From contig CP181398.1 of NCBI GenBank assembly GCA_047946875.1, positions 1,064,409-1,128,408 on the forward strand: 64,000 nt of DNA, written 5' to 3'. Made by a program: the position numbers and the translations under genes. Position 1 is the first letter of the stretch, and each line of letters starts with the position of its first letter. Positions 1-64,000 of this stretch are shown piece by piece. Origin of the DNA: Candidatus Kerfeldbacteria bacterium (GTDB taxonomy: Bacteria; Patescibacteriota; Patescibacteriia; UBA10025; JAHIVO01). Under the pieces are notes generated by a model. It was not told where the DNA came from, searched no databases, and saw nothing but the letters and a program-made list of their open reading frames with translations.

Positions 1-378
1 TCTTCCGAATATATACAGGTTTGGAAAACAGAGTGGTGGAACCCAGGCGAAGCCAGTTCAAATCAGAACGGACAACAAGGAGCTTCCGGTAGTTGTTATG
101 TTCCGGGCGTTGGTTGTAAGGATAATACAAAAAATGAATGTGACCCAATAACAACAAGTTTTGGAGCAGGCGATTGGACGCAAGGTCAGGCATGTGACAA
201 TATAACAGGTTGGCTAAATTTTAAAGATAATCACCTTATAGGGACTTCATGTTGCACTACAGGAACTTTGCCATTATATGACTCGTGTGATTTAATGAAT
301 GATAATTATTGCTTAGATTTTCCTGGCTCTGTAGGTAATACAAACCAATGTGGTATCTTAGGTGGCTGCGCATTATAA
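1..378 (+). CDS. 3' fragment (last ~125 codons) of a cysteine-rich, Gly/Thr/Asn-rich secreted-type protein; the ORF enters from upstream of the window
   Basis: Frame 1 is open from base 1 to TAA at 376-378. The translation has 10 Cys (…CYVPGVGCKDNTKNECDP…TSCCTTGTLPLYDSCDLMNDNYCLDFPG…). No family recognised. Confidence 0.3.
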   Translation, partial: SSEYIQVWKTEWWNPGEASSNQNGQQGASGSCYVPGVGCKDNTKNECDPITTSFGAGDWTQGQACDNITGWLNFKDNHLIGTSCCTTGTLPLYDSCDLMNDNYCLDFPGSVGNTNQCGILGGCAL

Positions 379-407
379 TTTCTCAACTAATAGTATATAT
401 AAATAAT

Positions 408-767
408 ATGAAAAAAAAGACATTCCTCATAGCATTAATAATTATTAACGTTGTTATATTTATTGTCCCCACTCTAGTATTTGCTCAAACTTTGCCAAAT
501 CCTATCACAGGCGGCAATGACAAGGTTGACGTTGTTACAATTATGTTAAGAGTGATGCAAATTGCCTTAGCTGTTGTAGATATTTTTGCCTTATTTATGT
601 TTATCTTAGGTGGCTTTGAATTCCTTATCTCTGCTGGTAACCCCGAAAGAGTAAAAAAAGCAAAAGATACTTTAGTTTGGGCGACTGTTGGTATTTTGGT
701 AATTACCTTAAGCTATACTATCCTAAAATATATTTTTGAACAAGTTTCAAAAGGGTTTGGTGCATAA
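408..767 (+). CDS. Small secreted two-helix membrane protein, VirB2/TrbC-like (T4SS-type) pilin candidate; paralog of 848..1201
   Basis: Start MKKKTFLIALIIINVVIFIVPTLVFA looks like a signal peptide. The mature part has two hydrophobic helices separated by the loop GGFEFLISAGNPERVKKAKD, the same architecture and loop as the next gene. The track start at 348 is probably an upstream extension. Confidence 0.5.
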   Translation: MKKKTFLIALIIINVVIFIVPTLVFAQTLPNPITGGNDKVDVVTIMLRVMQIALAVVDIFALFMFILGGFEFLISAGNPERVKKAKDTLVWATVGILVITLSYTILKYIFEQVSKGFGA

Positions 768-778
768 TTGAAAAGAAC

Positions 779-807
779 TTGACAAAATCCTTATTTATGC
801 TTATAAT
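779..807 (+). promoter_or_regulatory. Sigma70-type promoter: TTGACA (779-784), 17-nt spacer, TATAAT (802-807)
   Basis: Exact consensus hexamers read directly. A GGGGGTG ribosome-binding site follows, then the ATG at 848. Confidence 0.55.
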
Positions 808-847
808 TGTCTTATAAAGAACTATCTTATTTTGGAAAGGGGGTGAA

Positions 848-1201
848 ATGAAAATGAAAAAAATTATATTTGGTTTAATGGCTTTTGCTCTACTAGTACC
901 ATTTGCTGTTTCAGCTATTACAGTTGATACTGCTTTAGGAACCTCATTAGAGTTAGGTACTGCTGATTTAGAAGCAACAGTAATTAACATTGTCCAATGG
1001 GCATTAGGTTTCTTAGGTTTAGTAGCTGTTATTATGATTTTGCTCGGTGGTTTCCAATGGATGACTGCTGGTGGTAATGAAGAAAAAGTTGCATCTGCAA
1101 AGAAAATTATCTCTGCTGCTGTAATCGGTTTAATTATTGTATTATTAGCATGGGCTATCGTAATATTTGTTGTATCTCAGACTACTACAGTAACCAACTA
1201 A
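848..1201 (+). CDS. VirB2/TrbC-like pilin candidate (secreted two-helix membrane protein), paralog of 408..767
   Basis: Signal peptide MKMKKIIFGLMAFALLVPFAVSA. Loop GGFQWMTAGGNEEKVASAKK lies between two hydrophobic helices, parallel to the upstream paralog (ILGGFEFLISAGNPERVKKAK). Confidence 0.55.
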   Translation: MKMKKIIFGLMAFALLVPFAVSAITVDTALGTSLELGTADLEATVINIVQWALGFLGLVAVIMILLGGFQWMTAGGNEEKVASAKKIISAAVIGLIIVLLAWAIVIFVVSQTTTVTN

Positions 1202-1235
1202 CACTTAGCTAATATTTGATAATAGAAATATATAT

Positions 1236-1268
1236 CCCCCTCGCAAATGCGAGGGGGGTTTGTTTTAT
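1236..1268 (+). terminator. Rho-independent terminator
   Basis: CCCCCTCGCAAATGCGAGGGGGG forms a GC-rich hairpin, followed by TTTGTTTT. Confidence 0.75.
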
Positions 1269-1322
1269 GCAAAAATCTAAGCTAAAATTAACTTAACTCA
1301 AAATTATACATTTATTATTACT

Positions 1323-3296
1323 ATGAATTTAATTATAGCAGTACAAATCTTTGTTAATAAACACAATAAAAAAATTACCATAGGTTTAGTTATTGGGTAT
1401 ATAATTTTTATTTCCCTTCTCTTAATTGCAAAATATAATGCTTTTGGATTTACCGCTCTTGATTTAGGAATATACAATCAAGTCTTTTTTAATACCACTG
1501 AAGGAAGACTCTTCGAAATGAGCATTCATCCACATTCTTATTTAGGGGATCATTTTGAATTATTTATTTTGGTCTTAATACCTCTCTATAAAATATTTGC
1601 CTCTCCGATAACGTTATTAATATTACAAACTATTTTTATTGGTTTAGCCGCGTGGCCACTATACTTAATAGCAAAACAAAAATTAAGTTCCTCCTGGTCA
1701 TTAATGGTTATTCTAATTTTTTTATTTAATCCATTAATTTTAAATTTACAGTTTTTTGAATTTCATATTTTACCATTTGCAATATTTACACTACTTTTTT
1801 CCTTTTATTTTTATTACAAAAATAAATTCACTCCTTTTTTAATTTTTATTTTAATATCAATTATCATTAGAGAAGATGTTTCTTTAGTTATAATAATGTT
1901 TGGTATACTTGCCTGGATAGACAAAAGAGATTTAAAATGGATTCTTACTCCTATCATAATCGGTGTAAGTTGGTTTATTATGGCTATGCAACTTACGGGC
2001 TATTTTAATCAATCTGGAAATTATAAATTCCTTTCAATGTATGGATGGCTAGGCAATAGTATGTCAGAAATGATAAAAAATATTTTTACTAAACCTTGGA
2101 TTTTATTAAAACAAATTTTTAGCTTCAATAACATATTGTCGGTTGTAGGTATTTTCTTGCCCCTTGCTGCGCTCCCATTATTAAAACCAAAATATTTAAT
2201 TCCATCAATTTTAGTTGGCGGTCAGTTACTACTACTTAGTGCTTCAAGTGCAATTATACTGAAGACTCATTATACTTCCCTACTATTACCTTTTATATTT
2301 ATTTCTCTTATTTTTTCTTTGAAATATTTTATTCAAACGACATCTTCAAGAAATAAATTATTTCAATTTTTTATAGAACAGAGAATATTATTCTTTGCGA
2401 TATTTTTTACAGCCATTATCTACTCCTTCTTAACGATTAGCCCTATAATTCCTGCTATTTCTAGCCTATTTAATGAAGATAAAGCCAATATAAAAGTAGC
2501 AAATGAATTAATAAAACAAGTATCAGCTAGTGAGAGCGTTATTTCAAGTTTTAAATATTTACCTAATCTTTCAGATCGTGTAAATGTATATTCTCTACAT
2601 TATGCCTTTTTTGGTAAAAAACAATTTACCGATATAGATTTTGATATCAATGTTCCAATAGATAAAGCAATAATTGATTTTAACGATTACACAATCTATT
2701 ATCTTCAATCAAAGTATTCATCAAATAAAACAGGGCTATACCCAGATGGCGCGGAAAGAATTAAAAATATTATTGCAGAACATAATCTTAAATTAACTTC
2801 TATTACAGACACTCAAGCTATCTTTACAAAAAATGCCTTAACGGATATCAAGCTTATCAATGAAAATATTTTACCAACAATAAATAATATTAATGAAAAA
2901 ATTAATGATAACTTGACGTTGCTCGCAATCAATAAATCTACAAATATTTTTAGTACTTTGCCACTTAAATTTTTCTGGCAAGTTAATAACAAAATTGAAG
3001 ATAATTATTTTATCCAACTTAGACTCACGAACAAAAATAGGGAAATTGAATATAGCAAAATATATCCAATTGGTTATGGGTTATATCCAACTAGTAGTTG
3101 GAAAAATAATATGGCTACTAACTATTGGTTTAGTCTCCCTGATAATTATTCTCTAGATACTTATCAACTCTCTTTTCAAGTCGTAAATATTATTGATGGT
3201 CGTCTAAATCTAGATGGTCAACGTTCAGCCGTAAAATCTATTTATAAATCAGAAAATATTGGTCCTGAAATTATTGTCGATTATAATAATTTATAA
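1323..3296 (+). CDS. Polytopic membrane protein, DUF2079-like (putative GT-C-type glycosyltransferase)
   Basis: Many TM helices. The N-terminal FTALDLGIYNQ…HPHSYLGDHFELFILVLIPLYKIFASPITLLILQTIF resembles the DUF2079 consensus as I recall it (fdlgifdQ…HfsPil…PlY). A large C-terminal non-membrane domain follows. Confidence 0.55.
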   Translation: MNLIIAVQIFVNKHNKKITIGLVIGYIIFISLLLIAKYNAFGFTALDLGIYNQVFFNTTEGRLFEMSIHPHSYLGDHFELFILVLIPLYKIFASPITLLILQTIFIGLAAWPLYLIAKQKLSSSWSLMVILIFLFNPLILNLQFFEFHILPFAIFTLLFSFYFYYKNKFTPFLIFILISIIIREDVSLVIIMFGILAWIDKRDLKWILTPIIIGVSWFIMAMQLTGYFNQSGNYKFLSMYGWLGNSMSEMIKNIFTKPWILLKQIFSFNNILSVVGIFLPLAALPLLKPKYLIPSILVGGQLLLLSASSAIILKTHYTSLLLPFIFISLIFSLKYFIQTTSSRNKLFQFFIEQRILFFAIFFTAIIYSFLTISPIIPAISSLFNEDKANIKVANELIKQVSASESVISSFKYLPNLSDRVNVYSLHYAFFGKKQFTDIDFDINVPIDKAIIDFNDYTIYYLQSKYSSNKTGLYPDGAERIKNIIAEHNLKLTSITDTQAIFTKNALTDIKLINENILPTINNINEKINDNLTLLAINKSTNIFSTLPLKFFWQVNNKIEDNYFIQLRLTNKNREIEYSKIYPIGYGLYPTSSWKNNMATNYWFSLPDNYSLDTYQLSFQVVNIIDGRLNLDGQRSAVKSIYKSENIGPEIIVDYNNL

Positions 3297-4915
3297 ATAG
3301 TTACTTCTTTATTAGAGTAAACATTATCCAAATAATTCTTAGTACTAGGATCATAAGTGCCTAGTGCTTTTTCTTTCCTACCAAAAAATATATAATCAAT
3401 ATTATTATTTATTAAGAAATCATACTTGAGCTCTGATTCATTATCATCTTCCCAAAACCAATATTGATATTCTTTTTTATTTAGCAAATCAACGGTCTGT
3501 GGGCTATGACCAATCCATACCACTCTACCAGAATGAGCGGGTATAAAACTACCCATATATTTACTAGAAAAAGTTATTTCATCTATAGTTATATTATCTC
3601 TTAACCAATGCATGGCATTCACCTCATCTTGATATATATAGTATGGCAGGTCTTTTGCTTTTGAATATAATGTTATATCCTGTCCAATTATTAAAAAATT
3701 TGTCATTGGTAAAAATAATAATAATATCATTACAAAAGCACTATTCCATAAGCTCCACTTACCTCTTTTAGACCTGATCCAATTAAACACAAATAAAATT
3801 CCTAACATAGCTAGAATTGCAATCGGTATGTGCAAACCTTCAGATAAGCGCCTCTGAAAAGATATTGGAACATATATAGCAATAGCAGAAGTAATAAACC
3901 ATGCAACAACGAAACTTTTTTTGTTATCCATTTTTTTGAAGACAGACCATAAGCCAAATATTAACATTGGTATTAAAAGTCCATATCCAATCAAATACAT
4001 CCATACACTAGGCGATGGAAGTATATTTTGTGACTGCCAAGCCCTAATTACCCAATCAGCCTTATTCATTAGATAAAAATATAATACTACTGGAATTGGA
4101 ATCAAGCATAAAACGGCATAATGTCTTATATAAGACCATGTTATCCCCTTATTTCTTAAGAAAATTATTAATAAATAAACAGCCAAAACACCATAAATTG
4201 TTGGACCATTGAATGGATGAAACCATAACATCAATAAACAGGCAAAGCCAGCCAAAACACTATATAAGTATTTATTCTTTTCAAAAGCTAATAACATAAA
4301 CAAAAATATTACTACTATTAATGTTAGAGAAGCTGTTAAATGTGGGGTATGAAAAAGGGTGGAAAAAGTAATACTTTCTGTTACCCAAATATCGGTTGGG
4401 TGTTCATATATATTACCTGTATCATACAAAAAAGGATTAAAAAAAGATCCTAAACCAGAAGAAAATAATATTATCAACAAAATTAATTTTCTTTTTTTTA
4501 TCTTTTTAAATAAGTATGACAAAAACAAATACATCACTGCCACAAAAATAAAAATTAAGATACTACGAACCACATGTATTGATAATAAATTTGACAAACT
4601 AAATATTTTAGCAACCCAACCAACTGTTAACCATAAAGGATTAGTATATATTCGTAATTGATCTTCCGAGGTATATAAGTTAATAAATATATTTTCGTCC
4701 TGCCTTACCTGCTCGATCATAGATAGAAATACATTAGTATCCCCTGGGGCAAAATGATGCAAACCAGTATAGACCATATCTTCTGGCGTACTAAAATAAC
4801 CATAAAGATATGGCACGGCTGTAATAATTACTAATAACGTTGCAATTCCTATTACCAGCCACCACTCTTTTTTATTTACAGATTTTATTAATTCTATCAT
4901 ACAAATAAGGCACAA
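3281..4915 (-). CDS. Polytopic membrane protein with C-terminal extracytoplasmic domain; GT-C-like glycosyltransferase candidate
   Basis: About 12 predicted hydrophobic helices and a ~150-aa hydrophilic C-terminus. It sits in the glycosylation locus. No specific family recognised. Confidence 0.4.
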   Translation of the reverse strand: MCLICMIELIKSVNKKEWWLVIGIATLLVIITAVPYLYGYFSTPEDMVYTGLHHFAPGDTNVFLSMIEQVRQDENIFINLYTSEDQLRIYTNPLWLTVGWVAKIFSLSNLLSIHVVRSILIFIFVAVMYLFLSYLFKKIKKRKLILLIILFSSGLGSFFNPFLYDTGNIYEHPTDIWVTESITFSTLFHTPHLTASLTLIVVIFLFMLLAFEKNKYLYSVLAGFACLLMLWFHPFNGPTIYGVLAVYLLIIFLRNKGITWSYIRHYAVLCLIPIPVVLYFYLMNKADWVIRAWQSQNILPSPSVWMYLIGYGLLIPMLIFGLWSVFKKMDNKKSFVVAWFITSAIAIYVPISFQRRLSEGLHIPIAILAMLGILFVFNWIRSKRGKWSLWNSAFVMILLLFLPMTNFLIIGQDITLYSKAKDLPYYIYQDEVNAMHWLRDNITIDEITFSSKYMGSFIPAHSGRVVWIGHSPQTVDLLNKKEYQYWFWEDDNESELKYDFLINNNIDYIFFGRKEKALGTYDPSTKNYLDNVYSNKEVTIYKLL

Positions 4916-4986
4916 ATGTGTATTACTATGTTATAATTATATCATATTATTACATTTTTTATGTGGTTAAATGCTATAAGATTCAG

Positions 4987-6486
4987 ATGAGTAAAATTTC
5001 TTCCAAAACCAAACTACTAATTATTATATTTGTTTTTTTGATAATCAAACAAATAATTTTTGTATTTGCTGTGCCAGCATGGAACAATCACGATGAACCT
5101 GCTCATTTTCATTACACTCAATATATTGTGGAAGAAAAAAAACTACCATTAAATGAAATCCCTATAACATCTCGCGGTTTATCATTTTCAGAAGCATATG
5201 CTGAATCAGAAATAATCACTGATTCAACCAGAATTATGAGAGGACCCAATGAACAATTTAGATTCTTAAACCAAAGATTTGATGAACAATACTCAAACTT
5301 CTCAACAATAAAAGAGGCCTTAATAAATAAGTCAGGTAAATATTTATCTATTACCGACAACCGAGATGAATATAATGATATTTATTACAAATTACCGCAA
5401 AATAATAAATTCATAAATTCGGCTGCAATCTACCAACCGCTTTACTATATTCTTGAAGCAATACCATATACAATACTTGGCAATCAAGACATTGTCACAC
5501 GTCTATACGCCATGAGATTATTCTCTAATATTTTTTATATTTTAACATTATTAGTATGCTATCTTATTGCAATGCGTATATCTAGAAACTTTAAATTCTC
5601 GTTAACACTTCTACTATTAATTGGATTGCTTCCAGTTTTTAGTCACTTAGTCGCTGGAGTTACAAATAATACTTTACTAATACTGATTGTTACTCTATTA
5701 ATATATTGGAGTGTAAGAGTATTTCAAAATATATCTACAAAGAATGTTATTTGGCTAGGCATTATTCTCGGACTTGGCATGCTTACAAAACCTGAGTTTA
5801 TAATTTTCGCATTTCCTACAATAATTCCGTTTATATACCACCTAGTTTTTACAAAAAAATGCAACATTAAATTGTTACTAAAATATTTTTTATACATCCT
5901 ATTACTTATTATTGTAATCTCTGGTTGGTGGCATTTATGGGTTTATCTACAGCAAGGAAATATTTTTTTAAGCTATATTACACTAGGAGAATCAGTAAGT
6001 ATTTCTATTGCTCAAATCATACAATTTTTAATTAGTAGGTGGATATATGCCTTCGTTAGCTATGGTTATGCTTTCGGGTTTGCCACAGAAATGATATTAC
6101 CTCTTTATATAATTTTTTGTGGTGTTATATTAAGTGCCTTATCTTTTTTTGGATATATTTATAAAACTTTTTTTACTAAAGATAAGATAAGTTCCGAAAA
6201 AAAAGCTATTGGTATATATCTTATTAGCGGTCTAGTTTTTATTGAACTATTCTTTCTATATTTATTTATTAAAACTTTAATTGCAGTTGGATATGCACGA
6301 TTTCCTATTGATGGTAGATACTACTTGCCACTGGTGTTTAATATATCATTTATTTTTTTACTTGGGATTCACTATCTATTACCAAAAAAAATTATAAATT
6401 TATCATACATAATATTAATAGTTAGTCTGCTAATAATGAACGTAATTTCAATATGGGAAATAATCCTTCTAAAATTTTATTTATAA
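4987..6486 (+). CDS. Polytopic membrane protein, DUF2142-like GT-C glycosyltransferase candidate
   Basis: Motif PAWNNHDEPAHFHYTQY in the first predicted loop resembles the DUF2142 DEpaHf motif and the PMT-family fDEvHf acidic motif. It is hydrophobic along its whole length. The likely start is ATG 4987 (MSKISSK), not the track start at 4918. Confidence 0.5.
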   Translation: MSKISSKTKLLIIIFVFLIIKQIIFVFAVPAWNNHDEPAHFHYTQYIVEEKKLPLNEIPITSRGLSFSEAYAESEIITDSTRIMRGPNEQFRFLNQRFDEQYSNFSTIKEALINKSGKYLSITDNRDEYNDIYYKLPQNNKFINSAAIYQPLYYILEAIPYTILGNQDIVTRLYAMRLFSNIFYILTLLVCYLIAMRISRNFKFSLTLLLLIGLLPVFSHLVAGVTNNTLLILIVTLLIYWSVRVFQNISTKNVIWLGIILGLGMLTKPEFIIFAFPTIIPFIYHLVFTKKCNIKLLLKYFLYILLLIIVISGWWHLWVYLQQGNIFLSYITLGESVSISIAQIIQFLISRWIYAFVSYGYAFGFATEMILPLYIIFCGVILSALSFFGYIYKTFFTKDKISSEKKAIGIYLISGLVFIELFFLYLFIKTLIAVGYARFPIDGRYYLPLVFNISFIFLLGIHYLLPKKIINLSYIILIVSLLIMNVISIWEIILLKFYL

Positions 6487-7178
6487 AATCTAAATCATTC
6501 ATTTTTTTAATAATATCTATATTAATATTAATCTTAATATTGGGATATTTATTTATTATAATAAATAATAATAACTACTTCAGCAAGGAAGGTGTGGTTT
6601 TGGGTAATTATAAAGAAATTGAAGAAATTAAATTTCCACCTAATAGTACTATTGAAATTAAACAAGAAATATATAGTCGCCTTGACAATTTAGGTAAGAT
6701 AATAATTTCTCTTAGAACAAATAAGCTTATCATCTTGGATTTAAAATTAAAAAATAAATCTGATAATCAAATTATTAGACAAAAAAGTATATCAACAAAA
6801 TTAACTAATGGCGGTATAGAAATATTAGAATGGATAATAGACCCAATTTCTAATTCTAACAATAAAGATTATATATTACTTATTAGCACATTATCTAGTT
6901 CTGATTTGATATTTTATACGGTCGAACCCGAAAGATATGATGGTGGCAGTTTAATAATTAATAATAAAATTAATGATGATAGCCGAATAATAGTTGATTG
7001 GGAATATTATACCGCAAATCCTCTACAAATAATTTATCATTATCTTCCATTTTATAAGCCTGAAATATTTAATAATGCAGCAACTTATATTATATTAACT
7101 ATATTATTCTTTACTCTTCAAACATTAATAACATGGGAAATATTAAATATATTTCTTAATAAAAATGATGAGAACTAG
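6453..7178 (+). CDS. Hypothetical membrane-anchored protein
   Basis: N-terminal hydrophobic segment (FIFLIISILILILILGYLFII) and a C-terminal hydrophobic segment. Overlaps the previous ORF. Start uncertain. Confidence 0.35.
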   Translation: MGNNPSKILFIKSKSFIFLIISILILILILGYLFIIINNNNYFSKEGVVLGNYKEIEEIKFPPNSTIEIKQEIYSRLDNLGKIIISLRTNKLIILDLKLKNKSDNQIIRQKSISTKLTNGGIEILEWIIDPISNSNNKDYILLISTLSSSDLIFYTVEPERYDGGSLIINNKINDDSRIIVDWEYYTANPLQIIYHYLPFYKPEIFNNAATYIILTILFFTLQTLITWEILNIFLNKNDEN

Positions 7179-8079
7179 TTCCAAAATACTTCAAAAAATA
7201 GGTCAAATTCTAATATATGTAGTTATATTTATTTTTATTGGGAAAATACTTTCAAATAATTGGTCAGACATTTCAGTATCTTTAAAATCAGCAAATTATT
7301 TATTACTACTATCAGGAATATTTCTAATAGTACTAATTTTATATTTACAAAGTTACATTTGGCATCTTCTACTTAAACAATCAAATAATACTCTAAAATT
7401 TTCTGCTTCATTTATTACCTATTTCAAATCAGTTATTACTAGATACCTTCCGGGTGGTATATGGGTATATTTTGCAAGAACATACCTTACGGGTAAACTA
7501 GGTTTTAAAAAAACCCAAATTATTTTTTTGATTCTTATTGAATCGCTTTTTGTAGTTGCCACTGGATCCATATCAATATTATTATTTCAGCCGCCTTCGG
7601 ATATATATATCATCATTGCAATTTTATCTATCATACTTACAATTACTGGATTTGTTTTTATTTTTTCACCTTCTTTTTTTATTAAGATTTATAAAACTTT
7701 CTACAACAAAATACTATCAATTATTCCCCTAAATAGGCAAACCATAGCTAAAGCAACTTCTCTATATTTTATTTTATGGATATTATCTGGATTATTTTTA
7801 TATATTATTATTAACGCTTTTACTCCACTCGGTGTAGATAACATTCCATCATTAATTGGTATTTATGCAATAAGCTGGGTAGTTGGATTCGTTGTATTTT
7901 TTATGCCCTCAGGGATTGGTGTTAGAGATGTTTTTTTGATTATTTTACTAAGCACTATTGTCAGTGTACCAATCGCCACATTAGTTGCATTGATAGCAAG
8001 AATAGTATTCTTGATAGGTGAGATAATTTGTTTTTTTATAAGCTTAATTATTGAAAAAAAACATCCCTTACCAAATTAG
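7165..8079 (+). CDS. Flippase-like membrane protein (UPF0104 / LPG-synthase-TM-like)
   Basis: About 8 TM helices and the motif YLPGGIWVYFARTYL, which matches the lPggiGe..R signature of this family as I recall it. This family is often found with glycosyltransferases. Confidence 0.5.
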   Translation: MMRTSSKILQKIGQILIYVVIFIFIGKILSNNWSDISVSLKSANYLLLLSGIFLIVLILYLQSYIWHLLLKQSNNTLKFSASFITYFKSVITRYLPGGIWVYFARTYLTGKLGFKKTQIIFLILIESLFVVATGSISILLFQPPSDIYIIIAILSIILTITGFVFIFSPSFFIKIYKTFYNKILSIIPLNRQTIAKATSLYFILWILSGLFLYIIINAFTPLGVDNIPSLIGIYAISWVVGFVVFFMPSGIGVRDVFLIILLSTIVSVPIATLVALIARIVFLIGEIICFFISLIIEKKHPLPN

Positions 8080-8099
8080 GCTAAAAGTTTATTTTTTAG

Positions 8100-8777
8100 C
8101 TATTTTTTTAAAATAAAAATATTTGTAGGAAAAAAGAATTGTATATTTTTTAACAGCCACACTGGCCACCCACTAAATATTTTAACCTGACTGTTGAATT
8201 TATTCGGGTTATTTAATATATATGAACTATATTCTTTAACCTCAAACCTTGTGTTAATACTTTTTTTCAGATTAATATAACATGGTAAATCTATATTCTC
8301 CAGAGGCGCTTCAAATCTAATATATTTACTTAAGTACTTTACTATTAAATAATTAATTTTATTTGGAAAATAATGAACAAATGGAATTTTATAATGAGGT
8401 TCGATAGGGAAAATTCTGTTTGGTGAACCAAAATATGCAATTCCACCATCTTTTAAAAGTCGTTTTATTTCATTTATATGTTTTTCATGATTCCCCGTGT
8501 GTTCAATAACCATATTAGAAATAATAATATCAAATGAAGAATCCTGACATTCTACATCCCCACTAATGATATTGTAAAAGTTTCCATCTTTTTTCAATCT
8601 ATAATCACTAATATCTGCATAACTTACTCGATTGTCATTTGAAAAATAATCCCCGATCAACCCAGATCCAGATCCAAGATCTAATATTCTAAAATTCTTA
8701 ACTGATTTACCTAGATAATCTTTTAGAACTGCTTCAATTTTCTTATATTTTATTTCTCGATTTTTTTCTGAATACAT
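8100..8777 (-). CDS. Class I SAM-dependent methyltransferase
   Basis: Motif I ILDLGSGSGLIGDY. A Methyltransf_11-like post-motif reads MVIEHTGNHEKHINEIKRLLKDGG. Confidence 0.8.
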   Translation of the reverse strand: MYSEKNREIKYKKIEAVLKDYLGKSVKNFRILDLGSGSGLIGDYFSNDNRVSYADISDYRLKKDGNFYNIISGDVECQDSSFDIIISNMVIEHTGNHEKHINEIKRLLKDGGIAYFGSPNRIFPIEPHYKIPFVHYFPNKINYLIVKYLSKYIRFEAPLENIDLPCYINLKKSINTRFEVKEYSSYILNNPNKFNSQVKIFSGWPVWLLKNIQFFFPTNIFILKK

Positions 8778-8786
8778 AAAAAATAA

Positions 8787-9536
8787 TTAAAATTTGTTGT
8801 CAATAAAAATCTTCGTTCGGTTTTCTTTATTAGGAAGTGGAAAATATTGACTTTTAGATTGCTTAGTACTATTTTGTTTACTATCAGATACAAATTTTAT
8901 AATTTCTTCTGAAATAACTTCTATTTTCTTTGATAAATTTATCTCTACACTTATATGAAGAGGTAAAATTGGACCTTTTATTTCAGATTGACTTATAATA
9001 TTACCATTATCGATCTGTTCATCGAGCAAATGTGCAGTTATACCAAATTTTTTATCTTTAAATAATAGCCCCCAAATTATTGGTTCTGGACCGCGATAAG
9101 ATGGTAAAAAAGATGGATGAATATTTATACAAAAATTAAATGAATTAATAAAATCATTACTCACAATTTTTCCAAATCCACATGTAATTACCAGCTCAAT
9201 ACCTGACTCCTTTAATTGATTAATTATATCAATCTCATCTTTTTTATATGACCATTTCAATAATTTTATTCCTTTATTTTTTATTTTTTTCTGAGATATG
9301 CACCAGTTAAATATAATATAAAAAACTTTTTTTATTGTCATCTGCCATATATACCACAAACCATATTCTCTAAAAGTATGAATAAAAAATGATTTCTTCT
9401 TTACTTTATTCGAAATAACTAATGCCTTTAAATCAGTATTAATTAATAAATATTGATACATTTTATTTAAAATAGGACCTGATCCACCCGTTAATAATGC
9501 CACTTTTATTTTCTTGTTATTATTTTTTATTTCCAT
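8787..9536 (-). CDS. Formyltransferase-domain protein (sugar N-formyltransferase or ArnA N-domain-like)
   Basis: IHPSFLPSYRGPEPIIWGLL and GITAHLLDEQIDNGNII correspond to the HPSLLP.yRG and H..D motifs of the formyl-transferase fold. Confidence 0.75.
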   Translation of the reverse strand: MEIKNNNKKIKVALLTGGSGPILNKMYQYLLINTDLKALVISNKVKKKSFFIHTFREYGLWYIWQMTIKKVFYIIFNWCISQKKIKNKGIKLLKWSYKKDEIDIINQLKESGIELVITCGFGKIVSNDFINSFNFCINIHPSFLPSYRGPEPIIWGLLFKDKKFGITAHLLDEQIDNGNIISQSEIKGPILPLHISVEINLSKKIEVISEEIIKFVSDSKQNSTKQSKSQYFPLPNKENRTKIFIDNKF

Positions 9537-10507
9537 CTTAATAATATAAATATTTTATTCCGAACATAATTACCAATATCAAATAATTTCATCATTATTG
9601 GATTCAAAATTATTGTATATGTTTTTTGTAATCTTGTTTCTCCTCCCCATTTTCTTTTATAAAATTCCAATGACTCATTACCAATCGGCGACGACATAAA
9701 ATTAAACTTTTCAATATTATGTATTTTACACCAATCAATAGCACTATTTAATAATAAATCTGACGAACGGAATCGTTGTAATTCCTGAACATAAACACTA
9801 TGCAAATAATATGCTATTTTGTTTTGAATTAATAATACAACAAAACCAGCTGTTTTGTTATTATAAGTAGCTTTGATACATTGAATGTCTTTATTATTTT
9901 TAGATAATTCAATTAATTGTTCAAAATATTTGCTATTATATCTTTCATTCCCTTTATTTCTTTTGATAGTTTTTCGATATAACTCGTATATATTTACCCC
10001 GTCTTTTAACCCAATCGCATTATCAATTTCAACACCGTTCTTTTTAGATTTTCTAATGTCACTTCTTACTGCCTTTGGTAAATTTTCTTGTTTCCACTCC
10101 CATAATTTTTCAATACTTGTTTCATTTGTTAATTCTGACGGAAGATTAATTATTTGTTTATCCATAAATGACGAATTTGTAAAACGAATAGCATGAATTT
10201 TTAATGGTAATTTATTTTCTTGAAGACCATTTATTATCTTTATATCTATTGGTTTACCTTTTATAGTTCCTCCTGTAGGAAATCCTATATACCCAATATG
10301 AAATGGTCCAACACTAAAAACAGAGATTGTAAAGCCATCACTATTCACTTCATCCCATACATAGATTGTTTTAATATCAAAAGATTTCTGTAATAACGCC
10401 TGCCAATCAATATTATGAACAATGCTTTTGTTTAATTTACAACTAGAAATCCAATCATTGCTTGGTTCTAATAAATAAGTAAATCTTGCAGAATCTCCTT
10501 GTGTCAT
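9527..10507 (-). CDS. FemAB-like / BioF2-like GNAT-fold acyl- or aminoacyl-transferase
   Basis: ~326 aa with overall FemAB-family pattern (…KTAGFVVLLIQNKIAYYLHSVYVQE…EFYKRKWGGE). Assignment is by resemblance only. Confidence 0.4.
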   Translation of the reverse strand: MTQGDSARFTYLLEPSNDWISSCKLNKSIVHNIDWQALLQKSFDIKTIYVWDEVNSDGFTISVFSVGPFHIGYIGFPTGGTIKGKPIDIKIINGLQENKLPLKIHAIRFTNSSFMDKQIINLPSELTNETSIEKLWEWKQENLPKAVRSDIRKSKKNGVEIDNAIGLKDGVNIYELYRKTIKRNKGNERYNSKYFEQLIELSKNNKDIQCIKATYNNKTAGFVVLLIQNKIAYYLHSVYVQELQRFRSSDLLLNSAIDWCKIHNIEKFNFMSSPIGNESLEFYKRKWGGETRLQKTYTIILNPIMMKLFDIGNYVRNKIFILLRWK

Positions 10508-10518
10508 AATCCAATAAA

Positions 10519-11679
10519 TTATTTTTGAAATAAATTACATACCTCTTTTACTACCTGTATTACATCTTTTACATCTTTATTTGATAATTTTGCGGATAGT
10601 GGTAAAGATAAAGTTCTATCAGAAATCCACTCTGCATTTGGAAATGCTCCTCGCTTATATCCAAAAGTTTTTTTGTAATATGGATGAAGGTGAACGGCAA
10701 TAAAATGCACCCCTGTGCCAATATTTCTTTTATATAGTTCCTCCACAAATCTATCTCTATCAATAGATAGTTTATTTAACTCCAACATTATTGTATACAA
10801 ATGTCGCGCATGAATGGTTCTCTTTTCTGGATCGGCTGGTGTTATAATTGGCAAATTTTTGAATTCTTTATTGTATTTATTCCATACTTCTTTTCGTCTT
10901 TTTTGATATTTGTTAAATTTTTTTAACTGATGTATTCCTATCGCCGCTTGAATATCCATCATCGTATATTTATATCCGGGATTTACCACTTGATAATGTT
11001 TATATCCTTTATCTGAATATCTTTTCCATGCCCCCTTACTCATCCCATGCAGTGCATAAGTTTGTATTCTATTAATTATGTCTTTATCTTTGGATGCCAC
11101 CATTCCACCTTCTCCAGTTACTAAGTTTTTTGTCACATAAAAACTAAAAACCGTATAGTCTCCGATAGTACCTATCTTTTTACCTTTATATGATGCTCCA
11201 ATAGCATGTGCCGCATCTTCAATAACAACTAGTTTATGCCGCTTTGCAATTTTCATTATTTTATCCATATCGCATGGCCGTCCAGCCATATGTACGGGCA
11301 TTATTGCTTTAGTTTTTCTTGTAATTTTCTTTTCAATTTTACTAACATCAATATTCATAGTATCCCTCTTGACATCAATAAAAACGGGCTTTGCTCCAAC
11401 GTGTAAAATAGTATTAGCAGTTGCAGCAAAAGTCATTGGTGTTGTAATTATTTCATCATCTCTTTTAACCCCCGCCGTAATCAATGAAAGATGTAATCCG
11501 GCAGTACACGAATTTAAAGCTACTACATACCTAGCCCCAATAAATTTTTTAAAATTATTTTCAAACTTTGCTACTTTTGGTCCTGTTGAAATCCATCCAG
11601 AACGTAATGAATCAACGACTTCATTTATTTCATCTTGTCCTATCTTCGGACTGCCAAATATTAAAAAATCTTTTCTCAT
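10519..11679 (-). CDS. DegT/DnrJ/EryC1/StrS-family PLP-dependent sugar aminotransferase (ArnB/PglE-like)
   Basis: …VVALNSCTAGLHLSL…VIEDAAHAIGASYKGKKIGTIGDYTVFSFYVTKNL: Lys in SFYVTK is the PLP-binding position. Full-length family pattern. Confidence 0.9.
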   Translation of the reverse strand: MRKDFLIFGSPKIGQDEINEVVDSLRSGWISTGPKVAKFENNFKKFIGARYVVALNSCTAGLHLSLITAGVKRDDEIITTPMTFAATANTILHVGAKPVFIDVKRDTMNIDVSKIEKKITRKTKAIMPVHMAGRPCDMDKIMKIAKRHKLVVIEDAAHAIGASYKGKKIGTIGDYTVFSFYVTKNLVTGEGGMVASKDKDIINRIQTYALHGMSKGAWKRYSDKGYKHYQVVNPGYKYTMMDIQAAIGIHQLKKFNKYQKRRKEVWNKYNKEFKNLPIITPADPEKRTIHARHLYTIMLELNKLSIDRDRFVEELYKRNIGTGVHFIAVHLHPYYKKTFGYKRGAFPNAEWISDRTLSLPLSAKLSNKDVKDVIQVVKEVCNLFQK

Positions 11680-12827
11680 ATTTTATTATTTATTATTATA
11701 TTTATATCATTTACTAATTTGTTAGCTGCAGTTGGAATATCAAATTTTTGTGCCAATTTTATAGTATTTTCCTTATAAATTGAATATTTGTCTTTTTCTA
11801 AATATGATTTTTGCAACGCATTTGATAAATCACTAACACTATTTGATTTAGTAACAATACCAGCATTATATTCTTTTACCAAATCTCCCATATCCCCAAC
11901 ATCAGTCACAATTAGAGGTGTGTTTTTTTGAACAGCATCAGACATAACTACCGGTATGCTTTCATTAATAGAGGGAATAATTACCCAATCACAATTTTCC
12001 AGATATGTTGCGGCATCTTCTGCCGACGCATAACCTTTAAAAGATATATATTTTTCAAGCTCTAACTCTTTTATTAATTTTATTATATATTGCTCCATTG
12101 TACCAACGCCAAAGATATAAAAATGAACCTTTATATCTTTTGTTGAAGTTATAAATTCAGAAATAGCTTTTATCAAAATATCTACCCCCTTCACTTTTTC
12201 CAGTCTACCAACAAAGGTATAATTTGTTTTATCAGGATTTAATAATATTGAATCATTCTTTTTTGGGAGAACACGACTTGTCGGTAAAAAATCACATTTT
12301 ATTTTTGCTAATTGCTCCACATCCTTTAATAACTGAATCCCATCAGCATAAACTACATCTGCTTTCTGTAATATTTTTTTTGTAATCCCTTTAATAATTG
12401 GGATATTTGAATATATCCAAATATCCGAGCCAAGACACCATACACCATAAGGAATTCCTAACTTTTTTTTCACGATACTTGCAAATTTACCACTTGGAGT
12501 AGCCCAAAGCGCTAAACAAAAATCGATATTATTTTCCTGTACATAATTTAGAATTTCTTTCTTACCACTCCACATTAAACTCACTACTTTAAATAAATCA
12601 AACGGGTTAAAAAAATTATATTTTACCAATGGTTTGCTACCACCCCACCATTCATACCATCGTACATTAATATTTTCATAATCGCTCTTTATCCCTACTC
12701 TATTTGGCGTAAATACAAAAACCTCATGACCCATTTCAATTAATGAAAGCGAATAATAATATGCAAAAGCGGCAACGTAGTCCGACTTATTAATTGGGAA
12801 ACCGTTTGTAATTAAACAAATTCTCAT
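11676..12827 (-). CDS. Glycosyltransferase family 4 (GT-B, Glycos_transf_1)
   Basis: N-terminal MRICLITNGFP…; C-terminal ESIPVVMSDAVQKNTPLIVTDVGDMGDLV retaining motif. Confidence 0.85.
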   Translation of the reverse strand: MRICLITNGFPINKSDYVAAFAYYYSLSLIEMGHEVFVFTPNRVGIKSDYENINVRWYEWWGGSKPLVKYNFFNPFDLFKVVSLMWSGKKEILNYVQENNIDFCLALWATPSGKFASIVKKKLGIPYGVWCLGSDIWIYSNIPIIKGITKKILQKADVVYADGIQLLKDVEQLAKIKCDFLPTSRVLPKKNDSILLNPDKTNYTFVGRLEKVKGVDILIKAISEFITSTKDIKVHFYIFGVGTMEQYIIKLIKELELEKYISFKGYASAEDAATYLENCDWVIIPSINESIPVVMSDAVQKNTPLIVTDVGDMGDLVKEYNAGIVTKSNSVSDLSNALQKSYLEKDKYSIYKENTIKLAQKFDIPTAANKLVNDINIIINNKI

Positions 12828-12850
12828 CTTAATGTTATTTTTCTAAATTA

Positions 12851-13594
12851 TTATTTTTTTCCTACAACAATATATCCTAATGCAAATAGTTTATCTCGAT
12901 CGAATATTTTATCAAGATAATATGCTGGCAAAACAAACAACCATTTGTTAATAAATAGTATTATTTTTTTTAAATATTGTATATGCCATAAAGGTAATAT
13001 TATAATACTCGAAATTTGATGTCCTATAAAACTAAATAACCCTCCCGTTGATTCTAGTAATAATATTTCAAAACCCTCTTTTTCAAGAAGATATTTTAGT
13101 CCATACTGAGTAAAGCGATAATAATCATTTGGTACTTCGTGAAGACGACTCAAATGTGGAACGCTTATTATTATTTTTCCTCCATTTTTTAGTACCCTGC
13201 ACATTTCTGAAATTGCTTTTCGTGGTTCTTTTACATGTTCTAAAACATCAAAATTTAATACTGTATCATATTTATTATCTGGAACTTTTTCCATATTTTG
13301 AATATCCCCTAAATACGTAACTTTTACATCCCTCTCTTCGACATCAAATGTATCATATTGACTTATATTATTTTTAACAATATCTAAATATGGTGCATCA
13401 CCACATCCAACATCAATAACTACTCCCTTCGCATACTTATTAAGAACTGGTACTAATTTTTTATATTGTGATAAAAGAGAAGGAGAAAAATATTTTCTCT
13501 TCTCTATTCCTTTCAATTCTTTGTTAACTAAACGTCTATTTTTTTTAAGTAATTCTTTCATACTAATCCTTCTTCCTTTTCTCTTTCGATTCAT
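12851..13594 (-). CDS. Class I SAM-dependent methyltransferase
   Basis: VIDVGCGDAPY motif I; LNFDVLEHVKEPRKAISEMCRVLKNGGKIIIS. The start may be the internal MKELL (about 13561), which would avoid the overlap. Confidence 0.8.
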   Translation of the reverse strand: MNRKRKGRRISMKELLKKNRRLVNKELKGIEKRKYFSPSLLSQYKKLVPVLNKYAKGVVIDVGCGDAPYLDIVKNNISQYDTFDVEERDVKVTYLGDIQNMEKVPDNKYDTVLNFDVLEHVKEPRKAISEMCRVLKNGGKIIISVPHLSRLHEVPNDYYRFTQYGLKYLLEKEGFEILLLESTGGLFSFIGHQISSIIILPLWHIQYLKKIILFINKWLFVLPAYYLDKIFDRDKLFALGYIVVGKK

Positions 13595-14531
13595 TTTTTT
13601 TCCAAAAATACAACAACCTTTCCTGAGTCAACCTTACTTTATTTATCATATCCGCCAATAGTCCAACTATTAATAACATTAAACCAAAAACATTTAAAAA
13701 CAATCCAACAAAACCTATTGTTTTATATGGAGTTACTAAACCTGTGATCAAAAACCGACCACCAATAAATATATCTAAAATTAATCCTGCTACGAATAAT
13801 AATATTCCGCCCCAGCCAAAAAATTTTAATGGTTTATAATCCAAGGCTGTTCGAAAAATTGTATTAAAGATATTATAGCCATATTTCCATAGACTACTAG
13901 CCATTTTTGAATTGCCAAATTCTCTTTCTCCTCTTACTTCTATAGGCACCTCATGAATAATTAAATCTTTAAATGATAAATTTAAAAACGTTTCGTGTGT
14001 ATAGGTAAACTTACTAAAAAGATTTAAATTTAGTAAAGCTTCTTTAGAATATGCTCTAAATCCACAAGATACATCATAATATTTTTTTCCCGAAATATAA
14101 CTTATCAAATGTGCCACCATCTTATTTCCCCATTTTTTCATGCCTGGCATTTTTGGTATTAATTCTTTATCAATAAATCTAGAAGCAGTTACAAAACTTG
14201 CCTCTTCATTTATTATTGGCATTATCAATTTAACAATATCATGTGGATTAAACTGTCCATCAGCATCTATATTAACCATAATATCGTAATCCCCCTTAAT
14301 AGCCTCTTCAACCCCTTTCTGAAAAATAAAACCCAATCCCATATTATGTTTTAAGCTTATTACTCTTGCTCCAGCCTGTATAGCATAACTCGCAGTATTA
14401 TCTGATGAACCATCATTTAATACTAAAACATCAACCACTGATATATGGTCAATTTTATTTGGAATTTTTTCAATTACCACTTTTATTGATTTTTCCTCAT
14501 TTAATGCTGGTAAAGTTACTAATAGTTTCAT
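13563..14531 (-). CDS. GT2 polyprenyl-phosphate sugar synthase (DPM1/ArnC/GtrB-like) with C-terminal TM anchor
   Basis: LNDGSSDNT and NIDADGQ (DXD) motifs. Two C-terminal hydrophobic helices, as in GtrB/ArnC. Confidence 0.85.
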   Translation of the reverse strand: MKLLVTLPALNEEKSIKVVIEKIPNKIDHISVVDVLVLNDGSSDNTASYAIQAGARVISLKHNMGLGFIFQKGVEEAIKGDYDIMVNIDADGQFNPHDIVKLIMPIINEEASFVTASRFIDKELIPKMPGMKKWGNKMVAHLISYISGKKYYDVSCGFRAYSKEALLNLNLFSKFTYTHETFLNLSFKDLIIHEVPIEVRGEREFGNSKMASSLWKYGYNIFNTIFRTALDYKPLKFFGWGGILLFVAGLILDIFIGGRFLITGLVTPYKTIGFVGLFLNVFGLMLLIVGLLADMINKVRLTQERLLYFWKKNESKEKRKKD

Positions 14532-14550
14532 AAACCAATCAAATCTATTG

Positions 14551-16164
14551 TTATTTATGTAATATATATATCGAATAATTCTCTCCCCCTATTATATCAT
14601 TAAATTGCTCTTTTTTTATATTATCATCAAGATTGTCTATCTTTTGATTTAACTCATGATAATAACGTTCATAATTACCAAGAAATAAAATATCAATTTT
14701 CTTAAGCTTCATAAAATCAAATAATTGATTAATCTCGACGACAAAGGGTACTACATAATGTTCAGCATTTGCGTAATAAGTAATCAAATTATTTGATGAC
14801 ATAATTTTCAGATCACCCCCATAATTATCCTGAATTTGTTGTCCAAATTTTTGGTAATCACTAATCTCTTGTTTCTCCCAAACTAGTATTATCCCTGTTA
14901 TTTGATTATAAAAAGTAGGTAATATCATAAAATTATAAGAGAAAACCGAAAAAATAGCAATTATTATTACTACATACTTCAAATTAATCTTTAAGGGATT
15001 ATAAATTTTATCATTTACATACAAACTAACACTATATATACCCCAAGAAGCTAAAATAATTAACACCGGATATATTGGTAAATAATATCTAATAGGTGGT
15101 TTGGCAAAATAATATAAAAGTAAATATATTGGAACCGCCATTACTAAAAATACTGAAGGTAATAATTTATTAGCCTTTTTACTTCTAAACAATCCTATTA
15201 TAATATATACCAAAACTATAAATAATATTTCCGTTGCGTATTTCAAGTTATAACTAAAGTTTGTAAAAAATAGCTTTACATATACTACCAAACTATCAAA
15301 ATAATTTGACTTGCTTTCACCATTTGATAATTCGTTATTAATTAGATAATCTGTTTCATCTTCATTTAGAGATTGATAAATAATACGCTTTTCATATACC
15401 AAGTCCTCGGCCTCATAATCATATTTATCCATTCCTCTAGAACTATAAGCTTGTTGACCAGTAAAAATTATTAATCCGGTTTGTGAATATAGATATGACA
15501 CATACGGGAACACAATTAATAATACTCCAACGAATATTAATGCAATCCTAATAAAATAATATTTAATTTTTTTTGTTTTTATCATTTCAAATAGCAACCA
15601 TAAAAAAAATAAAAACATAAGTGACAAACCAACTAATCTGATTGAATACGCTAAGCCTATTAACCCACCAATTAAAATAAACCAATACCATTGCCATTTA
15701 TGTTTTATTACCAACCAAAATAATAACAATATTCCAATCAACAAACAGGCAAATAAAGACTCTGTTAAAACTTTGTGTGAAAAAATTATTGCCAATGGAT
15801 CTATTGCAAGTATTATACCTGCGATCATACCTACCTTATGCCCAAACATTTCTCTACTTAATAAATATGAAAATAAAACGATGAGTACACCACTAATTAA
15901 TGAGATCATTTGACCTGTCGTAACTGGATTGTGAACTAAAAAATTAAAAAAAGATATTACTATTGAGTACCCAGGCTGTATTAAATTAGCCATGTTGAAA
16001 GATTCATTTAATGCCAACTCCCCAAAACTAATTTTTTCAGCCAATTTTAAATATAATACAGAATCAGGACTTAAAGGAATATCCGTCACAAAAATAATTC
16101 GGATAGCCAAAGAAAATAATATTAGTCCAATGACCATTAAATTTTCTTTATTTATTTTTATCAT
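14551..16164 (-). CDS. GT-C membrane glycosyltransferase, GT39/GT83-like (PMT/ArnT family)
   Basis: Polytopic. The first loop has SPDSVLYLKLAEK and the N-terminal organisation is PMT_2-like (…GYSIVISFFNF…AIDPLAIIFSHKVLTES). Confidence 0.65.
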   Translation of the reverse strand: MIKINKENLMVIGLILFSLAIRIIFVTDIPLSPDSVLYLKLAEKISFGELALNESFNMANLIQPGYSIVISFFNFLVHNPVTTGQMISLISGVLIVLFSYLLSREMFGHKVGMIAGIILAIDPLAIIFSHKVLTESLFACLLIGILLLFWLVIKHKWQWYWFILIGGLIGLAYSIRLVGLSLMFLFFLWLLFEMIKTKKIKYYFIRIALIFVGVLLIVFPYVSYLYSQTGLIIFTGQQAYSSRGMDKYDYEAEDLVYEKRIIYQSLNEDETDYLINNELSNGESKSNYFDSLVVYVKLFFTNFSYNLKYATEILFIVLVYIIIGLFRSKKANKLLPSVFLVMAVPIYLLLYYFAKPPIRYYLPIYPVLIILASWGIYSVSLYVNDKIYNPLKINLKYVVIIIAIFSVFSYNFMILPTFYNQITGIILVWEKQEISDYQKFGQQIQDNYGGDLKIMSSNNLITYYANAEHYVVPFVVEINQLFDFMKLKKIDILFLGNYERYYHELNQKIDNLDDNIKKEQFNDIIGGENYSIYILHK

Positions 16165-17408
16165 ACTATAGCAACCTTTTCGATTTCTTTTATTTGATTA
16201 TTATTTTGTCTTATTCTTTTTACCAAAATAAATAGTAGCCAGACAAACACCAAACTGCGAACAAATACAACTATATCAAATACATAGTGATCGTAACCAA
16301 AATATCCATATACCAATGGAAAGAACATGAAGTTTAATAAATCATAAACTACTAAGATTATTATTTCTTTTTTGCCAATATTTATTAAGATAAATAACGG
16401 TAAAACCCATATAAACCATTGTGGTGAATAATATGGAGATAGTTGGATATACAACAGCAATACCAATAAAGACCAATTAATAACGTCTGTCTTGGTCTGA
16501 ATAAACTCTTTAAACTTTGTATAACCTGCATATATGATTAATGGCAAGGCTAATTGCATTAAACCAAGTATCTTGGAACCAATCGCCATATACCATTTCC
16601 AAAAACCAATTGAGAAATAATCCCAATTTGCAGAGATAAAAATTGCATAAATTGATCCGTAACCAAAACTCCTACCTGATTGAAAAATATATGGAAATAA
16701 TGCATTCTCAATCCCCGCCCAAATCATTAATATTAATAATACACCAGCTGTTGGCAACACCATTAAATACAACGGCTTGTTTTTGAATACATTGATTATT
16801 TTAATATCCTTCTTAACCAAATAATAAATTAAAAAAACTGGGAATAATACTATGGCATACCCCTTAGCTAAAAATGATAAACCTAATATTACGAAGGCCC
16901 AAGTAAATTTATCTTTTAATAAAAATAATATTGCTAATTGTATTAGCACGGCCGGAAAAATATCAAATCTATTAATTACAAAATATATAAACGAAGGTAG
17001 CATAAACAGCCACAACAAACTACTACTGCGGCCAAGTATTTTTATTAAACGATATGTTAAAAAAATTAGTAGTAATGTAAAAAATAAATTTTGAATAATT
17101 AAAGCATTTTGATACTCTTCTAACGTATCAGCAAAAAAAGCTGGAATTGTTAAATACAACATACCAAGCGCCGGGTATTCTGCTCGAGTATATTCATAGG
17201 GAGTTCCATTATTATAAAAGAAACTAACCCGATCAAAATATACTCCCATCTCATGATCATCCCAAACAAGACTTATTCCGCCCCCCCTAGCTTCCGTAAC
17301 AAATTTAGCCGGTGAGTTCACCATTAACACAAAAACCAAAATAAATAATAATATGAACCCCAAAAAAATTACTAATATCCTATTTTTATTTTCTAAAACT
17401 TTCTCCAT
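16161..17408 (-). CDS. Polytopic membrane protein, DUF2029/GT87-like mannosyltransferase candidate
   Basis: About 10 TM helices. AEYPALGMLYL resembles the fpYpPl motif of DUF2029. Low specificity. Confidence 0.4.
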   Translation of the reverse strand: MEKVLENKNRILVIFLGFILLFILVFVLMVNSPAKFVTEARGGGISLVWDDHEMGVYFDRVSFFYNNGTPYEYTRAEYPALGMLYLTIPAFFADTLEEYQNALIIQNLFFTLLLIFLTYRLIKILGRSSSLLWLFMLPSFIYFVINRFDIFPAVLIQLAILFLLKDKFTWAFVILGLSFLAKGYAIVLFPVFLIYYLVKKDIKIINVFKNKPLYLMVLPTAGVLLILMIWAGIENALFPYIFQSGRSFGYGSIYAIFISANWDYFSIGFWKWYMAIGSKILGLMQLALPLIIYAGYTKFKEFIQTKTDVINWSLLVLLLYIQLSPYYSPQWFIWVLPLFILINIGKKEIIILVVYDLLNFMFFPLVYGYFGYDHYVFDIVVFVRSLVFVWLLFILVKRIRQNNNQIKEIEKVAIV

Positions 17409-17416
17409 AATTATAT

Positions 17417-18997
17417 TTATAAAACTTTATAAATAGACGCCTCATCATCCATATAAACTCGTAAAAACTTATTATACTTTTGGATATTTTGTTCCATCGC
17501 CGTATGATTACTCTCAATAAATATATAATCCGCACCAAAAATATCTTTAATATCTGAATATATATTTTCTTTTTGAACTCCTGTAGTAATCTCTACCATT
17601 TTATGATAAGCCTCTTCATTATACTCATATGTGAAGGTGGGGTCCAAACCAGCAATATAATAATTATATGAATTGTAATAAAACAATATTGGGAATTCAT
17701 CCCAACTTGAATGAAACACAATTTCTCCTGGCTGACTATTTTCCTGCAACCATAATGAAACATTCTTAAATCTATTGATGCTTATTCCACTTTTAAAATC
17801 GTTATGAGTTTGACGGACGTCTTTTACTACTAACATTGGAATAATTATTACAAAATACAAAGCTAAAATAACAAAAATAACCCAATATTTTCTAATAAAA
17901 GATTCAAATTGTCTCCATATATGTAACCATGATATTCTAGCCACAAATTCATTAATAGTAAAAGCGCTAAAAATAATAGTAAATGGAATATAATATTCTA
18001 CATAACGTCTTGACTTTAAAGTAAAAATAAAAAATAATAGATAGATTAAAAACAAGGCTATAGTTTTTTTATTTAGTCTTTTGAATTTATAAACAAACAA
18101 TATAAGTGCAACAACTAAAATAATAGTCATTAAAGCGGTCCCAGAAGTTAAATTAAAAAAATTATAAGGATACCATTCATTACCTACTGGTATTACTGCC
18201 TGCTGATTAATAATCCCTATCTTTACCAGCTGATGCCAATAAAAAACTATATTTTGTGGAAAATATGGATTTATCACTAAACCGGCCAGAATGCCCCCTA
18301 AAGACGCAAAAAACAGCCTTAATTCACGATTGTGCCCTATTACAAAGCCTAAACTACGCTTTTTAGCTCTGAAAAATAAATCTTTAAATATCCCCGCTGC
18401 AGCATAGGCTCCAGCAAATAATAATATCAAAATAAACCCTCCATAAGACCAAACATAAATAAAAGATAAAATAAATAGTGCTAAATACTTATATCTAAAC
18501 AAAAAATATAACCCAATTATTAAAATCAATATTGAAAATACTGGTGCTTTAATCAGATTAATTCTAAAGATAAATGGAGTTGTTATCAATAACAATATTG
18601 TAAACCAAAAGGCAAATTTTACTTTGAACTTACGAAGTAATCCATAAAATAAAAGTACTAACCCAACCGATAATAAAATATTTGCCAATTTTACTCCCAT
18701 GAGTGGATCCATTATTTTTGTAAATGGTATCAAAAATACATGATACAAAAAATGTTGATCAATATATGAATCTTTTAAAATTGTTGTTTGCAACCAGGGA
18801 AATTCTGTAGAAAAACCATGCTCAGGAATTAACATTGCTGCTTTTGCATGATAAAAAGAATCCGGATCAGCTAAAGTTGGAGTTGATTGTAAAAAAATGA
18901 AATATGAAAAACTTATCACTAATAATACGATATATGCGATAATCCACCAATTATTTCTAAAAAAATATGCAACTGTATTTAACTGCTTCATGCTCAT
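17417..18997 (-). CDS. GT-C-like polytopic membrane glycosyltransferase candidate (paralog of 14551..16164 first-loop region)
   Basis: The first extracytoplasmic loop has ADPDSFYHAKAAML, similar to SPDSVLYLKLAEK in the GT39-like gene and to the PMT DEvHf acidic motif. More than 10 TM helices and a C-terminal soluble domain. Confidence 0.45.
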   Translation of the reverse strand: MSMKQLNTVAYFFRNNWWIIAYIVLLVISFSYFIFLQSTPTLADPDSFYHAKAAMLIPEHGFSTEFPWLQTTILKDSYIDQHFLYHVFLIPFTKIMDPLMGVKLANILLSVGLVLLFYGLLRKFKVKFAFWFTILLLITTPFIFRINLIKAPVFSILILIIGLYFLFRYKYLALFILSFIYVWSYGGFILILLFAGAYAAAGIFKDLFFRAKKRSLGFVIGHNRELRLFFASLGGILAGLVINPYFPQNIVFYWHQLVKIGIINQQAVIPVGNEWYPYNFFNLTSGTALMTIILVVALILFVYKFKRLNKKTIALFLIYLLFFIFTLKSRRYVEYYIPFTIIFSAFTINEFVARISWLHIWRQFESFIRKYWVIFVILALYFVIIIPMLVVKDVRQTHNDFKSGISINRFKNVSLWLQENSQPGEIVFHSSWDEFPILFYYNSYNYYIAGLDPTFTYEYNEEAYHKMVEITTGVQKENIYSDIKDIFGADYIFIESNHTAMEQNIQKYNKFLRVYMDDEASIYKVL

Positions 18998-19023
18998 ATT
19001 ATAACATCGTTAGCCAAAAAAAA

Positions 19024-19060
19024 TTAGTCTTCACCAAGCATGGGAGTGAAGACTAATAAT
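19024..19060 (-). terminator. Rho-independent terminator (minus strand) after the SIS gene
   Basis: Perfect 11-bp stem TTAGTCTTCAC/GTGAAGACTAA. On the minus strand it is followed by an 8-T run (the A8 at 19016-19023). Confidence 0.75.
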
Positions 19061-19084
19061 AAAGCTATTATAAACTATTTTAAT

Positions 19085-20155
19085 TTATTTAGCTAGTTGT
19101 TGTTTAAAAAAATCTACCACCGGTATTGGGGATGGATCAATATTATTCAACATAGACATATAAAAATTAACATAACTACCAAACAACAGAGCTTCGAACG
19201 ACTGAGATAGCTTGTCTTTACTACTAACCATATAACCAATATATGGAATTTTACTTTTATCAAGAACTTTCTTGGTGATTGCTACTCTGATAGTAATTTT
19301 TGCTGGATATAGCTTTGATTCCAAAAAAGTAAACACTAAATTACTTTTATTGGTCTTTGGGAAAATTAAACCCTCCATTAAATGGTGGTTCAATTCTGAT
19401 ATTAAAAAATATGCTGAGAAAGTCTTACTATTTTCATTAATCTGATTTGTCATTATATGAACATTCCCCGCTAAATGTTCTGCAGCAATGTTAATTGGCA
19501 ATCGACCATAGAGCTTTATGGCCATTTGCTTTGCTTTATTCTTTTTTGATGGAACCTTCAAGCCAAACTTATTGTGTAGTTTAACAATTAAATTAATTAC
19601 TTTTTTAAAATCATTATCAGTTACTTTTAGCATCCCGCAATTCTTCAATAAAGCAATTTGGCCAACGATAGAATAACCCAATCCCATTCTTGGTTGATTT
19701 GAAGGATTAAATTTAGGATCAAAAATATAAGCTGGAATTTTATATTTTTTTGCTGCCTTAGATAATTTACCACCAGCACAAATAATTAATAATTTTGCTT
19801 TACGTTTTTTAGCTATTGGTAAAGTTGCTAATATTTCTTCCGTAGTACCTGAATAGCTAGATAATATATATAAAGTATTTTTATCAACTGACCCCGGAAC
19901 AAAATAACTATTTGTCACCCTAAATGGAACTTTTAGATCATTACTATACAAAGACTCTATTACATGTCCACCAAGAGCCGATCCACCCATCCCACTAATA
20001 ACTATATTTTTACAAGATTTATAACTATTTGGAATTTTAATTTTATTTGCCTCTTCCCAAGCTTGTTGGCACTGCAATCCAAGAGATTCTATCGATCCAG
20101 CCATACCCTGTTTATCTAACTTAATAATATTTTTTAAATTATCAAGACTACTCAT
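19085..20155 (-). CDS. SIS-domain bifunctional phosphoglucose/phosphomannose isomerase-like protein
   Basis: ISGMGGSALGG and SYSGTTEE motifs, typical of the PGI/PMI SIS family. Confidence 0.65.
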   Translation of the reverse strand: MSSLDNLKNIIKLDKQGMAGSIESLGLQCQQAWEEANKIKIPNSYKSCKNIVISGMGGSALGGHVIESLYSNDLKVPFRVTNSYFVPGSVDKNTLYILSSYSGTTEEILATLPIAKKRKAKLLIICAGGKLSKAAKKYKIPAYIFDPKFNPSNQPRMGLGYSIVGQIALLKNCGMLKVTDNDFKKVINLIVKLHNKFGLKVPSKKNKAKQMAIKLYGRLPINIAAEHLAGNVHIMTNQINENSKTFSAYFLISELNHHLMEGLIFPKTNKSNLVFTFLESKLYPAKITIRVAITKKVLDKSKIPYIGYMVSSKDKLSQSFEALLFGSYVNFYMSMLNNIDPSPIPVVDFFKQQLAK

Positions 20156-20276
20156 AAATTATTCATTTAATTATTAATTAATAGACTAATTATAGTTTAA
20201 TTAAAGGTATATAACAAATTGATTTTTACCCTAAAATATGGTATATTCAACGATATTAAAGTAATAATTTCCAAAT

Positions 20277-21002
20277 ATGTCCGGTCACTCTAAATGGTCA
20301 ACAATTAAAAGAGCGAAAGCAGTTACTGACCAAAGACGCGGGAACTTATTTACCAAACTTTCAAAAAATATTACAATAGCAGCCAAACAGGGTGGTGGCG
20401 ATCAAGACATGAATTTCAAATTACGACTAGCAGTTGATAAGGCAAAAAATTCTAACATGCCCAATGACAACATAGATCGTGCTATAAAACGTGGAATAGG
20501 TGAGCTTAAAGATATTGTTGTAGAAGAAGTAATATATGAAGGATTTGGACCAGACGGAATTGCAATAATCATTGAAGTTGCTACTGATAATAAAAACCGA
20601 TCAGCTAGTGCTATCCGAAGCATCTTTACAAAAAATAATGGAAACCTCGGCAATAGCGGTAGTGTAATGTGGATGTTTGCTCAAAAAGGAATTATTAGAA
20701 TACTAAAAGAAAATATTAAAAATAAAGATGAGTTTGAACTGAACGTGATTGATAATGGGGCTGAAGACATAATCGAGGAAGATGAAGGGTTTGTGATATT
20801 ATCTGAAGTTAATTCTTTTAAAAAAATTAAAGACTACATTGAACAAGCTAATATTGTTTTTGAATCGGCAGATATTGAAATGATACCAAATGACAAAATA
20901 AAAGTTTCTGACGGTAAATTAAAAACGAAACTACAAAAATTATTCGACGAATTAGAAGACAATGAAGATGTAAATAACTTTTATACAAATGCCGACTTCT
21001 AA
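20277..21002 (+). CDS. yebC: YebC/PmpR-family transcriptional regulator
   Basis: MSGHSKWSTIKRAKAVTDQRRGNLFTKLSKNITIAAKQGGGD…, the canonical N-terminus. Confidence 0.9.
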   Translation: MSGHSKWSTIKRAKAVTDQRRGNLFTKLSKNITIAAKQGGGDQDMNFKLRLAVDKAKNSNMPNDNIDRAIKRGIGELKDIVVEEVIYEGFGPDGIAIIIEVATDNKNRSASAIRSIFTKNNGNLGNSGSVMWMFAQKGIIRILKENIKNKDEFELNVIDNGAEDIIEEDEGFVILSEVNSFKKIKDYIEQANIVFESADIEMIPNDKIKVSDGKLKTKLQKLFDELEDNEDVNNFYTNADF

Positions 21003-21480
21003 ACCAAAAATTATATTAGGAATTGATCCTGGCTTTGCTATCACTGGATATGGATTAATAAAATTTCATAAAAAAGAAATATCATTAGTAGCCTGTGGAG
21101 CAATAACTTCTTCTGCCAAAGAGCCACACGGACAAAGATTAAATAAAATCAATAAAGAACTAACGAAAATATTAAAAAAATATAAACCGGACGTCGTAGG
21201 AGTTGAAAAACTTTTTTTCGCTAAAAATACAAAGACAGCTCTTAAGGTTGGGGAAGCGCGTGGAGTAATAATGCAAACAGTCTGGCAACATAATCAATCC
21301 GTCAGAGAATTTACTCCTCTACAAATCAAACAAGCTATCACTGGATATGGTCGTGCTAGCAAAACACAAATCCAAATAATGGTAAAACAGCAACTAAATC
21401 TAAAAACTACACCGAAGCCTGATGACGTTGCTGATGCTTTAGCCATAGCAATCTGCTGTGCCTATACAAAAGAATATTAA
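20989..21480 (+). CDS. ruvC: Holliday junction resolvase RuvC
   Basis: ILGIDPGFAITGYGLI…, with conserved acidic residues along the sequence. Confidence 0.9.
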   Translation: MPTSKPKIILGIDPGFAITGYGLIKFHKKEISLVACGAITSSAKEPHGQRLNKINKELTKILKKYKPDVVGVEKLFFAKNTKTALKVGEARGVIMQTVWQHNQSVREFTPLQIKQAITGYGRASKTQIQIMVKQQLNLKTTPKPDDVADALAIAICCAYTKEY

Positions 21481-21490
21481 ATATAAGTTT

Positions 21491-22963
21491 ATGGCAAAAA
21501 TATTGAAAATCGCCAGCATTGCTTCTGAGGTATCCCCTTATTCAAAAAGTGGTGGTCTTGGTGATGTCACAAAATCATTACCCAAAGCTTTATCCCAACT
21601 TGGTCACAAAGTAAGTATTATCACTCCTTGCTATAGTTTTATCTGCAAAAAACAAAAGAATTTAGAAAATGTAGATAAAAAATTTACTGTAAAATTTAAA
21701 AATAACTCCTACCCAATCATAATAAAAAAACTTACTATAAGTAACAATTTGACCGTATATTTTATTGGGAATGCAAAATTATTTGGGAACAGTAAAAATA
21801 TTTATGGTTACAAAAATGATAATCTTAGATTTTTTATTTTCAATATTGCCGTTTTAAAAATGCTTGAATTATTAAAATTAAAACCAAATATAATCCATTG
21901 TCATGATTGGCAAGCGGGAATGATCCCAAACTTACTTAAATTAGATAAAAAAAGATTCCCTAGTCTAAAAAAATCAGCGACTATTTTTACTATTCACAAT
22001 CTTACCTTCCAAATGTCGGGGGGTTGGTGGAATGTACCAGCTAATAAAAAAGATAATGGGCGTAATAATCCTTTAAAAGATTTTTCTAAAATCAAATATC
22101 TAAATTTTACCAAAAGGGCTATATATAATGCTGACATTATTAATACTGTCAGCGAAAGATATGCAGAAGAAATAACCTCTCCAGAACTTGGGCAAGGTTT
22201 AGATAAATATCTAATACAAAGATCTGGCGACTTATATGGAATAATAAATGGTATTGATTATACAATTCATAATCCAGCCTTTGATAATAATTTAAAGTAT
22301 AAATATGATTGGAATAGTTTACGTCGTAAAAGCAAAAATAAATTAGCCCTTCAACAAGAACTTGGTCTAGAACAAAAAGGAGATATTCCATTAATTGGCA
22401 TGACTAACCGACTAACAGAACAAAAGGGTTTCAAACTTATTATGGAAAATATTGAAATTATTATGAAGCTCCCCATACAATTAGTTATCGTTGGAAGTGG
22501 TTTTCGTGAGTACATATTATTCTTCAAAAAATATGCAAAAAAATATCCCCACAAATTAGCCCTAGTCACTCCTTTTACAGAAATTATGGAATCAAAAATA
22601 TATGCTGGATCTGATATGTTTTTAATGCCTTCCAGATTTGAACCTTGTGGTATCTCCCAATTAAAAAGTTTACGATATGGTTCTGTGCCTATTGTTCATG
22701 AAACTGGGGGACTTTCAGATACAATTAGAAACTATAACCCAAAAACTCGAAAAGGAAATGGCTTTGTATTCAAACAATATGATTCTATTCATTTTATGAT
22801 GGCCCTAGCTCGAGCACTGGAAAATTATAAATTTCCTCAATTTTGGGAACATCTAACCTGGAAAGCAATGCAACAAACGTATTCTTGGGAACTTCCAGCA
22901 AAAAAATATATAAGACTATTTAACATCGCCTTGAAAAAAAAGGCAGAAAGAAAAAAAATATAA
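21491..22963 (+). CDS. glgA: Glycogen/starch synthase (GT5)
   Basis: KSGGLGDV motif at the N-terminus. C-terminal RFEPCGISQ…VHETGGLSDTI. Start at ATG 21491 (MAKILKIAS). Confidence 0.9.
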   Translation: MAKILKIASIASEVSPYSKSGGLGDVTKSLPKALSQLGHKVSIITPCYSFICKKQKNLENVDKKFTVKFKNNSYPIIIKKLTISNNLTVYFIGNAKLFGNSKNIYGYKNDNLRFFIFNIAVLKMLELLKLKPNIIHCHDWQAGMIPNLLKLDKKRFPSLKKSATIFTIHNLTFQMSGGWWNVPANKKDNGRNNPLKDFSKIKYLNFTKRAIYNADIINTVSERYAEEITSPELGQGLDKYLIQRSGDLYGIINGIDYTIHNPAFDNNLKYKYDWNSLRRKSKNKLALQQELGLEQKGDIPLIGMTNRLTEQKGFKLIMENIEIIMKLPIQLVIVGSGFREYILFFKKYAKKYPHKLALVTPFTEIMESKIYAGSDMFLMPSRFEPCGISQLKSLRYGSVPIVHETGGLSDTIRNYNPKTRKGNGFVFKQYDSIHFMMALARALENYKFPQFWEHLTWKAMQQTYSWELPAKKYIRLFNIALKKKAERKKI

Positions 22964-24186
22964 TGTACTGGGCAAATTTTTTTCATATCTACCAACCTCC
23001 TAACTGGTCACCACAAATAATAAAAAAAGTAACTAAAGAAAGCTATCGCCCCATTTTAACAATACTAAAAAAGAGTCCTAAGTTAAAAATAACTTTGAAT
23101 ATTTCTGGCTCTCTTACAGAACAATTAGCTCTACAAGGTTTTAATGACATAATTGATGATATTACAAATCTAGCTAAAAAAAAACAAATCGAATTTACAG
23201 GCAGCGCGCTCTATCATCCTATCCTACCTTTATTACCTACAAAAGAAATTATAAGACAGATTCAATTAAACACAGAAATAAACAAAAAATATTTTGGTAA
23301 AATATATAACCCAAAAGGATTTTTCTCTCCTGAAATGGCTTATAACAAAAAAATAGCTATTGTTATTCAGTCCCTCGGCTATAAATGGATAATCGTTGAT
23401 GAAATTTGTTACAACGGAGTATTAAATGCAAGTCAGCTCAACCAACGCTATCAAATAAAAGGTACTTCAGTAAATATAGTATTTAGAAACAGAGCCATTA
23501 GTGATTATTTTTCTTTTCATGGAAATCCAAAAAAACCACAAGAATTTTGGGATACTGTTGAGAAAGATGGTAGATATAATCCAGCTATCATAACTGCAAT
23601 GGACGGAGAAAATTTAGGTCATCATAGAAAAGGTTGGGATATCTACTGGAAAAAATTAGCTACAGACAAAAAAATACACACCCTTACCATAAATTCTTTG
23701 TTAAAAAAATATAAATCCAAAAAAATTATTACTCCAGTAAATGCTAGTTGGTCATCACAGGATCGAGAATTAAAAAACAAACATCCATATATATTATGGG
23801 ATGATCCGAAAAATCAAATACATTCTCTTCAATGGAATCTTATTCATTACACATCAAAGCTCCTCCATCAAAAAACCAAACACTCAAATTATACAAAAGC
23901 AAGAAAACTTTTTGATAAACGATTAGCCTCTGATCAATTTTGGTGGGCTTCTGCAAAACCATGGTGGAGCCTGAGAATAATTAAGAAAAAAACAAAAGAA
24001 CTTCAAGAAGTTATATTACTTGTAGACAAAAATAATAAAGAAGGAATTAATATTTCAAAGAAAATAATTAAACTTGCTACTAAATGGCAATCAACTAATA
24101 AATTTAAAACAATCGCTGATAAATATTTATTAGATAATCAAAATGATAATACAAGATTCATAGGCGGTAATAAAATTACTAACTAA
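22963..24186 (+). CDS. Glycoside hydrolase family 57 protein (alpha-glucan processing)
   Basis: MYWANFFHIYQPP…GSALYHPILPLLP…AMDGENLGHH: GH57 catalytic-domain pattern. Tandem paralog of the next gene. Confidence 0.7.
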   Translation: MYWANFFHIYQPPNWSPQIIKKVTKESYRPILTILKKSPKLKITLNISGSLTEQLALQGFNDIIDDITNLAKKKQIEFTGSALYHPILPLLPTKEIIRQIQLNTEINKKYFGKIYNPKGFFSPEMAYNKKIAIVIQSLGYKWIIVDEICYNGVLNASQLNQRYQIKGTSVNIVFRNRAISDYFSFHGNPKKPQEFWDTVEKDGRYNPAIITAMDGENLGHHRKGWDIYWKKLATDKKIHTLTINSLLKKYKSKKIITPVNASWSSQDRELKNKHPYILWDDPKNQIHSLQWNLIHYTSKLLHQKTKHSNYTKARKLFDKRLASDQFWWASAKPWWSLRIIKKKTKELQEVILLVDKNNKEGINISKKIIKLATKWQSTNKFKTIADKYLLDNQNDNTRFIGGNKITN

Positions 24187-24197
24187 AATTATAAATT

Positions 24198-25577
24198 ATG
24201 TACTGGGCAAATTTTCTTCATATTTACCAACCACCTACCCAAAAAGAATATTGGGTAAAAAAAATTGCTAACGAAAGTTATCGTAAAATAATTAAGGGCA
24301 TGGAGAAAGATCCAAACAGTAAGGCCACCTTAAATATCAATGCTGTTCTTACTGAGCTATTTGTTAAATTTGATTGCAAGGATGTAATACAAGGAATTAA
24401 AAAATTAGCAGAAAAAGGACAAATTGAGTTAACGGCCAGCGCTAAATACCATCCTTTTCTACCCTTAATGCCAGAGAAAGAAATAATCAGACAAATTGAA
24501 CTCAACACAATCACTAACAAAAAATACTTTGGTGATGCTTTTAATCCTAAAGGTTTTTTTCCACCAGAAATGGCTTATAATCGAAAAGTAGGAGAAATAG
24601 TTGCTAAAGCTGGCTACAAATGGTTAATTCTTGACGAGTTGGCCCACTCAGGGGAAACCAAAACAATCAATTGGTCAAAAACCTACAACTTAGAAGGTTT
24701 TGATGATTTCTATATATTCTTCCGAGAAAGAGAAGCAAGTTTTAGAATCCTATCAGCGGAAATTGGAATGAGTGTTTTTTCTAGTGACATGCTAATTAAA
24801 CTACTTGGTGACCGAGTAGACAAAAATGAATATCTAATTACTGCCATGGATGGTGAAACATTTGGTCATCATCGTCCTGGTTTAGAAGAACTATTATTTG
24901 ACTTATTTAAAACTGACAAATTACAACCGGTACATGTTTCCGACCTGATTGATTTATTCAAAAATAAAGAAAGTGTTGAGCCAAGAGATTCTTCCTGGGC
25001 CTTGATGAAAAAAGATATTGAACAAAATACTCCCTTTTCACGTTGGCAAGATAAAAATAATGAAATTCATAATATGCAATGGGAATTAACTGATCTTGCC
25101 TTAAGAAGCATAAAAAGCACTGATAAAAATACTAAAGATTTTAACAAAGTAAGAGCTGCTCTAGACCAAGCAATCCATTCAGATCAATACTGGTGGGCAT
25201 CTGCTATGCCATGGTGGAGCATTGAAATGATTGAAGCAGGTGCAAGAGATTTACAAAACGTAGTTCTCCAATCTTCATTGCCACAATCAGATAAAGATAG
25301 AGCTGAAGATTTATATAAAAATATTATCTATACTGCTTTTGACTGGCAACGTTCAGGTAAAGTAGATGAGCTGGCAAAATCAGCAGACGAAGACGTTACT
25401 CAACGTATAACCACAGAGATGCCTTTTATTCCCGTAGCTGAATTTAATAAAATGGTTAAGAATCTAGAAAACCAAATGTTAGAAGCAGCCAAGGCAAGAG
25501 AATATGAAAGGGCGGCTCAATTGAGAAATAGGGTTATCGAATTAAATGAAAAAAAAGATCAAATAACAAAAAAATAA
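24198..25577 (+). CDS. GH57 protein fused to a C-terminal UVR (UvrB/UvrC-type) motif
   Basis: N-terminal MYWANFLHIYQPP…AMDGETFGHH. The C-terminal end REYERAAQLRNRVIELNEKK matches the UVR consensus (..E.AA.lRd.i..L). Confidence 0.7.
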   Translation: MYWANFLHIYQPPTQKEYWVKKIANESYRKIIKGMEKDPNSKATLNINAVLTELFVKFDCKDVIQGIKKLAEKGQIELTASAKYHPFLPLMPEKEIIRQIELNTITNKKYFGDAFNPKGFFPPEMAYNRKVGEIVAKAGYKWLILDELAHSGETKTINWSKTYNLEGFDDFYIFFREREASFRILSAEIGMSVFSSDMLIKLLGDRVDKNEYLITAMDGETFGHHRPGLEELLFDLFKTDKLQPVHVSDLIDLFKNKESVEPRDSSWALMKKDIEQNTPFSRWQDKNNEIHNMQWELTDLALRSIKSTDKNTKDFNKVRAALDQAIHSDQYWWASAMPWWSIEMIEAGARDLQNVVLQSSLPQSDKDRAEDLYKNIIYTAFDWQRSGKVDELAKSADEDVTQRITTEMPFIPVAEFNKMVKNLENQMLEAAKAREYERAAQLRNRVIELNEKKDQITKK

Positions 25578-25580
25578 ACT

Positions 25581-26567
25581 ATGTTAGCAAAAAGTAAAGA
25601 TGATGCAAAAAACCACCGAGCTTATGCACGTAAAATAATAAAAGAAATTACCAATGAAAGAAGTTTTGTAACAACAGAGCGTATTAGATTTGGTCCCCGA
25701 TATTTTGTAGCTAAAGGAAATTATCAAAAATACACCTCCTTATTTAAAATCGCTTTATACCCTAAATCATACGATCACTTAACTAATGAAAAATTCTCCC
25801 GTGAAATATTATTTTTAAATATCATTCAGAATTCAAAATTTAAAAATTTAAAAAAATCAATTCCTCATATTTACGACTCAAGTATTAAAACAAGAGCGTG
25901 GTATTTTCGTGAATATCTAACTGGCAAAGTTCAAAATATTAATGGTGGTAATATCAGATTTAAAGATTCATTCTTTACAACCGCTCATCTTAATTGGTTT
26001 ATAAACGCATTTTCAGAACTTCAAAATATTACCCTTAAAGACTTACCATTACAATTTAAAAAACTATTATATCCCCACCAAACACTCGAATACCTTTGGC
26101 GTTTCATTAGTCCGGACTATAAAACTTTGGAAAAATTTATTGGTATCCCTGGGTCAACGAAAGATATTCATAATATATTCTTGAAAAACAGCAAGATATA
26201 CAAAAATGCTCCAAAAGTTTTAGCCCACCAAGAAGTATATTCACCCCATATTATAAACATAAATGGCCAATTAAAAATGATTGATTGGGAAAATATTGGC
26301 TGGGCCACTCCAACTAATGATATAGTTGCTATGTGGATGAGAGCACATAACCATCCAAATTGGCAGAAAAAACTTAAAAAAAGTTTTCAGAATAAATACA
26401 AAAAATATAAACAATTTGATCAACTTTGGGATATTACTGTCTTGGTTCAATCAGTCTATAATGTAATAAGTTACCACCACTACTTTGACAAAAAAGACTT
26501 TGAAGCGCTGGCAATATTCTCAGGTAAGATGGTCAAACAAATTTTAAAAAAATCACAAAACAAATAA
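25581..26567 (+). CDS. Protein-kinase-like (APH/ChoK fold) protein with substituted catalytic motif
   Basis: LAHQEVYSPHIININGQLKMIDWENIGWATPTND aligns to the APH HGDxxxxN…IDWE motif, but reads HQE…H (Asp to Glu, Asn to His). Confidence 0.5.
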   Translation: MLAKSKDDAKNHRAYARKIIKEITNERSFVTTERIRFGPRYFVAKGNYQKYTSLFKIALYPKSYDHLTNEKFSREILFLNIIQNSKFKNLKKSIPHIYDSSIKTRAWYFREYLTGKVQNINGGNIRFKDSFFTTAHLNWFINAFSELQNITLKDLPLQFKKLLYPHQTLEYLWRFISPDYKTLEKFIGIPGSTKDIHNIFLKNSKIYKNAPKVLAHQEVYSPHIININGQLKMIDWENIGWATPTNDIVAMWMRAHNHPNWQKKLKKSFQNKYKKYKQFDQLWDITVLVQSVYNVISYHHYFDKKDFEALAIFSGKMVKQILKKSQNK

Positions 26568-26573
26568 AATAAT

Positions 26574-27458
26574 ATGGAAAAAAATATTGATTTACATTTT
26601 CATTCAGTTTATTCCGAGGGAGATTACACCGTCCCAGAATTATTACAATTAGCCAAAGATAATAATATCCACGTCTTAGCTATGACTGATCATAATGTAA
26701 TAGCCGGTGTAGCCGAGCTAGTTAAACTTGCTCCAGACTATGGAATCAAAGCAATCCCTGGAGTGGAAATATATACACATTTTGAAAATGTCCCGCTACA
26801 TTTGCTCGGGTATAATTTTGATCCTGAAAATAAACAAATCAAAAAAATGATCCACGATCTTCAGACTGACAATGAAAAAAATATTAACAACTCTATCTCA
26901 AATTTACAGCAAGAGGGTTTTGTAATAGATGAAAAAAAATTATTCAAGTCAACCTCTCGTAATTTTGGAGCAATCCATATTCTCAAAGAGATGGAGCTTC
27001 ATCCAGAAAATATTAAAAAATTAGAAAAAGATTTAGGTAATAATTTTGATAATTTTTTTATAAAGATTGAAAAATACTTTGGACAAGGTCGCCCAGGCTA
27101 TATGCCTTTATCCGAGATACCTACTGATCAAGCAATTAAAATTATACAAGCTGGTAGTGGTTTTTCCTCCCTAGCTCATCCTGGACAACAATTAACCTAT
27201 GAACAAGATAATTTAATTTTGAATTTAGTTTCTAAGGGGCTAGATGCTATTGAAGTCCTCTCCCCTTATCACAACTGGCACCAAATAGAACATTACCAAA
27301 AAGTTGCAGATAAAAACAATTTACTAATTACTGGCGGGAGTGATTTTCATGGAGATATAGATTTCAAAAAACAAGAACTTATTCAGAGACAATGGGATTA
27401 TTTCCATGTGCCTTATAAAATTTTTGAACAATTAAATAATAAAATTACTAACTTATAA
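26574..27458 (+). CDS. PHP-domain metal-dependent phosphoesterase
   Basis: DLHFHSVYSEGDYT…LAMTDHNVIAG N-terminal His motifs. C-terminal GGSDFHG. Confidence 0.8.
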   Translation: MEKNIDLHFHSVYSEGDYTVPELLQLAKDNNIHVLAMTDHNVIAGVAELVKLAPDYGIKAIPGVEIYTHFENVPLHLLGYNFDPENKQIKKMIHDLQTDNEKNINNSISNLQQEGFVIDEKKLFKSTSRNFGAIHILKEMELHPENIKKLEKDLGNNFDNFFIKIEKYFGQGRPGYMPLSEIPTDQAIKIIQAGSGFSSLAHPGQQLTYEQDNLILNLVSKGLDAIEVLSPYHNWHQIEHYQKVADKNNLLITGGSDFHGDIDFKKQELIQRQWDYFHVPYKIFEQLNNKITNL

Positions 27459-27463
27459 AAAAT

Positions 27464-28933
27464 ATGAAACCTTTAAAAGTACTTTTGATAGCTTCTGAAC
27501 TTAACCCTATAGCCAAGGTTGGCGGTCTGGCTGACGTGATTGGAGCTTTACCCAAGGCATTGGCTAAATTGGGTGTAGACGTAAGAATCGCTATTCCAAA
27601 ATATGGTGTGATTGACGAAAAAGAATATCCAGTTACAGAACTAGCCAAAAATGTAACAGTTCCTTTTGAAGGTGAGGATAAACTAATGAATATTTTTTCT
27701 ACTCCTCTACCAGATACTAAGGTGCCTGTTTATTTATTAGACAATCTTGAGTACTTAGGACAAAACGGAATTTATTTTGAAACTGATGCATCCTCTAGTG
27801 GTTCAAATAGAGAGGCTGAAAGATATTCATTTTTTGCTCGATCTGTCATGGAAATCTTCGAGCCATTAGATTGGTATCCAGACGTTATTCATTGTCATGA
27901 TTGGCATGTTGGTTTTGTCCCAGTAATATTAAAAATATTAAGCAAAAAAAACAACAAACTTGCTCATATTAAATCACTACTAACTATCCATAATTTAGAA
28001 TATCAAGGACGATATGATGAACAGATGATTTTCAATGCTTTTGGTATTAAAAAATCTGACCATGAAACGTTGTCAGAAAACCAAAATGGACAAATTAATA
28101 GTTTACAACAAGCAATTTTAACTAGTGACCACCTTAATACTGTTAGTCCAAATTATGCTAAAGAAATATTAACCAAAAAATATGGTGCAGGTCTAGAAAG
28201 TACTTTAGATGTAAGAAAAAATGATTTAGAAGGAGTGATTAATGGAATAGATGTGGATAGATTTAATCCTGAAACAGATAAATCTTTAATCGCCAATTAT
28301 TCTGTTGACGACCTATCTGGACAGGCTAAATGTAAAGAAGATTTACAAAAAAAATGTGATCTTAAAGTTGATCCAAAAATTCCTATTTTAGGTATTGTCT
28401 CTCGTCTAGCCGACCAAAAGGGTATAGATCTAATTTATGATATTGCTGATAAAATTGCAAAAGAAGATGTTCAGTTTGTCTGCTTAGGAACTGGCGATCC
28501 AAAACTAGAAGCAATGATGAGTGAAATTGCAAAGAAATATCCTGAGAAATTCTATACCCAAATTGCTTTTGATGCGGCCTTTGCACAATTAATCTATGCT
28601 GGATCTGATATGTTCCTTATGCCATCAAAATTTGAGCCTTGTGGCTTAGGCCAAATGATTTCTATGCGTTATGGTACAGCACCTATTGTTCGATATACTG
28701 GTGGATTAGCAGATACTGTAGAAAACTATGACGCAAAAAATGATACTGGTGATGGTTTTGTATTTAATGACTATGATGCTGATCAATTCTTTGAAGCTAT
28801 AAAAAATTCATTAGATCTTTATCAAGATCAAAAGAAATGGTACAATTTAATCAAACGAATAATGAAGAAAGATTTCTCCTGGACTGCCTCAGCTAATAAA
28901 TACATTGAGCTATATAAAAAAATAATTGATTAA
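27464..28933 (+). CDS. glgA: Glycogen/starch synthase (GT5), second copy
   Basis: KVGGLADV motif; KFEPCGLGQ…RYTGGLADTV. Confidence 0.9.
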   Translation: MKPLKVLLIASELNPIAKVGGLADVIGALPKALAKLGVDVRIAIPKYGVIDEKEYPVTELAKNVTVPFEGEDKLMNIFSTPLPDTKVPVYLLDNLEYLGQNGIYFETDASSSGSNREAERYSFFARSVMEIFEPLDWYPDVIHCHDWHVGFVPVILKILSKKNNKLAHIKSLLTIHNLEYQGRYDEQMIFNAFGIKKSDHETLSENQNGQINSLQQAILTSDHLNTVSPNYAKEILTKKYGAGLESTLDVRKNDLEGVINGIDVDRFNPETDKSLIANYSVDDLSGQAKCKEDLQKKCDLKVDPKIPILGIVSRLADQKGIDLIYDIADKIAKEDVQFVCLGTGDPKLEAMMSEIAKKYPEKFYTQIAFDAAFAQLIYAGSDMFLMPSKFEPCGLGQMISMRYGTAPIVRYTGGLADTVENYDAKNDTGDGFVFNDYDADQFFEAIKNSLDLYQDQKKWYNLIKRIMKKDFSWTASANKYIELYKKIID

Positions 28934-28936
28934 ACA

Positions 28937-29929
28937 ATGCCCGTAAAAAAAACTACAAAAAAAATAGTTAAAAAAACCGTCTACAAAGATGTAAAAATTA
29001 ATCCTGCAAATAGTGAAATAAGAGTAGATGAAATCCATGATCGTTTTGTAATTATTGCTCCCGGTAGATCAAAAAGGCCTCATGATACAGCAAAACATAA
29101 AGAAGTTCCAGTTAAATCTAAAGACTGTCCTTTTTGTAAAGAAGCTAATTTTTTGTCACAACCTCCTCTTCATTTAGTCGGACCTGACAAATGGTGGGAA
29201 ATTAAAGTTATTCGGAATATTTTCCCCTTTCTTTCGCCAGGCAATCCAAAAGCTTATGGACACCAAGAAGTTGTAATAGAAACTCCTCACCACAACAAAG
29301 AGTTGGCGGAATTTGGTGAATCACACATTGTCAGGCTTTTACAAACCTATCAAGCGCGAACAAAAGCATTATCAAAAGATCCTAAGATAAAATATATTCT
29401 TATTTTTAAGAATCATGGTGGTAAGGCTGGTGCTTCACTTGTACATGCCCACTCACAAATTATGGCTGCTGGATTTGTCCCATCTCATATTGTAAATAAA
29501 TTGGGCCGAGCAAGAAAATATTTGATTGAAAAAGGTATTTCTTATTATCAAAAATTAGCTAATCGTGAAGGAAAAGGACCTAGAAAAATATTCGAAGATA
29601 AATATATAACTGCTTTTTGTCCATATGCTTCTTCTTATAATTATGAAGCATGGTTAGTACCAAAAAGAAAAGTTGATAACATATCTATGCTTGAAATTGA
29701 TGAGTTAAAATCGTTAGCTAAGGCTTTGAAAAAAATATTGAAGAAAGTAAATCAACTCGAGCTCCCATACAATTTTTATATGCACCAAACATTGACTGAT
29801 AGACATGAATATTTTTATCTAAGAGTTTGCCCAAGACGAGATACTCATGCTGGTGTAGAGCTTGGATCACGTGTCATTGTAAATACTGTCGCTCCAGAAG
29901 ATGCTGCGAAATTCTATAGAGGAAAATAA
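28937..29929 (+). CDS. GalT-family hexose-1-phosphate nucleotidyltransferase (galactose-1-P uridylyltransferase-like)
   Basis: Zn-knuckle CPFC and active-site HAHSQI (HxHxQ). Confidence 0.75.
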   Translation: MPVKKTTKKIVKKTVYKDVKINPANSEIRVDEIHDRFVIIAPGRSKRPHDTAKHKEVPVKSKDCPFCKEANFLSQPPLHLVGPDKWWEIKVIRNIFPFLSPGNPKAYGHQEVVIETPHHNKELAEFGESHIVRLLQTYQARTKALSKDPKIKYILIFKNHGGKAGASLVHAHSQIMAAGFVPSHIVNKLGRARKYLIEKGISYYQKLANREGKGPRKIFEDKYITAFCPYASSYNYEAWLVPKRKVDNISMLEIDELKSLAKALKKILKKVNQLELPYNFYMHQTLTDRHEYFYLRVCPRRDTHAGVELGSRVIVNTVAPEDAAKFYRGK

Positions 29930-29939
29930 ACTTAAACTA

Positions 29940-29973
29940 AAAAACATCTCCTTATCACGGGAGGTGTTTTTAG
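29940..29973. terminator. Bidirectional rho-independent terminator between convergent genes
   Basis: ACATCTCC-8nt-GGAGGTGT stem (one G-U pair), flanked by A5 and T5. Confidence 0.7.
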
Positions 29974-29987
29974 TTATTTAAAAACTA

Positions 29988-30737
29988 TTACTTATTTTGT
30001 TTATTATAAAGATATGTGCCAACATCAAGACTCCAAAAAGATTTACCTTGCCTCTTTTTTCTTATCCATCTCTTAACTAATAACATCATAATTACTAAAC
30101 TTGAAAATACAATAACCACCCATTGCCAGACAGTCAACCTCTGATTTTCTTGTCCAAATCCTAGTTCCGCAATATTACAAATATTATCTATAAGTGTGGT
30201 ACTTGTATCTCTGTTCGGATGTGCTCTTTGTAAATCTTCCAGTTCCTTTTTCGAAATATCATCTATTAATAATTCAACATTCTGGTCATTACTTATGTCA
30301 ACGGTCACCTGATAGTCTTGATTAACGTAATATAAAATTTTCTCACCTTCAAGATGATTACACTCTTCTTGATTTATCTCTATTAAAACCACTATTTGGT
30401 GTTGGCCAATCTGTACAAATCGACTTGAATCATCTACTATTGCTATAAAATTACCTTGGTCGTCCGTTTGCAATTCCAACGTCTCTCCAATCAAATTATC
30501 CACAAGATAAATAATCTGATCCTTATAAATAGTCTTTCCCTGAATAGAGATTGCGTGTTGATCTGAATAAGCTGTTATAATTGTAATTTCGGGAGCTTGC
30601 GGTGGCGCAACTGTAACCGAAACATTCACACTATCGCTCACTGCCAGGCAAATTGTAGGAACAATAAGTATAATAAGTGCTACAAGAACTAGTTCGTGTT
30701 TAACGATATAGTAAAGCAGGGGAAATATTTTTTTCAT
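29988..30737 (-). CDS. Hypothetical surface protein with signal peptide and C-terminal TM helix plus basic tail
   Basis: N-terminal hydrophobic segment. C-terminal …TVWQWVVIVFSSLVIMMLLVKRWIRKKRQ resembles a sortase-substrate membrane anchor, but no LPXTG is seen. Confidence 0.45.
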   Translation of the reverse strand: MKKIFPLLYYIVKHELVLVALIILIVPTICLAVSDSVNVSVTVAPPQAPEITIITAYSDQHAISIQGKTIYKDQIIYLVDNLIGETLELQTDDQGNFIAIVDDSSRFVQIGQHQIVVLIEINQEECNHLEGEKILYYVNQDYQVTVDISNDQNVELLIDDISKKELEDLQRAHPNRDTSTTLIDNICNIAELGFGQENQRLTVWQWVVIVFSSLVIMMLLVKRWIRKKRQGKSFWSLDVGTYLYNKQNK

Positions 30738-30887
30738 AGTTTTTATTTTTTTAACCTTTACTTACATATATATTATACAGTAAATGCAGGATTATTCAAA
30801 AATTTTATCTCTCCTAATAACTCCTCCATATACCCAAAACCTCAATGATTTTGAGATTAGTTCAAATAAGTTTACAGTAGCCATCCG

Positions 30888-30930
30888 AAAAAAAATAAAG
30901 TCTCCGTTTTAAAAAACAGAGACTTTTTAG
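30888..30930. terminator. Bidirectional hairpin terminator downstream of the OMP-like gene
   Basis: AAAGTCTC…GAGACTTT stem, flanked by A8 and T5. Confidence 0.55.
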
Positions 30931-30944
30931 TTTGAAAGAACTTG

Positions 30945-31571
30945 CTACAGCAGAGAAATGCCAAGATTAAATGTAAAGCCATTATTACTGTCGGTTCTAA
31001 ATGGTCCACCAGAGTAAGAATTCATTATATGTTGTAAAGAGAATCCTATAAAAACCATTCCTGAGCCTGTTTTAATGCCAAACTCTGCACTCAATAAGAA
31101 ATAGCTTTGTTTCAGACGTGCTAATGAACCATCCTGAATATTCGTATTCATCTTCACACCAGATAAATCATAAACACCGGTTATCTTCCCTCTCCAATGG
31201 ACAAATGATAATTGCCTACTTCGAGAGTAAAGCTTGGACCAAGGTGTGGCCACAAAAGTACCTACACCTAGTTTTGATTTTTCTTCCTGATAGCTTCCAG
31301 CTGATGCATTCGCATAATGAGTATAAACTAGCGCAAAGTTGAAAAACCTTGCCAACTTATAGCTTGTCGTAACTCCAAAAGCACCGGAGAGCTTGATGTC
31401 GGTTGATGGCACATGAACAGTCTGTCCACCTGGCAGATACACAGACACTTCGAGAGGATTCAAATGACCTCGCTTGCGTTGAGCTTCGGCCGGTATAGCA
31501 AACATCCCTATTGGTAATAATATTATTACCAAAAACTTTAGCATTGTTGAACGGAAAATACAGCTCTCCAT
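30945..31571 (-). CDS. Outer-membrane-type beta-barrel protein candidate (OmpW/OmpX-like small porin fold)
   Basis: Signal peptide …MLKFLVIILLPIGMFAIPAEA. Repeated amphipathic alternating-hydrophobic strands (VSVYLPG, FALVYTHY, LGVGTFVATPW, LSFVHWRG, SYFLLSAEFGIK, GFTFNLGISLL). Strong AAGGAGG ribosome-binding site. GC is visibly higher than its neighbours. Confidence 0.45.
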   Translation of the reverse strand: MESCIFRSTMLKFLVIILLPIGMFAIPAEAQRKRGHLNPLEVSVYLPGGQTVHVPSTDIKLSGAFGVTTSYKLARFFNFALVYTHYANASAGSYQEEKSKLGVGTFVATPWSKLYSRSRQLSFVHWRGKITGVYDLSGVKMNTNIQDGSLARLKQSYFLLSAEFGIKTGSGMVFIGFSLQHIMNSYSGGPFRTDSNNGFTFNLGISLL

Positions 31572-31793
31572 TTTTTCCTCCTTGGAAAAATAATGGTATT
31601 AATTAGTCCCCTAACTAACACCTTTTTAAATTAATAAGTATTCGTCCTATGAATATTTTTTCAAATAACAATTTTAATTGCTAACAATAACACATATATA
31701 GTATTTGTCAATAGTCATAAAGGTGGTAATTGCATAATAAAAAACCGGATCTTCTTTTGGAAGTCCGGCTATAATTTTTGATAAACTTTTGAA

Positions 31794-32021
31794 TTAGTTT
31801 ATCTGTTCAACTTGCTCTTGAGATGACTCAATATTATTTAAGTCTTTATTGTAATCCGAGACGGCAAAGGCGGCTATGCCCACGATTACAAGAACTATCA
31901 CTAAGATAAATATGATTTTTACTCCCTTACCCAGAGCGCCTGTCAATTCAGTATCGTTAGTACGCTTGTGGTAAGTTTGATTTCCCTGCCGTTGCTTGAT
32001 TTTCCTTATTTTCTTACTCAT
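31794..32021 (-). CDS. Small single-pass membrane protein
   Basis: Start at ATG 32019-32021 (MSKKIRK…) behind an AGGGAG ribosome-binding site. One TM helix (IIFILVIVLVIVGIAAFAV). Confidence 0.4.
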   Translation of the reverse strand: MSKKIRKIKQRQGNQTYHKRTNDTELTGALGKGVKIIFILVIVLVIVGIAAFAVSDYNKDLNNIESSQEQVEQIN

Positions 32022-32152
32022 TAGAAATCTCCCTGAAATCAAATGTTTACCTTATGTTAACATATAAATATATATCAAATTATTCTTTTTGTCAAGAGTA
32101 GTATTCATTTGATCATTTGCTAAGATTCGCGTAAAATAAATCATGTAACCAT

Positions 32153-32449
32153 ATGATAAAAACTAAGTTAGGAAAATGGTCTGTTGGTTTAATGGGTTCG
32201 TTTATTCTTTGGATGATGATATTAATTATTTTAATTATTACTGGCCAAAAAGGTGGTGATACTTTTTTTAGTAACCCTCTCTTATCAATCTCGGCTGTAA
32301 TCGCTGCTCTATCAGGATTTATATCATTAATAGTAGGTCTCGTTGCAATAATAAAACATAAAGAAAAAGCTGCGTTAGTATACATATCTACCTTCCTTAG
32401 TTTATTGATTACCATATACATATTTGCTGAAATAATTTTTCCACATTAA
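32153..32449 (+). CDS. Small three-helix membrane protein
   Basis: Three hydrophobic segments. No ribosome-binding site. Confidence 0.4.
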   Translation: MIKTKLGKWSVGLMGSFILWMMILIILIITGQKGGDTFFSNPLLSISAVIAALSGFISLIVGLVAIIKHKEKAALVYISTFLSLLITIYIFAEIIFPH

Positions 32450-32475
32450 TATAATTTAGTAATAATTAAAAACAT

Positions 32476-34131
32476 ATGAAAAAACTAGCCTTCGTTTTAG
32501 GAATATCCATAGCCATTTTTGTCAGCGCAAACTTTGCTGAAGCTATTCAAATTATTGATGATGCTCTGCAAGTTAACTCATTAAGAGTTGGTCAACAAGG
32601 GGTTGGTGGTGTTACCTACTTTAATGGCACCATCATTAATGAAACAACTACTGATGGGGTGGGTAATCCTGTAGCTTTTGGAGATGATGTTAGAATAGAT
32701 GGAAGACTGTTTCGTGGAGCAACAGCTGGTACTGGAGATACACAACCATTCATTATTAATGATAATCTTGAAGTTGTTGGATCATTAACTGTAGGATCAA
32801 CTAACATACTTTCCAGTTTAAGCTCTCTTGGAACGACTGATGCCAACTTACAATCTCAGATTACCACTTTAGAAACAACGGACTCTAGTTTGCAATCTCA
32901 GATCTCTGCCAAAGGAGTTGGTGATATGTTGAAGTCAACCTACGATATTGCTGGAAACAGCAAGATAGATGCTGGGAAACTAGATTCTGGTATTGCTGCT
33001 ACATTGATCAGTAGTGGTGGCGTAAATAACACAATTTTTAATTATTTAGCTAGTCTTAATTTAGATAATACCGGCAATATTCATTTAACAGCTCTTGGTA
33101 TTGACGCTGGGGCATTAGTTACAGGAGCAGATAACACACTTTTTGGCTATCAGGCTGGAGATGCAATTACTTCGGGAATCAATAATACAGCATTTGGCTA
33201 CAACACACTTAGTGCTATATCTACAAATGCCAATAATACCGCAATTGGCAGTAACGCACTTGCTGTTAGCACTGCAACTAATAATACAGCAATTGGATAT
33301 GATGCTTTAGCAGCTAATACAATAGGTAATTCAAATACTGCAGTAGGAAGTAAAGCATTAGACGCAAATACTGAAGGTGAATTTAACACAGCAATCGGCT
33401 ATAGTGCTCTTACTGCAAATATATTAGCCAGTTCAAACACCGCTATCGGATATAATGCCATGGCAGCGCACAATGGCGCTGGTGCTATGAATGTTGCTAT
33501 TGGTAGAAATGCCTTAGATGCTAGCACAGGTGGAACTTGGAATGTAGCTGTTGGTTATGAGACTCTTACTACTGGCACGGGTAATGACTCGAGCGTTGCC
33601 GTTGGTTATCAGGCTTTAAGAGTAGCGCTTGGTGATAACAATGTTGCCGTTGGTTATCAGGCTGGGAACGGAATAACATCTGGGAATAATAATATTCTGA
33701 TTGGATATGATATTGATGCGGCTTCTCCTGGAGCAAGTAGTTATTATTTAAATATTGGTGATATCCTAACAGGAAGTCTTGACCCTACTGCACCTGGGCT
33801 CAGCATAGATAGTGGATTTGCATTAACACCATCGACAGATCAAACAAGAGAGGCTACATCTACTATTACAATTGATAATGGTATTGTTAGAGTAGTAAGC
33901 GATGGGGGAGGAATTGTTTTAGGAAGTACTGCAATTGAAGATGGAGCTGCAGATGGACAAATTGTAATTATTCAAGGCACTCACGACACCAATACAGTTC
34001 AAATACCAAATGCCGCTAATACTGCTCTCGTGGGTGATGCTGCAATTACTTTAGGTAAGGGAGATAATATACAATTAATGTGGGATAGTGGCGACAGCTT
34101 ATGGTATGAGATAAGTCGCGCCGATCATTAA
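32476..34131 (+). CDS. Secreted repeat protein with YadA-head/Hep_Hag-like beta-helix repeats (adhesin or fibre-like)
   Basis: Signal peptide MKKLAFVLGISIAIFVSANFA. Duplicated TTDxxLQSQI segment. More than 12 repeats of N(T/N)A(I/V)GY.AL.A (NTAFGYNTL, NTAIGSNAL, NTAIGYDAL, NTAVGSKAL, NTAIGYSAL, NTAIGYNAM, NVAIGRNAL, NVAVGYETL, SVAVGYQAL, NVAVGYQAG…), resembling the YadA head SVAIG repeat. Confidence 0.55.
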   Translation: MKKLAFVLGISIAIFVSANFAEAIQIIDDALQVNSLRVGQQGVGGVTYFNGTIINETTTDGVGNPVAFGDDVRIDGRLFRGATAGTGDTQPFIINDNLEVVGSLTVGSTNILSSLSSLGTTDANLQSQITTLETTDSSLQSQISAKGVGDMLKSTYDIAGNSKIDAGKLDSGIAATLISSGGVNNTIFNYLASLNLDNTGNIHLTALGIDAGALVTGADNTLFGYQAGDAITSGINNTAFGYNTLSAISTNANNTAIGSNALAVSTATNNTAIGYDALAANTIGNSNTAVGSKALDANTEGEFNTAIGYSALTANILASSNTAIGYNAMAAHNGAGAMNVAIGRNALDASTGGTWNVAVGYETLTTGTGNDSSVAVGYQALRVALGDNNVAVGYQAGNGITSGNNNILIGYDIDAASPGASSYYLNIGDILTGSLDPTAPGLSIDSGFALTPSTDQTREATSTITIDNGIVRVVSDGGGIVLGSTAIEDGAADGQIVIIQGTHDTNTVQIPNAANTALVGDAAITLGKGDNIQLMWDSGDSLWYEISRADH

Positions 34132-34171
34132 TCGAATTTATAGTATTTCAAATTAATTAATTTGGTATAAA

Positions 34172-34210
34172 AATAAAGCCTTGTAAATTATTACGGGGCT
34201 TTTTATTTTT
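34172..34210 (+). terminator. Rho-independent terminator
   Basis: AAAGCCTTGTAA-ATTA-TTACGGGGCTTT gives a 12-bp stem with two G-U pairs, followed by TTTTTATTTTT. Confidence 0.7.
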
Positions 34211-34290
34211 AATTAGAAAGATTAAATCATTTATCACTTTAAACTTTAACAAAAATGGATTCTTTATCAATTAATTGATACAATAAAATT

Positions 34291-34941
34291 ATGAAAATAG
34301 CTATACCAATTATAATTATTATTTTAATTCTATCCGTAGTTGGATATTTTATATTTCAAATCATGCAAGACGATCCACAGTATGACTTTACTCAGGTTTA
34401 TATAACAAACGTTAATTCAAATATTAATACCGCTCCTCAAATAGAAGAACCTATATTTATTGAACCAATAGCAGAATTCCAAGAGCGTATTACCAAAAAA
34501 CCATTTGGTATTTATATTACCCCAGATACCTCCCCTATCCAACCAGAAAAATTTAGTGGTTATCATACTGCTGTCGATGTTGAATATCCATATACCATTA
34601 GTGATGTGCCGGTCATAGCTATCTCTGACGGAGAAGTTGTGGCATCTAAAACCGTCTCAGGTTATGGTGGTGTTGTGATAATAAAACATACAATCAATGA
34701 TAACGAAGAAATTTTATCAATATACGGACACTTGAATGACGATCGCTCGGTTGATAAAAATAAGTATGTAAAACAAGGAGATGTTATTGGATATTTAGGT
34801 AAAGACAAAACTAAAGAAACCGACTTCGAAAGAAGACATCTACATTTTGGGATTATCAAAGGCGATAAAATTAATTATCATGGATACGTAGATGACGAAA
34901 ATGAACTTGAAAATTGGTATGATCCTATATTATTTTATTAA
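34291..34941 (+). CDS. M23-family (LytM-type) metallopeptidase, membrane anchored
   Basis: HTAVD, ISDGEVV, GYGGVVIIKH…YGHL, HLHFGI motifs. N-terminal TM helix. Confidence 0.85.
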   Translation: MKIAIPIIIIILILSVVGYFIFQIMQDDPQYDFTQVYITNVNSNINTAPQIEEPIFIEPIAEFQERITKKPFGIYITPDTSPIQPEKFSGYHTAVDVEYPYTISDVPVIAISDGEVVASKTVSGYGGVVIIKHTINDNEEILSIYGHLNDDRSVDKNKYVKQGDVIGYLGKDKTKETDFERRHLHFGIIKGDKINYHGYVDDENELENWYDPILFY

Positions 34942-34946
34942 ATTAT

Positions 34947-35576
34947 ATGAAACAAAAACAAATCAAACATATAGTTTTTGACTGGTCTGGAGTAATCGCA
35001 GATACTTTTGATAATTGGTTTATCGCCTCAACAAAGATATTTGAACACTTTGGTCATAAAAAACTATCTATCAAAGAATCACGAGAAAATTTTACCCAGC
35101 CATATATGGTTTTTTATAATAAGTACATGCCAAAGTTAGGATTAAAAGAACAACAAAAAGTTTACGAGAAAATCATTACCAAGCTGCCACCTGCAAATAT
35201 TTTCCCTGGAATGAGAAGTGAAATATTAAAATTTAAAAAAGCCGGTGTAGAATTATCCATCCTCAGCGGTGATAGACACCAAACTCTTTTTTTAGAAATG
35301 AAGAAGTATAAACTTAAAAATATATTTAACCAAATAGAATACAATATTCACGATAAAACAAAAACTATTAAAAAAGTTATAAGCAAAAGTGATTATAATC
35401 CAAAAGAAACTGTTTTTATCGGCGACACAACTCATGAAATCGAAGCTGGGAAAAAAGTGGGCTGCCAAACGTGTTCCGTAACTTGGGGATTTATGACAAA
35501 AAGAAGATTATCAAAAACTAAACCTACATATATTGTAAGTAAGCCAAGCTTATTATTTAAAACATTAATACATTAA
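34947..35576 (+). CDS. HAD-superfamily hydrolase (motif I variant DWSGV)
   Basis: IVFDWSGVIAD (motif I, second Asp replaced by Ser), SGD (motif II/III region), FIGDTTHEIEAGKKVG (motif IV). Confidence 0.75.
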   Translation: MKQKQIKHIVFDWSGVIADTFDNWFIASTKIFEHFGHKKLSIKESRENFTQPYMVFYNKYMPKLGLKEQQKVYEKIITKLPPANIFPGMRSEILKFKKAGVELSILSGDRHQTLFLEMKKYKLKNIFNQIEYNIHDKTKTIKKVISKSDYNPKETVFIGDTTHEIEAGKKVGCQTCSVTWGFMTKRRLSKTKPTYIVSKPSLLFKTLIH

Positions 35577-35579
35577 ACA

Positions 35580-35858
35580 ATGCCCGAAATAAAAATACTA
35601 AAAACCATGGAAAGCGACCATGGTTGGGAATGTACTGTCCAAATAAATGATGATGATAGTTCAACCGAACATTTGGTCACCATCCCCCTTACAACCTACT
35701 CTAGATTAACTGGCGAGCAATATCCAGTAGAACAGCTAGTTATAAAATCTTTTGAGTTTTTATTGAACAAAGAATCAAAAGAATCTATCTTAAGTGAATT
35801 CACCCTTGATATTATCGGTGATTATTTCCCAAGTTGGGAACAAGAAATAGTAAAATAA
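35580..35858 (+). CDS. Hypothetical small cytoplasmic protein
   Basis: ORF only. It is followed by the hairpin GACCCA…TGGGTC at 35868-35893. Confidence 0.4.
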   Translation: MPEIKILKTMESDHGWECTVQINDDDSSTEHLVTIPLTTYSRLTGEQYPVEQLVIKSFEFLLNKESKESILSEFTLDIIGDYFPSWEQEIVK

Positions 35859-35950
35859 AAAAGACCCATTTATTTTACTCGCTGGGTCATATTTACGAGT
35901 CCTGACCTCCATCAGAATTTTTTTTAAGGCTTGTTAGACCTAAGCTTTTT

Positions 35951-36196
35951 TCACTTTCTTTCAGTAATATATTCAAAACACATCCCTATAAATAGAAATA
36001 TGGCAACCATAGAACCAACACTTCCATTGGCCATTAAGATATTGCCAATTGTTGGTTTCATCATTGAATGCTCCAACATTACCATTGCAAAAAATGGAAA
36101 AGTGAATAAACATATCAAGGTAACAATAAAACCACTGCCCAATGAAAAGCCGATTGCTTTCAAGTAACCAAAGCTTCGTTTTACATTACTGTTCAT
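35951..36196 (-). CDS. Hypothetical small membrane protein (alternative to the overlapping + ORF 35931..36167)
   Basis: Two hydrophobic segments. Both strands are open here, and the choice of strand is weak. Confidence 0.3.
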   Translation of the reverse strand: MNSNVKRSFGYLKAIGFSLGSGFIVTLICLFTFPFFAMVMLEHSMMKPTIGNILMANGSVGSMVAIFLFIGMCFEYITERK

Positions 36197-36338
36197 TTTT
36201 TTCCCTTGGTTTTGATTTATTTTTCAAATTTCTTTTTAACCAATTATAATATCACCAAACTATCCATTTGTCAACCCTAAACAACAAATTAGAATATACA
36301 AAAAACTAACACCAACTTCTATATTATAGGTATTTATT

Positions 36339-37532
36339 TTATTTAACTATTTTTACAAACTTTCTTTTTCCAACTTGGAGCACCATACCATCAAGAACTC
36401 TTACTTTTTCTTTCCAGTCTGTTATTTGCATGCCATCAAACTTTACTGCCCCCTGTTCTATCATTCTTCTTGCATCACTTTTAGAATTTACTAACCCACT
36501 TTCAGCAACTACATCTAATAGGGTATAATTATCTTCTTTACCTATTTTATATTCAGGCATACTGTCTGGATTTTCTTTTTCCTTAAACATTTTATTAAAT
36601 TCATCCTCTGCTTTATCTGCCTCTTTTTCACTATAGTATATAGTTACTAGTTCTCGAGCTAATTTAACTTTATAATCACGTGGATTATCTCCTTTTTTCA
36701 TTCCTTTTGTAAAACTTTCGATATCTTTAAGGCTTACATCTGTTAAAAGCGTAAAATATTTAATTATCAAATCGTCGGGGATAGACATCGTCTTCCCAAA
36801 CATATCTTTTGCAGTATCATCAAGATCTATTGTATTACCAATACTCTTGCTCATCTTTTCTTTACCATCCGTCCCCTCAAGTAGTTGAGAAGTCATTATA
36901 TCTTGTGGTGCTTGATTATAGCTTGGCTGAATCTCTCTAGCTGCTAACATATTAAATGTTTGATCGGTACCACCCAACTCTACATCTGACCTCAAAGCAA
37001 CAGAATCATATCCTTGTAATATTGGGTACAAAAGCTCGTGTATCCAAAGTGGTTTTTTTTGTTGAATCCTTTTTTTGAACATGTCTCTCTCTAATATTTG
37101 ATTTACCGTAAATAAAGAGGCTAGCTCAAAAAGTTCTGCGAAGTCCATATTATTATGCCACTCTGAATTCTGTTTAAATTCTACTTTCGATAAATCTAAA
37201 ACTTTTCCTACTTGTTTTTTGTAGGACTTCATATTCTTCTTAATTTCTTCTGTGGTTATTGGTTTACGTGCCGACATCTTTCCTGAAGGATCGCCAATCT
37301 TTGCTGTAAAATCACCAATCAAGAATATAACCTGGTGGCCAAGCTCCATAAACTGTTTTAATTTTCTCAAGACTACGGTATGTCCTAAATGAAGCTTTGG
37401 AGCAGTCGCATCAACACCTAATTTTATCCTTAATTTCTTACCTGATTCAAGCTTGTTAGTTAAGCTTTTATTTACTATAACCTGATCAACGCCTCGTTTT
37501 AATAATTCTTCTATTTTTTCTATTTTATTCAT
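36339..37532 (-). CDS. tyrS: Tyrosyl-tRNA synthetase
   Basis: HIGH-type KLHLGH and KMSKS motifs. C-terminal S4-like domain. Confidence 0.95.
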   Translation of the reverse strand: MNKIEKIEELLKRGVDQVIVNKSLTNKLESGKKLRIKLGVDATAPKLHLGHTVVLRKLKQFMELGHQVIFLIGDFTAKIGDPSGKMSARKPITTEEIKKNMKSYKKQVGKVLDLSKVEFKQNSEWHNNMDFAELFELASLFTVNQILERDMFKKRIQQKKPLWIHELLYPILQGYDSVALRSDVELGGTDQTFNMLAAREIQPSYNQAPQDIMTSQLLEGTDGKEKMSKSIGNTIDLDDTAKDMFGKTMSIPDDLIIKYFTLLTDVSLKDIESFTKGMKKGDNPRDYKVKLARELVTIYYSEKEADKAEDEFNKMFKEKENPDSMPEYKIGKEDNYTLLDVVAESGLVNSKSDARRMIEQGAVKFDGMQITDWKEKVRVLDGMVLQVGKRKFVKIVK

Positions 37533-37602
37533 ATTATTTACCCTTATTCCTTTAAAGTATACCTTATTTTTGTTATACTATAAAGGTTATTAATAACATT
37601 TT

Positions 37603-38502
37603 ATGCTAAAATATATTTTAGGAATAGATATCGGAGGAACTAAAATACAAACTGGATTAGTAAATACTAATCTAAAAGTTATTCAGGGTAAACAATCAGT
37701 AATGAAAAGAAATACAAAGAGTCAGGCACTTAATAGTATTTTTAACTCTATCGAAGATTATAACCCAAAAGATATTAAAGCGATCGGCATCTCAATAACC
37801 GGCCTTGTAGACAGCAAAAAAGGCATTGCTATAAAAAGCCCCAATCTTCCAAAGGGATTTTTCAACGTGCCTTTAACTAAACTAATAAGTAAAAAATTTA
37901 AAAAACCTACTTTTATTGAAAATGATGGCAATTGCATTGCTTTGGCTGAAGCAATAGTAGGCGAAGGTAAAAATAATAAAATTGTTTTTAGTTTAACATT
38001 AGGGACTGGTATTGGCAGTGGTCTCATAATTAATAAAAAACTATACACCGGATCTAAAAACATATTCGAATTTGGTCATACTTTTATTTCTAATGAAAAA
38101 CAAAAATGTAATTGTGGACAATATGGGCATTTTGAATCTTTTGTAACTGGTGACGGAATTCAAAGAACATACAAAAAACTAACCAATAAGAACAAAACTT
38201 CTTATGAAATAATAAAAGAAGCAAAACTAAACAAGTCTAGTGCTAAAAAAGCGGTCGTTCTTACTAGTCACTATCTAACATTAGGTCTTGCAAATATAAT
38301 CAATTCTTATAATCCTGATATTATTGTTCTTGGTGGGGGGTTAGCTAAATTAAACGTACTTACCAAGCCAGCCATAAAAAATATTTATTCTCACCTATCA
38401 TCGCCTGAATATAAAAAAACCAAAGTTAAAGTATCAAAACTAGGTTACGATGCAGGCGTACTTGGCGCAGCTCTACTAACAAGGTATACTAGAAAAAAGT
38501 AA
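37603..38502 (+). CDS. ROK-family sugar kinase (glucokinase-like)
   Basis: ILGIDIGGTKIQ. Zn motif CNCGQYGHFE. Confidence 0.85.
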   Translation: MLKYILGIDIGGTKIQTGLVNTNLKVIQGKQSVMKRNTKSQALNSIFNSIEDYNPKDIKAIGISITGLVDSKKGIAIKSPNLPKGFFNVPLTKLISKKFKKPTFIENDGNCIALAEAIVGEGKNNKIVFSLTLGTGIGSGLIINKKLYTGSKNIFEFGHTFISNEKQKCNCGQYGHFESFVTGDGIQRTYKKLTNKNKTSYEIIKEAKLNKSSAKKAVVLTSHYLTLGLANIINSYNPDIIVLGGGLAKLNVLTKPAIKNIYSHLSSPEYKKTKVKVSKLGYDAGVLGAALLTRYTRKK

Positions 38503-38506
38503 TTAT

Positions 38507-41143
38507 ATGCCTATCCCACACCTAAAAGAACCAAATTTTAGAGTAAAAAAAATTGGTGCGAGAGTAAGCCAATTTAATAGAAGAAACCGAAAAAAAAATA
38601 AACCAAGAGAAAAACTCGGTAAACTTCAATGGCTTAAATCTAACTGGTTATTAGTATTAATCATTCTTGCTTTTACATTTGTTATTTTAATAATTAGTGC
38701 TTTTGCGTGGTATTCACGTGACCTTCCTGATCCCGATAAAATAATGGCAAGAACAATAGCTGAAAGCACTAAAATATATGCTAATGATGGAACTTCTTTA
38801 TTATATGAAATACATGGAGACGAAAAACGCACCTTAGTAGAAATTGAAGATATTCCTGACATTATGAAACAAGCAACTATAGCAATTGAAGACCATGATT
38901 TTTATGAACATGGTGGCTTTTCATTGGCTGGTATTATTAAAGCAACTTGTCATGAGGTTTTTGGTAATCTTGGTGGACTATGCCCACAACGTGGTGGCTC
39001 TACTATCACTCAACAGTTTGTAAAAAATGCGATATTAACTAACGAAAGATCTTATACAAGAAAGATAAAAGAACTTGTACTTTCTTATCAGTTAGAAAAA
39101 CAATTTGAAAAAGACCAAATACTACAACTATATTTCAATGAAATTCCTTTTGGTTCTACTTTATATGGAGTAGAATCTGCTTCTCAATCTTTCCTAGGTA
39201 AACCGATACAAGATATTACTTTATCTGAGGCAGCTTTTCTAGCATCTATCCCAAATAGACCAACTTACTATTCTCCTTATGGTAATAATACAGAAGCTCT
39301 CTCTAACCGTCTTCACACCGTATTAAACGAAATGGTTAAACTTGGATTTGTAACAGAAGAAGAAGCGGAGGAAGCAAGAAATGATAATATATTAGCTAGA
39401 CTCAAACCAAAGTATGAAAATATCACGGCCCCACATTTCGTTTTTTATGTACGTGAACAGCTCAGTGAAAAATATGGAGAGAAAGTAATTGAGCAGGGTG
39501 GCTTACGAGTTACCACTACTATTGATATTGAAAAACAAACAATCGCCGAAGAAGTACTTGAAACCCAGGCAGAAAAAAATAAAATTAATTATAATGCTAA
39601 TAATGCTGCTCTTGTTTCTATCGATACAAAGACTGGTCAAATATTAGCCATGGTAGGGTCAAAAGATTATTTTAATGAGGAGATAGACGGCAATGTTAAC
39701 GTAACTCTTAGACCCAGACAACCAGGATCTTCTTTTAAACCTTTAGTATATTTAACCGCCTTTAATCAAGGTTTTACACCAGAAACCATCCTATTTGACC
39801 TCGTTACCAAATTTAAAACAGGTGCTGCCGACTATGAACCAAAAAACTATGATTTAGGAGAACGTGGCCCAGTCTCCATGAGAGAGTCCTTAGCTGGTTC
39901 TCTAAACGTAACCGCTGTAAAGACATTGTATTTAGCTGGAATTGAAAATGTTCTTGATGCCGCAGATAGTTTTGGTTACTCAACCCTTGGAGACAGAAGT
40001 AGGTTTGGATTATCTCTAGTTTTGGGTGGTGGTGAAGTAACTCTTTTAGACCACACTTCGGCTTTTGCTACTTTTGCAAGAGAAGGTGTATATCACCCAG
40101 TTGTATCTATCTTAAAAATTGAAGACCATAATGGAAAAGTGTTGGAAGAATATGAAGCACGAGAAGATCAAGTTTTTAACAAAGAAAATGTTCGTACACT
40201 TAACAGCATTCTCTCGGATGATGGAGCTCGTGCCTATGTATTTGGTACCGGTAGTGTTTTAACTCTTCCAGGACGCCCTGTAGCAGCGAAAACAGGAACT
40301 ACTAACGACTACCGTGATGCTTGGACTATTGGTTACACCCCTTCAATTGCTACTGGGGTCTGGGTAGGTAATAATGATAATTCAGAAATGAGACGGGGTG
40401 CTGCAGGATCTGTTGTTGCTGCACCAATTTGGCACAACTATATGAAACAAGTAGTTACAGGTCCAGTTGAAACTTTTCAAACAGCACCTGCCAACACAAC
40501 TACTAAAGATATCTTACAAGGGAACATAGAAGGGGAAACCGCTCTTCAAGTAGACAGTATTACTGGAAAACTTATTCCTGAAGAATGTAAAGACACTTAT
40601 CCAGAACTATTTATTGAAGAAAAAATATTTAGAATTATTCACAATATTTTACACTATGTAGATAAAAGTAATCCCGATGGTCCTGTTCCAGCCGATCCTA
40701 CCATTGATCCACAATACGAAAGATGGGAAGAACCTGTAAGACGTTGGGCAACAGAAAATGACTACCTAGAAACTAAACCAGAGCTAGGAGATTGTGCATT
40801 ACGTGCAGTAGAAAATCAACCTACTATTAAAATTACCTCACCAACAAAAAATGACACCGTAAGCACAAACTCTCTTGCATTAACTGTTAGTGCAAGCGCC
40901 TCAACCACCTCTACAAGCGCTCTAGAAAGAGTTGATTACTATATTGATGATGTGCTAATAGGAACTTCTAAAAAGGCTCCTTTCAGCCTTTCCCATACTA
41001 TTAGTGATACAACTTTTGAAAATGGTTTTCACGACTTAAAGGTTATTGTCTATGATAAATTAGAAAATTTTTCTTCTGAGACAGTTATCTTTAATTATTT
41101 AGTTGGACAACCAACAACAAATTCAAATACTAATTCTTTATAA
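38507..41143 (+). CDS. mrcA: Class A penicillin-binding protein (GT51 transglycosylase plus transpeptidase) with extra C-terminal domain
   Basis: EDHDFYEHGG and GGSTITQQ (GT51). SGSSFKP, SLN and KTGTT (transpeptidase). N-terminal TM helix. Confidence 0.9.
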   Translation: MPIPHLKEPNFRVKKIGARVSQFNRRNRKKNKPREKLGKLQWLKSNWLLVLIILAFTFVILIISAFAWYSRDLPDPDKIMARTIAESTKIYANDGTSLLYEIHGDEKRTLVEIEDIPDIMKQATIAIEDHDFYEHGGFSLAGIIKATCHEVFGNLGGLCPQRGGSTITQQFVKNAILTNERSYTRKIKELVLSYQLEKQFEKDQILQLYFNEIPFGSTLYGVESASQSFLGKPIQDITLSEAAFLASIPNRPTYYSPYGNNTEALSNRLHTVLNEMVKLGFVTEEEAEEARNDNILARLKPKYENITAPHFVFYVREQLSEKYGEKVIEQGGLRVTTTIDIEKQTIAEEVLETQAEKNKINYNANNAALVSIDTKTGQILAMVGSKDYFNEEIDGNVNVTLRPRQPGSSFKPLVYLTAFNQGFTPETILFDLVTKFKTGAADYEPKNYDLGERGPVSMRESLAGSLNVTAVKTLYLAGIENVLDAADSFGYSTLGDRSRFGLSLVLGGGEVTLLDHTSAFATFAREGVYHPVVSILKIEDHNGKVLEEYEAREDQVFNKENVRTLNSILSDDGARAYVFGTGSVLTLPGRPVAAKTGTTNDYRDAWTIGYTPSIATGVWVGNNDNSEMRRGAAGSVVAAPIWHNYMKQVVTGPVETFQTAPANTTTKDILQGNIEGETALQVDSITGKLIPEECKDTYPELFIEEKIFRIIHNILHYVDKSNPDGPVPADPTIDPQYERWEEPVRRWATENDYLETKPELGDCALRAVENQPTIKITSPTKNDTVSTNSLALTVSASASTTSTSALERVDYYIDDVLIGTSKKAPFSLSHTISDTTFENGFHDLKVIVYDKLENFSSETVIFNYLVGQPTTNSNTNSL

Positions 41144-41199
41144 CTTATCAAATAAAAAATATCCCGGATAATCGAGGATACTTTTTTTATTATTTCTAA

Positions 41200-41228
41200 T
41201 TGACAAACATATCCCTCTATACTAATAT
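41200..41228 (+). promoter_or_regulatory. Sigma70-type promoter TTGACA-17-TAATAT upstream of 41279 gene
   Basis: Read directly. Followed by the ribosome-binding site AAGGAGG and a TTG start. Confidence 0.45.
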
Positions 41229-41278
41229 AATATGGACAATATTATAAGTAACTAAATGCTAAATGCAAGGAGGTAGTA

Positions 41279-42067
41279 TTGAGTAAATTATCGTTCATTA
41301 CAGTAAAAGACACTAGTTCTCTGTCAACAGACGGAATACTTCACTTATTTATGGAGTCTTGTCCAAACGGGTATGAGACCTGGAAAAAGTTTCGAGACGA
41401 AGCAATGAGTCTTGTGGCAAGTGCAAACAAAATTCAAAGCGTGATATTCGATATTTCCGGAATTGAAATCCCAGACAAAGAATGGTTTTTTATCAGCGGA
41501 GCTCTTCATTCCATACGAATGAGTATCATGTCCAAAAAATACAATTTTGCACTTCTCTCTGGTGAAGAACACAGAAAAAACCGTAAGCTATATCAGATTT
41601 TATATCACACCCTCTATGCTCAAGACAGCATGAAGGAAGCGCAAGAATTCTTGGGCAAAGCACACATGCAGAATCCTGGTACTTACGAGTACACTATTAA
41701 GTCCATGGCGGGTTACGCTGAGATAAGGTTTGTAGTTAGCCAAATATACCCGATTGTATTCCCTATGAAATCCCTCAAGCGAGATATCAATGCTCTGATT
41801 AGCGATAATATTGTTAATATCGTCATCTGTAGCAATTTCGATCTCTATGGTGAATCGTCACGTAGTGAAATGAGGGGACATATGATCGCTTGGGTCTTCA
41901 ACGAACTTCTTGAAGTTCTCAATGTAAAACTCCCTAAAGGAGTTACTATCAGATTTGCTGATCCGACACTCAATACAGCTAGGTTAGCGGCTAAACAAGA
42001 CTGGCCCATTGATGATGAAGCTGATAGCTCAAAAAAGAAATTTCTCAAACCATGGGGGAAAAAGTAA
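41279..42067 (+). CDS. Hypothetical protein (two internally similar halves); island gene
   Basis: TTG start 5 nt after AAGGAGG. GC by eye about 40% against about 30% in the flanks. The halves share the pattern VIFDISGIEIPDKEWFFISGALHSI / IVICSNFDLYGESSRSEMRGHMIAWVFNEL. Confidence 0.55.
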   Translation: MSKLSFITVKDTSSLSTDGILHLFMESCPNGYETWKKFRDEAMSLVASANKIQSVIFDISGIEIPDKEWFFISGALHSIRMSIMSKKYNFALLSGEEHRKNRKLYQILYHTLYAQDSMKEAQEFLGKAHMQNPGTYEYTIKSMAGYAEIRFVVSQIYPIVFPMKSLKRDINALISDNIVNIVICSNFDLYGESSRSEMRGHMIAWVFNELLEVLNVKLPKGVTIRFADPTLNTARLAAKQDWPIDDEADSSKKKFLKPWGKK

Positions 42068-42141
42068 CCAACATAGTGGTTAGTGTAAAGAGGCGTTTAT
42101 AATGTCTCTTTTTTTATTTAAGAAATAATTCAGCTGATAAG

Positions 42142-42170
42142 TTGACAATATATGATTTGTATGATAAATT
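42142..42170 (+). promoter_or_regulatory. Sigma70-like promoter TTGACA-17-TAAATT upstream of 42216 gene
   Basis: Read directly. A third copy of the same hexamer pair lies at 42750-42778 with no ORF downstream. Confidence 0.4.
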
Positions 42171-42215
42171 AATACGTTCAATAATAAAGCAATATTATAA
42201 AAAGTGGAGGAAATA

Positions 42216-42608
42216 ATGGCTGAAACTATTGAGCAACGCTGCTCTATACCAAAATGGCACTGGTTCAATGTCATGAAAGATCTGGAAACACAAGGGAAAC
42301 TCCCCGGTGTAACTATTGACCCTCTTTCTGTGAAAGAGAATGGCTGTGCAGGAGAAACAGCTAAGGGCACCAGATTTTATTTTTCTTGGATCAAAGACAC
42401 TTTTCTGTTACTAAGTATGGTACCAGAAGAGTTAGAACTAATAGAGGCTTTCGCCGCTATCGTTGAATACCGCCCTTTTTGCAGGTATACTACCAATTCA
42501 GAAGATGGTACCGAGATGATCACCTTCGAATGGGATAAAAAAGACTCGCAAGGAAGATTTGTGGAGCTACAGAAAGAAAGAAAAGAGAATCTCCAGCCTG
42601 TTGAATAA
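42216..42608 (+). CDS. Hypothetical 130-aa protein; island gene
   Basis: ATG 5 nt after GGAGG (the track start at 42204 is an upstream GTG). No family recognised. Confidence 0.5.
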   Translation: MAETIEQRCSIPKWHWFNVMKDLETQGKLPGVTIDPLSVKENGCAGETAKGTRFYFSWIKDTFLLLSMVPEELELIEAFAAIVEYRPFCRYTTNSEDGTEMITFEWDKKDSQGRFVELQKERKENLQPVE

Positions 42609-42844
42609 AAAGTATCCTGATATTTGAGAATACGACTATATATAACAGTCAGCTCTGTTAACAACTGTTGACATTCTCCTCCCTAAGACCCGAGCAAGTC
42701 TCTAAACTGCTCATTTTTTATTTCAAAAATTCGTAATAATATTTGTAGATTGACAATAAAGCCATTATTAACTAAATTGAATAAACTTTTAAATTGTACA
42801 AAAAAAATACCCTGCTCAATTGAGGATATTTTTTTATATTATAT

Positions 42845-43945
42845 TTATTGTTTAATCGGCATGATTATATAAACGTAGTCTTTTTTATTTTTTGGTCTTA
42901 ATAAACCAGGATTTGTATTTGTATTAATTTCTAATATACACTCTTCATCTTCAATATTTTGTAAACCTTCTAATAAAAAACGATAGTTAAAAATAATATT
43001 ATTTTCTATACCTTCTAATTTAACTTCTTGTTTCGCTTCACTTTCTCCAATTTGCATATTATTTGCAGAAATTGTAATTTCACTATTTTCAATTAAAAAT
43101 TGTATTAGTATGTCATTACTCCCTGTTTTGCAAAACAAACTAGCCCTTTTAACTGTTTTAATTAAATCACCTGTATTAACTATTGCCAAGGTTTTATGTT
43201 CTTTTGGGATAATTTGTTTATAGTCTGGATATTTTCCTTCTATCAAACGAGATGATAGTTTTGCACCAGCAATAGAAAATACTACTTGATTATCATTTAT
43301 CTTAATTTGTAACATTTCATCTTCATCTCCAATTATTCTTACTAACTCTTGAATTGTTTTAATTGGGACAATAAAATTCTGTTCTTTAACTTCTTTATTT
43401 AAGGATATTTCTTTTTCGGCTAACCTATAACTATCAGTGGCGGCAAGAACTAAAGAATTGTTAATAAAATTAAAAAATACTCCATTTATTTCAGGTCTTG
43501 TCTCGTCAAAAGAAACAGCAAAAAAGACTGAATTTAGGGCATTTTTTAAGATTTTTCCGTCTATTTCAATATTTTCTTCTGATTCAACTTGTGGTATTAA
43601 TGGAAATTCTGATGCTTCCATACCCTTCATTGAAGTTTTTGAATTACTACTTTTTATTTTTAAATTTTGTTCTTCAAGCTCTATTTCAATATTTTCTTTT
43701 GGTAATAAATTAATATAATCACTTAAAGTTTTTGCTTGGACAGTAAAAGATCCTTCTCTTTCTACTTTTCCTCTCACCTGACAAATAATCCCCATCTCTA
43801 AATTTGTGGTCATTAATTTTAAAATTCCATTTTCTGTTTTTAATAAAACATTACTAAGAATTGGTAAAGAAATATTTTTACTTGCAATATGACTTACTAG
43901 TTGTAATCCTTTAGATAAGTTTTCTTGTGTACAAGTTATCTTCAT
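42845..43945 (-). CDS. dnaN: DNA polymerase III beta sliding clamp
   Basis: MKITCTQENLSKGLQLVSHIASKNISLPILSNVLL… Three-domain length. Lies downstream of dnaA. Confidence 0.9.
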   Translation of the reverse strand: MKITCTQENLSKGLQLVSHIASKNISLPILSNVLLKTENGILKLMTTNLEMGIICQVRGKVEREGSFTVQAKTLSDYINLLPKENIEIELEEQNLKIKSSNSKTSMKGMEASEFPLIPQVESEENIEIDGKILKNALNSVFFAVSFDETRPEINGVFFNFINNSLVLAATDSYRLAEKEISLNKEVKEQNFIVPIKTIQELVRIIGDEDEMLQIKINDNQVVFSIAGAKLSSRLIEGKYPDYKQIIPKEHKTLAIVNTGDLIKTVKRASLFCKTGSNDILIQFLIENSEITISANNMQIGESEAKQEVKLEGIENNIIFNYRFLLEGLQNIEDEECILEINTNTNPGLLRPKNKKDYVYIIMPIKQ

Positions 43946-44198
43946 ATATTTATTATATTAAGTTTTTATATATAAATAGTATTAGTAATAATAGAGTGGA
44001 AAAGTTAATAACTTTTTTTATTTAGAAAGAAAGGTTAGAGAAAAGTTATTTTTTTAAAGTTTTTTTCTGTTAATATTTTGAGAGTTATAAGTGGATAGAT
44101 GGGGGAAACTTTTTATGTTTTTTTTAACTTGATTTAACTTGATGAGTTTTTAAACATTTAGATAACAGATTGTTAATAATATATCCACAGTAAAAAAA
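43946..44198. promoter_or_regulatory. dnaA-dnaN spacer with DnaA-box-like motifs (possible second oriC segment)
   Basis: ATATCCACA at 44181-44189, AAGTGGATA (reverse complement TATCCACTT) about 44091-44099, TTATC cores. AT-rich. Confidence 0.35.
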
Positions 44199-45575
44199 TT
44201 ATTTATTGTATAGACGTTGTCTGATTAGATTAATATCTTGTCTAATTTTTTCATCTTTATCTAAACATTTTTTTATTTTTTCATAAGCATGCATAGCGGT
44301 TGTATGGTCACGTCCACCTAATTCTTGTCCAATTGTTGGGTAAGAACATTTAATCTCTTCTCTTAATAAAAACATTGCTATCTGTCTAGGAATAACGAGT
44401 TCTTTTTTACGACTACTACCTAGTAAATCATCTTTTGGTTTATCAAAAAAAGAAGCAACCATATTAATAATTTGTTTTGTTGTAATTGCGCTGTCACGAT
44501 GTTTGTAGCTGGATACACTGCTAAGAATATTTTTAACAGATTCAACGCTAGGAGCTGTATTGTTAAGCTGATGAAAGGCAATTATTCTATTTAAAGCCCC
44601 TTCTAGTTCACGAACATTACTTTGTATATTATTAGCAATAACAGCAATTATATCAGCATTAAGCTGGTGGTCTTTCTCTTTACATTTTGCGTTTAATATT
44701 GCAATTCTTGTCTCATAGTCAGGTAAATTAACGTCTGCAATCATTCCCCACTCAAAACGAGAAATAAGCCTATTTTCAAGTGCAGGAATTGCTTTTGGCG
44801 GACGATCAGAACTAATTACTATTTGTTTATTTTGTTGATGTAGGGCATTAAAAGTATGAAAAAACTCTTCTTGTGTTCCCTCTTTTCCTGCCAAGAATTG
44901 AATATCATCAATAAGTAATAAATCGGCAGTCCGGTAGGTGTTTTTAAATTGTTCGGTACTACCCTGACTAATGGATTTAATAAAATCATTAGTGAATTTT
45001 TCGCATGTTACAAAAATTACTTTTTTGTCAGGGCTCTTTTCTGTTATACTGTGGGCAATTGCTTGTAGTAGGTGAGTTTTTCCTAGTCCAGATCCTCCAT
45101 ATATAAATAATGGATTATAAACCTCTCCAGGGCGCTCTGCTACGGCTAGACAGGCGGCGTGAGCAAGTTCATTTCCCTTACCTACAATAAAACTTTTAAA
45201 AGTATTTGAATTATTAAAACCCGAGCCGTTTTTTACAGCATTAGTAGAAGAATTAGTGTTAGAAGAATCTAAAACAACTTCAGTTTTTGTAACCGGGGTT
45301 TTTGATTCTTCTTTTTGTTTGTTTGAATTAGTTTCTACTTGGTATGTAGCTTCGGATATTTTATTATTAGTTGCATTTTGTAGCGATTGTAATATCTCTT
45401 TATGATATTTATTTTCTAACCAGGTTTTTGTAAAAGCATTTGGTACACCAATAACAATTTTATTATTTTCAAGTGATGAAATAAAAGTATTTTTAAACCA
45501 TGTGGTGAAATTTGCCTTACTTAGAGAGAGCTCTAATTCACCCAAGGCGGCTTGCCAGAGTTGTTCTTTATTCAT
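44199..45575 (-). CDS. dnaA: Chromosomal replication initiator DnaA
   Basis: GGSGLGKTHLLQAIAH (Walker A), LLIDDIQFL, C-terminal DNA-binding …GRDHTTAMHAYEKI. Confidence 0.95.
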   Translation of the reverse strand: MNKEQLWQAALGELELSLSKANFTTWFKNTFISSLENNKIVIGVPNAFTKTWLENKYHKEILQSLQNATNNKISEATYQVETNSNKQKEESKTPVTKTEVVLDSSNTNSSTNAVKNGSGFNNSNTFKSFIVGKGNELAHAACLAVAERPGEVYNPLFIYGGSGLGKTHLLQAIAHSITEKSPDKKVIFVTCEKFTNDFIKSISQGSTEQFKNTYRTADLLLIDDIQFLAGKEGTQEEFFHTFNALHQQNKQIVISSDRPPKAIPALENRLISRFEWGMIADVNLPDYETRIAILNAKCKEKDHQLNADIIAVIANNIQSNVRELEGALNRIIAFHQLNNTAPSVESVKNILSSVSSYKHRDSAITTKQIINMVASFFDKPKDDLLGSSRKKELVIPRQIAMFLLREEIKCSYPTIGQELGGRDHTTAMHAYEKIKKCLDKDEKIRQDINLIRQRLYNK

Positions 45576-45708
45576 ATGAATAATAAATTGTTATTAACGA
45601 AATTTTGAGTACAAAGTATATATTACCATATTAACTATAATTAAAATATATAGAATACTTGATAATATGTGTATAAATTGTTAATATCATGTGGGTATAA
45701 TTTATAGA

Positions 45709-45737
45709 TTGACCCAGTGTTTTATTATTGATATAAT
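45709..45737 (+). promoter_or_regulatory. Sigma70-type promoter TTGACC-17-TATAAT for rpmH, inside the rpmH-dnaA spacer (putative oriC region 45576..45764)
   Basis: Read directly. The spacer also holds box-like TGTGTATAA and TGTGGGTAT. Confidence 0.5.
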
Positions 45738-45764
45738 GCATTGTAATTAAGTAAACTTTTATAT

Positions 45765-45902
45765 ATGCCAAAAAGAACCTATCAACCAAAAACAAAGCAA
45801 CGAAAAACAAAACACGGTTTTAGAAAGAAAATGCAGTCTAAAAGTGGGCAAAAAACTATTGCCAGAAGAAGAGCAAAAGGAAGAAAGAAATTAGCTTCAT
45901 AA
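45765..45902 (+). CDS. rpmH: 50S ribosomal protein L34 (not in the supplied ORF track)
   Basis: [45 protein letters not shown], classic L34. 45 codons. Confidence 0.9.
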
Positions 45903-45908
45903 TATTTT

Positions 45909-46253
45909 ATGTTGCCCAAAGAAAGGCGTATTGTTAAGCTGTCTGAGTGGAATAAACTACATAAGCGTGGTATTGGAGCTCATTCTGCTGAAATAGTATT
46001 GAAATATATTAAAAATAATACCAAAATTACTCGCTTTGGTTTTATTGTAAGCACTAAGATTAGCAAAAAAGCAGTAGATAGAAATTTGATTAAAAGAAGA
46101 ATGCGAGACGTGATAGAAAAGAAATTATCAAATATTAAAGAAGGTTACGATGTTATCTTAATTGCTAAAGTGAAGATAAAAAGTAATAATTATTCCGAAA
46201 TTGAACAAATGATTAATCAACTTTTAAGAAAAGAAAGGTTGTTAACCAGATAA
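45909..46253 (+). CDS. rnpA: RNase P protein component
   Basis: …RFGFIVSTKISKKAVDRNLIKRRMRD…, the conserved RNR motif. Position after rpmH. Confidence 0.85.
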   Translation: MLPKERRIVKLSEWNKLHKRGIGAHSAEIVLKYIKNNTKITRFGFIVSTKISKKAVDRNLIKRRMRDVIEKKLSNIKEGYDVILIAKVKIKSNNYSEIEQMINQLLRKERLLTR

Positions 46254-46511
46254 ATGTTTAAAATAATTAGAAAATTAATAATACAAGTAGTTTTAAAGCT
46301 TATAAAGTTCTATCAAAAGACCTTATCGCCAGATCATGGATTTTTCTCTTATAAGTACCCATATGGCTATTGTCGGTTTCGGCCAACATGCTCAAATTAT
46401 ACTTATCAAGCAATAGAAAAATACGGTTTATTGAAAGGCGGATGGATGGGAATGAAAAGAATAATTCGTTGTAATCCATTAAATCAAGGGGGAGAAGACC
46501 CAGTAAAATAA
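46254..46511 (+). CDS. yidD: Membrane protein insertion efficiency factor YidD
   Basis: …[19 protein letters not shown]…. Confidence 0.85.
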
Positions 46512-46518
46512 TAAAAAT

Positions 46519-47322
46519 ATGATTGTAGATATATATAATTTAGTACTATTTGAACCACTTTTTAATGCTTTGGTTTTTATTTATAATTATATCCCAAATT
46601 TGGGAGTAGCAATTATTATATTGACCTTGATTATCAAGTTTATTTTGTATATCCCCTCTCGATCATCTATAACTTCTCAAAAAAAACTACAAGAAACTCA
46701 GCCAAAATTAAAAGCTATACAAGATAAATACAAAAATAATAAAGAAGAGCTTGGTCGGCAGTTGATGAAATTTTATAAAGATAATAAAGTAAATCCTTTT
46801 TCTTCTTGTTTGCCATTATTGCTTCAACTTCCTATATTAATTGCCCTATATAGGGTATTTTTAGCTGTTGCTCAAACAGACCCTAGTACTTTTATTTTAG
46901 TTGATGAACAAATACAGCATTTATATGAACCAATGAGGGAAATATTTAGTTCAAAAGCTATAAATCCATTCTTCTTTGGTGAATTTGCACTTGCTGATTT
47001 GTCCAAAACAGGAAATTTTGTTCTAGCTGCAATGGCTGGGGCTGCTCAATTTTGGCAGTCAAAGATGTTGATGAGTAAAAAACCACCACAAGTCCCTGGA
47101 GCTAAAGATGAAAGTATGATGGCAGGTATGAATAAGCAAATGACTTACTTTATGCCACTAATTACAGTATTTTTTGCATATCAATTTCCTGCAGGATTAG
47201 CCTTGTATTGGTTTATTTCCACATTGTTTTCAGCACTACAACAACTCTATTTATTTAGGAAAGATAAAAAACCAGAAGTAGAAGTAATATCTAATGATAC
47301 TAAAAAAACAGGACATAATTAA
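46519..47322 (+). CDS. yidC: YidC/Oxa1-family membrane insertase (short form)
   Basis: 5-TM core. …GLALYWFISTLFSALQQ. Synteny. Confidence 0.85.
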   Translation: MIVDIYNLVLFEPLFNALVFIYNYIPNLGVAIIILTLIIKFILYIPSRSSITSQKKLQETQPKLKAIQDKYKNNKEELGRQLMKFYKDNKVNPFSSCLPLLLQLPILIALYRVFLAVAQTDPSTFILVDEQIQHLYEPMREIFSSKAINPFFFGEFALADLSKTGNFVLAAMAGAAQFWQSKMLMSKKPPQVPGAKDESMMAGMNKQMTYFMPLITVFFAYQFPAGLALYWFISTLFSALQQLYLFRKDKKPEVEVISNDTKKTGHN

Positions 47323-47572
47323 TCTCCCTGTCTATACAGAATCGAGTCAACATCTTGGTAAGATAGTTGATTTTGAATTTGAAAGTGATACACAAACAAT
47401 ATTAAGTTATTACATAAGAAGTGGACATAGTATTAAAGAATTATTATCTGCCGAATTAATAATAAACCGAGAACAGGTAATACTGATTACAAATGAAAAA
47501 ATGATAGTTGAAGATAATATCCTGGTCGAAAAAGAGAAAAAAAATATCCAAAAACAAGCCATAGTAGCATAG
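47294..47572 (+). CDS. PRC-barrel-like small protein (YlmC/YmxH-like) candidate
   Basis: HLGKIVDFEFESDTQTILSYYIRSG…EQVILITNEKMIV pattern. Start uncertain. Overlaps the yidC end. Confidence 0.35.
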   Translation: MILKKQDIINLPVYTESSQHLGKIVDFEFESDTQTILSYYIRSGHSIKELLSAELIINREQVILITNEKMIVEDNILVEKEKKNIQKQAIVA

Positions 47573-47605
47573 TTGTGATAATATGGGTTAATAAATAACT
47601 TATAG

Positions 47606-48031
47606 TTAAGTTATTTTTATTTTTCGAATATTTTTATCAATAAAAGTAAAGTTAATAAATTTTTGTTTGTATGATTTAAGAAAATGTTTTAATTTATCTG
47701 CCCATTCAATAACTACAATCGTATCTCCCCTACTAAGATATTCTTCAAGACCAATTTCAATAATTTCTTCTGGTCGTTTAAGTCTATATGCATCAACGTG
47801 ACAAAAATACTTAATCTTTTTATCTTTTATTTTGTATATTTTCATCAAAATAAAGCTAGGACTATTTATAGTTGTTTTAAGTCCCAATCCTTTGGCAAAA
47901 CCTTTAGTAAAGTGAGTTTTTCCACTCCCTAAGTCTCCAATAAGAGAATAGATATCTCCCGTTGAAGCTTTTTTTGCTAATTTTAGCCCTAAATTTGATG
48001 TTTCTGTTGGTGATTTACTTATTATCATCAT
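47606..48031 (-). CDS. tsaE: tRNA t6A37 biosynthesis ATPase TsaE (YjeE)
   Basis: P-loop GDLGSGKTHFTKGF. About 140 aa. Confidence 0.85.
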   Translation of the reverse strand: MMIISKSPTETSNLGLKLAKKASTGDIYSLIGDLGSGKTHFTKGFAKGLGLKTTINSPSFILMKIYKIKDKKIKYFCHVDAYRLKRPEEIIEIGLEEYLSRGDTIVVIEWADKLKHFLKSYKQKFINFTFIDKNIRKIKIT

Positions 48032-48127
48032 AACGATAGTTTACCTAATAATTTGTATAATGCCAAACTTGACACTATAGTATGCCTGAAGTATAATAAA
48101 TAATTCCAATTTTTTAAATTTATATAA

Positions 48128-49267
48128 ATGGAAAGAACACCTACACAACAAGCAATAGATTTGTTTGGCAAAAGTAACAATATTGTAATAGTTTTGCCTA
48201 ACAATCCAACGACTGATGCCGTATCATCAGGATTGGGTCTTTTTTTAACCCTTGAAAAAATGGGGAAAAAAGTAAAAGTTGTTTGTAGTGAATTTGATTT
48301 ACCACCCCAACATAATTTTTTACCAAAAAGTAAAGAAATTCATTCAGATCTAACGGCATTAAGGAAATTCATCATTACATTAGACGTATCAAGAACAAAA
48401 GTGCAAGAATTAAGCTATGATATAAGCAATAATAAAAAATTAGATATTTTTATTACACCTAAAGATGGTTTTTTTGAAGCAAGAGATGTGACGACCTCAG
48501 CATCTTCCTATGAGTATGATGCTATTATAGTCATTGATACACCCACGTTAGAAGGAGTTGGAAAAATATATGATAATAATACTGAATTTTTTTATAACAC
48601 CCCAATAATTAATATTGATCATAATCCTGCAAACGAACATTTTGGCGAAATAAATGTAATAGATTTGGTAGCTACTTCAACATCCGAAATAATTTTTGAA
48701 CTTATTAAACAATTAGATCCAGCGCTGGATGAATATGTTGCTACAAGTTTATTAACTGGTATTATTTCAAAAACTAAAAGCTTCCAAAGTACTACCGTTA
48801 CTCCAAGGTCTTTAGCTATAAGTAGTCACCTTATTGAAAATGGTGCAAGACGGGATGATATTATTAAGAATTTATATCGAACAAAATCAATAAACACTTT
48901 AAAATTATGGGGAAGAGCTTTGGCAAGACTTAAGACAGATTTAAATGGAAGAATTGTTTGGTCATTACTAAATAAGCAAGATTTTGATAAATCAAATTCA
49001 AAAGAAGAAAATTTAGAAGGGGTAATTGATGAATTAATAATTAATACACCAGATGCAGAGATAGTTGTAATATTTTATGAATATAATAATAATATTAAAG
49101 TAATAGTAAACACTTTAAAATCGATCAATGGTTTTAATTTATTTAAGAAATTTAATCCAACAGGAACAAAGAATTTTACAAAATTTTCAATTAACAACAA
49201 AGAGCTATTGGATGTTGAGAAGATAGTTCTGACTGTAGTGAAGGATTTTTTAACACAACAAGTCTAA
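48128..49267 (+). CDS. DHH-family phosphoesterase-like protein (NrnA-like; motif III reads DHN)
   Basis: N-terminal …TDAVSSGLGLFLTLEKMGKKVKVV and INIDHNPANEHFG. The motifs are degenerate, so it is possibly a divergent enzyme. Confidence 0.5.
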   Translation: MERTPTQQAIDLFGKSNNIVIVLPNNPTTDAVSSGLGLFLTLEKMGKKVKVVCSEFDLPPQHNFLPKSKEIHSDLTALRKFIITLDVSRTKVQELSYDISNNKKLDIFITPKDGFFEARDVTTSASSYEYDAIIVIDTPTLEGVGKIYDNNTEFFYNTPIINIDHNPANEHFGEINVIDLVATSTSEIIFELIKQLDPALDEYVATSLLTGIISKTKSFQSTTVTPRSLAISSHLIENGARRDDIIKNLYRTKSINTLKLWGRALARLKTDLNGRIVWSLLNKQDFDKSNSKEENLEGVIDELIINTPDAEIVVIFYEYNNNIKVIVNTLKSINGFNLFKKFNPTGTKNFTKFSINNKELLDVEKIVLTVVKDFLTQQV

Positions 49268-49330
49268 ATATAGTATAATGTTTTTTGGTCTATATTTACC
49301 TATATAGGTCTTTCTGGTATAATATTAATC

Positions 49331-51130
49331 ATGGATGATAATTTAATTTCAAAAAATGATAGTAGTATTGATGATTTGATTAGTCAGTCACAAGCTTCGA
49401 ATAAAAAAATATCAATAACTTCGGATGAAGTTTCGGATAAACTAGATACTAAAATTAAAGAAATTGCTTCAAAGAAAATTGAACAAGCTGCCCGAAATGA
49501 GGCAGCTGAACTTGGGTTTGACCATATTGCGTTGAAGGGTTTTCCAATAATTCCCGAAGCATTAATATCAATTGAAGAAGTTGAAGCAAAAAGTTTAAAA
49601 GCTGTATGTTTTTTCAAAACAGATACAGAGTTTAGAGTTGGCGCGGTAGATCCAACAGATTTACAAATTGAAAAACTCAAAGAACGTTTAACAGAAGAAT
49701 TTAGATCTAACGGTAAAATTTATAAAATATCTCAACAAAGTCTTGATGCGGCATTAGAGCTTTATAAAACAATGCCTAAACCTAGAAAATATATAGCTGG
49801 GATAGAAATTTCTGCTGAAGAATTTAATAAATATAAAGGTAGTATTAAGTCTTTTAAAGATATTGCTGAAAAAGTACAACATGTAACCGCCACTGAGGTT
49901 TTAACAGTGTTATTATCTGGAGCTATTCAAGTAAATAGTTCGGATGTTCATATAGAAGCAGAACAAGATGATATAAAAGTTCGTTATCGTATTGATGGAG
50001 TTTTATATGATGTTGCTACTTTACCAAAAAAAGAATGGTCAAAAATTATTAGTAGAGTTAAATTGGTAGCAAAACTTAAAATTAATATAAATGATATACC
50101 ACAAGATGGTAGATTTACAATTTATCTGAAAGATGAGTATGTTGATGTTCGTGTGTCTACGGTTCCAAGTGCTTATGGCGAGAGTGTTGTTATGCGTCTT
50201 TTGATGTCATCAGCGGTTGGATTAGATCTTGAAAATATCGGTTTAGTTGGTCTTGCTTATGATATTATGAAACAAGAAATGACTAAACCAAATGGTATGA
50301 TATTAACTACTGGACCGACTGGTTCTGGTAAATCTAGTACTCTTTATGCAATTTTAAAGAAAATAAATAATCCAGAAAGTAAAATAATTACACTGGAAAA
50401 TCCAATTGAATATAGGTTAGAAGGGATAACGCAAAGTCAAGTAGAAAGTGATGGGGGTGGTGATGGAGAACAATCAGATTTAAAAAAGTTATTAACTGGC
50501 GGAGGCGGTAGAAAACATTTTACCTACGCAAGTGGGTTAAGAGCGGTTTTACGTCAAGATCCTGATATTGTTATGGTTGGAGAAATTCGTGACCATGAGA
50601 CAGCTGAGATAGCTACACAAGCAGCTTTAACTGGACACTTAATGCTTTCTACATTACACACTAATAGTGCTGCTGGAGCTATCCCTCGTTTGATATCAAT
50701 GGAAATAAAACCATTTTTATTAGCACCATCTCTCAATGTGATTATTGGTCAAAGGCTTGTTAGAAAAATATGTCAGGATTGTAAAGAGAAATATGTACCA
50801 GAACCAGAAGATTTAAAAAAAGTAAAAGAGGTTATTCTTTCTTTAGCTGAAGATAAAAGAAAAGATATTGATACAGATAATTTAGAATTTTATCGGGGCA
50901 AAGGATGTGAGGCATGTAGTAGTTTAGGATTTAAGGGTCGAATTGGAGTATTCGAAATATTAACGATGAATAAAGAAATTGAAGAATTGATTTTGACAGG
51001 CAAAGTGTCGGAATATCAAATTGAGGAAATTGCAAAAAGAAGTGGAATGATAACTATGCTTCAAGACGGGATGTTGAAAGCAATCAAAGGAATAACCACC
51101 CCAGAAGAAGTAATAAAAGGAATTGGGTAA
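49331..51130 (+). CDS. pilB: Type II/IV secretion-system ATPase (PilB/GspE family)
   Basis: Walker A LTTGPTGSGKSS, Asp box RQDPDIVMVGEIRD, His box. C-terminal tetra-Cys CQDC…CEAC. N-terminal T2SSE_N-like domain. A Gly-rich insert ESDGGGDGEQSDLKKLLTGGGGRKH precedes the Asp box. Confidence 0.9.
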   Translation: MDDNLISKNDSSIDDLISQSQASNKKISITSDEVSDKLDTKIKEIASKKIEQAARNEAAELGFDHIALKGFPIIPEALISIEEVEAKSLKAVCFFKTDTEFRVGAVDPTDLQIEKLKERLTEEFRSNGKIYKISQQSLDAALELYKTMPKPRKYIAGIEISAEEFNKYKGSIKSFKDIAEKVQHVTATEVLTVLLSGAIQVNSSDVHIEAEQDDIKVRYRIDGVLYDVATLPKKEWSKIISRVKLVAKLKININDIPQDGRFTIYLKDEYVDVRVSTVPSAYGESVVMRLLMSSAVGLDLENIGLVGLAYDIMKQEMTKPNGMILTTGPTGSGKSSTLYAILKKINNPESKIITLENPIEYRLEGITQSQVESDGGGDGEQSDLKKLLTGGGGRKHFTYASGLRAVLRQDPDIVMVGEIRDHETAEIATQAALTGHLMLSTLHTNSAAGAIPRLISMEIKPFLLAPSLNVIIGQRLVRKICQDCKEKYVPEPEDLKKVKEVILSLAEDKRKDIDTDNLEFYRGKGCEACSSLGFKGRIGVFEILTMNKEIEELILTGKVSEYQIEEIAKRSGMITMLQDGMLKAIKGITTPEEVIKGIG

Positions 51131-51134
51131 TAAA

Positions 51135-51172
51135 AAAATAGATTATAATTAATTATTAATCTATTTTTTGTG
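51135..51172. terminator. AT-rich bidirectional hairpin between convergent pilB and valS
   Basis: AATAGATTA-11nt-TAATCTATT, flanked by A7 and T6. Confidence 0.45.
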
Positions 51173-53695
51173 TTATATTAGTTTTTTTAATTTTTCCTGT
51201 TGTTCTTTGAGTTTTTCTCTTTCTTTTTCAATAATATTATTTGGTGCATGGGCAACAAAATTTTTATTAGAAAGTTTATTTTCAATTGTTTGGATATATT
51301 TTGATATATTTTGGATTTCTTTGTTTATTACAGACTCGTCTTGTTCATAGTTAATATAATAATCAAGGCCAGGTAGAGTTCCTGTTGTGTCTGTACTTTT
51401 TTTATTTATAATGGATTTAATTTTACTTAATTTTTGTATAATAACTAGATTTTTATCTATGGTTTTAGATTTTTTACCCCAATAAAATACATTAAGTTTA
51501 GTTTTTGGGGAGATATTATTTTCTGCTAAAAAATTTCTTAGATTAGTGATAAATTTTTTAGTAAATTCAAATTCTGTTTCTGCTGAATTATTTATTAAAG
51601 TTTTGTCTTGTTGTGGCCAGTCTTGGATAATTAACATTTGTTCTTTTTTTGTACCAATCCAACGTGACCATATCTCTTCAGTAATAAAAGGAATAAAAGG
51701 ATGGGATAATTTTAGAATATTTTCTAATACATAATATAAAAGTGGGATATTTTTTTCTTCTTTTGAAATTTCTATATACCAATCAGCAAAGTCAGACCAC
51801 AAAAAATCATAAATTTTTGTACCTGCTTCAGAAAATTTCATATCTTCTAAATTTGTTGTTGTTTCTTTAATTAACCACTGAAGTTTACTTAGAATCCATT
51901 GATCAGAAATGGATACAGGTTTAACTTTTGTCTTTTTAGGGTATGGATTGGTGAATATGTATCTTGAAACATTCCAAAGTTTATTAATATAATTTCGGAA
52001 ACCCGCAATTTTTTCTTCAAAAATTCTAAAGTCTTGACCCACAGAAGTACCTAATGTTAAGGACAATCTGATAGCATCAGTCCCGTATTTTTTAGTCATT
52101 GGGATCGGATCAATACCAGTACCTTTTGATTTAGACATTTTTTTACCATCTTTGTCTAAAACAAGTCCGTGTAGGTATACTTTTTCGAATGGAATTTCTT
52201 TTGTAAAATATAAGCTCATCATTACCATCCTAGCAATCCAAAAAAATAGAATATCCCAACCAGTCTCCATTACCGAAGTTGGGTGAAAAGTTTTTAAATC
52301 TTTAGTTTTTTTAGGCCATCCTAATGTAGAAAAAGTCCAAAGGCCAGAAGAGAACCAAGTATCTAATGTATCAGTATCTTGTACCCAGCCTTTGCCGGAC
52401 GGTTTTGTAACGGAAGCTTTTACTTTATCACCATTATACCAGATTGGTATTGGGTGTCCCCACCATAATTGGCGAGAAATACACCAATCTTTAATATTTT
52501 CCATCCAGTAAAAATATACTTTCTCTTCACGTTTTGGATATATTTTTATCTTTCCATTTTTAACAACCTCAATTGCCTTTTTTGCTAGTGGTTTTGTTTT
52601 GATAAACCATTGTTTTGATATCAGGGGTTCGATTGGTGCTTTACACCTTTCACAACGAGAAACATTGTGTTCGTATATTTTAGTTTTGATTAATAACCCC
52701 TCTGCTTCTAATAATTCTAAAATATCATGTCTAGCTTGTTGGACACTAAGACCATAAAAAACTCCAGCCTCTTTAGTCATTTTGTTGTCTTGTCCAATTA
52801 CATTAATAATTTTAAGTTTATGTTTTTCTCCTAATTCATAATCGAAATGATCATGAGCAGGAGTAACTTTAACAGCGCCAGTTCCGAATTTCATATCTAC
52901 TTGTTTGTCTGTGATAATAGGAATTTCACGATTTGTGATAGGTAAAATTATCTTTTGGCCGAGGTATTTTTTGTATCTCTTGTCGTCTGGATTTACGGCT
53001 ACAGCAGTATCCCCCAACATAGTTTCTGGCCTAGTAGTTGCAACAGTTATATATTTTGTACTACCCGCTAATGGATAGCGCAAATACCAAAGTTTACCAG
53101 TAGTAGCCTGATGTATTACTTCTAAGTCTGAGAGGGCAGATGAACATCTAGGACACCAATTAATAATTCTATCACCATGGTATATCAGTCCGTCGTTATA
53201 CATTTTGATAAAGGCAGTTTGGACAGCGACAGTCATTGTTTCGTCCATTGTGAAATGTTCGCGTGACCAATCACATGAAGTGCCAAGTTGTCTTATTTGT
53301 TTAGTAATACGACTACCATATTGTTTTTTCCAAGCCCATACTTTTTTTACAAACTTATCTCTTCCTAACGTATGACGATCAAGACCACTTTTTTTAATTA
53401 GTTTTTCTACCATTACTTGCGTACCGATACCAGCATGATCAGTGCCAGGAATATATAAAACTTTTTCTCCTTGCATACGATGATATCGAGCCATAATATC
53501 TTCCATGGTCATTCCGGTTGCATGCCCTAAGTGGAGTTCTCCTGTAACGTTTGGTGGGGGCATAGCAATACTAAAAGATTTGGTTCTTTTACCTGGTAGA
53601 TTATCTGGATTAAAATACCCTGATTTTTCCCATTTGGAATAAATTTGTGATTCAACGTTATTTGGTTGGTATGCTTTGGATAATTCTTCGGTCAT
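51173..53695 (-). CDS. valS: Valyl-tRNA synthetase
   Basis: PNVTGELHLGHA (HIGH) and KMSKSKG. C-terminal coiled coil. Confidence 0.95.
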   Translation of the reverse strand: MTEELSKAYQPNNVESQIYSKWEKSGYFNPDNLPGKRTKSFSIAMPPPNVTGELHLGHATGMTMEDIMARYHRMQGEKVLYIPGTDHAGIGTQVMVEKLIKKSGLDRHTLGRDKFVKKVWAWKKQYGSRITKQIRQLGTSCDWSREHFTMDETMTVAVQTAFIKMYNDGLIYHGDRIINWCPRCSSALSDLEVIHQATTGKLWYLRYPLAGSTKYITVATTRPETMLGDTAVAVNPDDKRYKKYLGQKIILPITNREIPIITDKQVDMKFGTGAVKVTPAHDHFDYELGEKHKLKIINVIGQDNKMTKEAGVFYGLSVQQARHDILELLEAEGLLIKTKIYEHNVSRCERCKAPIEPLISKQWFIKTKPLAKKAIEVVKNGKIKIYPKREEKVYFYWMENIKDWCISRQLWWGHPIPIWYNGDKVKASVTKPSGKGWVQDTDTLDTWFSSGLWTFSTLGWPKKTKDLKTFHPTSVMETGWDILFFWIARMVMMSLYFTKEIPFEKVYLHGLVLDKDGKKMSKSKGTGIDPIPMTKKYGTDAIRLSLTLGTSVGQDFRIFEEKIAGFRNYINKLWNVSRYIFTNPYPKKTKVKPVSISDQWILSKLQWLIKETTTNLEDMKFSEAGTKIYDFLWSDFADWYIEISKEEKNIPLLYYVLENILKLSHPFIPFITEEIWSRWIGTKKEQMLIIQDWPQQDKTLINNSAETEFEFTKKFITNLRNFLAENNISPKTKLNVFYWGKKSKTIDKNLVIIQKLSKIKSIINKKSTDTTGTLPGLDYYINYEQDESVINKEIQNISKYIQTIENKLSNKNFVAHAPNNIIEKEREKLKEQQEKLKKLI

Positions 53696-53783
53696 AAAAA
53701 TATAGTTGACTAAATCTCAAAAAAGAGTTAATTTGCAGTAATATTGTACCATTTGTTCATTTATATTAGAAGAGAGGAAAAGA

Positions 53784-54224
53784 ATGATAAAAGAGTTTAA
53801 AGATAGTTTTGCACAAAATCAACCTATCTCATGGCCTTTGTATATATTTTTTGGCTATATATTATTGCCTATGGCTTGTTCTCTGAGTTTAATGTTAATG
53901 TTGCGACTATTCGGCAACATGCGATTTAATCAGTTTAGTTGGGATATGGTATTATGTAGCGTAATAGGATCAACTATAGGTATATGTATTTCATCAATTA
54001 TTTTGCTAGATAAAAGAAGAAAAGCAAATAAAGAGACGATTATATCTATATTGAGTGATTTGAATATTGAATGTAGCAAGAAATACAAATTTTGGTTTGA
54101 ATGTCCTGCCTGTGGTAAGGTTTGGGATCCTGATATTGCCCCGGCAAATAATTTATGCCCAATAGATTTTATTCCTTTAAAAAAGATTGACCCAGTAGAA
54201 AGGGATCAGTTCGAAGATTTATAA
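53784..54224 (+). CDS. Hypothetical membrane protein with C-terminal Cys pair (ECPACG…CP)
   Basis: Two TM segments. No family recognised. Confidence 0.4.
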   Translation: MIKEFKDSFAQNQPISWPLYIFFGYILLPMACSLSLMLMLRLFGNMRFNQFSWDMVLCSVIGSTIGICISSIILLDKRRKANKETIISILSDLNIECSKKYKFWFECPACGKVWDPDIAPANNLCPIDFIPLKKIDPVERDQFEDL

Positions 54225-54246
54225 GTCTTGTTACAATATGTAATAG

Positions 54247-54498
54247 GGCTTTTTATTTTACTAATTCCCAATTTGGATCAGCATCGAGTTTTTTCCAATC
54301 AGAAAAATCTTTTTGTTTTGCATGGTGATATCCAGCGATGGCAATCATCGTGGCATTATCAGTACAAAGCTTGAGAGGAGGATAGTGATACTTAGTATTA
54401 GGGAGTTCTTTGGTGACAGCTTGTCCTAGTTGTTCTCGTAGAGGTTTGTTTGCCGCTACACCACCAGCCAGGAGGACTGTTTTAATTTTAAGTTTTTT
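54247..54498 (-). pseudogene. Orphan duplicate of the 3' end (last ~75 codons plus stop) of tsaD; left arm of a perfect ~250-bp direct repeat
   Basis: 54251-54497 is base-for-base identical to 55768-56014 as far as I can read. That stretch is the C-terminus of tsaD, …PLKLCTDNATMIAIAGYHHAKQKDFSDWKKLDADPNWELVK*. Confidence 0.8.
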
Positions 54499-54690
54499 TT
54501 CTGTTTTGCGATGTCTGAAATTTTTCTTTGACTATTTTTTTGTATTCATAAATTATAGTATACTGAAAAAATACACTAAGAACATGTTATTGAGGTTTTA
54601 TTGGATTTTAAGTATATGGTAGACTTAATAATATTAACGCAAATATATTTAGTATAAAATATATATTTATTGCAAAGTAAAAGAAAAAGT

Positions 54691-55713
54691 ATGAACGATT
54701 TATCAAAAATAAATATTGATTATAAAACTACCCGCAATACTTCAAATAAGCCAATATTTCATACGGCGTCTTTAGATGATACTCTAACAAAATTTTCGTA
54801 TGAAGCTAAATTATTAAAAAATGGTCAAAACGAACTAGATGATTTTATTAAAAATGGGGGGCTTGAAAATTTCAAAAGAATATTTATTATTATTAAAAAA
54901 ATTCTTAAATTATCACCTTTAAGATTAGGTGTATATTTAGTTAATAGACATGCTTTAAAAAATGTATATATAGACGCTTTAAAATTAATCCAAGAAGTAT
55001 TAGAAGTATTAAGTATTAAATTACAAAATAATAAAATTAGGATAGTAAATAATTCTTGGAATTATCGGGAGGTAAAGAAAATGATTAGTTTTGGAGAATA
55101 TGTTGCATGGTATCTCCAGGCACTTGATAATATGTATACAATAGAGATGTTATCAAGTTATTATTATTCAATAGTTGGTAAGAATAGTAATGTTACTTCA
55201 AGATTTTTTAATTTATTTTTTCGATTTCCTGAAAAGATAATTAGAAAATTGTTTGGTATGAGTTATATAGCACATAGATCAGAATCACGATTTGAAAAAA
55301 AATTTAGACTGGTAACAGGAAGAGCTAATAAATTATTATTTAAATCATTATCTAATAGAATAAATGAAGAAGAAATATTACTAAATTTTAAGAAGCATGT
55401 TCAAAGATTAAAAGTTAAAAATGAGATTATTCAATTTACTTTGGAAAAACCATGGAGAGCTAGAAGAATGCTATCAAGGGGATTTGCAATAATTTCTGTT
55501 TCTATTGCTTTGGTACAACAATTTATATATAAAGGAGATTTTATTGTTTTAATGGAAATATTATTTTCAGGATTGGCAATTGTGTTAGTGATAAATTGGG
55601 TACCATATTTTATTAAAGTGGGGGTTGATAAGTTTGCCTATAAAAATCTCAAGTCAATAAATCATTCGAGAAAAAAAATTGAATTATATTTTACTATTAA
55701 AAAGAAATTCTAA
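54691..55713 (+). CDS. Hypothetical AT-rich protein with C-terminal two-helix membrane module; cargo of the insert between the tsaD repeats
   Basis: ATG 54691 (MNDLSKINIDYK). About 250 aa of soluble, Lys/Asn-rich N-domain. C-terminal GFAIISVSIALVQQFIY and FIVLMEILFSGLAIVLVINWVPYFI helices. No homolog recognised. Confidence 0.55.
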   Translation: MNDLSKINIDYKTTRNTSNKPIFHTASLDDTLTKFSYEAKLLKNGQNELDDFIKNGGLENFKRIFIIIKKILKLSPLRLGVYLVNRHALKNVYIDALKLIQEVLEVLSIKLQNNKIRIVNNSWNYREVKKMISFGEYVAWYLQALDNMYTIEMLSSYYYSIVGKNSNVTSRFFNLFFRFPEKIIRKLFGMSYIAHRSESRFEKKFRLVTGRANKLLFKSLSNRINEEEILLNFKKHVQRLKVKNEIIQFTLEKPWRARRMLSRGFAIISVSIALVQQFIYKGDFIVLMEILFSGLAIVLVINWVPYFIKVGVDKFAYKNLKSINHSRKKIELYFTIKKKF

Positions 55714-55760
55714 AAACAAACCAAAACATTCGTTTTCCCTTCCGTTATGGTATATAAAGG

Positions 55761-56014
55761 GGGCGTTTTTATTTTACTAATTCCCAATTTGGATCAGCAT
55801 CGAGTTTTTTCCAATCAGAAAAATCTTTTTGTTTTGCATGGTGATATCCAGCGATGGCAATCATCGTGGCATTATCAGTACAAAGCTTGAGAGGAGGATA
55901 GTGATACTTAGTATTAGGGAGTTCTTTGGTGACAGCTTGTCCTAGTTGTTCTCGTAGAGGTTTGTTTGCCGCTACACCACCAGCCAGGAGGACTGTTTTA
56001 ATTTTAAGTTTTTT
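55761..56014. repeat. Right arm of the ~250-bp direct repeat (within intact tsaD 3' end)
   Basis: See the 54247..54498 feature. Identity starts at the tsaD stop codon region and ends about 82 codons upstream of the stop. Confidence 0.8.
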
Positions 56015-56791
56015 AGCAGCTTTGATAGTTTTTTTGACTAAGACGTCGACGGCAGCTTGTTGAAAGCTAGCAGCTATATTATCGACGGGGACGTTTTTAT
56101 TGTTAAATTGTTTTTTAACAAGATAAAGAACGGAGGTTTTCAGACCAGAAAAGCTAAAATCAAAATTATTTTGGTTTATCATTGGGCGCGGAAATTTATA
56201 ACTATAGGGATCACCCTTTTTAGCTATTTTTTGAATCATTGGACCGCCCGGATAGCCAAGTTCTAATAATTTTGCTACTTTATCAAAAGCTTCTCCAACC
56301 GCATCATCACGAGTTTGACCGATTAACTTATAATTATTATGTTTCTTTATTTCAATTAATTCTGTGTGACCTCCAGAGACAACTAAGCAAAGTGCTGGTA
56401 ATCTTAAATTTGGATTTTCATACCAATTAGCATAGATATGTCCTTCCATATGATTTAATCCTACAATTTTTTTGTTCCAGGTAACACTTAATGTTTTTGC
56501 AGTCTGTACTCCAACTCGAAGTGAGGTAATTAACCCAGGCCCTTTAGTTACCGTAATATTAGAAATATCTTTTGGTGTTATTTTTGCTTTTGTAAGAGCA
56601 GTTTCTAAGACGGGAATAATATTAACTACATGTTCTCTTGCGGCTACTTCTGGAACTACTCCGCCATATTTTTTATGAGTTTTGATCTGTGATGCTACAA
56701 CGTGTGACAGAATTTCAAAACGACCAGCCGTGGCCTTGACCACACTGATAGCTGTTTCATCACAAGAAGATTCAATTCCTAGAATTATCAT
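55769..56791 (-). CDS. tsaD: tRNA N6-adenosine threonylcarbamoyltransferase TsaD (Kae1/Gcp family)
   Basis: MIILGIESSCDETAISVV…. The metal-binding HxEGH region reads NHMEGHIY. Confidence 0.9.
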   Translation of the reverse strand: MIILGIESSCDETAISVVKATAGRFEILSHVVASQIKTHKKYGGVVPEVAAREHVVNIIPVLETALTKAKITPKDISNITVTKGPGLITSLRVGVQTAKTLSVTWNKKIVGLNHMEGHIYANWYENPNLRLPALCLVVSGGHTELIEIKKHNNYKLIGQTRDDAVGEAFDKVAKLLELGYPGGPMIQKIAKKGDPYSYKFPRPMINQNNFDFSFSGLKTSVLYLVKKQFNNKNVPVDNIAASFQQAAVDVLVKKTIKAAKKLKIKTVLLAGGVAANKPLREQLGQAVTKELPNTKYHYPPLKLCTDNATMIAIAGYHHAKQKDFSDWKKLDADPNWELVK

Positions 56792-56880
56792 ATTATTATT
56801 GTAACATAAAAGGGGCTTTTTTTATTTACTATTGACTCTCACCTATTAGCTTAATTCTACTCGTTCAAATCCTTTAGCTC

Positions 56881-56908
56881 AAAAAAGCTTATATATAGTT
56901 ATAAGCTT
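56881..56908 (-). terminator. Hairpin terminator downstream of tRNA-Glu (minus strand)
   Basis: AGCTTATA-loop-TATAAGCT, then T6 on the minus strand. Confidence 0.5.
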
Positions 56909-56929
56909 ATTTAGGTAATAAAAATGGAT

Positions 56930-57006
56930 TGGTAGCGCCAAGGGGATTCGAACCCCTGTTACCACATTGAAAGCGTGGTGTCCTGACCAAGCTAGACGAT
57001 GGCGCC
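56930..57006 (-). tRNA. tRNA-Glu (anticodon UUC), CCA encoded
   Basis: The reverse complement GGCGCCATCGTCTAGCTTGGTCAGGACACCACGCTTTCAATGTGGTAACAGGGGTTCGAATCCCCTTGGCGCTACCA folds as a cloverleaf. Anticodon loop CTTTCAA, T-loop TTCGAAT. Near-colinear with E. coli tRNA-Glu. Confidence 0.9.
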
Positions 57007-57017
57007 TTATATATTTA
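56994..57017. repeat. Left direct repeat AGACGATGGCGCCTTAT(atattta), covering the 5' end of the tRNA-Glu gene
   Basis: The 17-bp perfect core is repeated at 57313-57329, and about 20 of 21 bp match including the flank. Confidence 0.6.
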
Positions 57018-57312
57018 TTTACTCAATTAAGTTGTTTTAGTTGTTTACGAAGTAGCCCTGATTTTTTAATTTGTTGTTCCCTTTTACGAGTATCTGTTTT
57101 ATTCAAGAATTTTTCAATTTTAACTAATTTATAAGGTATATATGATTTTGATGAACTTACATTGCCATTATTATGCTCTTTGATTCTTCGATTAACATTA
57201 TTAGTACTCCCTATGTATAATCTACTATTTTTTATGCTTTTAAGAATATATACGTAATACATAATTATATTATTATCAAGCTTCCGGCATAGCCGGATCA
57301 GGCTCTGCCTGA
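57018..57312 (-). mobile_element. Mini-insertion carrying a GIY-YIG nuclease gene, bounded by ~20-bp direct repeats
   Basis: About 300 bp between the repeats. It contains only the 79-aa GIY-YIG ORF plus two short GC hairpins (CCGGC-ATA-GCCGG, TCAGGC-TCT-GCCTGA) in its 5' leader. Confidence 0.5.
57023..57262 (-). CDS. Small GIY-YIG-domain nuclease (UPF0213/YhbQ-like)
   Basis: YVYILKSIKNSRLYIGSTNNVNRRIKEHNNG matches GIY…YIG…R…E.H.G and is colinear with E. coli YhbQ ([30 protein letters not shown]). Confidence 0.8.
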   Translation of the reverse strand: MYYVYILKSIKNSRLYIGSTNNVNRRIKEHNNGNVSSSKSYIPYKLVKIEKFLNKTDTRKREQQIKKSGLLRKQLKQLN

Positions 57313-57336
57313 AGACGATGGCGCCTTATGTATATT
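57313..57336. repeat. Right direct repeat AGACGATGGCGCCTTAT(gtatatt)
   Basis: Partner of 56994..57017. Confidence 0.6.
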
Positions 57337-57375
57337 CTATGGGTTTAAAAAAATATTAACTTAAATTACATGATT

Positions 57376-57420
57376 AGTCAACCCCGCCCTGCTTAATGGG
57401 AGTGAGGTTAGCAGGCGGGG
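57376..57420. other. Isolated GC-rich stem-loop flanked by TCAACC direct repeats in the AT-rich hsp20 upstream region
   Basis: CCCCGCCCTGCT-16nt-AGCAGGCGGGG (11 bp, one bulge). GTCAACC lies immediately on both sides. Confidence 0.4.
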
Positions 57421-57491
57421 TCAACCATATTGTTTAAAAGCTATATTTATACTATAATAATTATACAAATAAATTTTATAAAAATATAATC

Positions 57492-57941
57492 ATGAGTAAA
57501 CAAATATCAACAAAAAATTCAAAAACAATCAGCAATAACTCAACAATAGACAAAGAAATTGATTTAAATAATCCTCAAAATGAGGAATGGATGGATGATG
57601 ATGATTTTTCTGGTCAGTTGGCAGTAGACGTTTATCAGACAAAAGATGACATAATAATTAAATCTACTATTGCTGGGGTAAGGACAGAAGATATTGATAT
57701 TGCAATTAATAATGATATGATCACTATTCGTGGGAAAAGAGAAAAAGAACACGAAATTATTGAAGATAATTATTTCTATCGGGAATGTTATTGGGGAGGT
57801 TTTTCCAGATCAATAATTCTTCCGGTGGATGTGAAATCTGACAAAGTAAAGGCAAATATGAAAAATGGTGTTCTTACAATATCTTTGCCTAAGGCAGATA
57901 AAGTTAACAAAGTGACTGTAGTCAAGGTTAAAGAGGAATAA
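57492..57941 (+). CDS. Hsp20/alpha-crystallin small heat-shock protein
   Basis: Alpha-crystallin domain …LAVDVYQTKDDIIIKSTIAGV…GVLTISLPKA. Confidence 0.9.
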   Translation: MSKQISTKNSKTISNNSTIDKEIDLNNPQNEEWMDDDDFSGQLAVDVYQTKDDIIIKSTIAGVRTEDIDIAINNDMITIRGKREKEHEIIEDNYFYRECYWGGFSRSIILPVDVKSDKVKANMKNGVLTISLPKADKVNKVTVVKVKEE

Positions 57942-57946
57942 TAAAT

Positions 57947-58180
57947 ATGTTTGAAGACGGGATGAGCTATGATCTCAACGTTACTATAAAAAAGTTTGAG
58001 GGGATTTTTGCATTGATTGAAACAGAAGATAATCAATTATTAAAATGGCCAATCAAAAATCTTCCCGACGATGTTAAAGAAGGCGCAAGTTTACGATTGG
58101 CAGTCTCTACTGAAAAAACTGATGAGGAGTCAAGAGAAAAATTAGCAAGAACAGTATTAAATAGTATTTTAGCAGGTTAA
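57947..58180 (+). CDS. Hypothetical small protein, co-oriented with the VanW gene
   Basis: ORF only. Confidence 0.4.
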   Translation: MFEDGMSYDLNVTIKKFEGIFALIETEDNQLLKWPIKNLPDDVKEGASLRLAVSTEKTDEESREKLARTVLNSILAG

Positions 58181-58184
58181 ATAA

Positions 58185-60050
58185 ATGTTTGGAAATAAAA
58201 AATCTGAAAAAAAATCTGAAAAAAAAGCAGATTCAGTTTGGAATAAAAAGTTGATAATTACTAATCAGGCTCCAGCTTGGGTTATAATCTTATTATTTTT
58301 TTTAATATTAGCTGGATTAGCTATTATAAGTTTTGTATTTTTATTTGATAGTAAATATCAAGAGAAGGTATATCCAGGTACTACTGTAGCCGGGATTAAT
58401 GCCGGTGGATTTACTTATGAACAGTTGAGAGAAAAACTGGAAGTTGCGACAAACGATGTACGTGATCAAGGACTAAATTTTATATATGATGGTCAGCAAT
58501 TTACAATAAAATCTAGTGTTGGTGATTTGGCAAATCCAGAATTGAGTACAGAATTGTTTTCATATGATATTGAGAAGACAATTACAGAATTAATTAAAAT
58601 AAATAACAGAAGAAGCGAGGCAGAGAAAATTTATTATTGGTTGACTGGTTGGGAGGTTACTCCGATTATAACAATAGATCAAGAAAAGTTGGTTGAAGTA
58701 TTATCAGAGGAATTATCACAGTATGAACAACCGGCTGTGGAAGCTGCTTTAAGAATAAGTGAGGATTATGAATTAACAATAAGCTCTGAAAAAGGTGGAC
58801 AAGCATTTAATTATGAAAAGATAATTACCGAGGTGTATGGGAGCTTAATGAATTTATTGGAAGCTCCTGTTGTTGTAATATTAGAAAATGACCAACCAGA
58901 AATTACTAAAACAGACGCTGAAGCAGCTCTAGGATTAGTTAATCAAGCTCTGTCTTCTACCCCATACACATTAGTTTACGATGAGATGTCTTGGGAGGTA
59001 GATAAAGCACTACTCCGAGAGTGGCTACAGTTTGCTATAGCTGATGGTGAGGTTAGTATTGGTTTACACAAAGAAAAGTTAACAGAATATTTAGAGGCAG
59101 TAGCTAATGAAATTGATGTAGAAGTAAAAGAAGCAAAATTTCAAATGGAGAATGGTAAAGTTTTAGAATTCCAACCATCACAAAACGGAAGAGTGATGCA
59201 GGTAGATGATAGTGCGGAATTATTTAATCAAAAAATTAGACAAATAGGAGTAAGTCAAATTGATTTAATAGTTTTAGAAGAAGAACCATCTACTAAAACA
59301 AGCGAACTTAATGATATGGGAATTGTAGAGTTAATCGGAGAAGGAAGATCAAATTTCTCAGGTAGTCCTGCTAATCGTCGTCACAATATAGCAATAGGTG
59401 CAGATTCTGTAAACGGTACTTTGATAGCACCAGGTGAGACTTTTTCTCTTGTAAAAACCTTAGGAAATATTGATAAGGCAGGAGGATATTTACCAGAATT
59501 AGTAATTAAGGGTAATCAAACAATTCCAGAATATGGTGGCGGGCTATGTCAGGTTGGCACAACTACCTTTCGATCAGTATTAAATGCTGGACTTAATATT
59601 ACAGAACGAAAAAATCATTCTTATAGAGTTTCTTATTATGAGCCGGCAGGGACAGATGCGACGATTTACGATCCAGCCCCTGATTTTAAATTTGTTAATG
59701 ACACAGAAAATCATGTTCTTTTTAATACAGAAATTGACGGTAGTGAATTGATATTTAGAATTTATGGAACAAAAGATGGTCGTAAGGTAGAACAGACTTA
59801 TCCAAGGATATATAATATCGTAAAGCCGGGTCCAACTAAGCTGATCGAAACTACGGACTTGGCACCAGGTGTAAAGAAGTGTACAGAAAGTGCTCACGCT
59901 GGGGCCGATGCAGAGTTTACACACAGTATTACTTATGCTTCAGGTGAAACAAAAGTAGATGTTTATCGTAGTCATTACAAGCCATGGCAAGCAGTTTGTT
60001 TGATCGGGGTCGAGGAAAAAGTTGAAGAACCAGAAACTACAGAAGAATAA
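58185..60050 (+). CDS. VanW-family protein with N-terminal TM helix and putative peptidoglycan-binding domain
   Basis: PEYGGGLCQVGTTTFRSVLNAGL…HSYRVSYYEPAGTDATIY…FKFVNDT matches the VanW core (GGG.CQ.S.T…H…G.DAt…f.Ndt). Confidence 0.75.
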   Translation: MFGNKKSEKKSEKKADSVWNKKLIITNQAPAWVIILLFFLILAGLAIISFVFLFDSKYQEKVYPGTTVAGINAGGFTYEQLREKLEVATNDVRDQGLNFIYDGQQFTIKSSVGDLANPELSTELFSYDIEKTITELIKINNRRSEAEKIYYWLTGWEVTPIITIDQEKLVEVLSEELSQYEQPAVEAALRISEDYELTISSEKGGQAFNYEKIITEVYGSLMNLLEAPVVVILENDQPEITKTDAEAALGLVNQALSSTPYTLVYDEMSWEVDKALLREWLQFAIADGEVSIGLHKEKLTEYLEAVANEIDVEVKEAKFQMENGKVLEFQPSQNGRVMQVDDSAELFNQKIRQIGVSQIDLIVLEEEPSTKTSELNDMGIVELIGEGRSNFSGSPANRRHNIAIGADSVNGTLIAPGETFSLVKTLGNIDKAGGYLPELVIKGNQTIPEYGGGLCQVGTTTFRSVLNAGLNITERKNHSYRVSYYEPAGTDATIYDPAPDFKFVNDTENHVLFNTEIDGSELIFRIYGTKDGRKVEQTYPRIYNIVKPGPTKLIETTDLAPGVKKCTESAHAGADAEFTHSITYASGETKVDVYRSHYKPWQAVCLIGVEEKVEEPETTEE

Positions 60051-60059
60051 TTTTTTTCA

Positions 60060-60105
60060 AAAAGAAAACCCGAGTCACATCCTATGTGAATCGGGTTATT
60101 ATTTG
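60060..60105. terminator. Bidirectional hairpin between convergent VanW and 60184..60807
   Basis: AACCCGAGTCACAT-CCT-ATGTGAATCGGGTT (14 bp, one mismatch). A-rich before it and T-rich after. Confidence 0.6.
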
Positions 60106-60183
60106 ATTGTATATTTATGTAGTAGGTACATGATTCCCTCCAATCGATTTGATTATTGAAGGGAGAAGACGAGGGGGGTACAA

Positions 60184-60807
60184 CTATGAACCGTTTGCAG
60201 TTTTGTCACTCCCGCTTTCATTAAATATGTTACTCCACCAAGGCTCTTCTTCTGTCGAGATTGGTCGTTCTTTGAGTTTTGTAAAAAGTCTCTGATCAAG
60301 TCCGGTGATCGCTACGGTTACAATCTGACCAGATTCCAAACTAGTAGCATCGTTAATTTGCCAGGGATCCCAGTGGGTTGTTTTGGTATGTTCCCATTTG
60401 TTTATAATCATGGGATCTTCCATAACACTAGTTGGGGTTAGGGAGATATTGTATCCTCCTAAAATTGGATCGAGATCTCCAGTAATTTGGTAATCACCGG
60501 ATGATAGGACATGTGTTCCTTGGTCTGAAGTATCAGCAATATCACCTTCTTGATAATTGCCAGTAATATTCATACCAAAACTGAAGAAAAACAGCATGAG
60601 GAATGGTGCTATTGTTCTAACTGGCTTGCCGAGGTACTTATGTGCACCAAATTTGCGAATCGAAAATGCAAGGGCAATACTAAGCAGCATTACTATTACA
60701 AAGAGGATTGTTAGTGGGACACTAGTACTTGTGAAAAGGCTCATAAATGGGTCATAGAGAATTGTTTTGACACCATCTGCAAACCATTTCAATAGATATT
60801 CAAGCAT
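60184..60807 (-). CDS. Hypothetical membrane protein (two N-terminal TM helices plus ~130-aa extracytoplasmic domain); island gene
   Basis: Ribosome-binding site AAGGAGAT 6 nt before the ATG. GC by eye above 40%. Confidence 0.5.
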   Translation of the reverse strand: MLEYLLKWFADGVKTILYDPFMSLFTSTSVPLTILFVIVMLLSIALAFSIRKFGAHKYLGKPVRTIAPFLMLFFFSFGMNITGNYQEGDIADTSDQGTHVLSSGDYQITGDLDPILGGYNISLTPTSVMEDPMIINKWEHTKTTHWDPWQINDATSLESGQIVTVAITGLDQRLFTKLKERPISTEEEPWWSNIFNESGSDKTANGS

Positions 60808-60858
60808 AATTATCTCCTTGAAACTTATTAAATTACTTCCTTGTCTTGTTTTGGATTG

Positions 60859-61041
60859 TTAATCCAAACTATCTGGCGGTAAAGATGATCGTCCGCAATC
60901 ACCACCGATATCATCACGCTGATGATCTTCGAGGCGATAATTTGCTGCCTCATTGTCATCTCTGTATCCAGCATCACCTGGGTTGGTAGCCTTAATGACT
61001 TTGATGTTGAATCCGTTACAGACTGGACAATGTCCTGTCAT
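60859..61041 (-). CDS. 60-aa Cys-containing (CPVC) acidic small protein, first gene of a two-gene operon
   Basis: MTGHCPVCNGFNIKV…. Ribosome-binding site AAGGAGGT 5 nt before the ATG. Confidence 0.45.
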   Translation of the reverse strand: MTGHCPVCNGFNIKVIKATNPGDAGYRDDNEAANYRLEDHQRDDIGGDCGRSSLPPDSLD

Positions 61042-61395
61042 TGTTATACCTCCTTAGTGTATTTTAATATGTTAATGATACTATCTATATATACAAACAA
61101 CCGGCAACCAATTAATATAAGTTAATGCTCACTAATCTGCAGTCAAGAAGGTTGTTATAAGGGAAAATTAAGAATAAATCCCCAATAATCCTTAAATCAA
61201 ACTCCATGCTTGTCGTGACTGCAGGTTAGTAAACACCACTTGTTTAACTAATAAGCTTCCGGCTGTAAATAAACGAAAAATGTGATATTTAAAGGTCTAA
61301 AATTAATAACAGTCAATATTAACACAAGCTTTTCATCTTGTCAAGGGCGGTTTTAAATGATAAGATCTTAGTATTAATAATATAATTAAATATTT

Positions 61396-62424
61396 ATGAT
61401 GACTATAAAACAAATATTTGACCTTGCCATTAATCTTGGCATAAAGAATGATCTGAGAGGGGCGGATATTGTACAAAAAAGATTAAAGAGAGAAAATGAT
61501 TTATATAAAAAGTTGTCAGAAAAAGAAAAAAAAGATTTTGATAAAGAAAAATTAGTAAATCCTTTTTCTGATTCAAGGTTGTTTACAGAAAATCCAAGTA
61601 AGCCGGTTAGACGCATTTTAACTGGTATTGATATTGGCACAGAGGAATTATTATTGGCTAAAGAGTTGGGTAAAGAAAAATCAATTGATTTAGTTTTGGC
61701 ACATCACCCTATCGGACCAGCTTTAGCTGGATTACATGAGGTTATGCATTTGCAAGCAGAAGTGATGGCACAATATGGAGTACCAATAAATGTTGCCGAA
61801 AGTCTTACCAAAGTAAGAATCGAAGAAGTTGGTAGATCAGTCTCTAGTTCTAACCATAATCGTGTTTTAGATGCAGCTAAACTGCTTGGTTTTGATATGA
61901 TGTGTACTCATACTGCTGCAGATAATATGGTAGCTACTTTTATTTTGAAGTTAGTTAAAAAGAATGAGAAAAATATTGAGCGAGTAGGTGATCTGATGGA
62001 TTTATTAAGGAAAATTCCTGAGTATCAACAAGCAACTAAATTAAAAGCAGGCCCAACTTTGTTCGCAGGTTCTGAAGATAATTTTGCTGGTAAGGTAGCA
62101 GTAACAGAAGTAACTGGTGGTACGGAAGGATCAAAACATATGTATGAGAAGTTAGCTCAAGCTGGAGTCGGTACAATTATTGGGATGCACCTTCATGAGG
62201 AGCATAAGAAAGAAGCTGAAAAACATCATCTCAATGTTGTTATCGCTGGACATATGTCATCTGATTCAATCGGAATGAATTTATTGTTGGATGAGTTTGA
62301 AAAAAGAGGTGTAGAGATAGTTCCTTGTTCTGGTTTGATTAGAGTAAAAAGATTTAAAAAAATACGTAAGCCGGTTGCAAAAAAAGAAGTCAAAAAACTT
62401 AAACCAAAAAAGAAGAAAAAATAA
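61396..62424 (+). CDS. Nif3/YqfO-family dinuclear-metal-centre protein with Lys-rich C-terminal tail
   Basis: …SIDLVLAHHPIGP… and …VVIAGHMSSDSIGMNLL…. Tail KKEVKKLKPKKKKK. Confidence 0.55.
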   Translation: MMTIKQIFDLAINLGIKNDLRGADIVQKRLKRENDLYKKLSEKEKKDFDKEKLVNPFSDSRLFTENPSKPVRRILTGIDIGTEELLLAKELGKEKSIDLVLAHHPIGPALAGLHEVMHLQAEVMAQYGVPINVAESLTKVRIEEVGRSVSSSNHNRVLDAAKLLGFDMMCTHTAADNMVATFILKLVKKNEKNIERVGDLMDLLRKIPEYQQATKLKAGPTLFAGSEDNFAGKVAVTEVTGGTEGSKHMYEKLAQAGVGTIIGMHLHEEHKKEAEKHHLNVVIAGHMSSDSIGMNLLLDEFEKRGVEIVPCSGLIRVKRFKKIRKPVAKKEVKKLKPKKKKK

Positions 62425-62440
62425 ACTACAATATAAATAA

Positions 62441-63460
62441 ATGACAGATCGAGTATTAAATAGTGAAGAGAAGGATGAGGATAGAGTTTTTGACAATACT
62501 TTAAGACCAAAAGGCATTAAGGAATTTATTGGACAGGATAAAGTAAAAGATAATCTTAATATTTTTATTGCAGCGGCAAAACAACGCAGTGAACCATTGG
62601 ATCACGTATTGTTACATGGACCACCAGGAATCGGCAAAACAACTTTGGCGCATATTGTTGGTGGAGAAATGGGATCAAGTGTTCGCGTTACATCTGGACC
62701 AGCTATAGAGAAGGCTGGTGATTTGGGAGCTATCCTTACTAATTTAGAAGATGGGGATATTTTATTTATTGATGAAATACATAGATTAAACAGAGTTATA
62801 GAGGAAGTACTTTATTCTGCTATGGAAGATTACGTTTTAGATATCGTTGTTGGTAAGGGACCTTCGGCCAGGACCTTAAGACTAGATTTACCAAAATTTA
62901 CTTTAGTTGGTGCTACGACCAAGGTTCATTTATTGTCTCCCCCTCTTCGTGATAGGTTTGGTAATGTTTTTAGATTGGACTTTTATAATGTAGATGATAT
63001 TGAGAAAATTATTAGTCGTTCAGCAGATATTTTAAACGTTGATATTCATCAAGAAGCTTTGCCAGAAATTGCCAAACGTTCTAGAAGAACCCCTAGGGTA
63101 GCAAATAGATTGTTAAAAAGAGTAAGAGATTATGCTCAGGTAAAAGCTGATGGAGCAATCATACCTAAGGTTGCTGTTGATGCTTTATCATCTTTAGATA
63201 TTGATCATTCTGGTTTGGATGAGATAGATCGTAAAATATTAACTACAATTATTGATAAATTTGGTGGTGGCCCCGTTGGCCTTAATACTATTGCAGCAGT
63301 TATTGCTGAAGATCAATCTACTATGGAAGATGTTTACGAACCATATTTGATGCAGTTAGGCTTATTAGCTCGTACTTCACGTGGTCGGGTAGTTACTGCT
63401 GATGGGTATAAACATATTGGTAGAGATATACCAGATGATTTACAGCAGAAATTAGTGTAA
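62441..63460 (+). CDS. ruvB: Holliday junction branch-migration helicase RuvB
   Basis: [19 protein letters not shown]…[25 protein letters not shown], sensor and arginine finger regions. Full length. Confidence 0.95.
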
Positions 63461-63562
63461 AAATAATTTAATAGTTGTTTCTTGCTCTATTGCGCCTTTT
63501 AGGCTAAGATAGTTTATTAGTGATCTTTGAAAATAATCTAACAATGAATAAAGAGGTGTATA

Positions 63563-64000
63563 ATGGTCATATTATTAAGGATGTTTAAGTGGCCATATGA
63601 ATCGGTCGCAAAAAAATTGCCTAGTTTTTTAACCAGGATATTAATGCTGGATAAACTAACATGGCTTTCACCAGATACCTGGTGTTATATAAGAGTTTTT
63701 TTAGCGTTAGTTATAATACTGGCCATAAAAGAACAGGTTAACCTATATATTATAGTGAGTTTGTATTGGGTGGCTGTCTTCACAGATTTTATTGATGGAG
63801 CCCATGCACGTGCAACAAACCAAGTTTCTGAGTTTGGTGCAAAGCTGGATCCTATTGCTGATAAATTTTTTATTGGCATTATCTTGCTATTTTATGGCAT
63901 GGACCTAATCGGTGGACAAATCGTAGCAATGTTTTTATTGGTTGAGGGGATGTTATTGTTTACATCTATTTTTCTTAAACCATTTTTAAAACAAAGGTAT
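63563..64000 (+). CDS. CDP-alcohol phosphatidyltransferase (PgsA-like), 5' partial; runs off the window end
   Basis: DFIDGAHARATNQVSEFGAKLDPIADK matches D(x2)DG(x2)AR…G(x3)D(x3)D. ATG 63563 after AAAGAGGTG. The frame is open to base 64000. Confidence 0.7.
   Translation, partial: MVILLRMFKWPYESVAKKLPSFLTRILMLDKLTWLSPDTWCYIRVFLALVIILAIKEQVNLYIIVSLYWVAVFTDFIDGAHARATNQVSEFGAKLDPIADKFFIGIILLFYGMDLIGGQIVAMFLLVEGMLLFTSIFLKPFLKQRY

What the first reader, a model, noticed from the sequence alone, without database searches (positions are those of the whole stretch)
60184..61060. High-GC two-gene operon: CPVC mini-protein plus membrane protein, both with Firmicute-style RBS
A 60-aa acidic protein with an N-terminal CPVC knuckle is followed 51 nt later by a 207-aa protein with two TM helices and a ~130-aa external domain. 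Both genes have AAGGAG(G/A)T ribosome-binding sites and visibly elevated GC. The operon is bounded by a long bidirectional hairpin. The composition and translation signals differ from native genes, which suggests acquisition. Function is unknown. Small Zn-ribbon plus membrane partner pairs occur in anti-sigma and stress-sensing modules.
Basis: partly seen in the sequence, partly recalled or inferred. Interest (0 to 1): 0.5.

Follow-up and report, generated by a model that had tools for sequence, protein, structure and literature searches.

The report
Orphan membrane operon riding a conserved sRNA
The two GC-rich genes are real but are not a recent foreign import: they are a clade-specific pair of orphan proteins (a small zinc-binding protein and a membrane protein) that sits directly behind, and is probably transcribed from, a strongly conserved structured RNA gene that has no match in Rfam.

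Summary
On the minus strand of a 31%-GC Kerfeldbacteria (CPR) window lie a 60-aa and a 207-aa gene. They are 51 nt apart, both have AAGGAG ribosome-binding sites and raised GC, and they end at a bidirectional hairpin.

- The pair lies at the same place (NIF3-RuvB | pair | VanW-DUF3006-HSP20) in the closest relatives, with the same GC excess and the same binding sites. It is therefore old in the clade.
- No donor, phage relative, mobility gene or sigma factor was found.
- Both proteins are extreme orphans: 9 and about 5 relatives among billions of proteins.
- The mini-protein has invariant Cys5, Cys8, His40 and Cys49 and a confident predicted fold with no structural match.

It holds a structured RNA gene with its own near-consensus promoter.
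- Its exact 21-nt core occurs in 43 Patescibacteria species genomes, mostly in the same neighbourhood.
- Covariation strongly supports the fold.
- Nothing in Rfam 15 matches it.

In most lineages the RNA ends in its own terminator, right next to VanW. Only in the window's clade do varied membrane-protein genes with strong ribosome-binding sites follow it. The protein function remains inferred.

The parts
61316..61344 (-). Sigma-70-type promoter of the sRNA: TTGACA, 17 nt, TAATAT, with TG before the -10. It is probably also the promoter of the operon.
   Evidence: Best promoter match in the region (10 of 12). The CTTGACAAGAT...TAA(T/C)ATTGA block is conserved in L001, L003 and L052. Similar TTGACA promoters precede the RNA in most other loci. 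No comparable promoter match lies between the RNA and the mini gene.
61070..61309 (-). Full clade-specific form of the structured sRNA/leader: a 5' leader, an outer stem (CAGCCGG.../...CCGGUUG) and the core hairpin. The ends are approximate and inferred.
   Evidence: 82% mean column identity with L001 and L003 across the intergenic region. MFE -67.8 kcal/mol, z = -4.4 against shuffles. The outer stem appears in the window's MFE and is present in L001, L052, L006 and L007 but deleted in L003.
61115..61246 (-). Core hairpin of the sRNA: a variable covarying stem P1, an invariant stem CUGCAGUCA/UGACUGCAG, an invariant 10-nt 5' bulge CGACAAGCAU, stem P3 (GGRG.../...CUUC) and a variable apical hairpin.
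   Evidence: The exact 21-mer occurs in 43 species-representative genomes and in L052. On the 45-sequence alignment A6, 39 pairs are 89.9% paired (68% in shuffles, 40-48% when slid), the covariation score is 0.571 against 0.172, and 25 pairs change on both sides. Model R1 scores 100.7 bits on the minus strand and 27.1 on the plus strand, with a single copy in the window. No Rfam 15 match.
61048..61055 (-). Shine-Dalgarno sequence AAGGAGGT of the mini gene, 6 nt before the ATG.
   Evidence: Duplex energy -13.3 kcal/mol, the strongest of 57 ORFs. Conserved as CAAGGAGGT in L003.
60859..61041 (-). Mini-protein gene: 60 aa, cytoplasmic, candidate Cys3His zinc site (C5, C8, H40, C49), motifs KATNPGDAG, NEAANYRL and LPPDSL.
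   Evidence: ORF. Nine family members among 5.8 billion proteins. C5, C8, H40, C49, R36 and L54-P55-P56 are invariant. AF2 pLDDT 89.9, pTM 0.70. No fold or sequence match. Purifying selection.
60812..60819 (-). Shine-Dalgarno sequence AAGGAGAT of the membrane-protein gene.
   Evidence: Duplex energy -8.5 kcal/mol. The same CAAGGAGA sits in front of the orthologues in L004, L006/L007 and L008.
60184..60807 (-). Membrane-protein gene: 207 aa, with an N-terminal amphipathic helix, two TM helices joined by a basic loop (RKFGAHKYLGKPVR), a beta domain of about 80-100 residues predicted to face outward, and an acidic disordered tail.
   Evidence: ORF. Family of about 5 representatives among 1.84 billion clusters. 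24% identity (E 2e-12) to the L001 partner, and no relation to the L003 partner. AF2 pLDDT 65 overall and 70-84 in the beta domain. dN/dS 0.27 against L004. No family match.
60067..60097 (.). Bidirectional terminator hairpin shared by the operon (minus strand) and the convergent VanW gene (plus strand).
   Evidence: Sequence AACCCGAGTCACAT-CCT-ATGTGAATCGGGTT with flanking T/A runs. Folding energy -18.9 (plus) and -20.0 (minus) kcal/mol. The consensus terminator scan did not flag it.

Best explanation
The locus is a composite transcription unit. A housekeeping-type structured small RNA is conserved across many Patescibacteria lineages, in the fixed neighbourhood RuvB<-NIF3<- | RNA-> | <-VanW<-HSP20. 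It is transcribed from its own near-consensus promoter.

In most lineages the basal stem of the RNA plus a U-run terminates transcription right next to VanW. In the window's Kerfeldbacteria-related clade that terminator is missing or weak, and clade-specific membrane-protein genes now occupy the slot between the RNA and VanW.

In this window those genes are the 60-aa mini-protein and the 207-aa membrane protein. They are most likely expressed by read-through from the sRNA promoter and terminated at the hairpin shared with VanW.

The mRNA begins with a very stable structured RNA and lacks the AU-rich, SD-less leaders that most genes here use. Both cistrons therefore depend on strong canonical Shine-Dalgarno sites. 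The GC/GC3 excess is a maintained property of this transcription unit, not a mark of recent import.

The mini-protein is a cytoplasmic, slowly evolving domain. It probably binds zinc through Cys5, Cys8, His40 and Cys49. The 207-aa protein is a fast-evolving two-pass membrane protein that exposes a small beta domain and an acidic tail outside the cell. My best guess is that the two form a small envelope or cell-surface accessory module, with the mini-protein as the intracellular partner.

**Shown:** gene reality, synteny, the RNA structure and its distribution, orphan status, the composition and SD statistics.

**Inferred:** co-transcription, zinc binding, membrane topology, the protein-protein partnership and the envelope role.
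For: - **RNA.** The exact 21-mer occurs in 43 species genomes plus L052. Covariation is strong. The strand is resolved at 100.7 against 27.1 bits. The RNA has its own promoter.
- **Synteny.** tblastn finds NIF3/RuvB upstream and VanW/HSP20 convergent downstream in most of the 45+ loci, with VanW identity down to 33%.
- **The slot.** The RNA core start lies 156-330 nt from the VanW 3' end in most loci. The distance is 657-1963 nt only in relatives of the window (RuvB 66-83% identical). Two loci at 72-74% RuvB identity (L013, L037) have no insert and do have a T-run terminator.
- **Slot contents.** The inserts are different SD-led membrane proteins in L017/L024, L029, L041, L044 and L003, and the mini + 2-TM set in L001, L052, L006-L008 and the window.
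- **Promoter.** No promoter match lies between the RNA and the mini gene.
- **SD and composition.** Only 5 of 57 ORFs have a strong SD. The GC3 excess recurs in L001, L003, L006 and L008 against their own flanks, although synonymous sites are saturated.
- **Mini-protein.** Invariant C5/C8/H40/C49 and an AF2 pLDDT of 89.9.
- **Membrane protein.** The helices and beta domain come from the AF2 model. The basic inter-helix loop and acidic C-terminus are read from the sequence, and the orientation follows the positive-inside rule (established knowledge).
Against: - There are no expression data, so co-transcription rests on promoter and terminator patterns alone. A weak internal promoter in the conserved GTATATATAG block cannot be excluded.
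- The outer stem followed by UUGUUUGUAUAU could act as a partial terminator.
- The GC3 excess has no demonstrated cause.
- Nothing shows that the two proteins interact. The membrane partner is replaced by an unrelated protein in L003, and the mini-protein's net charge flips between subgroups (acidic in the window, basic in L006, L007 and L052).
- The 207-aa model is only moderately confident (pLDDT 65), and the fold of its beta domain could not be searched on its own.
- No known family supports an envelope role.
Confidence: 0.5

Rival explanations
1. Recent horizontal acquisition: a two-gene cassette from a higher-GC, SD-using donor such as a Firmicute, which landed between NIF3 and VanW and has not yet ameliorated.
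For: GC and GC3 are among the highest in the window, and strong SDs are rare here. The genes are missing from the same slot in most Patescibacteria loci.
Against: The same genes occupy the same slot in L001, L003, L052, L004 and L006, whose synonymous sites are saturated relative to the window. The GC3 excess persists in every one of them. No homologue exists outside this small clade among 5.8 billion and 1.84 billion protein sets, nor in viral contigs. There are no flanking repeats and no integrase or transposase. A few clearly native conserved genes also carry SDs, for example the CDP-OH transferase gene in L001 and L003.
Confidence: 0.08
2. Locally born or fast-turnover genes ("gene nursery"): read-through transcription behind a strongly expressed sRNA gene exposes downstream DNA to expression, so new small membrane-protein genes repeatedly arise, diverge or are swapped in this slot. 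The present pair is one such product, with no deep ancestry. This is a view about origin and can hold together with the best explanation.
For: Related lineages carry unrelated SD-led membrane ORFs in the same slot, and L013 and L037 have none. Both families are extreme orphans. The membrane partner diverges very fast: 24% identity where the mini-protein keeps 73-75%. Several slot proteins share an MLE/MLD + hydrophobic N-terminus.
Against: The mini-protein has a confident, compact predicted fold and an invariant four-ligand site, and it evolves as slowly as RuvB or HSP20. That is unlike a young gene. The slot is GC-richer than the genome, which is not what is expected from AT-rich intergenic raw material.
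Confidence: 0.25
3. RNA-protein module: the zinc mini-protein binds the upstream sRNA and, through the membrane protein, localises or regulates it. This would loosely resemble OLE RNA with its OapA/B/C partners.
For: The genes are directly linked to the RNA in every genome that has them. Small Cys/His zinc domains often bind nucleic acids (general knowledge). The subgroup in L006, L007 and L052 is strongly basic.
Against: The RNA is present in dozens of lineages that lack the mini-protein, so the protein cannot be its general partner. The window's mini-protein is acidic (net about -5). There is no similarity to known RNA-binding folds.
Confidence: 0.08
4. Anti-sigma or stress-sensing module: a zinc-binding cytoplasmic factor plus a membrane sensor that controls a sigma factor.
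For: There is only the general resemblance of a small Cys/His protein paired with a membrane protein that has an external domain.
Against: None of the neighbours scanned with Pfam between 49.3 and 63.5 kb is a sigma factor, and none appears in the syntenic loci. The ZAS motif HxxxCxxC is absent: His4 is adjacent to Cys5 and is Arg in three family members. The predicted fold is beta/coil rather than a helical anti-sigma domain. There are no Pfam or NCBIfam anti-sigma hits.
Confidence: 0.03
5. Toxin/immunity, holin-like or defence cassette made of small hydrophobic proteins.
For: Relatives carry extra 41-56-aa single-TM proteins with charged C-termini. The slot content turns over quickly.
Against: There are no PADLOC or PHROG hits and no lysin or nuclease partner. 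The window itself lacks the small TM gene. The locus is chromosomal, syntenic and not phage-linked.
Confidence: 0.05

Closest known systems
E. coli ssrS (6S RNA)-ygfA/fau dicistronic unit (from general knowledge)
   Same: A structured, stable small RNA sits at the 5' end of a transcript that continues into protein-coding genes. The sRNA promoter drives the downstream ORFs.
   Different: There is no sequence or Rfam similarity to 6S. The RNA here is a simple hairpin with a 10-nt one-sided bulge rather than a large two-sided central bubble. The downstream genes are unrelated orphan membrane proteins, and the linkage exists only in one subclade.
OLE RNA with OapA/OapB/OapC (from general knowledge)
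   Same: A highly conserved structured RNA of unknown function is genetically linked to a membrane protein and small accessory proteins.
   Different: No homology was detected (no Rfam OLE hit, and no Pfam hit for either protein). The RNA is about 130-240 nt rather than about 600 nt. Most lineages carrying the RNA lack the proteins. No evidence of binding exists.
Dual-function sRNAs such as SgrS/SgrT and RNAIII/hld (from general knowledge)
   Same: One transcript serves both as a structured RNA and as an mRNA for small, partly hydrophobic proteins.
   Different: Here the ORFs lie downstream of the structured RNA rather than inside it. No base-pairing target is known. The RNA is far more widely conserved than the ORFs.
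Zinc-ribbon / zinc-knuckle mini-proteins (C4 type)
   Same: An N-terminal CPxC knuckle sits on a beta hairpin in a protein of about 60 aa, with four conserved Cys/His residues.
ZAS-type anti-sigma factors (RsrA, RslA, ChrR)
   Same: A Cys/His metal site, sometimes paired with or fused to a membrane segment.
   Different: There is no HxxxCxxC motif, no adjacent sigma gene and no helical anti-sigma domain.

Membership tests
ZAS anti-sigma factor | H-x3-C-x2-C zinc motif in a helical anti-sigma domain | tested here: not met
   The motif here is G-[H/R]-C-P-x-C. The His is adjacent to the first Cys and is replaced by Arg in P0016, P0017 and L007. The AF2 model is beta/coil with one 4-residue helix.
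ZAS anti-sigma factor | Cognate (ECF) sigma-factor gene adjacent or in the same operon | tested here: not met
   The neighbours are NIF3, RuvB, VanW, DUF3006, HSP20, GIY-YIG, TsaD, ValRS and a T2SS ATPase. The gene order is the same in L001 and L003. The rest of the window was not scanned with Pfam.
C4 zinc ribbon / rubredoxin-like knuckle proteins | Two CxxC (or CxxH) knuckles contributing four ligands | tested here: not met
   Only one CxxC (C5, C8) is present. The remaining invariant candidates are the single residues H40 and C49. There are no Pfam hits and no structural neighbour.
Zinc-binding protein (generic) | Four conserved Cys/His ligands brought together in the fold, with metal bound | tested here: inconclusive
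   C5, C8, H40 and C49 are invariant in 9 of 9 sequences and the fold is confident.
Class I c-type cytochrome (c-551/c-552) | CxxCH haem-attachment motif, a distal Met ligand and a signal peptide | tested here: not met
   The best PDB sequence match is cytochrome c-552, but at E = 0.57. The residue after the CxxC is Asn or Gly rather than His. LPP stands in place of MPP. The protein starts 4 residues before the CxxC, so it has no signal peptide. The model is not helical.
Horizontally acquired genomic island | Atypical composition relative to the host genome | tested here: met
   GC ranks 1 and 5 of 57. GC3 is 0.33-0.34 against 0.225.
Horizontally acquired genomic island | Absent from the same site in close relatives, with an identifiable donor or mobility signature | tested here: not met
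   The pair is present at the same site in L001, L003, L052, L004 and L006. There are no outside homologues, no flanking repeats and no mobility genes.
Known Rfam RNA families (SRP RNA, 6S RNA, RNase P, tmRNA, riboswitches, OLE, raiA and others) | Covariance-model match at or near the gathering score | tested here: not met
   No family matches the RNA position in the window at E <= 10. None matches at gathering score in 18 diverse loci. L046 and L018 give only noise below 20 bits. ARAGORN finds no tmRNA.
6S RNA (by architecture) | Closing stem, large two-sided central bubble and terminal stem, about 150-200 nt | tested here: not met
   The consensus is a single hairpin. Its only large unpaired element is a 10-nt bulge on the 5' side, opposite 1 nt. 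RNA polymerase binding cannot be tested here.
Structured noncoding RNA (generic) | Conserved secondary structure supported by compensatory changes beyond controls, with strand specificity and its own transcription signals | tested here: met
   89.9% of cells are paired. The covariation score is 0.571 against 0.172 in shuffles and at most 0.177 when slid. 403 cells have double changes against 143. The minus strand scores 100.7 bits against 27.1 for the plus strand. Promoters and T-run terminators are present.

The most novel reading that the evidence does not exclude
The element upstream of the operon is a previously undescribed housekeeping RNA of the ABY1/Parcubacteria-type Patescibacteria. 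More than 30 of its nucleotides are invariant, and it works as part of an RNA-protein complex. In the Kerfeldbacteria-related clade it has become the 5' module of a dual-function transcript. On this reading the zinc mini-protein and the membrane proteins physically associate with the RNA, giving a miniature membrane-tethered RNP analogous to OLE-OapABC. The slot behind the RNA also serves as a cradle for new membrane-protein genes.
Probability: 0.1. Interest if true: 0.85.

Novelty: new variant of a known kind. Interest (0 to 1): 0.6.

Why it matters
Patescibacteria (CPR) are a large and poorly understood part of bacterial diversity, with tiny genomes in which little is expected to be dispensable.

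- **A new RNA to study.** A structured RNA with a 21-nt core identical in 43 species genomes, in fixed synteny and missing from Rfam, is a concrete target. Pull-downs of its partners, or its deletion in the few cultivable relatives, could reveal a missing piece of CPR core biology.
- **A caution for island calling.** A persistent GC and SD anomaly can mark a special transcription unit rather than foreign DNA. This matters for horizontal-transfer calls in AT-rich, largely SD-less genomes.
- **A view of gene turnover.** The varied membrane-protein genes behind the RNA offer a natural series for studying how new envelope genes arise or turn over in reduced genomes.
- **An unclassified zinc domain.** The mini-protein is a compact, confidently predicted Cys3His candidate domain with no structural neighbour.

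Tried and rejected
- **Protein family scans.** Pfam, NCBIfam, PHROGs and PADLOC gave nothing for either protein or for the L003 partner, apart from sub-threshold DUF hits on the TM region.
- **Word-indexed protein searches.** The 207-aa query returned only itself and one 75% relative. The mini-protein returned itself and two relatives, then 9 in total with a profile.
- **Exhaustive HMMER search with the 207-aa profile.** It found four real relatives. It also found three FG-GAP/SBBP repeat proteins that match only a short GDY..GDLD..GG.N stretch, which I judge to be a motif-level resemblance.
- **Protein-pattern scans.** The GTDB genomes, JGI metagenomes and viral contigs held no relatives.
- **Structure searches.**
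  - AFDB libraries were unavailable.
- **PDB sequence searches.** Cytochrome c-552 at E 0.57 was rejected as chance. The 207-aa profile gave only noise.
- **Rfam.** Six scans in all: four aimed at the RNA gave no match to it, and the other two, which also covered it, returned only a tRNA and a weak PreQ1-like hit elsewhere. The RNA is therefore not SRP, 6S, RNase P, tmRNA or a known riboswitch by these models.
- **Literature.** Searches for the sequence and for CPR ncRNA, 6S or riboswitch papers found nothing relevant. This does not prove that the RNA is undescribed.
- **A small ORF inside the RNA** (31 aa, 61112..61207). Rejected: it is not conserved in length or frame in relatives, and the covariation pattern fits RNA pairing.
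- **Flanking direct repeats as an insertion scar.** Only AT-rich chance matches turned up.
- **Electrostatic pairing between the acidic mini-protein and the basic membrane loop.** Dropped, because the mini-protein is basic in the L006/L007/L052 subgroup while the partner loop stays basic there, at least in L006/L007.
Full report
**1. What is at the coordinates**

The window is AT-rich (31.1% GC). An identical copy of the 207-aa protein is recorded from a Candidatus Kerfeldbacteria MAG, on a 1.3-Mb contig.

- The 60-aa ORF is at 60859..61041 and the 207-aa ORF at 60184..60807. They are 51 nt apart.
- The ribosome-binding sites are AAGGAGGT (61055..61048) and AAGGAGAT (60819..60812).
- A 14-bp hairpin at 60067..60097 folds at -19 to -20 kcal/mol on either strand. 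It is shared with the convergent VanW gene. The consensus terminator scan did not flag it.

I put numbers on the two anomalies.

- Only 5 of 57 ORFs in the window have an SD duplex of -8 kcal/mol or better. The median is +0.4, meaning no SD at all. The two genes score -13.3 (the best in the window) and -8.5.
- Their GC is 0.448 (rank 1 of 57) and 0.397 (rank 5), against a mean of 0.315 (sd 0.046). Their GC3 is 0.33-0.34 against 0.225 (sd 0.055).
- Strong-SD genes as a group are GC3-rich: 0.321 against 0.216, Mann-Whitney p = 0.009.

Both are genuine coding genes. For the 207-aa gene against its 75%-identical relative, dN/dS is 0.27. For the mini gene, pN is 0.16 against a saturated pS of 0.89, much like RuvB and HSP20.

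**2. The proteins are extreme orphans**

Pfam, NCBIfam, PHROGs and PADLOC find nothing.

- A search of 5.8 billion proteins finds the 207-aa protein itself and one relative.
- An exhaustive profile search of 1.84 billion cluster representatives finds four true relatives of about 200 aa. It also finds motif-level hits to FG-GAP/SBBP repeat proteins.
- The mini-protein family has nine members.
- Scans of GTDB species genomes, JGI metagenomes and viral contigs with the protein patterns find none.

- No His follows the CxxC.
- The protein has no signal peptide.
- The model is not helical.

The 207-aa model (pLDDT 65) has five parts:
- an N-terminal helix;
- two hydrophobic helices joined by the basic loop RKFGAHKYLGKPVR;
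- a five-strand beta domain (pLDDT 70-84);
- a disordered acidic tail.

**3. Presence in relatives: not a recent import**

The contigs that encode the relatives place the mini gene in the same neighbourhood, RuvB<-NIF3<- | genes-> | <-VanW<-DUF3006<-HSP20. This holds in two other MAGs (L001, L003) and in fragments L004 and L006-L008. In L052 the held contig confirms only the NIF3/RuvB side, and in L008 the downstream neighbour is a TrmB-family gene rather than VanW.

In those genomes the genes are again GC- and GC3-richer than their flanks. In L001, for example, they are at 0.53 and 0.46 against 0.34-0.42. They again carry CAAGGAGG-type sites, while most neighbours have none.

Synonymous sites between these genomes are saturated. 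A foreign signature should have ameliorated by now, so its persistence points to a maintained local property.

The membrane partner evolves very fast. It is 24% identical between the window and L001, where the mini-protein keeps 73-75%. In L003 an unrelated 211-aa multi-TM protein takes its place. Several relatives carry an additional 44-56-aa single-TM gene just upstream of, and overlapping, the mini gene (L001, L002, L006-L008, L052). The window and L003 lack it.

There are no flanking repeats and no mobility genes. No neighbour scanned between 49.3 and 63.5 kb is a sigma factor.

**4. The missed element: a conserved structured RNA upstream**

The 354 nt between the mini gene and NIF3 are 82% identical to L001 and L003, with long blocks at 100%. 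That is better conserved than the coding DNA. The stretch begins with the best promoter match in the region, TTGACA-17-TAATAT with a TG, at 61344..61316. It folds far better than shuffled sequence (-67.8 kcal/mol, z = -4.4).

Searching GTDB species genomes for the 21-nt core CTGCAGTCACGACAAGCATGG returned 43 genomes. They are labelled Uhrbacteria, Falkowbacteria, Komeilibacteria, Parcubacteria or Patescibacteria group, plus TPA assemblies whose labels look unreliable. A second pattern recovered L052 and L053 from JGI metagenomes. Viral contigs gave none.

An alignment of 45 distinct copies (A6) gives a single hairpin with these parts:
- a variable outer stem P1;
- an invariant 9-bp stem CUGCAGUCA/UGACUGCAG;
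- an invariant 10-nt bulge CGACAAGCAU on the 5' side;
- stem P3;
- an internal region with a frequent AGGA/UCCU pair;
- an apical hairpin.

Covariation is strong:

| Measure | Observed | Shuffled | 3' partner slid |
|---|---|---|---|
| Cells forming a standard pair | 89.9% | 68% | 40-48% |
| Covariation score | 0.571 | 0.172 | at most 0.177 |
| Cells changed on both sides | 403 | 143 | 109-176 |

In addition, 25 of the 39 pairs change on both sides. One caveat applies: the 5' core is invariant by selection, because I searched with it. The 3' core, the bulge context and all the covariation are not.

A covariance model scores the window copy at 100.7 bits on the minus strand and 27.1 on the plus strand, and finds no second copy. 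The G-U pairs in the window's P1 also fit only this strand.

Nothing in Rfam 15 matches the RNA. This holds in the window at E <= 10, in 18 diverse loci at gathering score, and in two further loci at E <= 10. Literature searches found no description. That absence is not proof of novelty.

**5. How the RNA and the operon relate**

tblastn with the window's neighbours shows that the order RuvB<-NIF3<- | RNA-> | <-VanW<-HSP20 holds in most of the loci, even where VanW is only 33% identical.

- In most loci the RNA core starts just 156-330 nt from the 3' end of VanW.
- In 20 of 45 loci P1 is followed directly by a T-run, making it an intrinsic terminator, with no SD-led ORF on the same strand. There the RNA is a free-standing gene.
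- The gap is larger only in relatives of the window, where RuvB is 66-83% identical. It is then filled with SD-led membrane-protein ORFs of several unrelated kinds:
  - a roughly 100-aa two-TM protein in L017 and L024;
  - a 132-aa protein in L029;
  - a 198-aa protein in L041;
  - three small proteins in L044;
  - the mini plus a 211-aa protein in L003;
  - the mini plus 2-TM set in L001, L052, L006-L008 and the window.
- Two loci at 72-74% RuvB identity (L013, L037) have no insert and keep a terminator.

The window's RNA has no clean U-run. The scan finds no promoter match between the RNA and the mini gene.

The most economical reading is that the operon is a clade-specific 3' extension of the sRNA transcription unit. 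It would be expressed by read-through and terminated at the hairpin shared with VanW. This step is inferred and has not been shown.

It does offer a reason for the strong SDs. Most genes here start from AU-rich, SD-less leaders, whereas these cistrons follow a very stable structured RNA. The cause of the GC3 excess remains open. Translational selection or a transcription-linked bias are the candidates.

**6. What it most likely does**

I commit to the following model, with stated uncertainty.

| Step | Probability |
|---|---|
| The sRNA promoter drives the operon | about 0.6 |
| The mini-protein is a cytoplasmic zinc domain using C5, C8, H40 and C49 | about 0.7 |
| The 207-aa protein is a two-pass membrane protein with its beta domain outside | about 0.7 |
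| The two proteins act together as an envelope or surface accessory module, with the fast-evolving outer domain under external (host, phage or environmental) pressure | about 0.3 |

On origin, a long-resident lineage-specific addition is well supported. Whether it arrived by ancient transfer from an unsampled source or arose and diversified locally cannot be decided.

The anti-sigma analogy fails its defining features. The toxin, holin, defence and RNA-binding-partner ideas have little support. The membership tests and rival explanations give the details.

**7. Comparison with known systems, and novelty**

In architecture the unit resembles E. coli ssrS-ygfA, where an sRNA is followed by co-transcribed ORFs. 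It also resembles dual-function sRNAs and, more loosely, OLE RNA with its membrane partners. It is not a member of any of these.

The proteins define two tiny new families. The RNA is a strongly supported structured RNA family that is absent from Rfam 15. I therefore rate the whole as a new variant of a known kind. As an orphan gene pair alone the operon is of modest interest. The conserved RNA and the variable gene slot behind it raise the interest to about 0.6.

Noticed in passing
window, all 57 ORFs listed: About 90% of genes in this window have no Shine-Dalgarno sequence and start from AU-rich leaders. The few strong-SD genes are GC3-rich (0.321 against 0.216, p = 0.009) and are mostly orphans.
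   Followed up: partly
window 41279..42067 (+), 42204..42608 (+) and 30945..31571 (-): These are further GC3-rich ORFs (0.34-0.40) with no Pfam or NCBIfam hits. Two of them have AAGGAGG sites. The 208-aa one has a signal-peptide-like N-terminus. They may be the same kind of lineage-specific gene as the pair studied here.
   Followed up: partly
window 63615..63655 (-): A weak PreQ1 riboswitch-like match: 24.5 bits (gathering score 39), E 0.14, full model length. In relatives a queuosine-synthesis gene (queA type) lies a few genes beyond RuvB.
   Followed up: no
window 57023..57262 (-) and 56930..57006 (-): A stand-alone 79-aa GIY-YIG nuclease-domain ORF sits immediately next to tRNA-Glu(UUC).
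   Followed up: no
window 32476..34131 (+): A 551-aa protein with a C-terminal phage-depolymerase beta-sandwich domain (Pfam E 2e-5). It has high GC1/GC2 but ordinary GC3.
   Followed up: no
window 61115..61246 (-), and loci L009-L052: Inside the invariant RNA helix the 3' strand reads UUGACU, which resembles a -35 hexamer. The invariant bulge region AGUCACGACAAGCAUGG resembles the universally conserved 16S rRNA stretch AGUCGUAACAAGGUA. Both may be coincidence. Neither is explained.
   Followed up: no
L018, L022, L033, L043 (Uhrbacteria-labelled loci): In these loci the RNA follows a gene ending ...YGLVDKVIKSA (ClpP-like C-terminus). The 5' leader carries a partial second copy of the core (CCGCAGUCACGA), and a separate terminator hairpin follows the core. 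The transcript there is therefore longer, at roughly 230 nt.
   Followed up: no
L003 6925..7760: In this relative a pair of 139-aa ArsP_1 permease-like genes has been inserted between the slot genes and VanW. This is another sign that the region tolerates gene insertion.
   Followed up: no
locus list: Many of the genomes that carry the RNA are labelled 'uncultured Gammaproteobacteria' (TPA assemblies), and one is labelled 'Pirellulales'. Several of them (for example L012, L021, L025, L040) nonetheless share the NIF3/RuvB/VanW/HSP20 neighbourhood seen in the Patescibacteria-labelled loci, while a few (L016, L028, L042, L048) share none of it. The labels look unreliable.
   Followed up: partly
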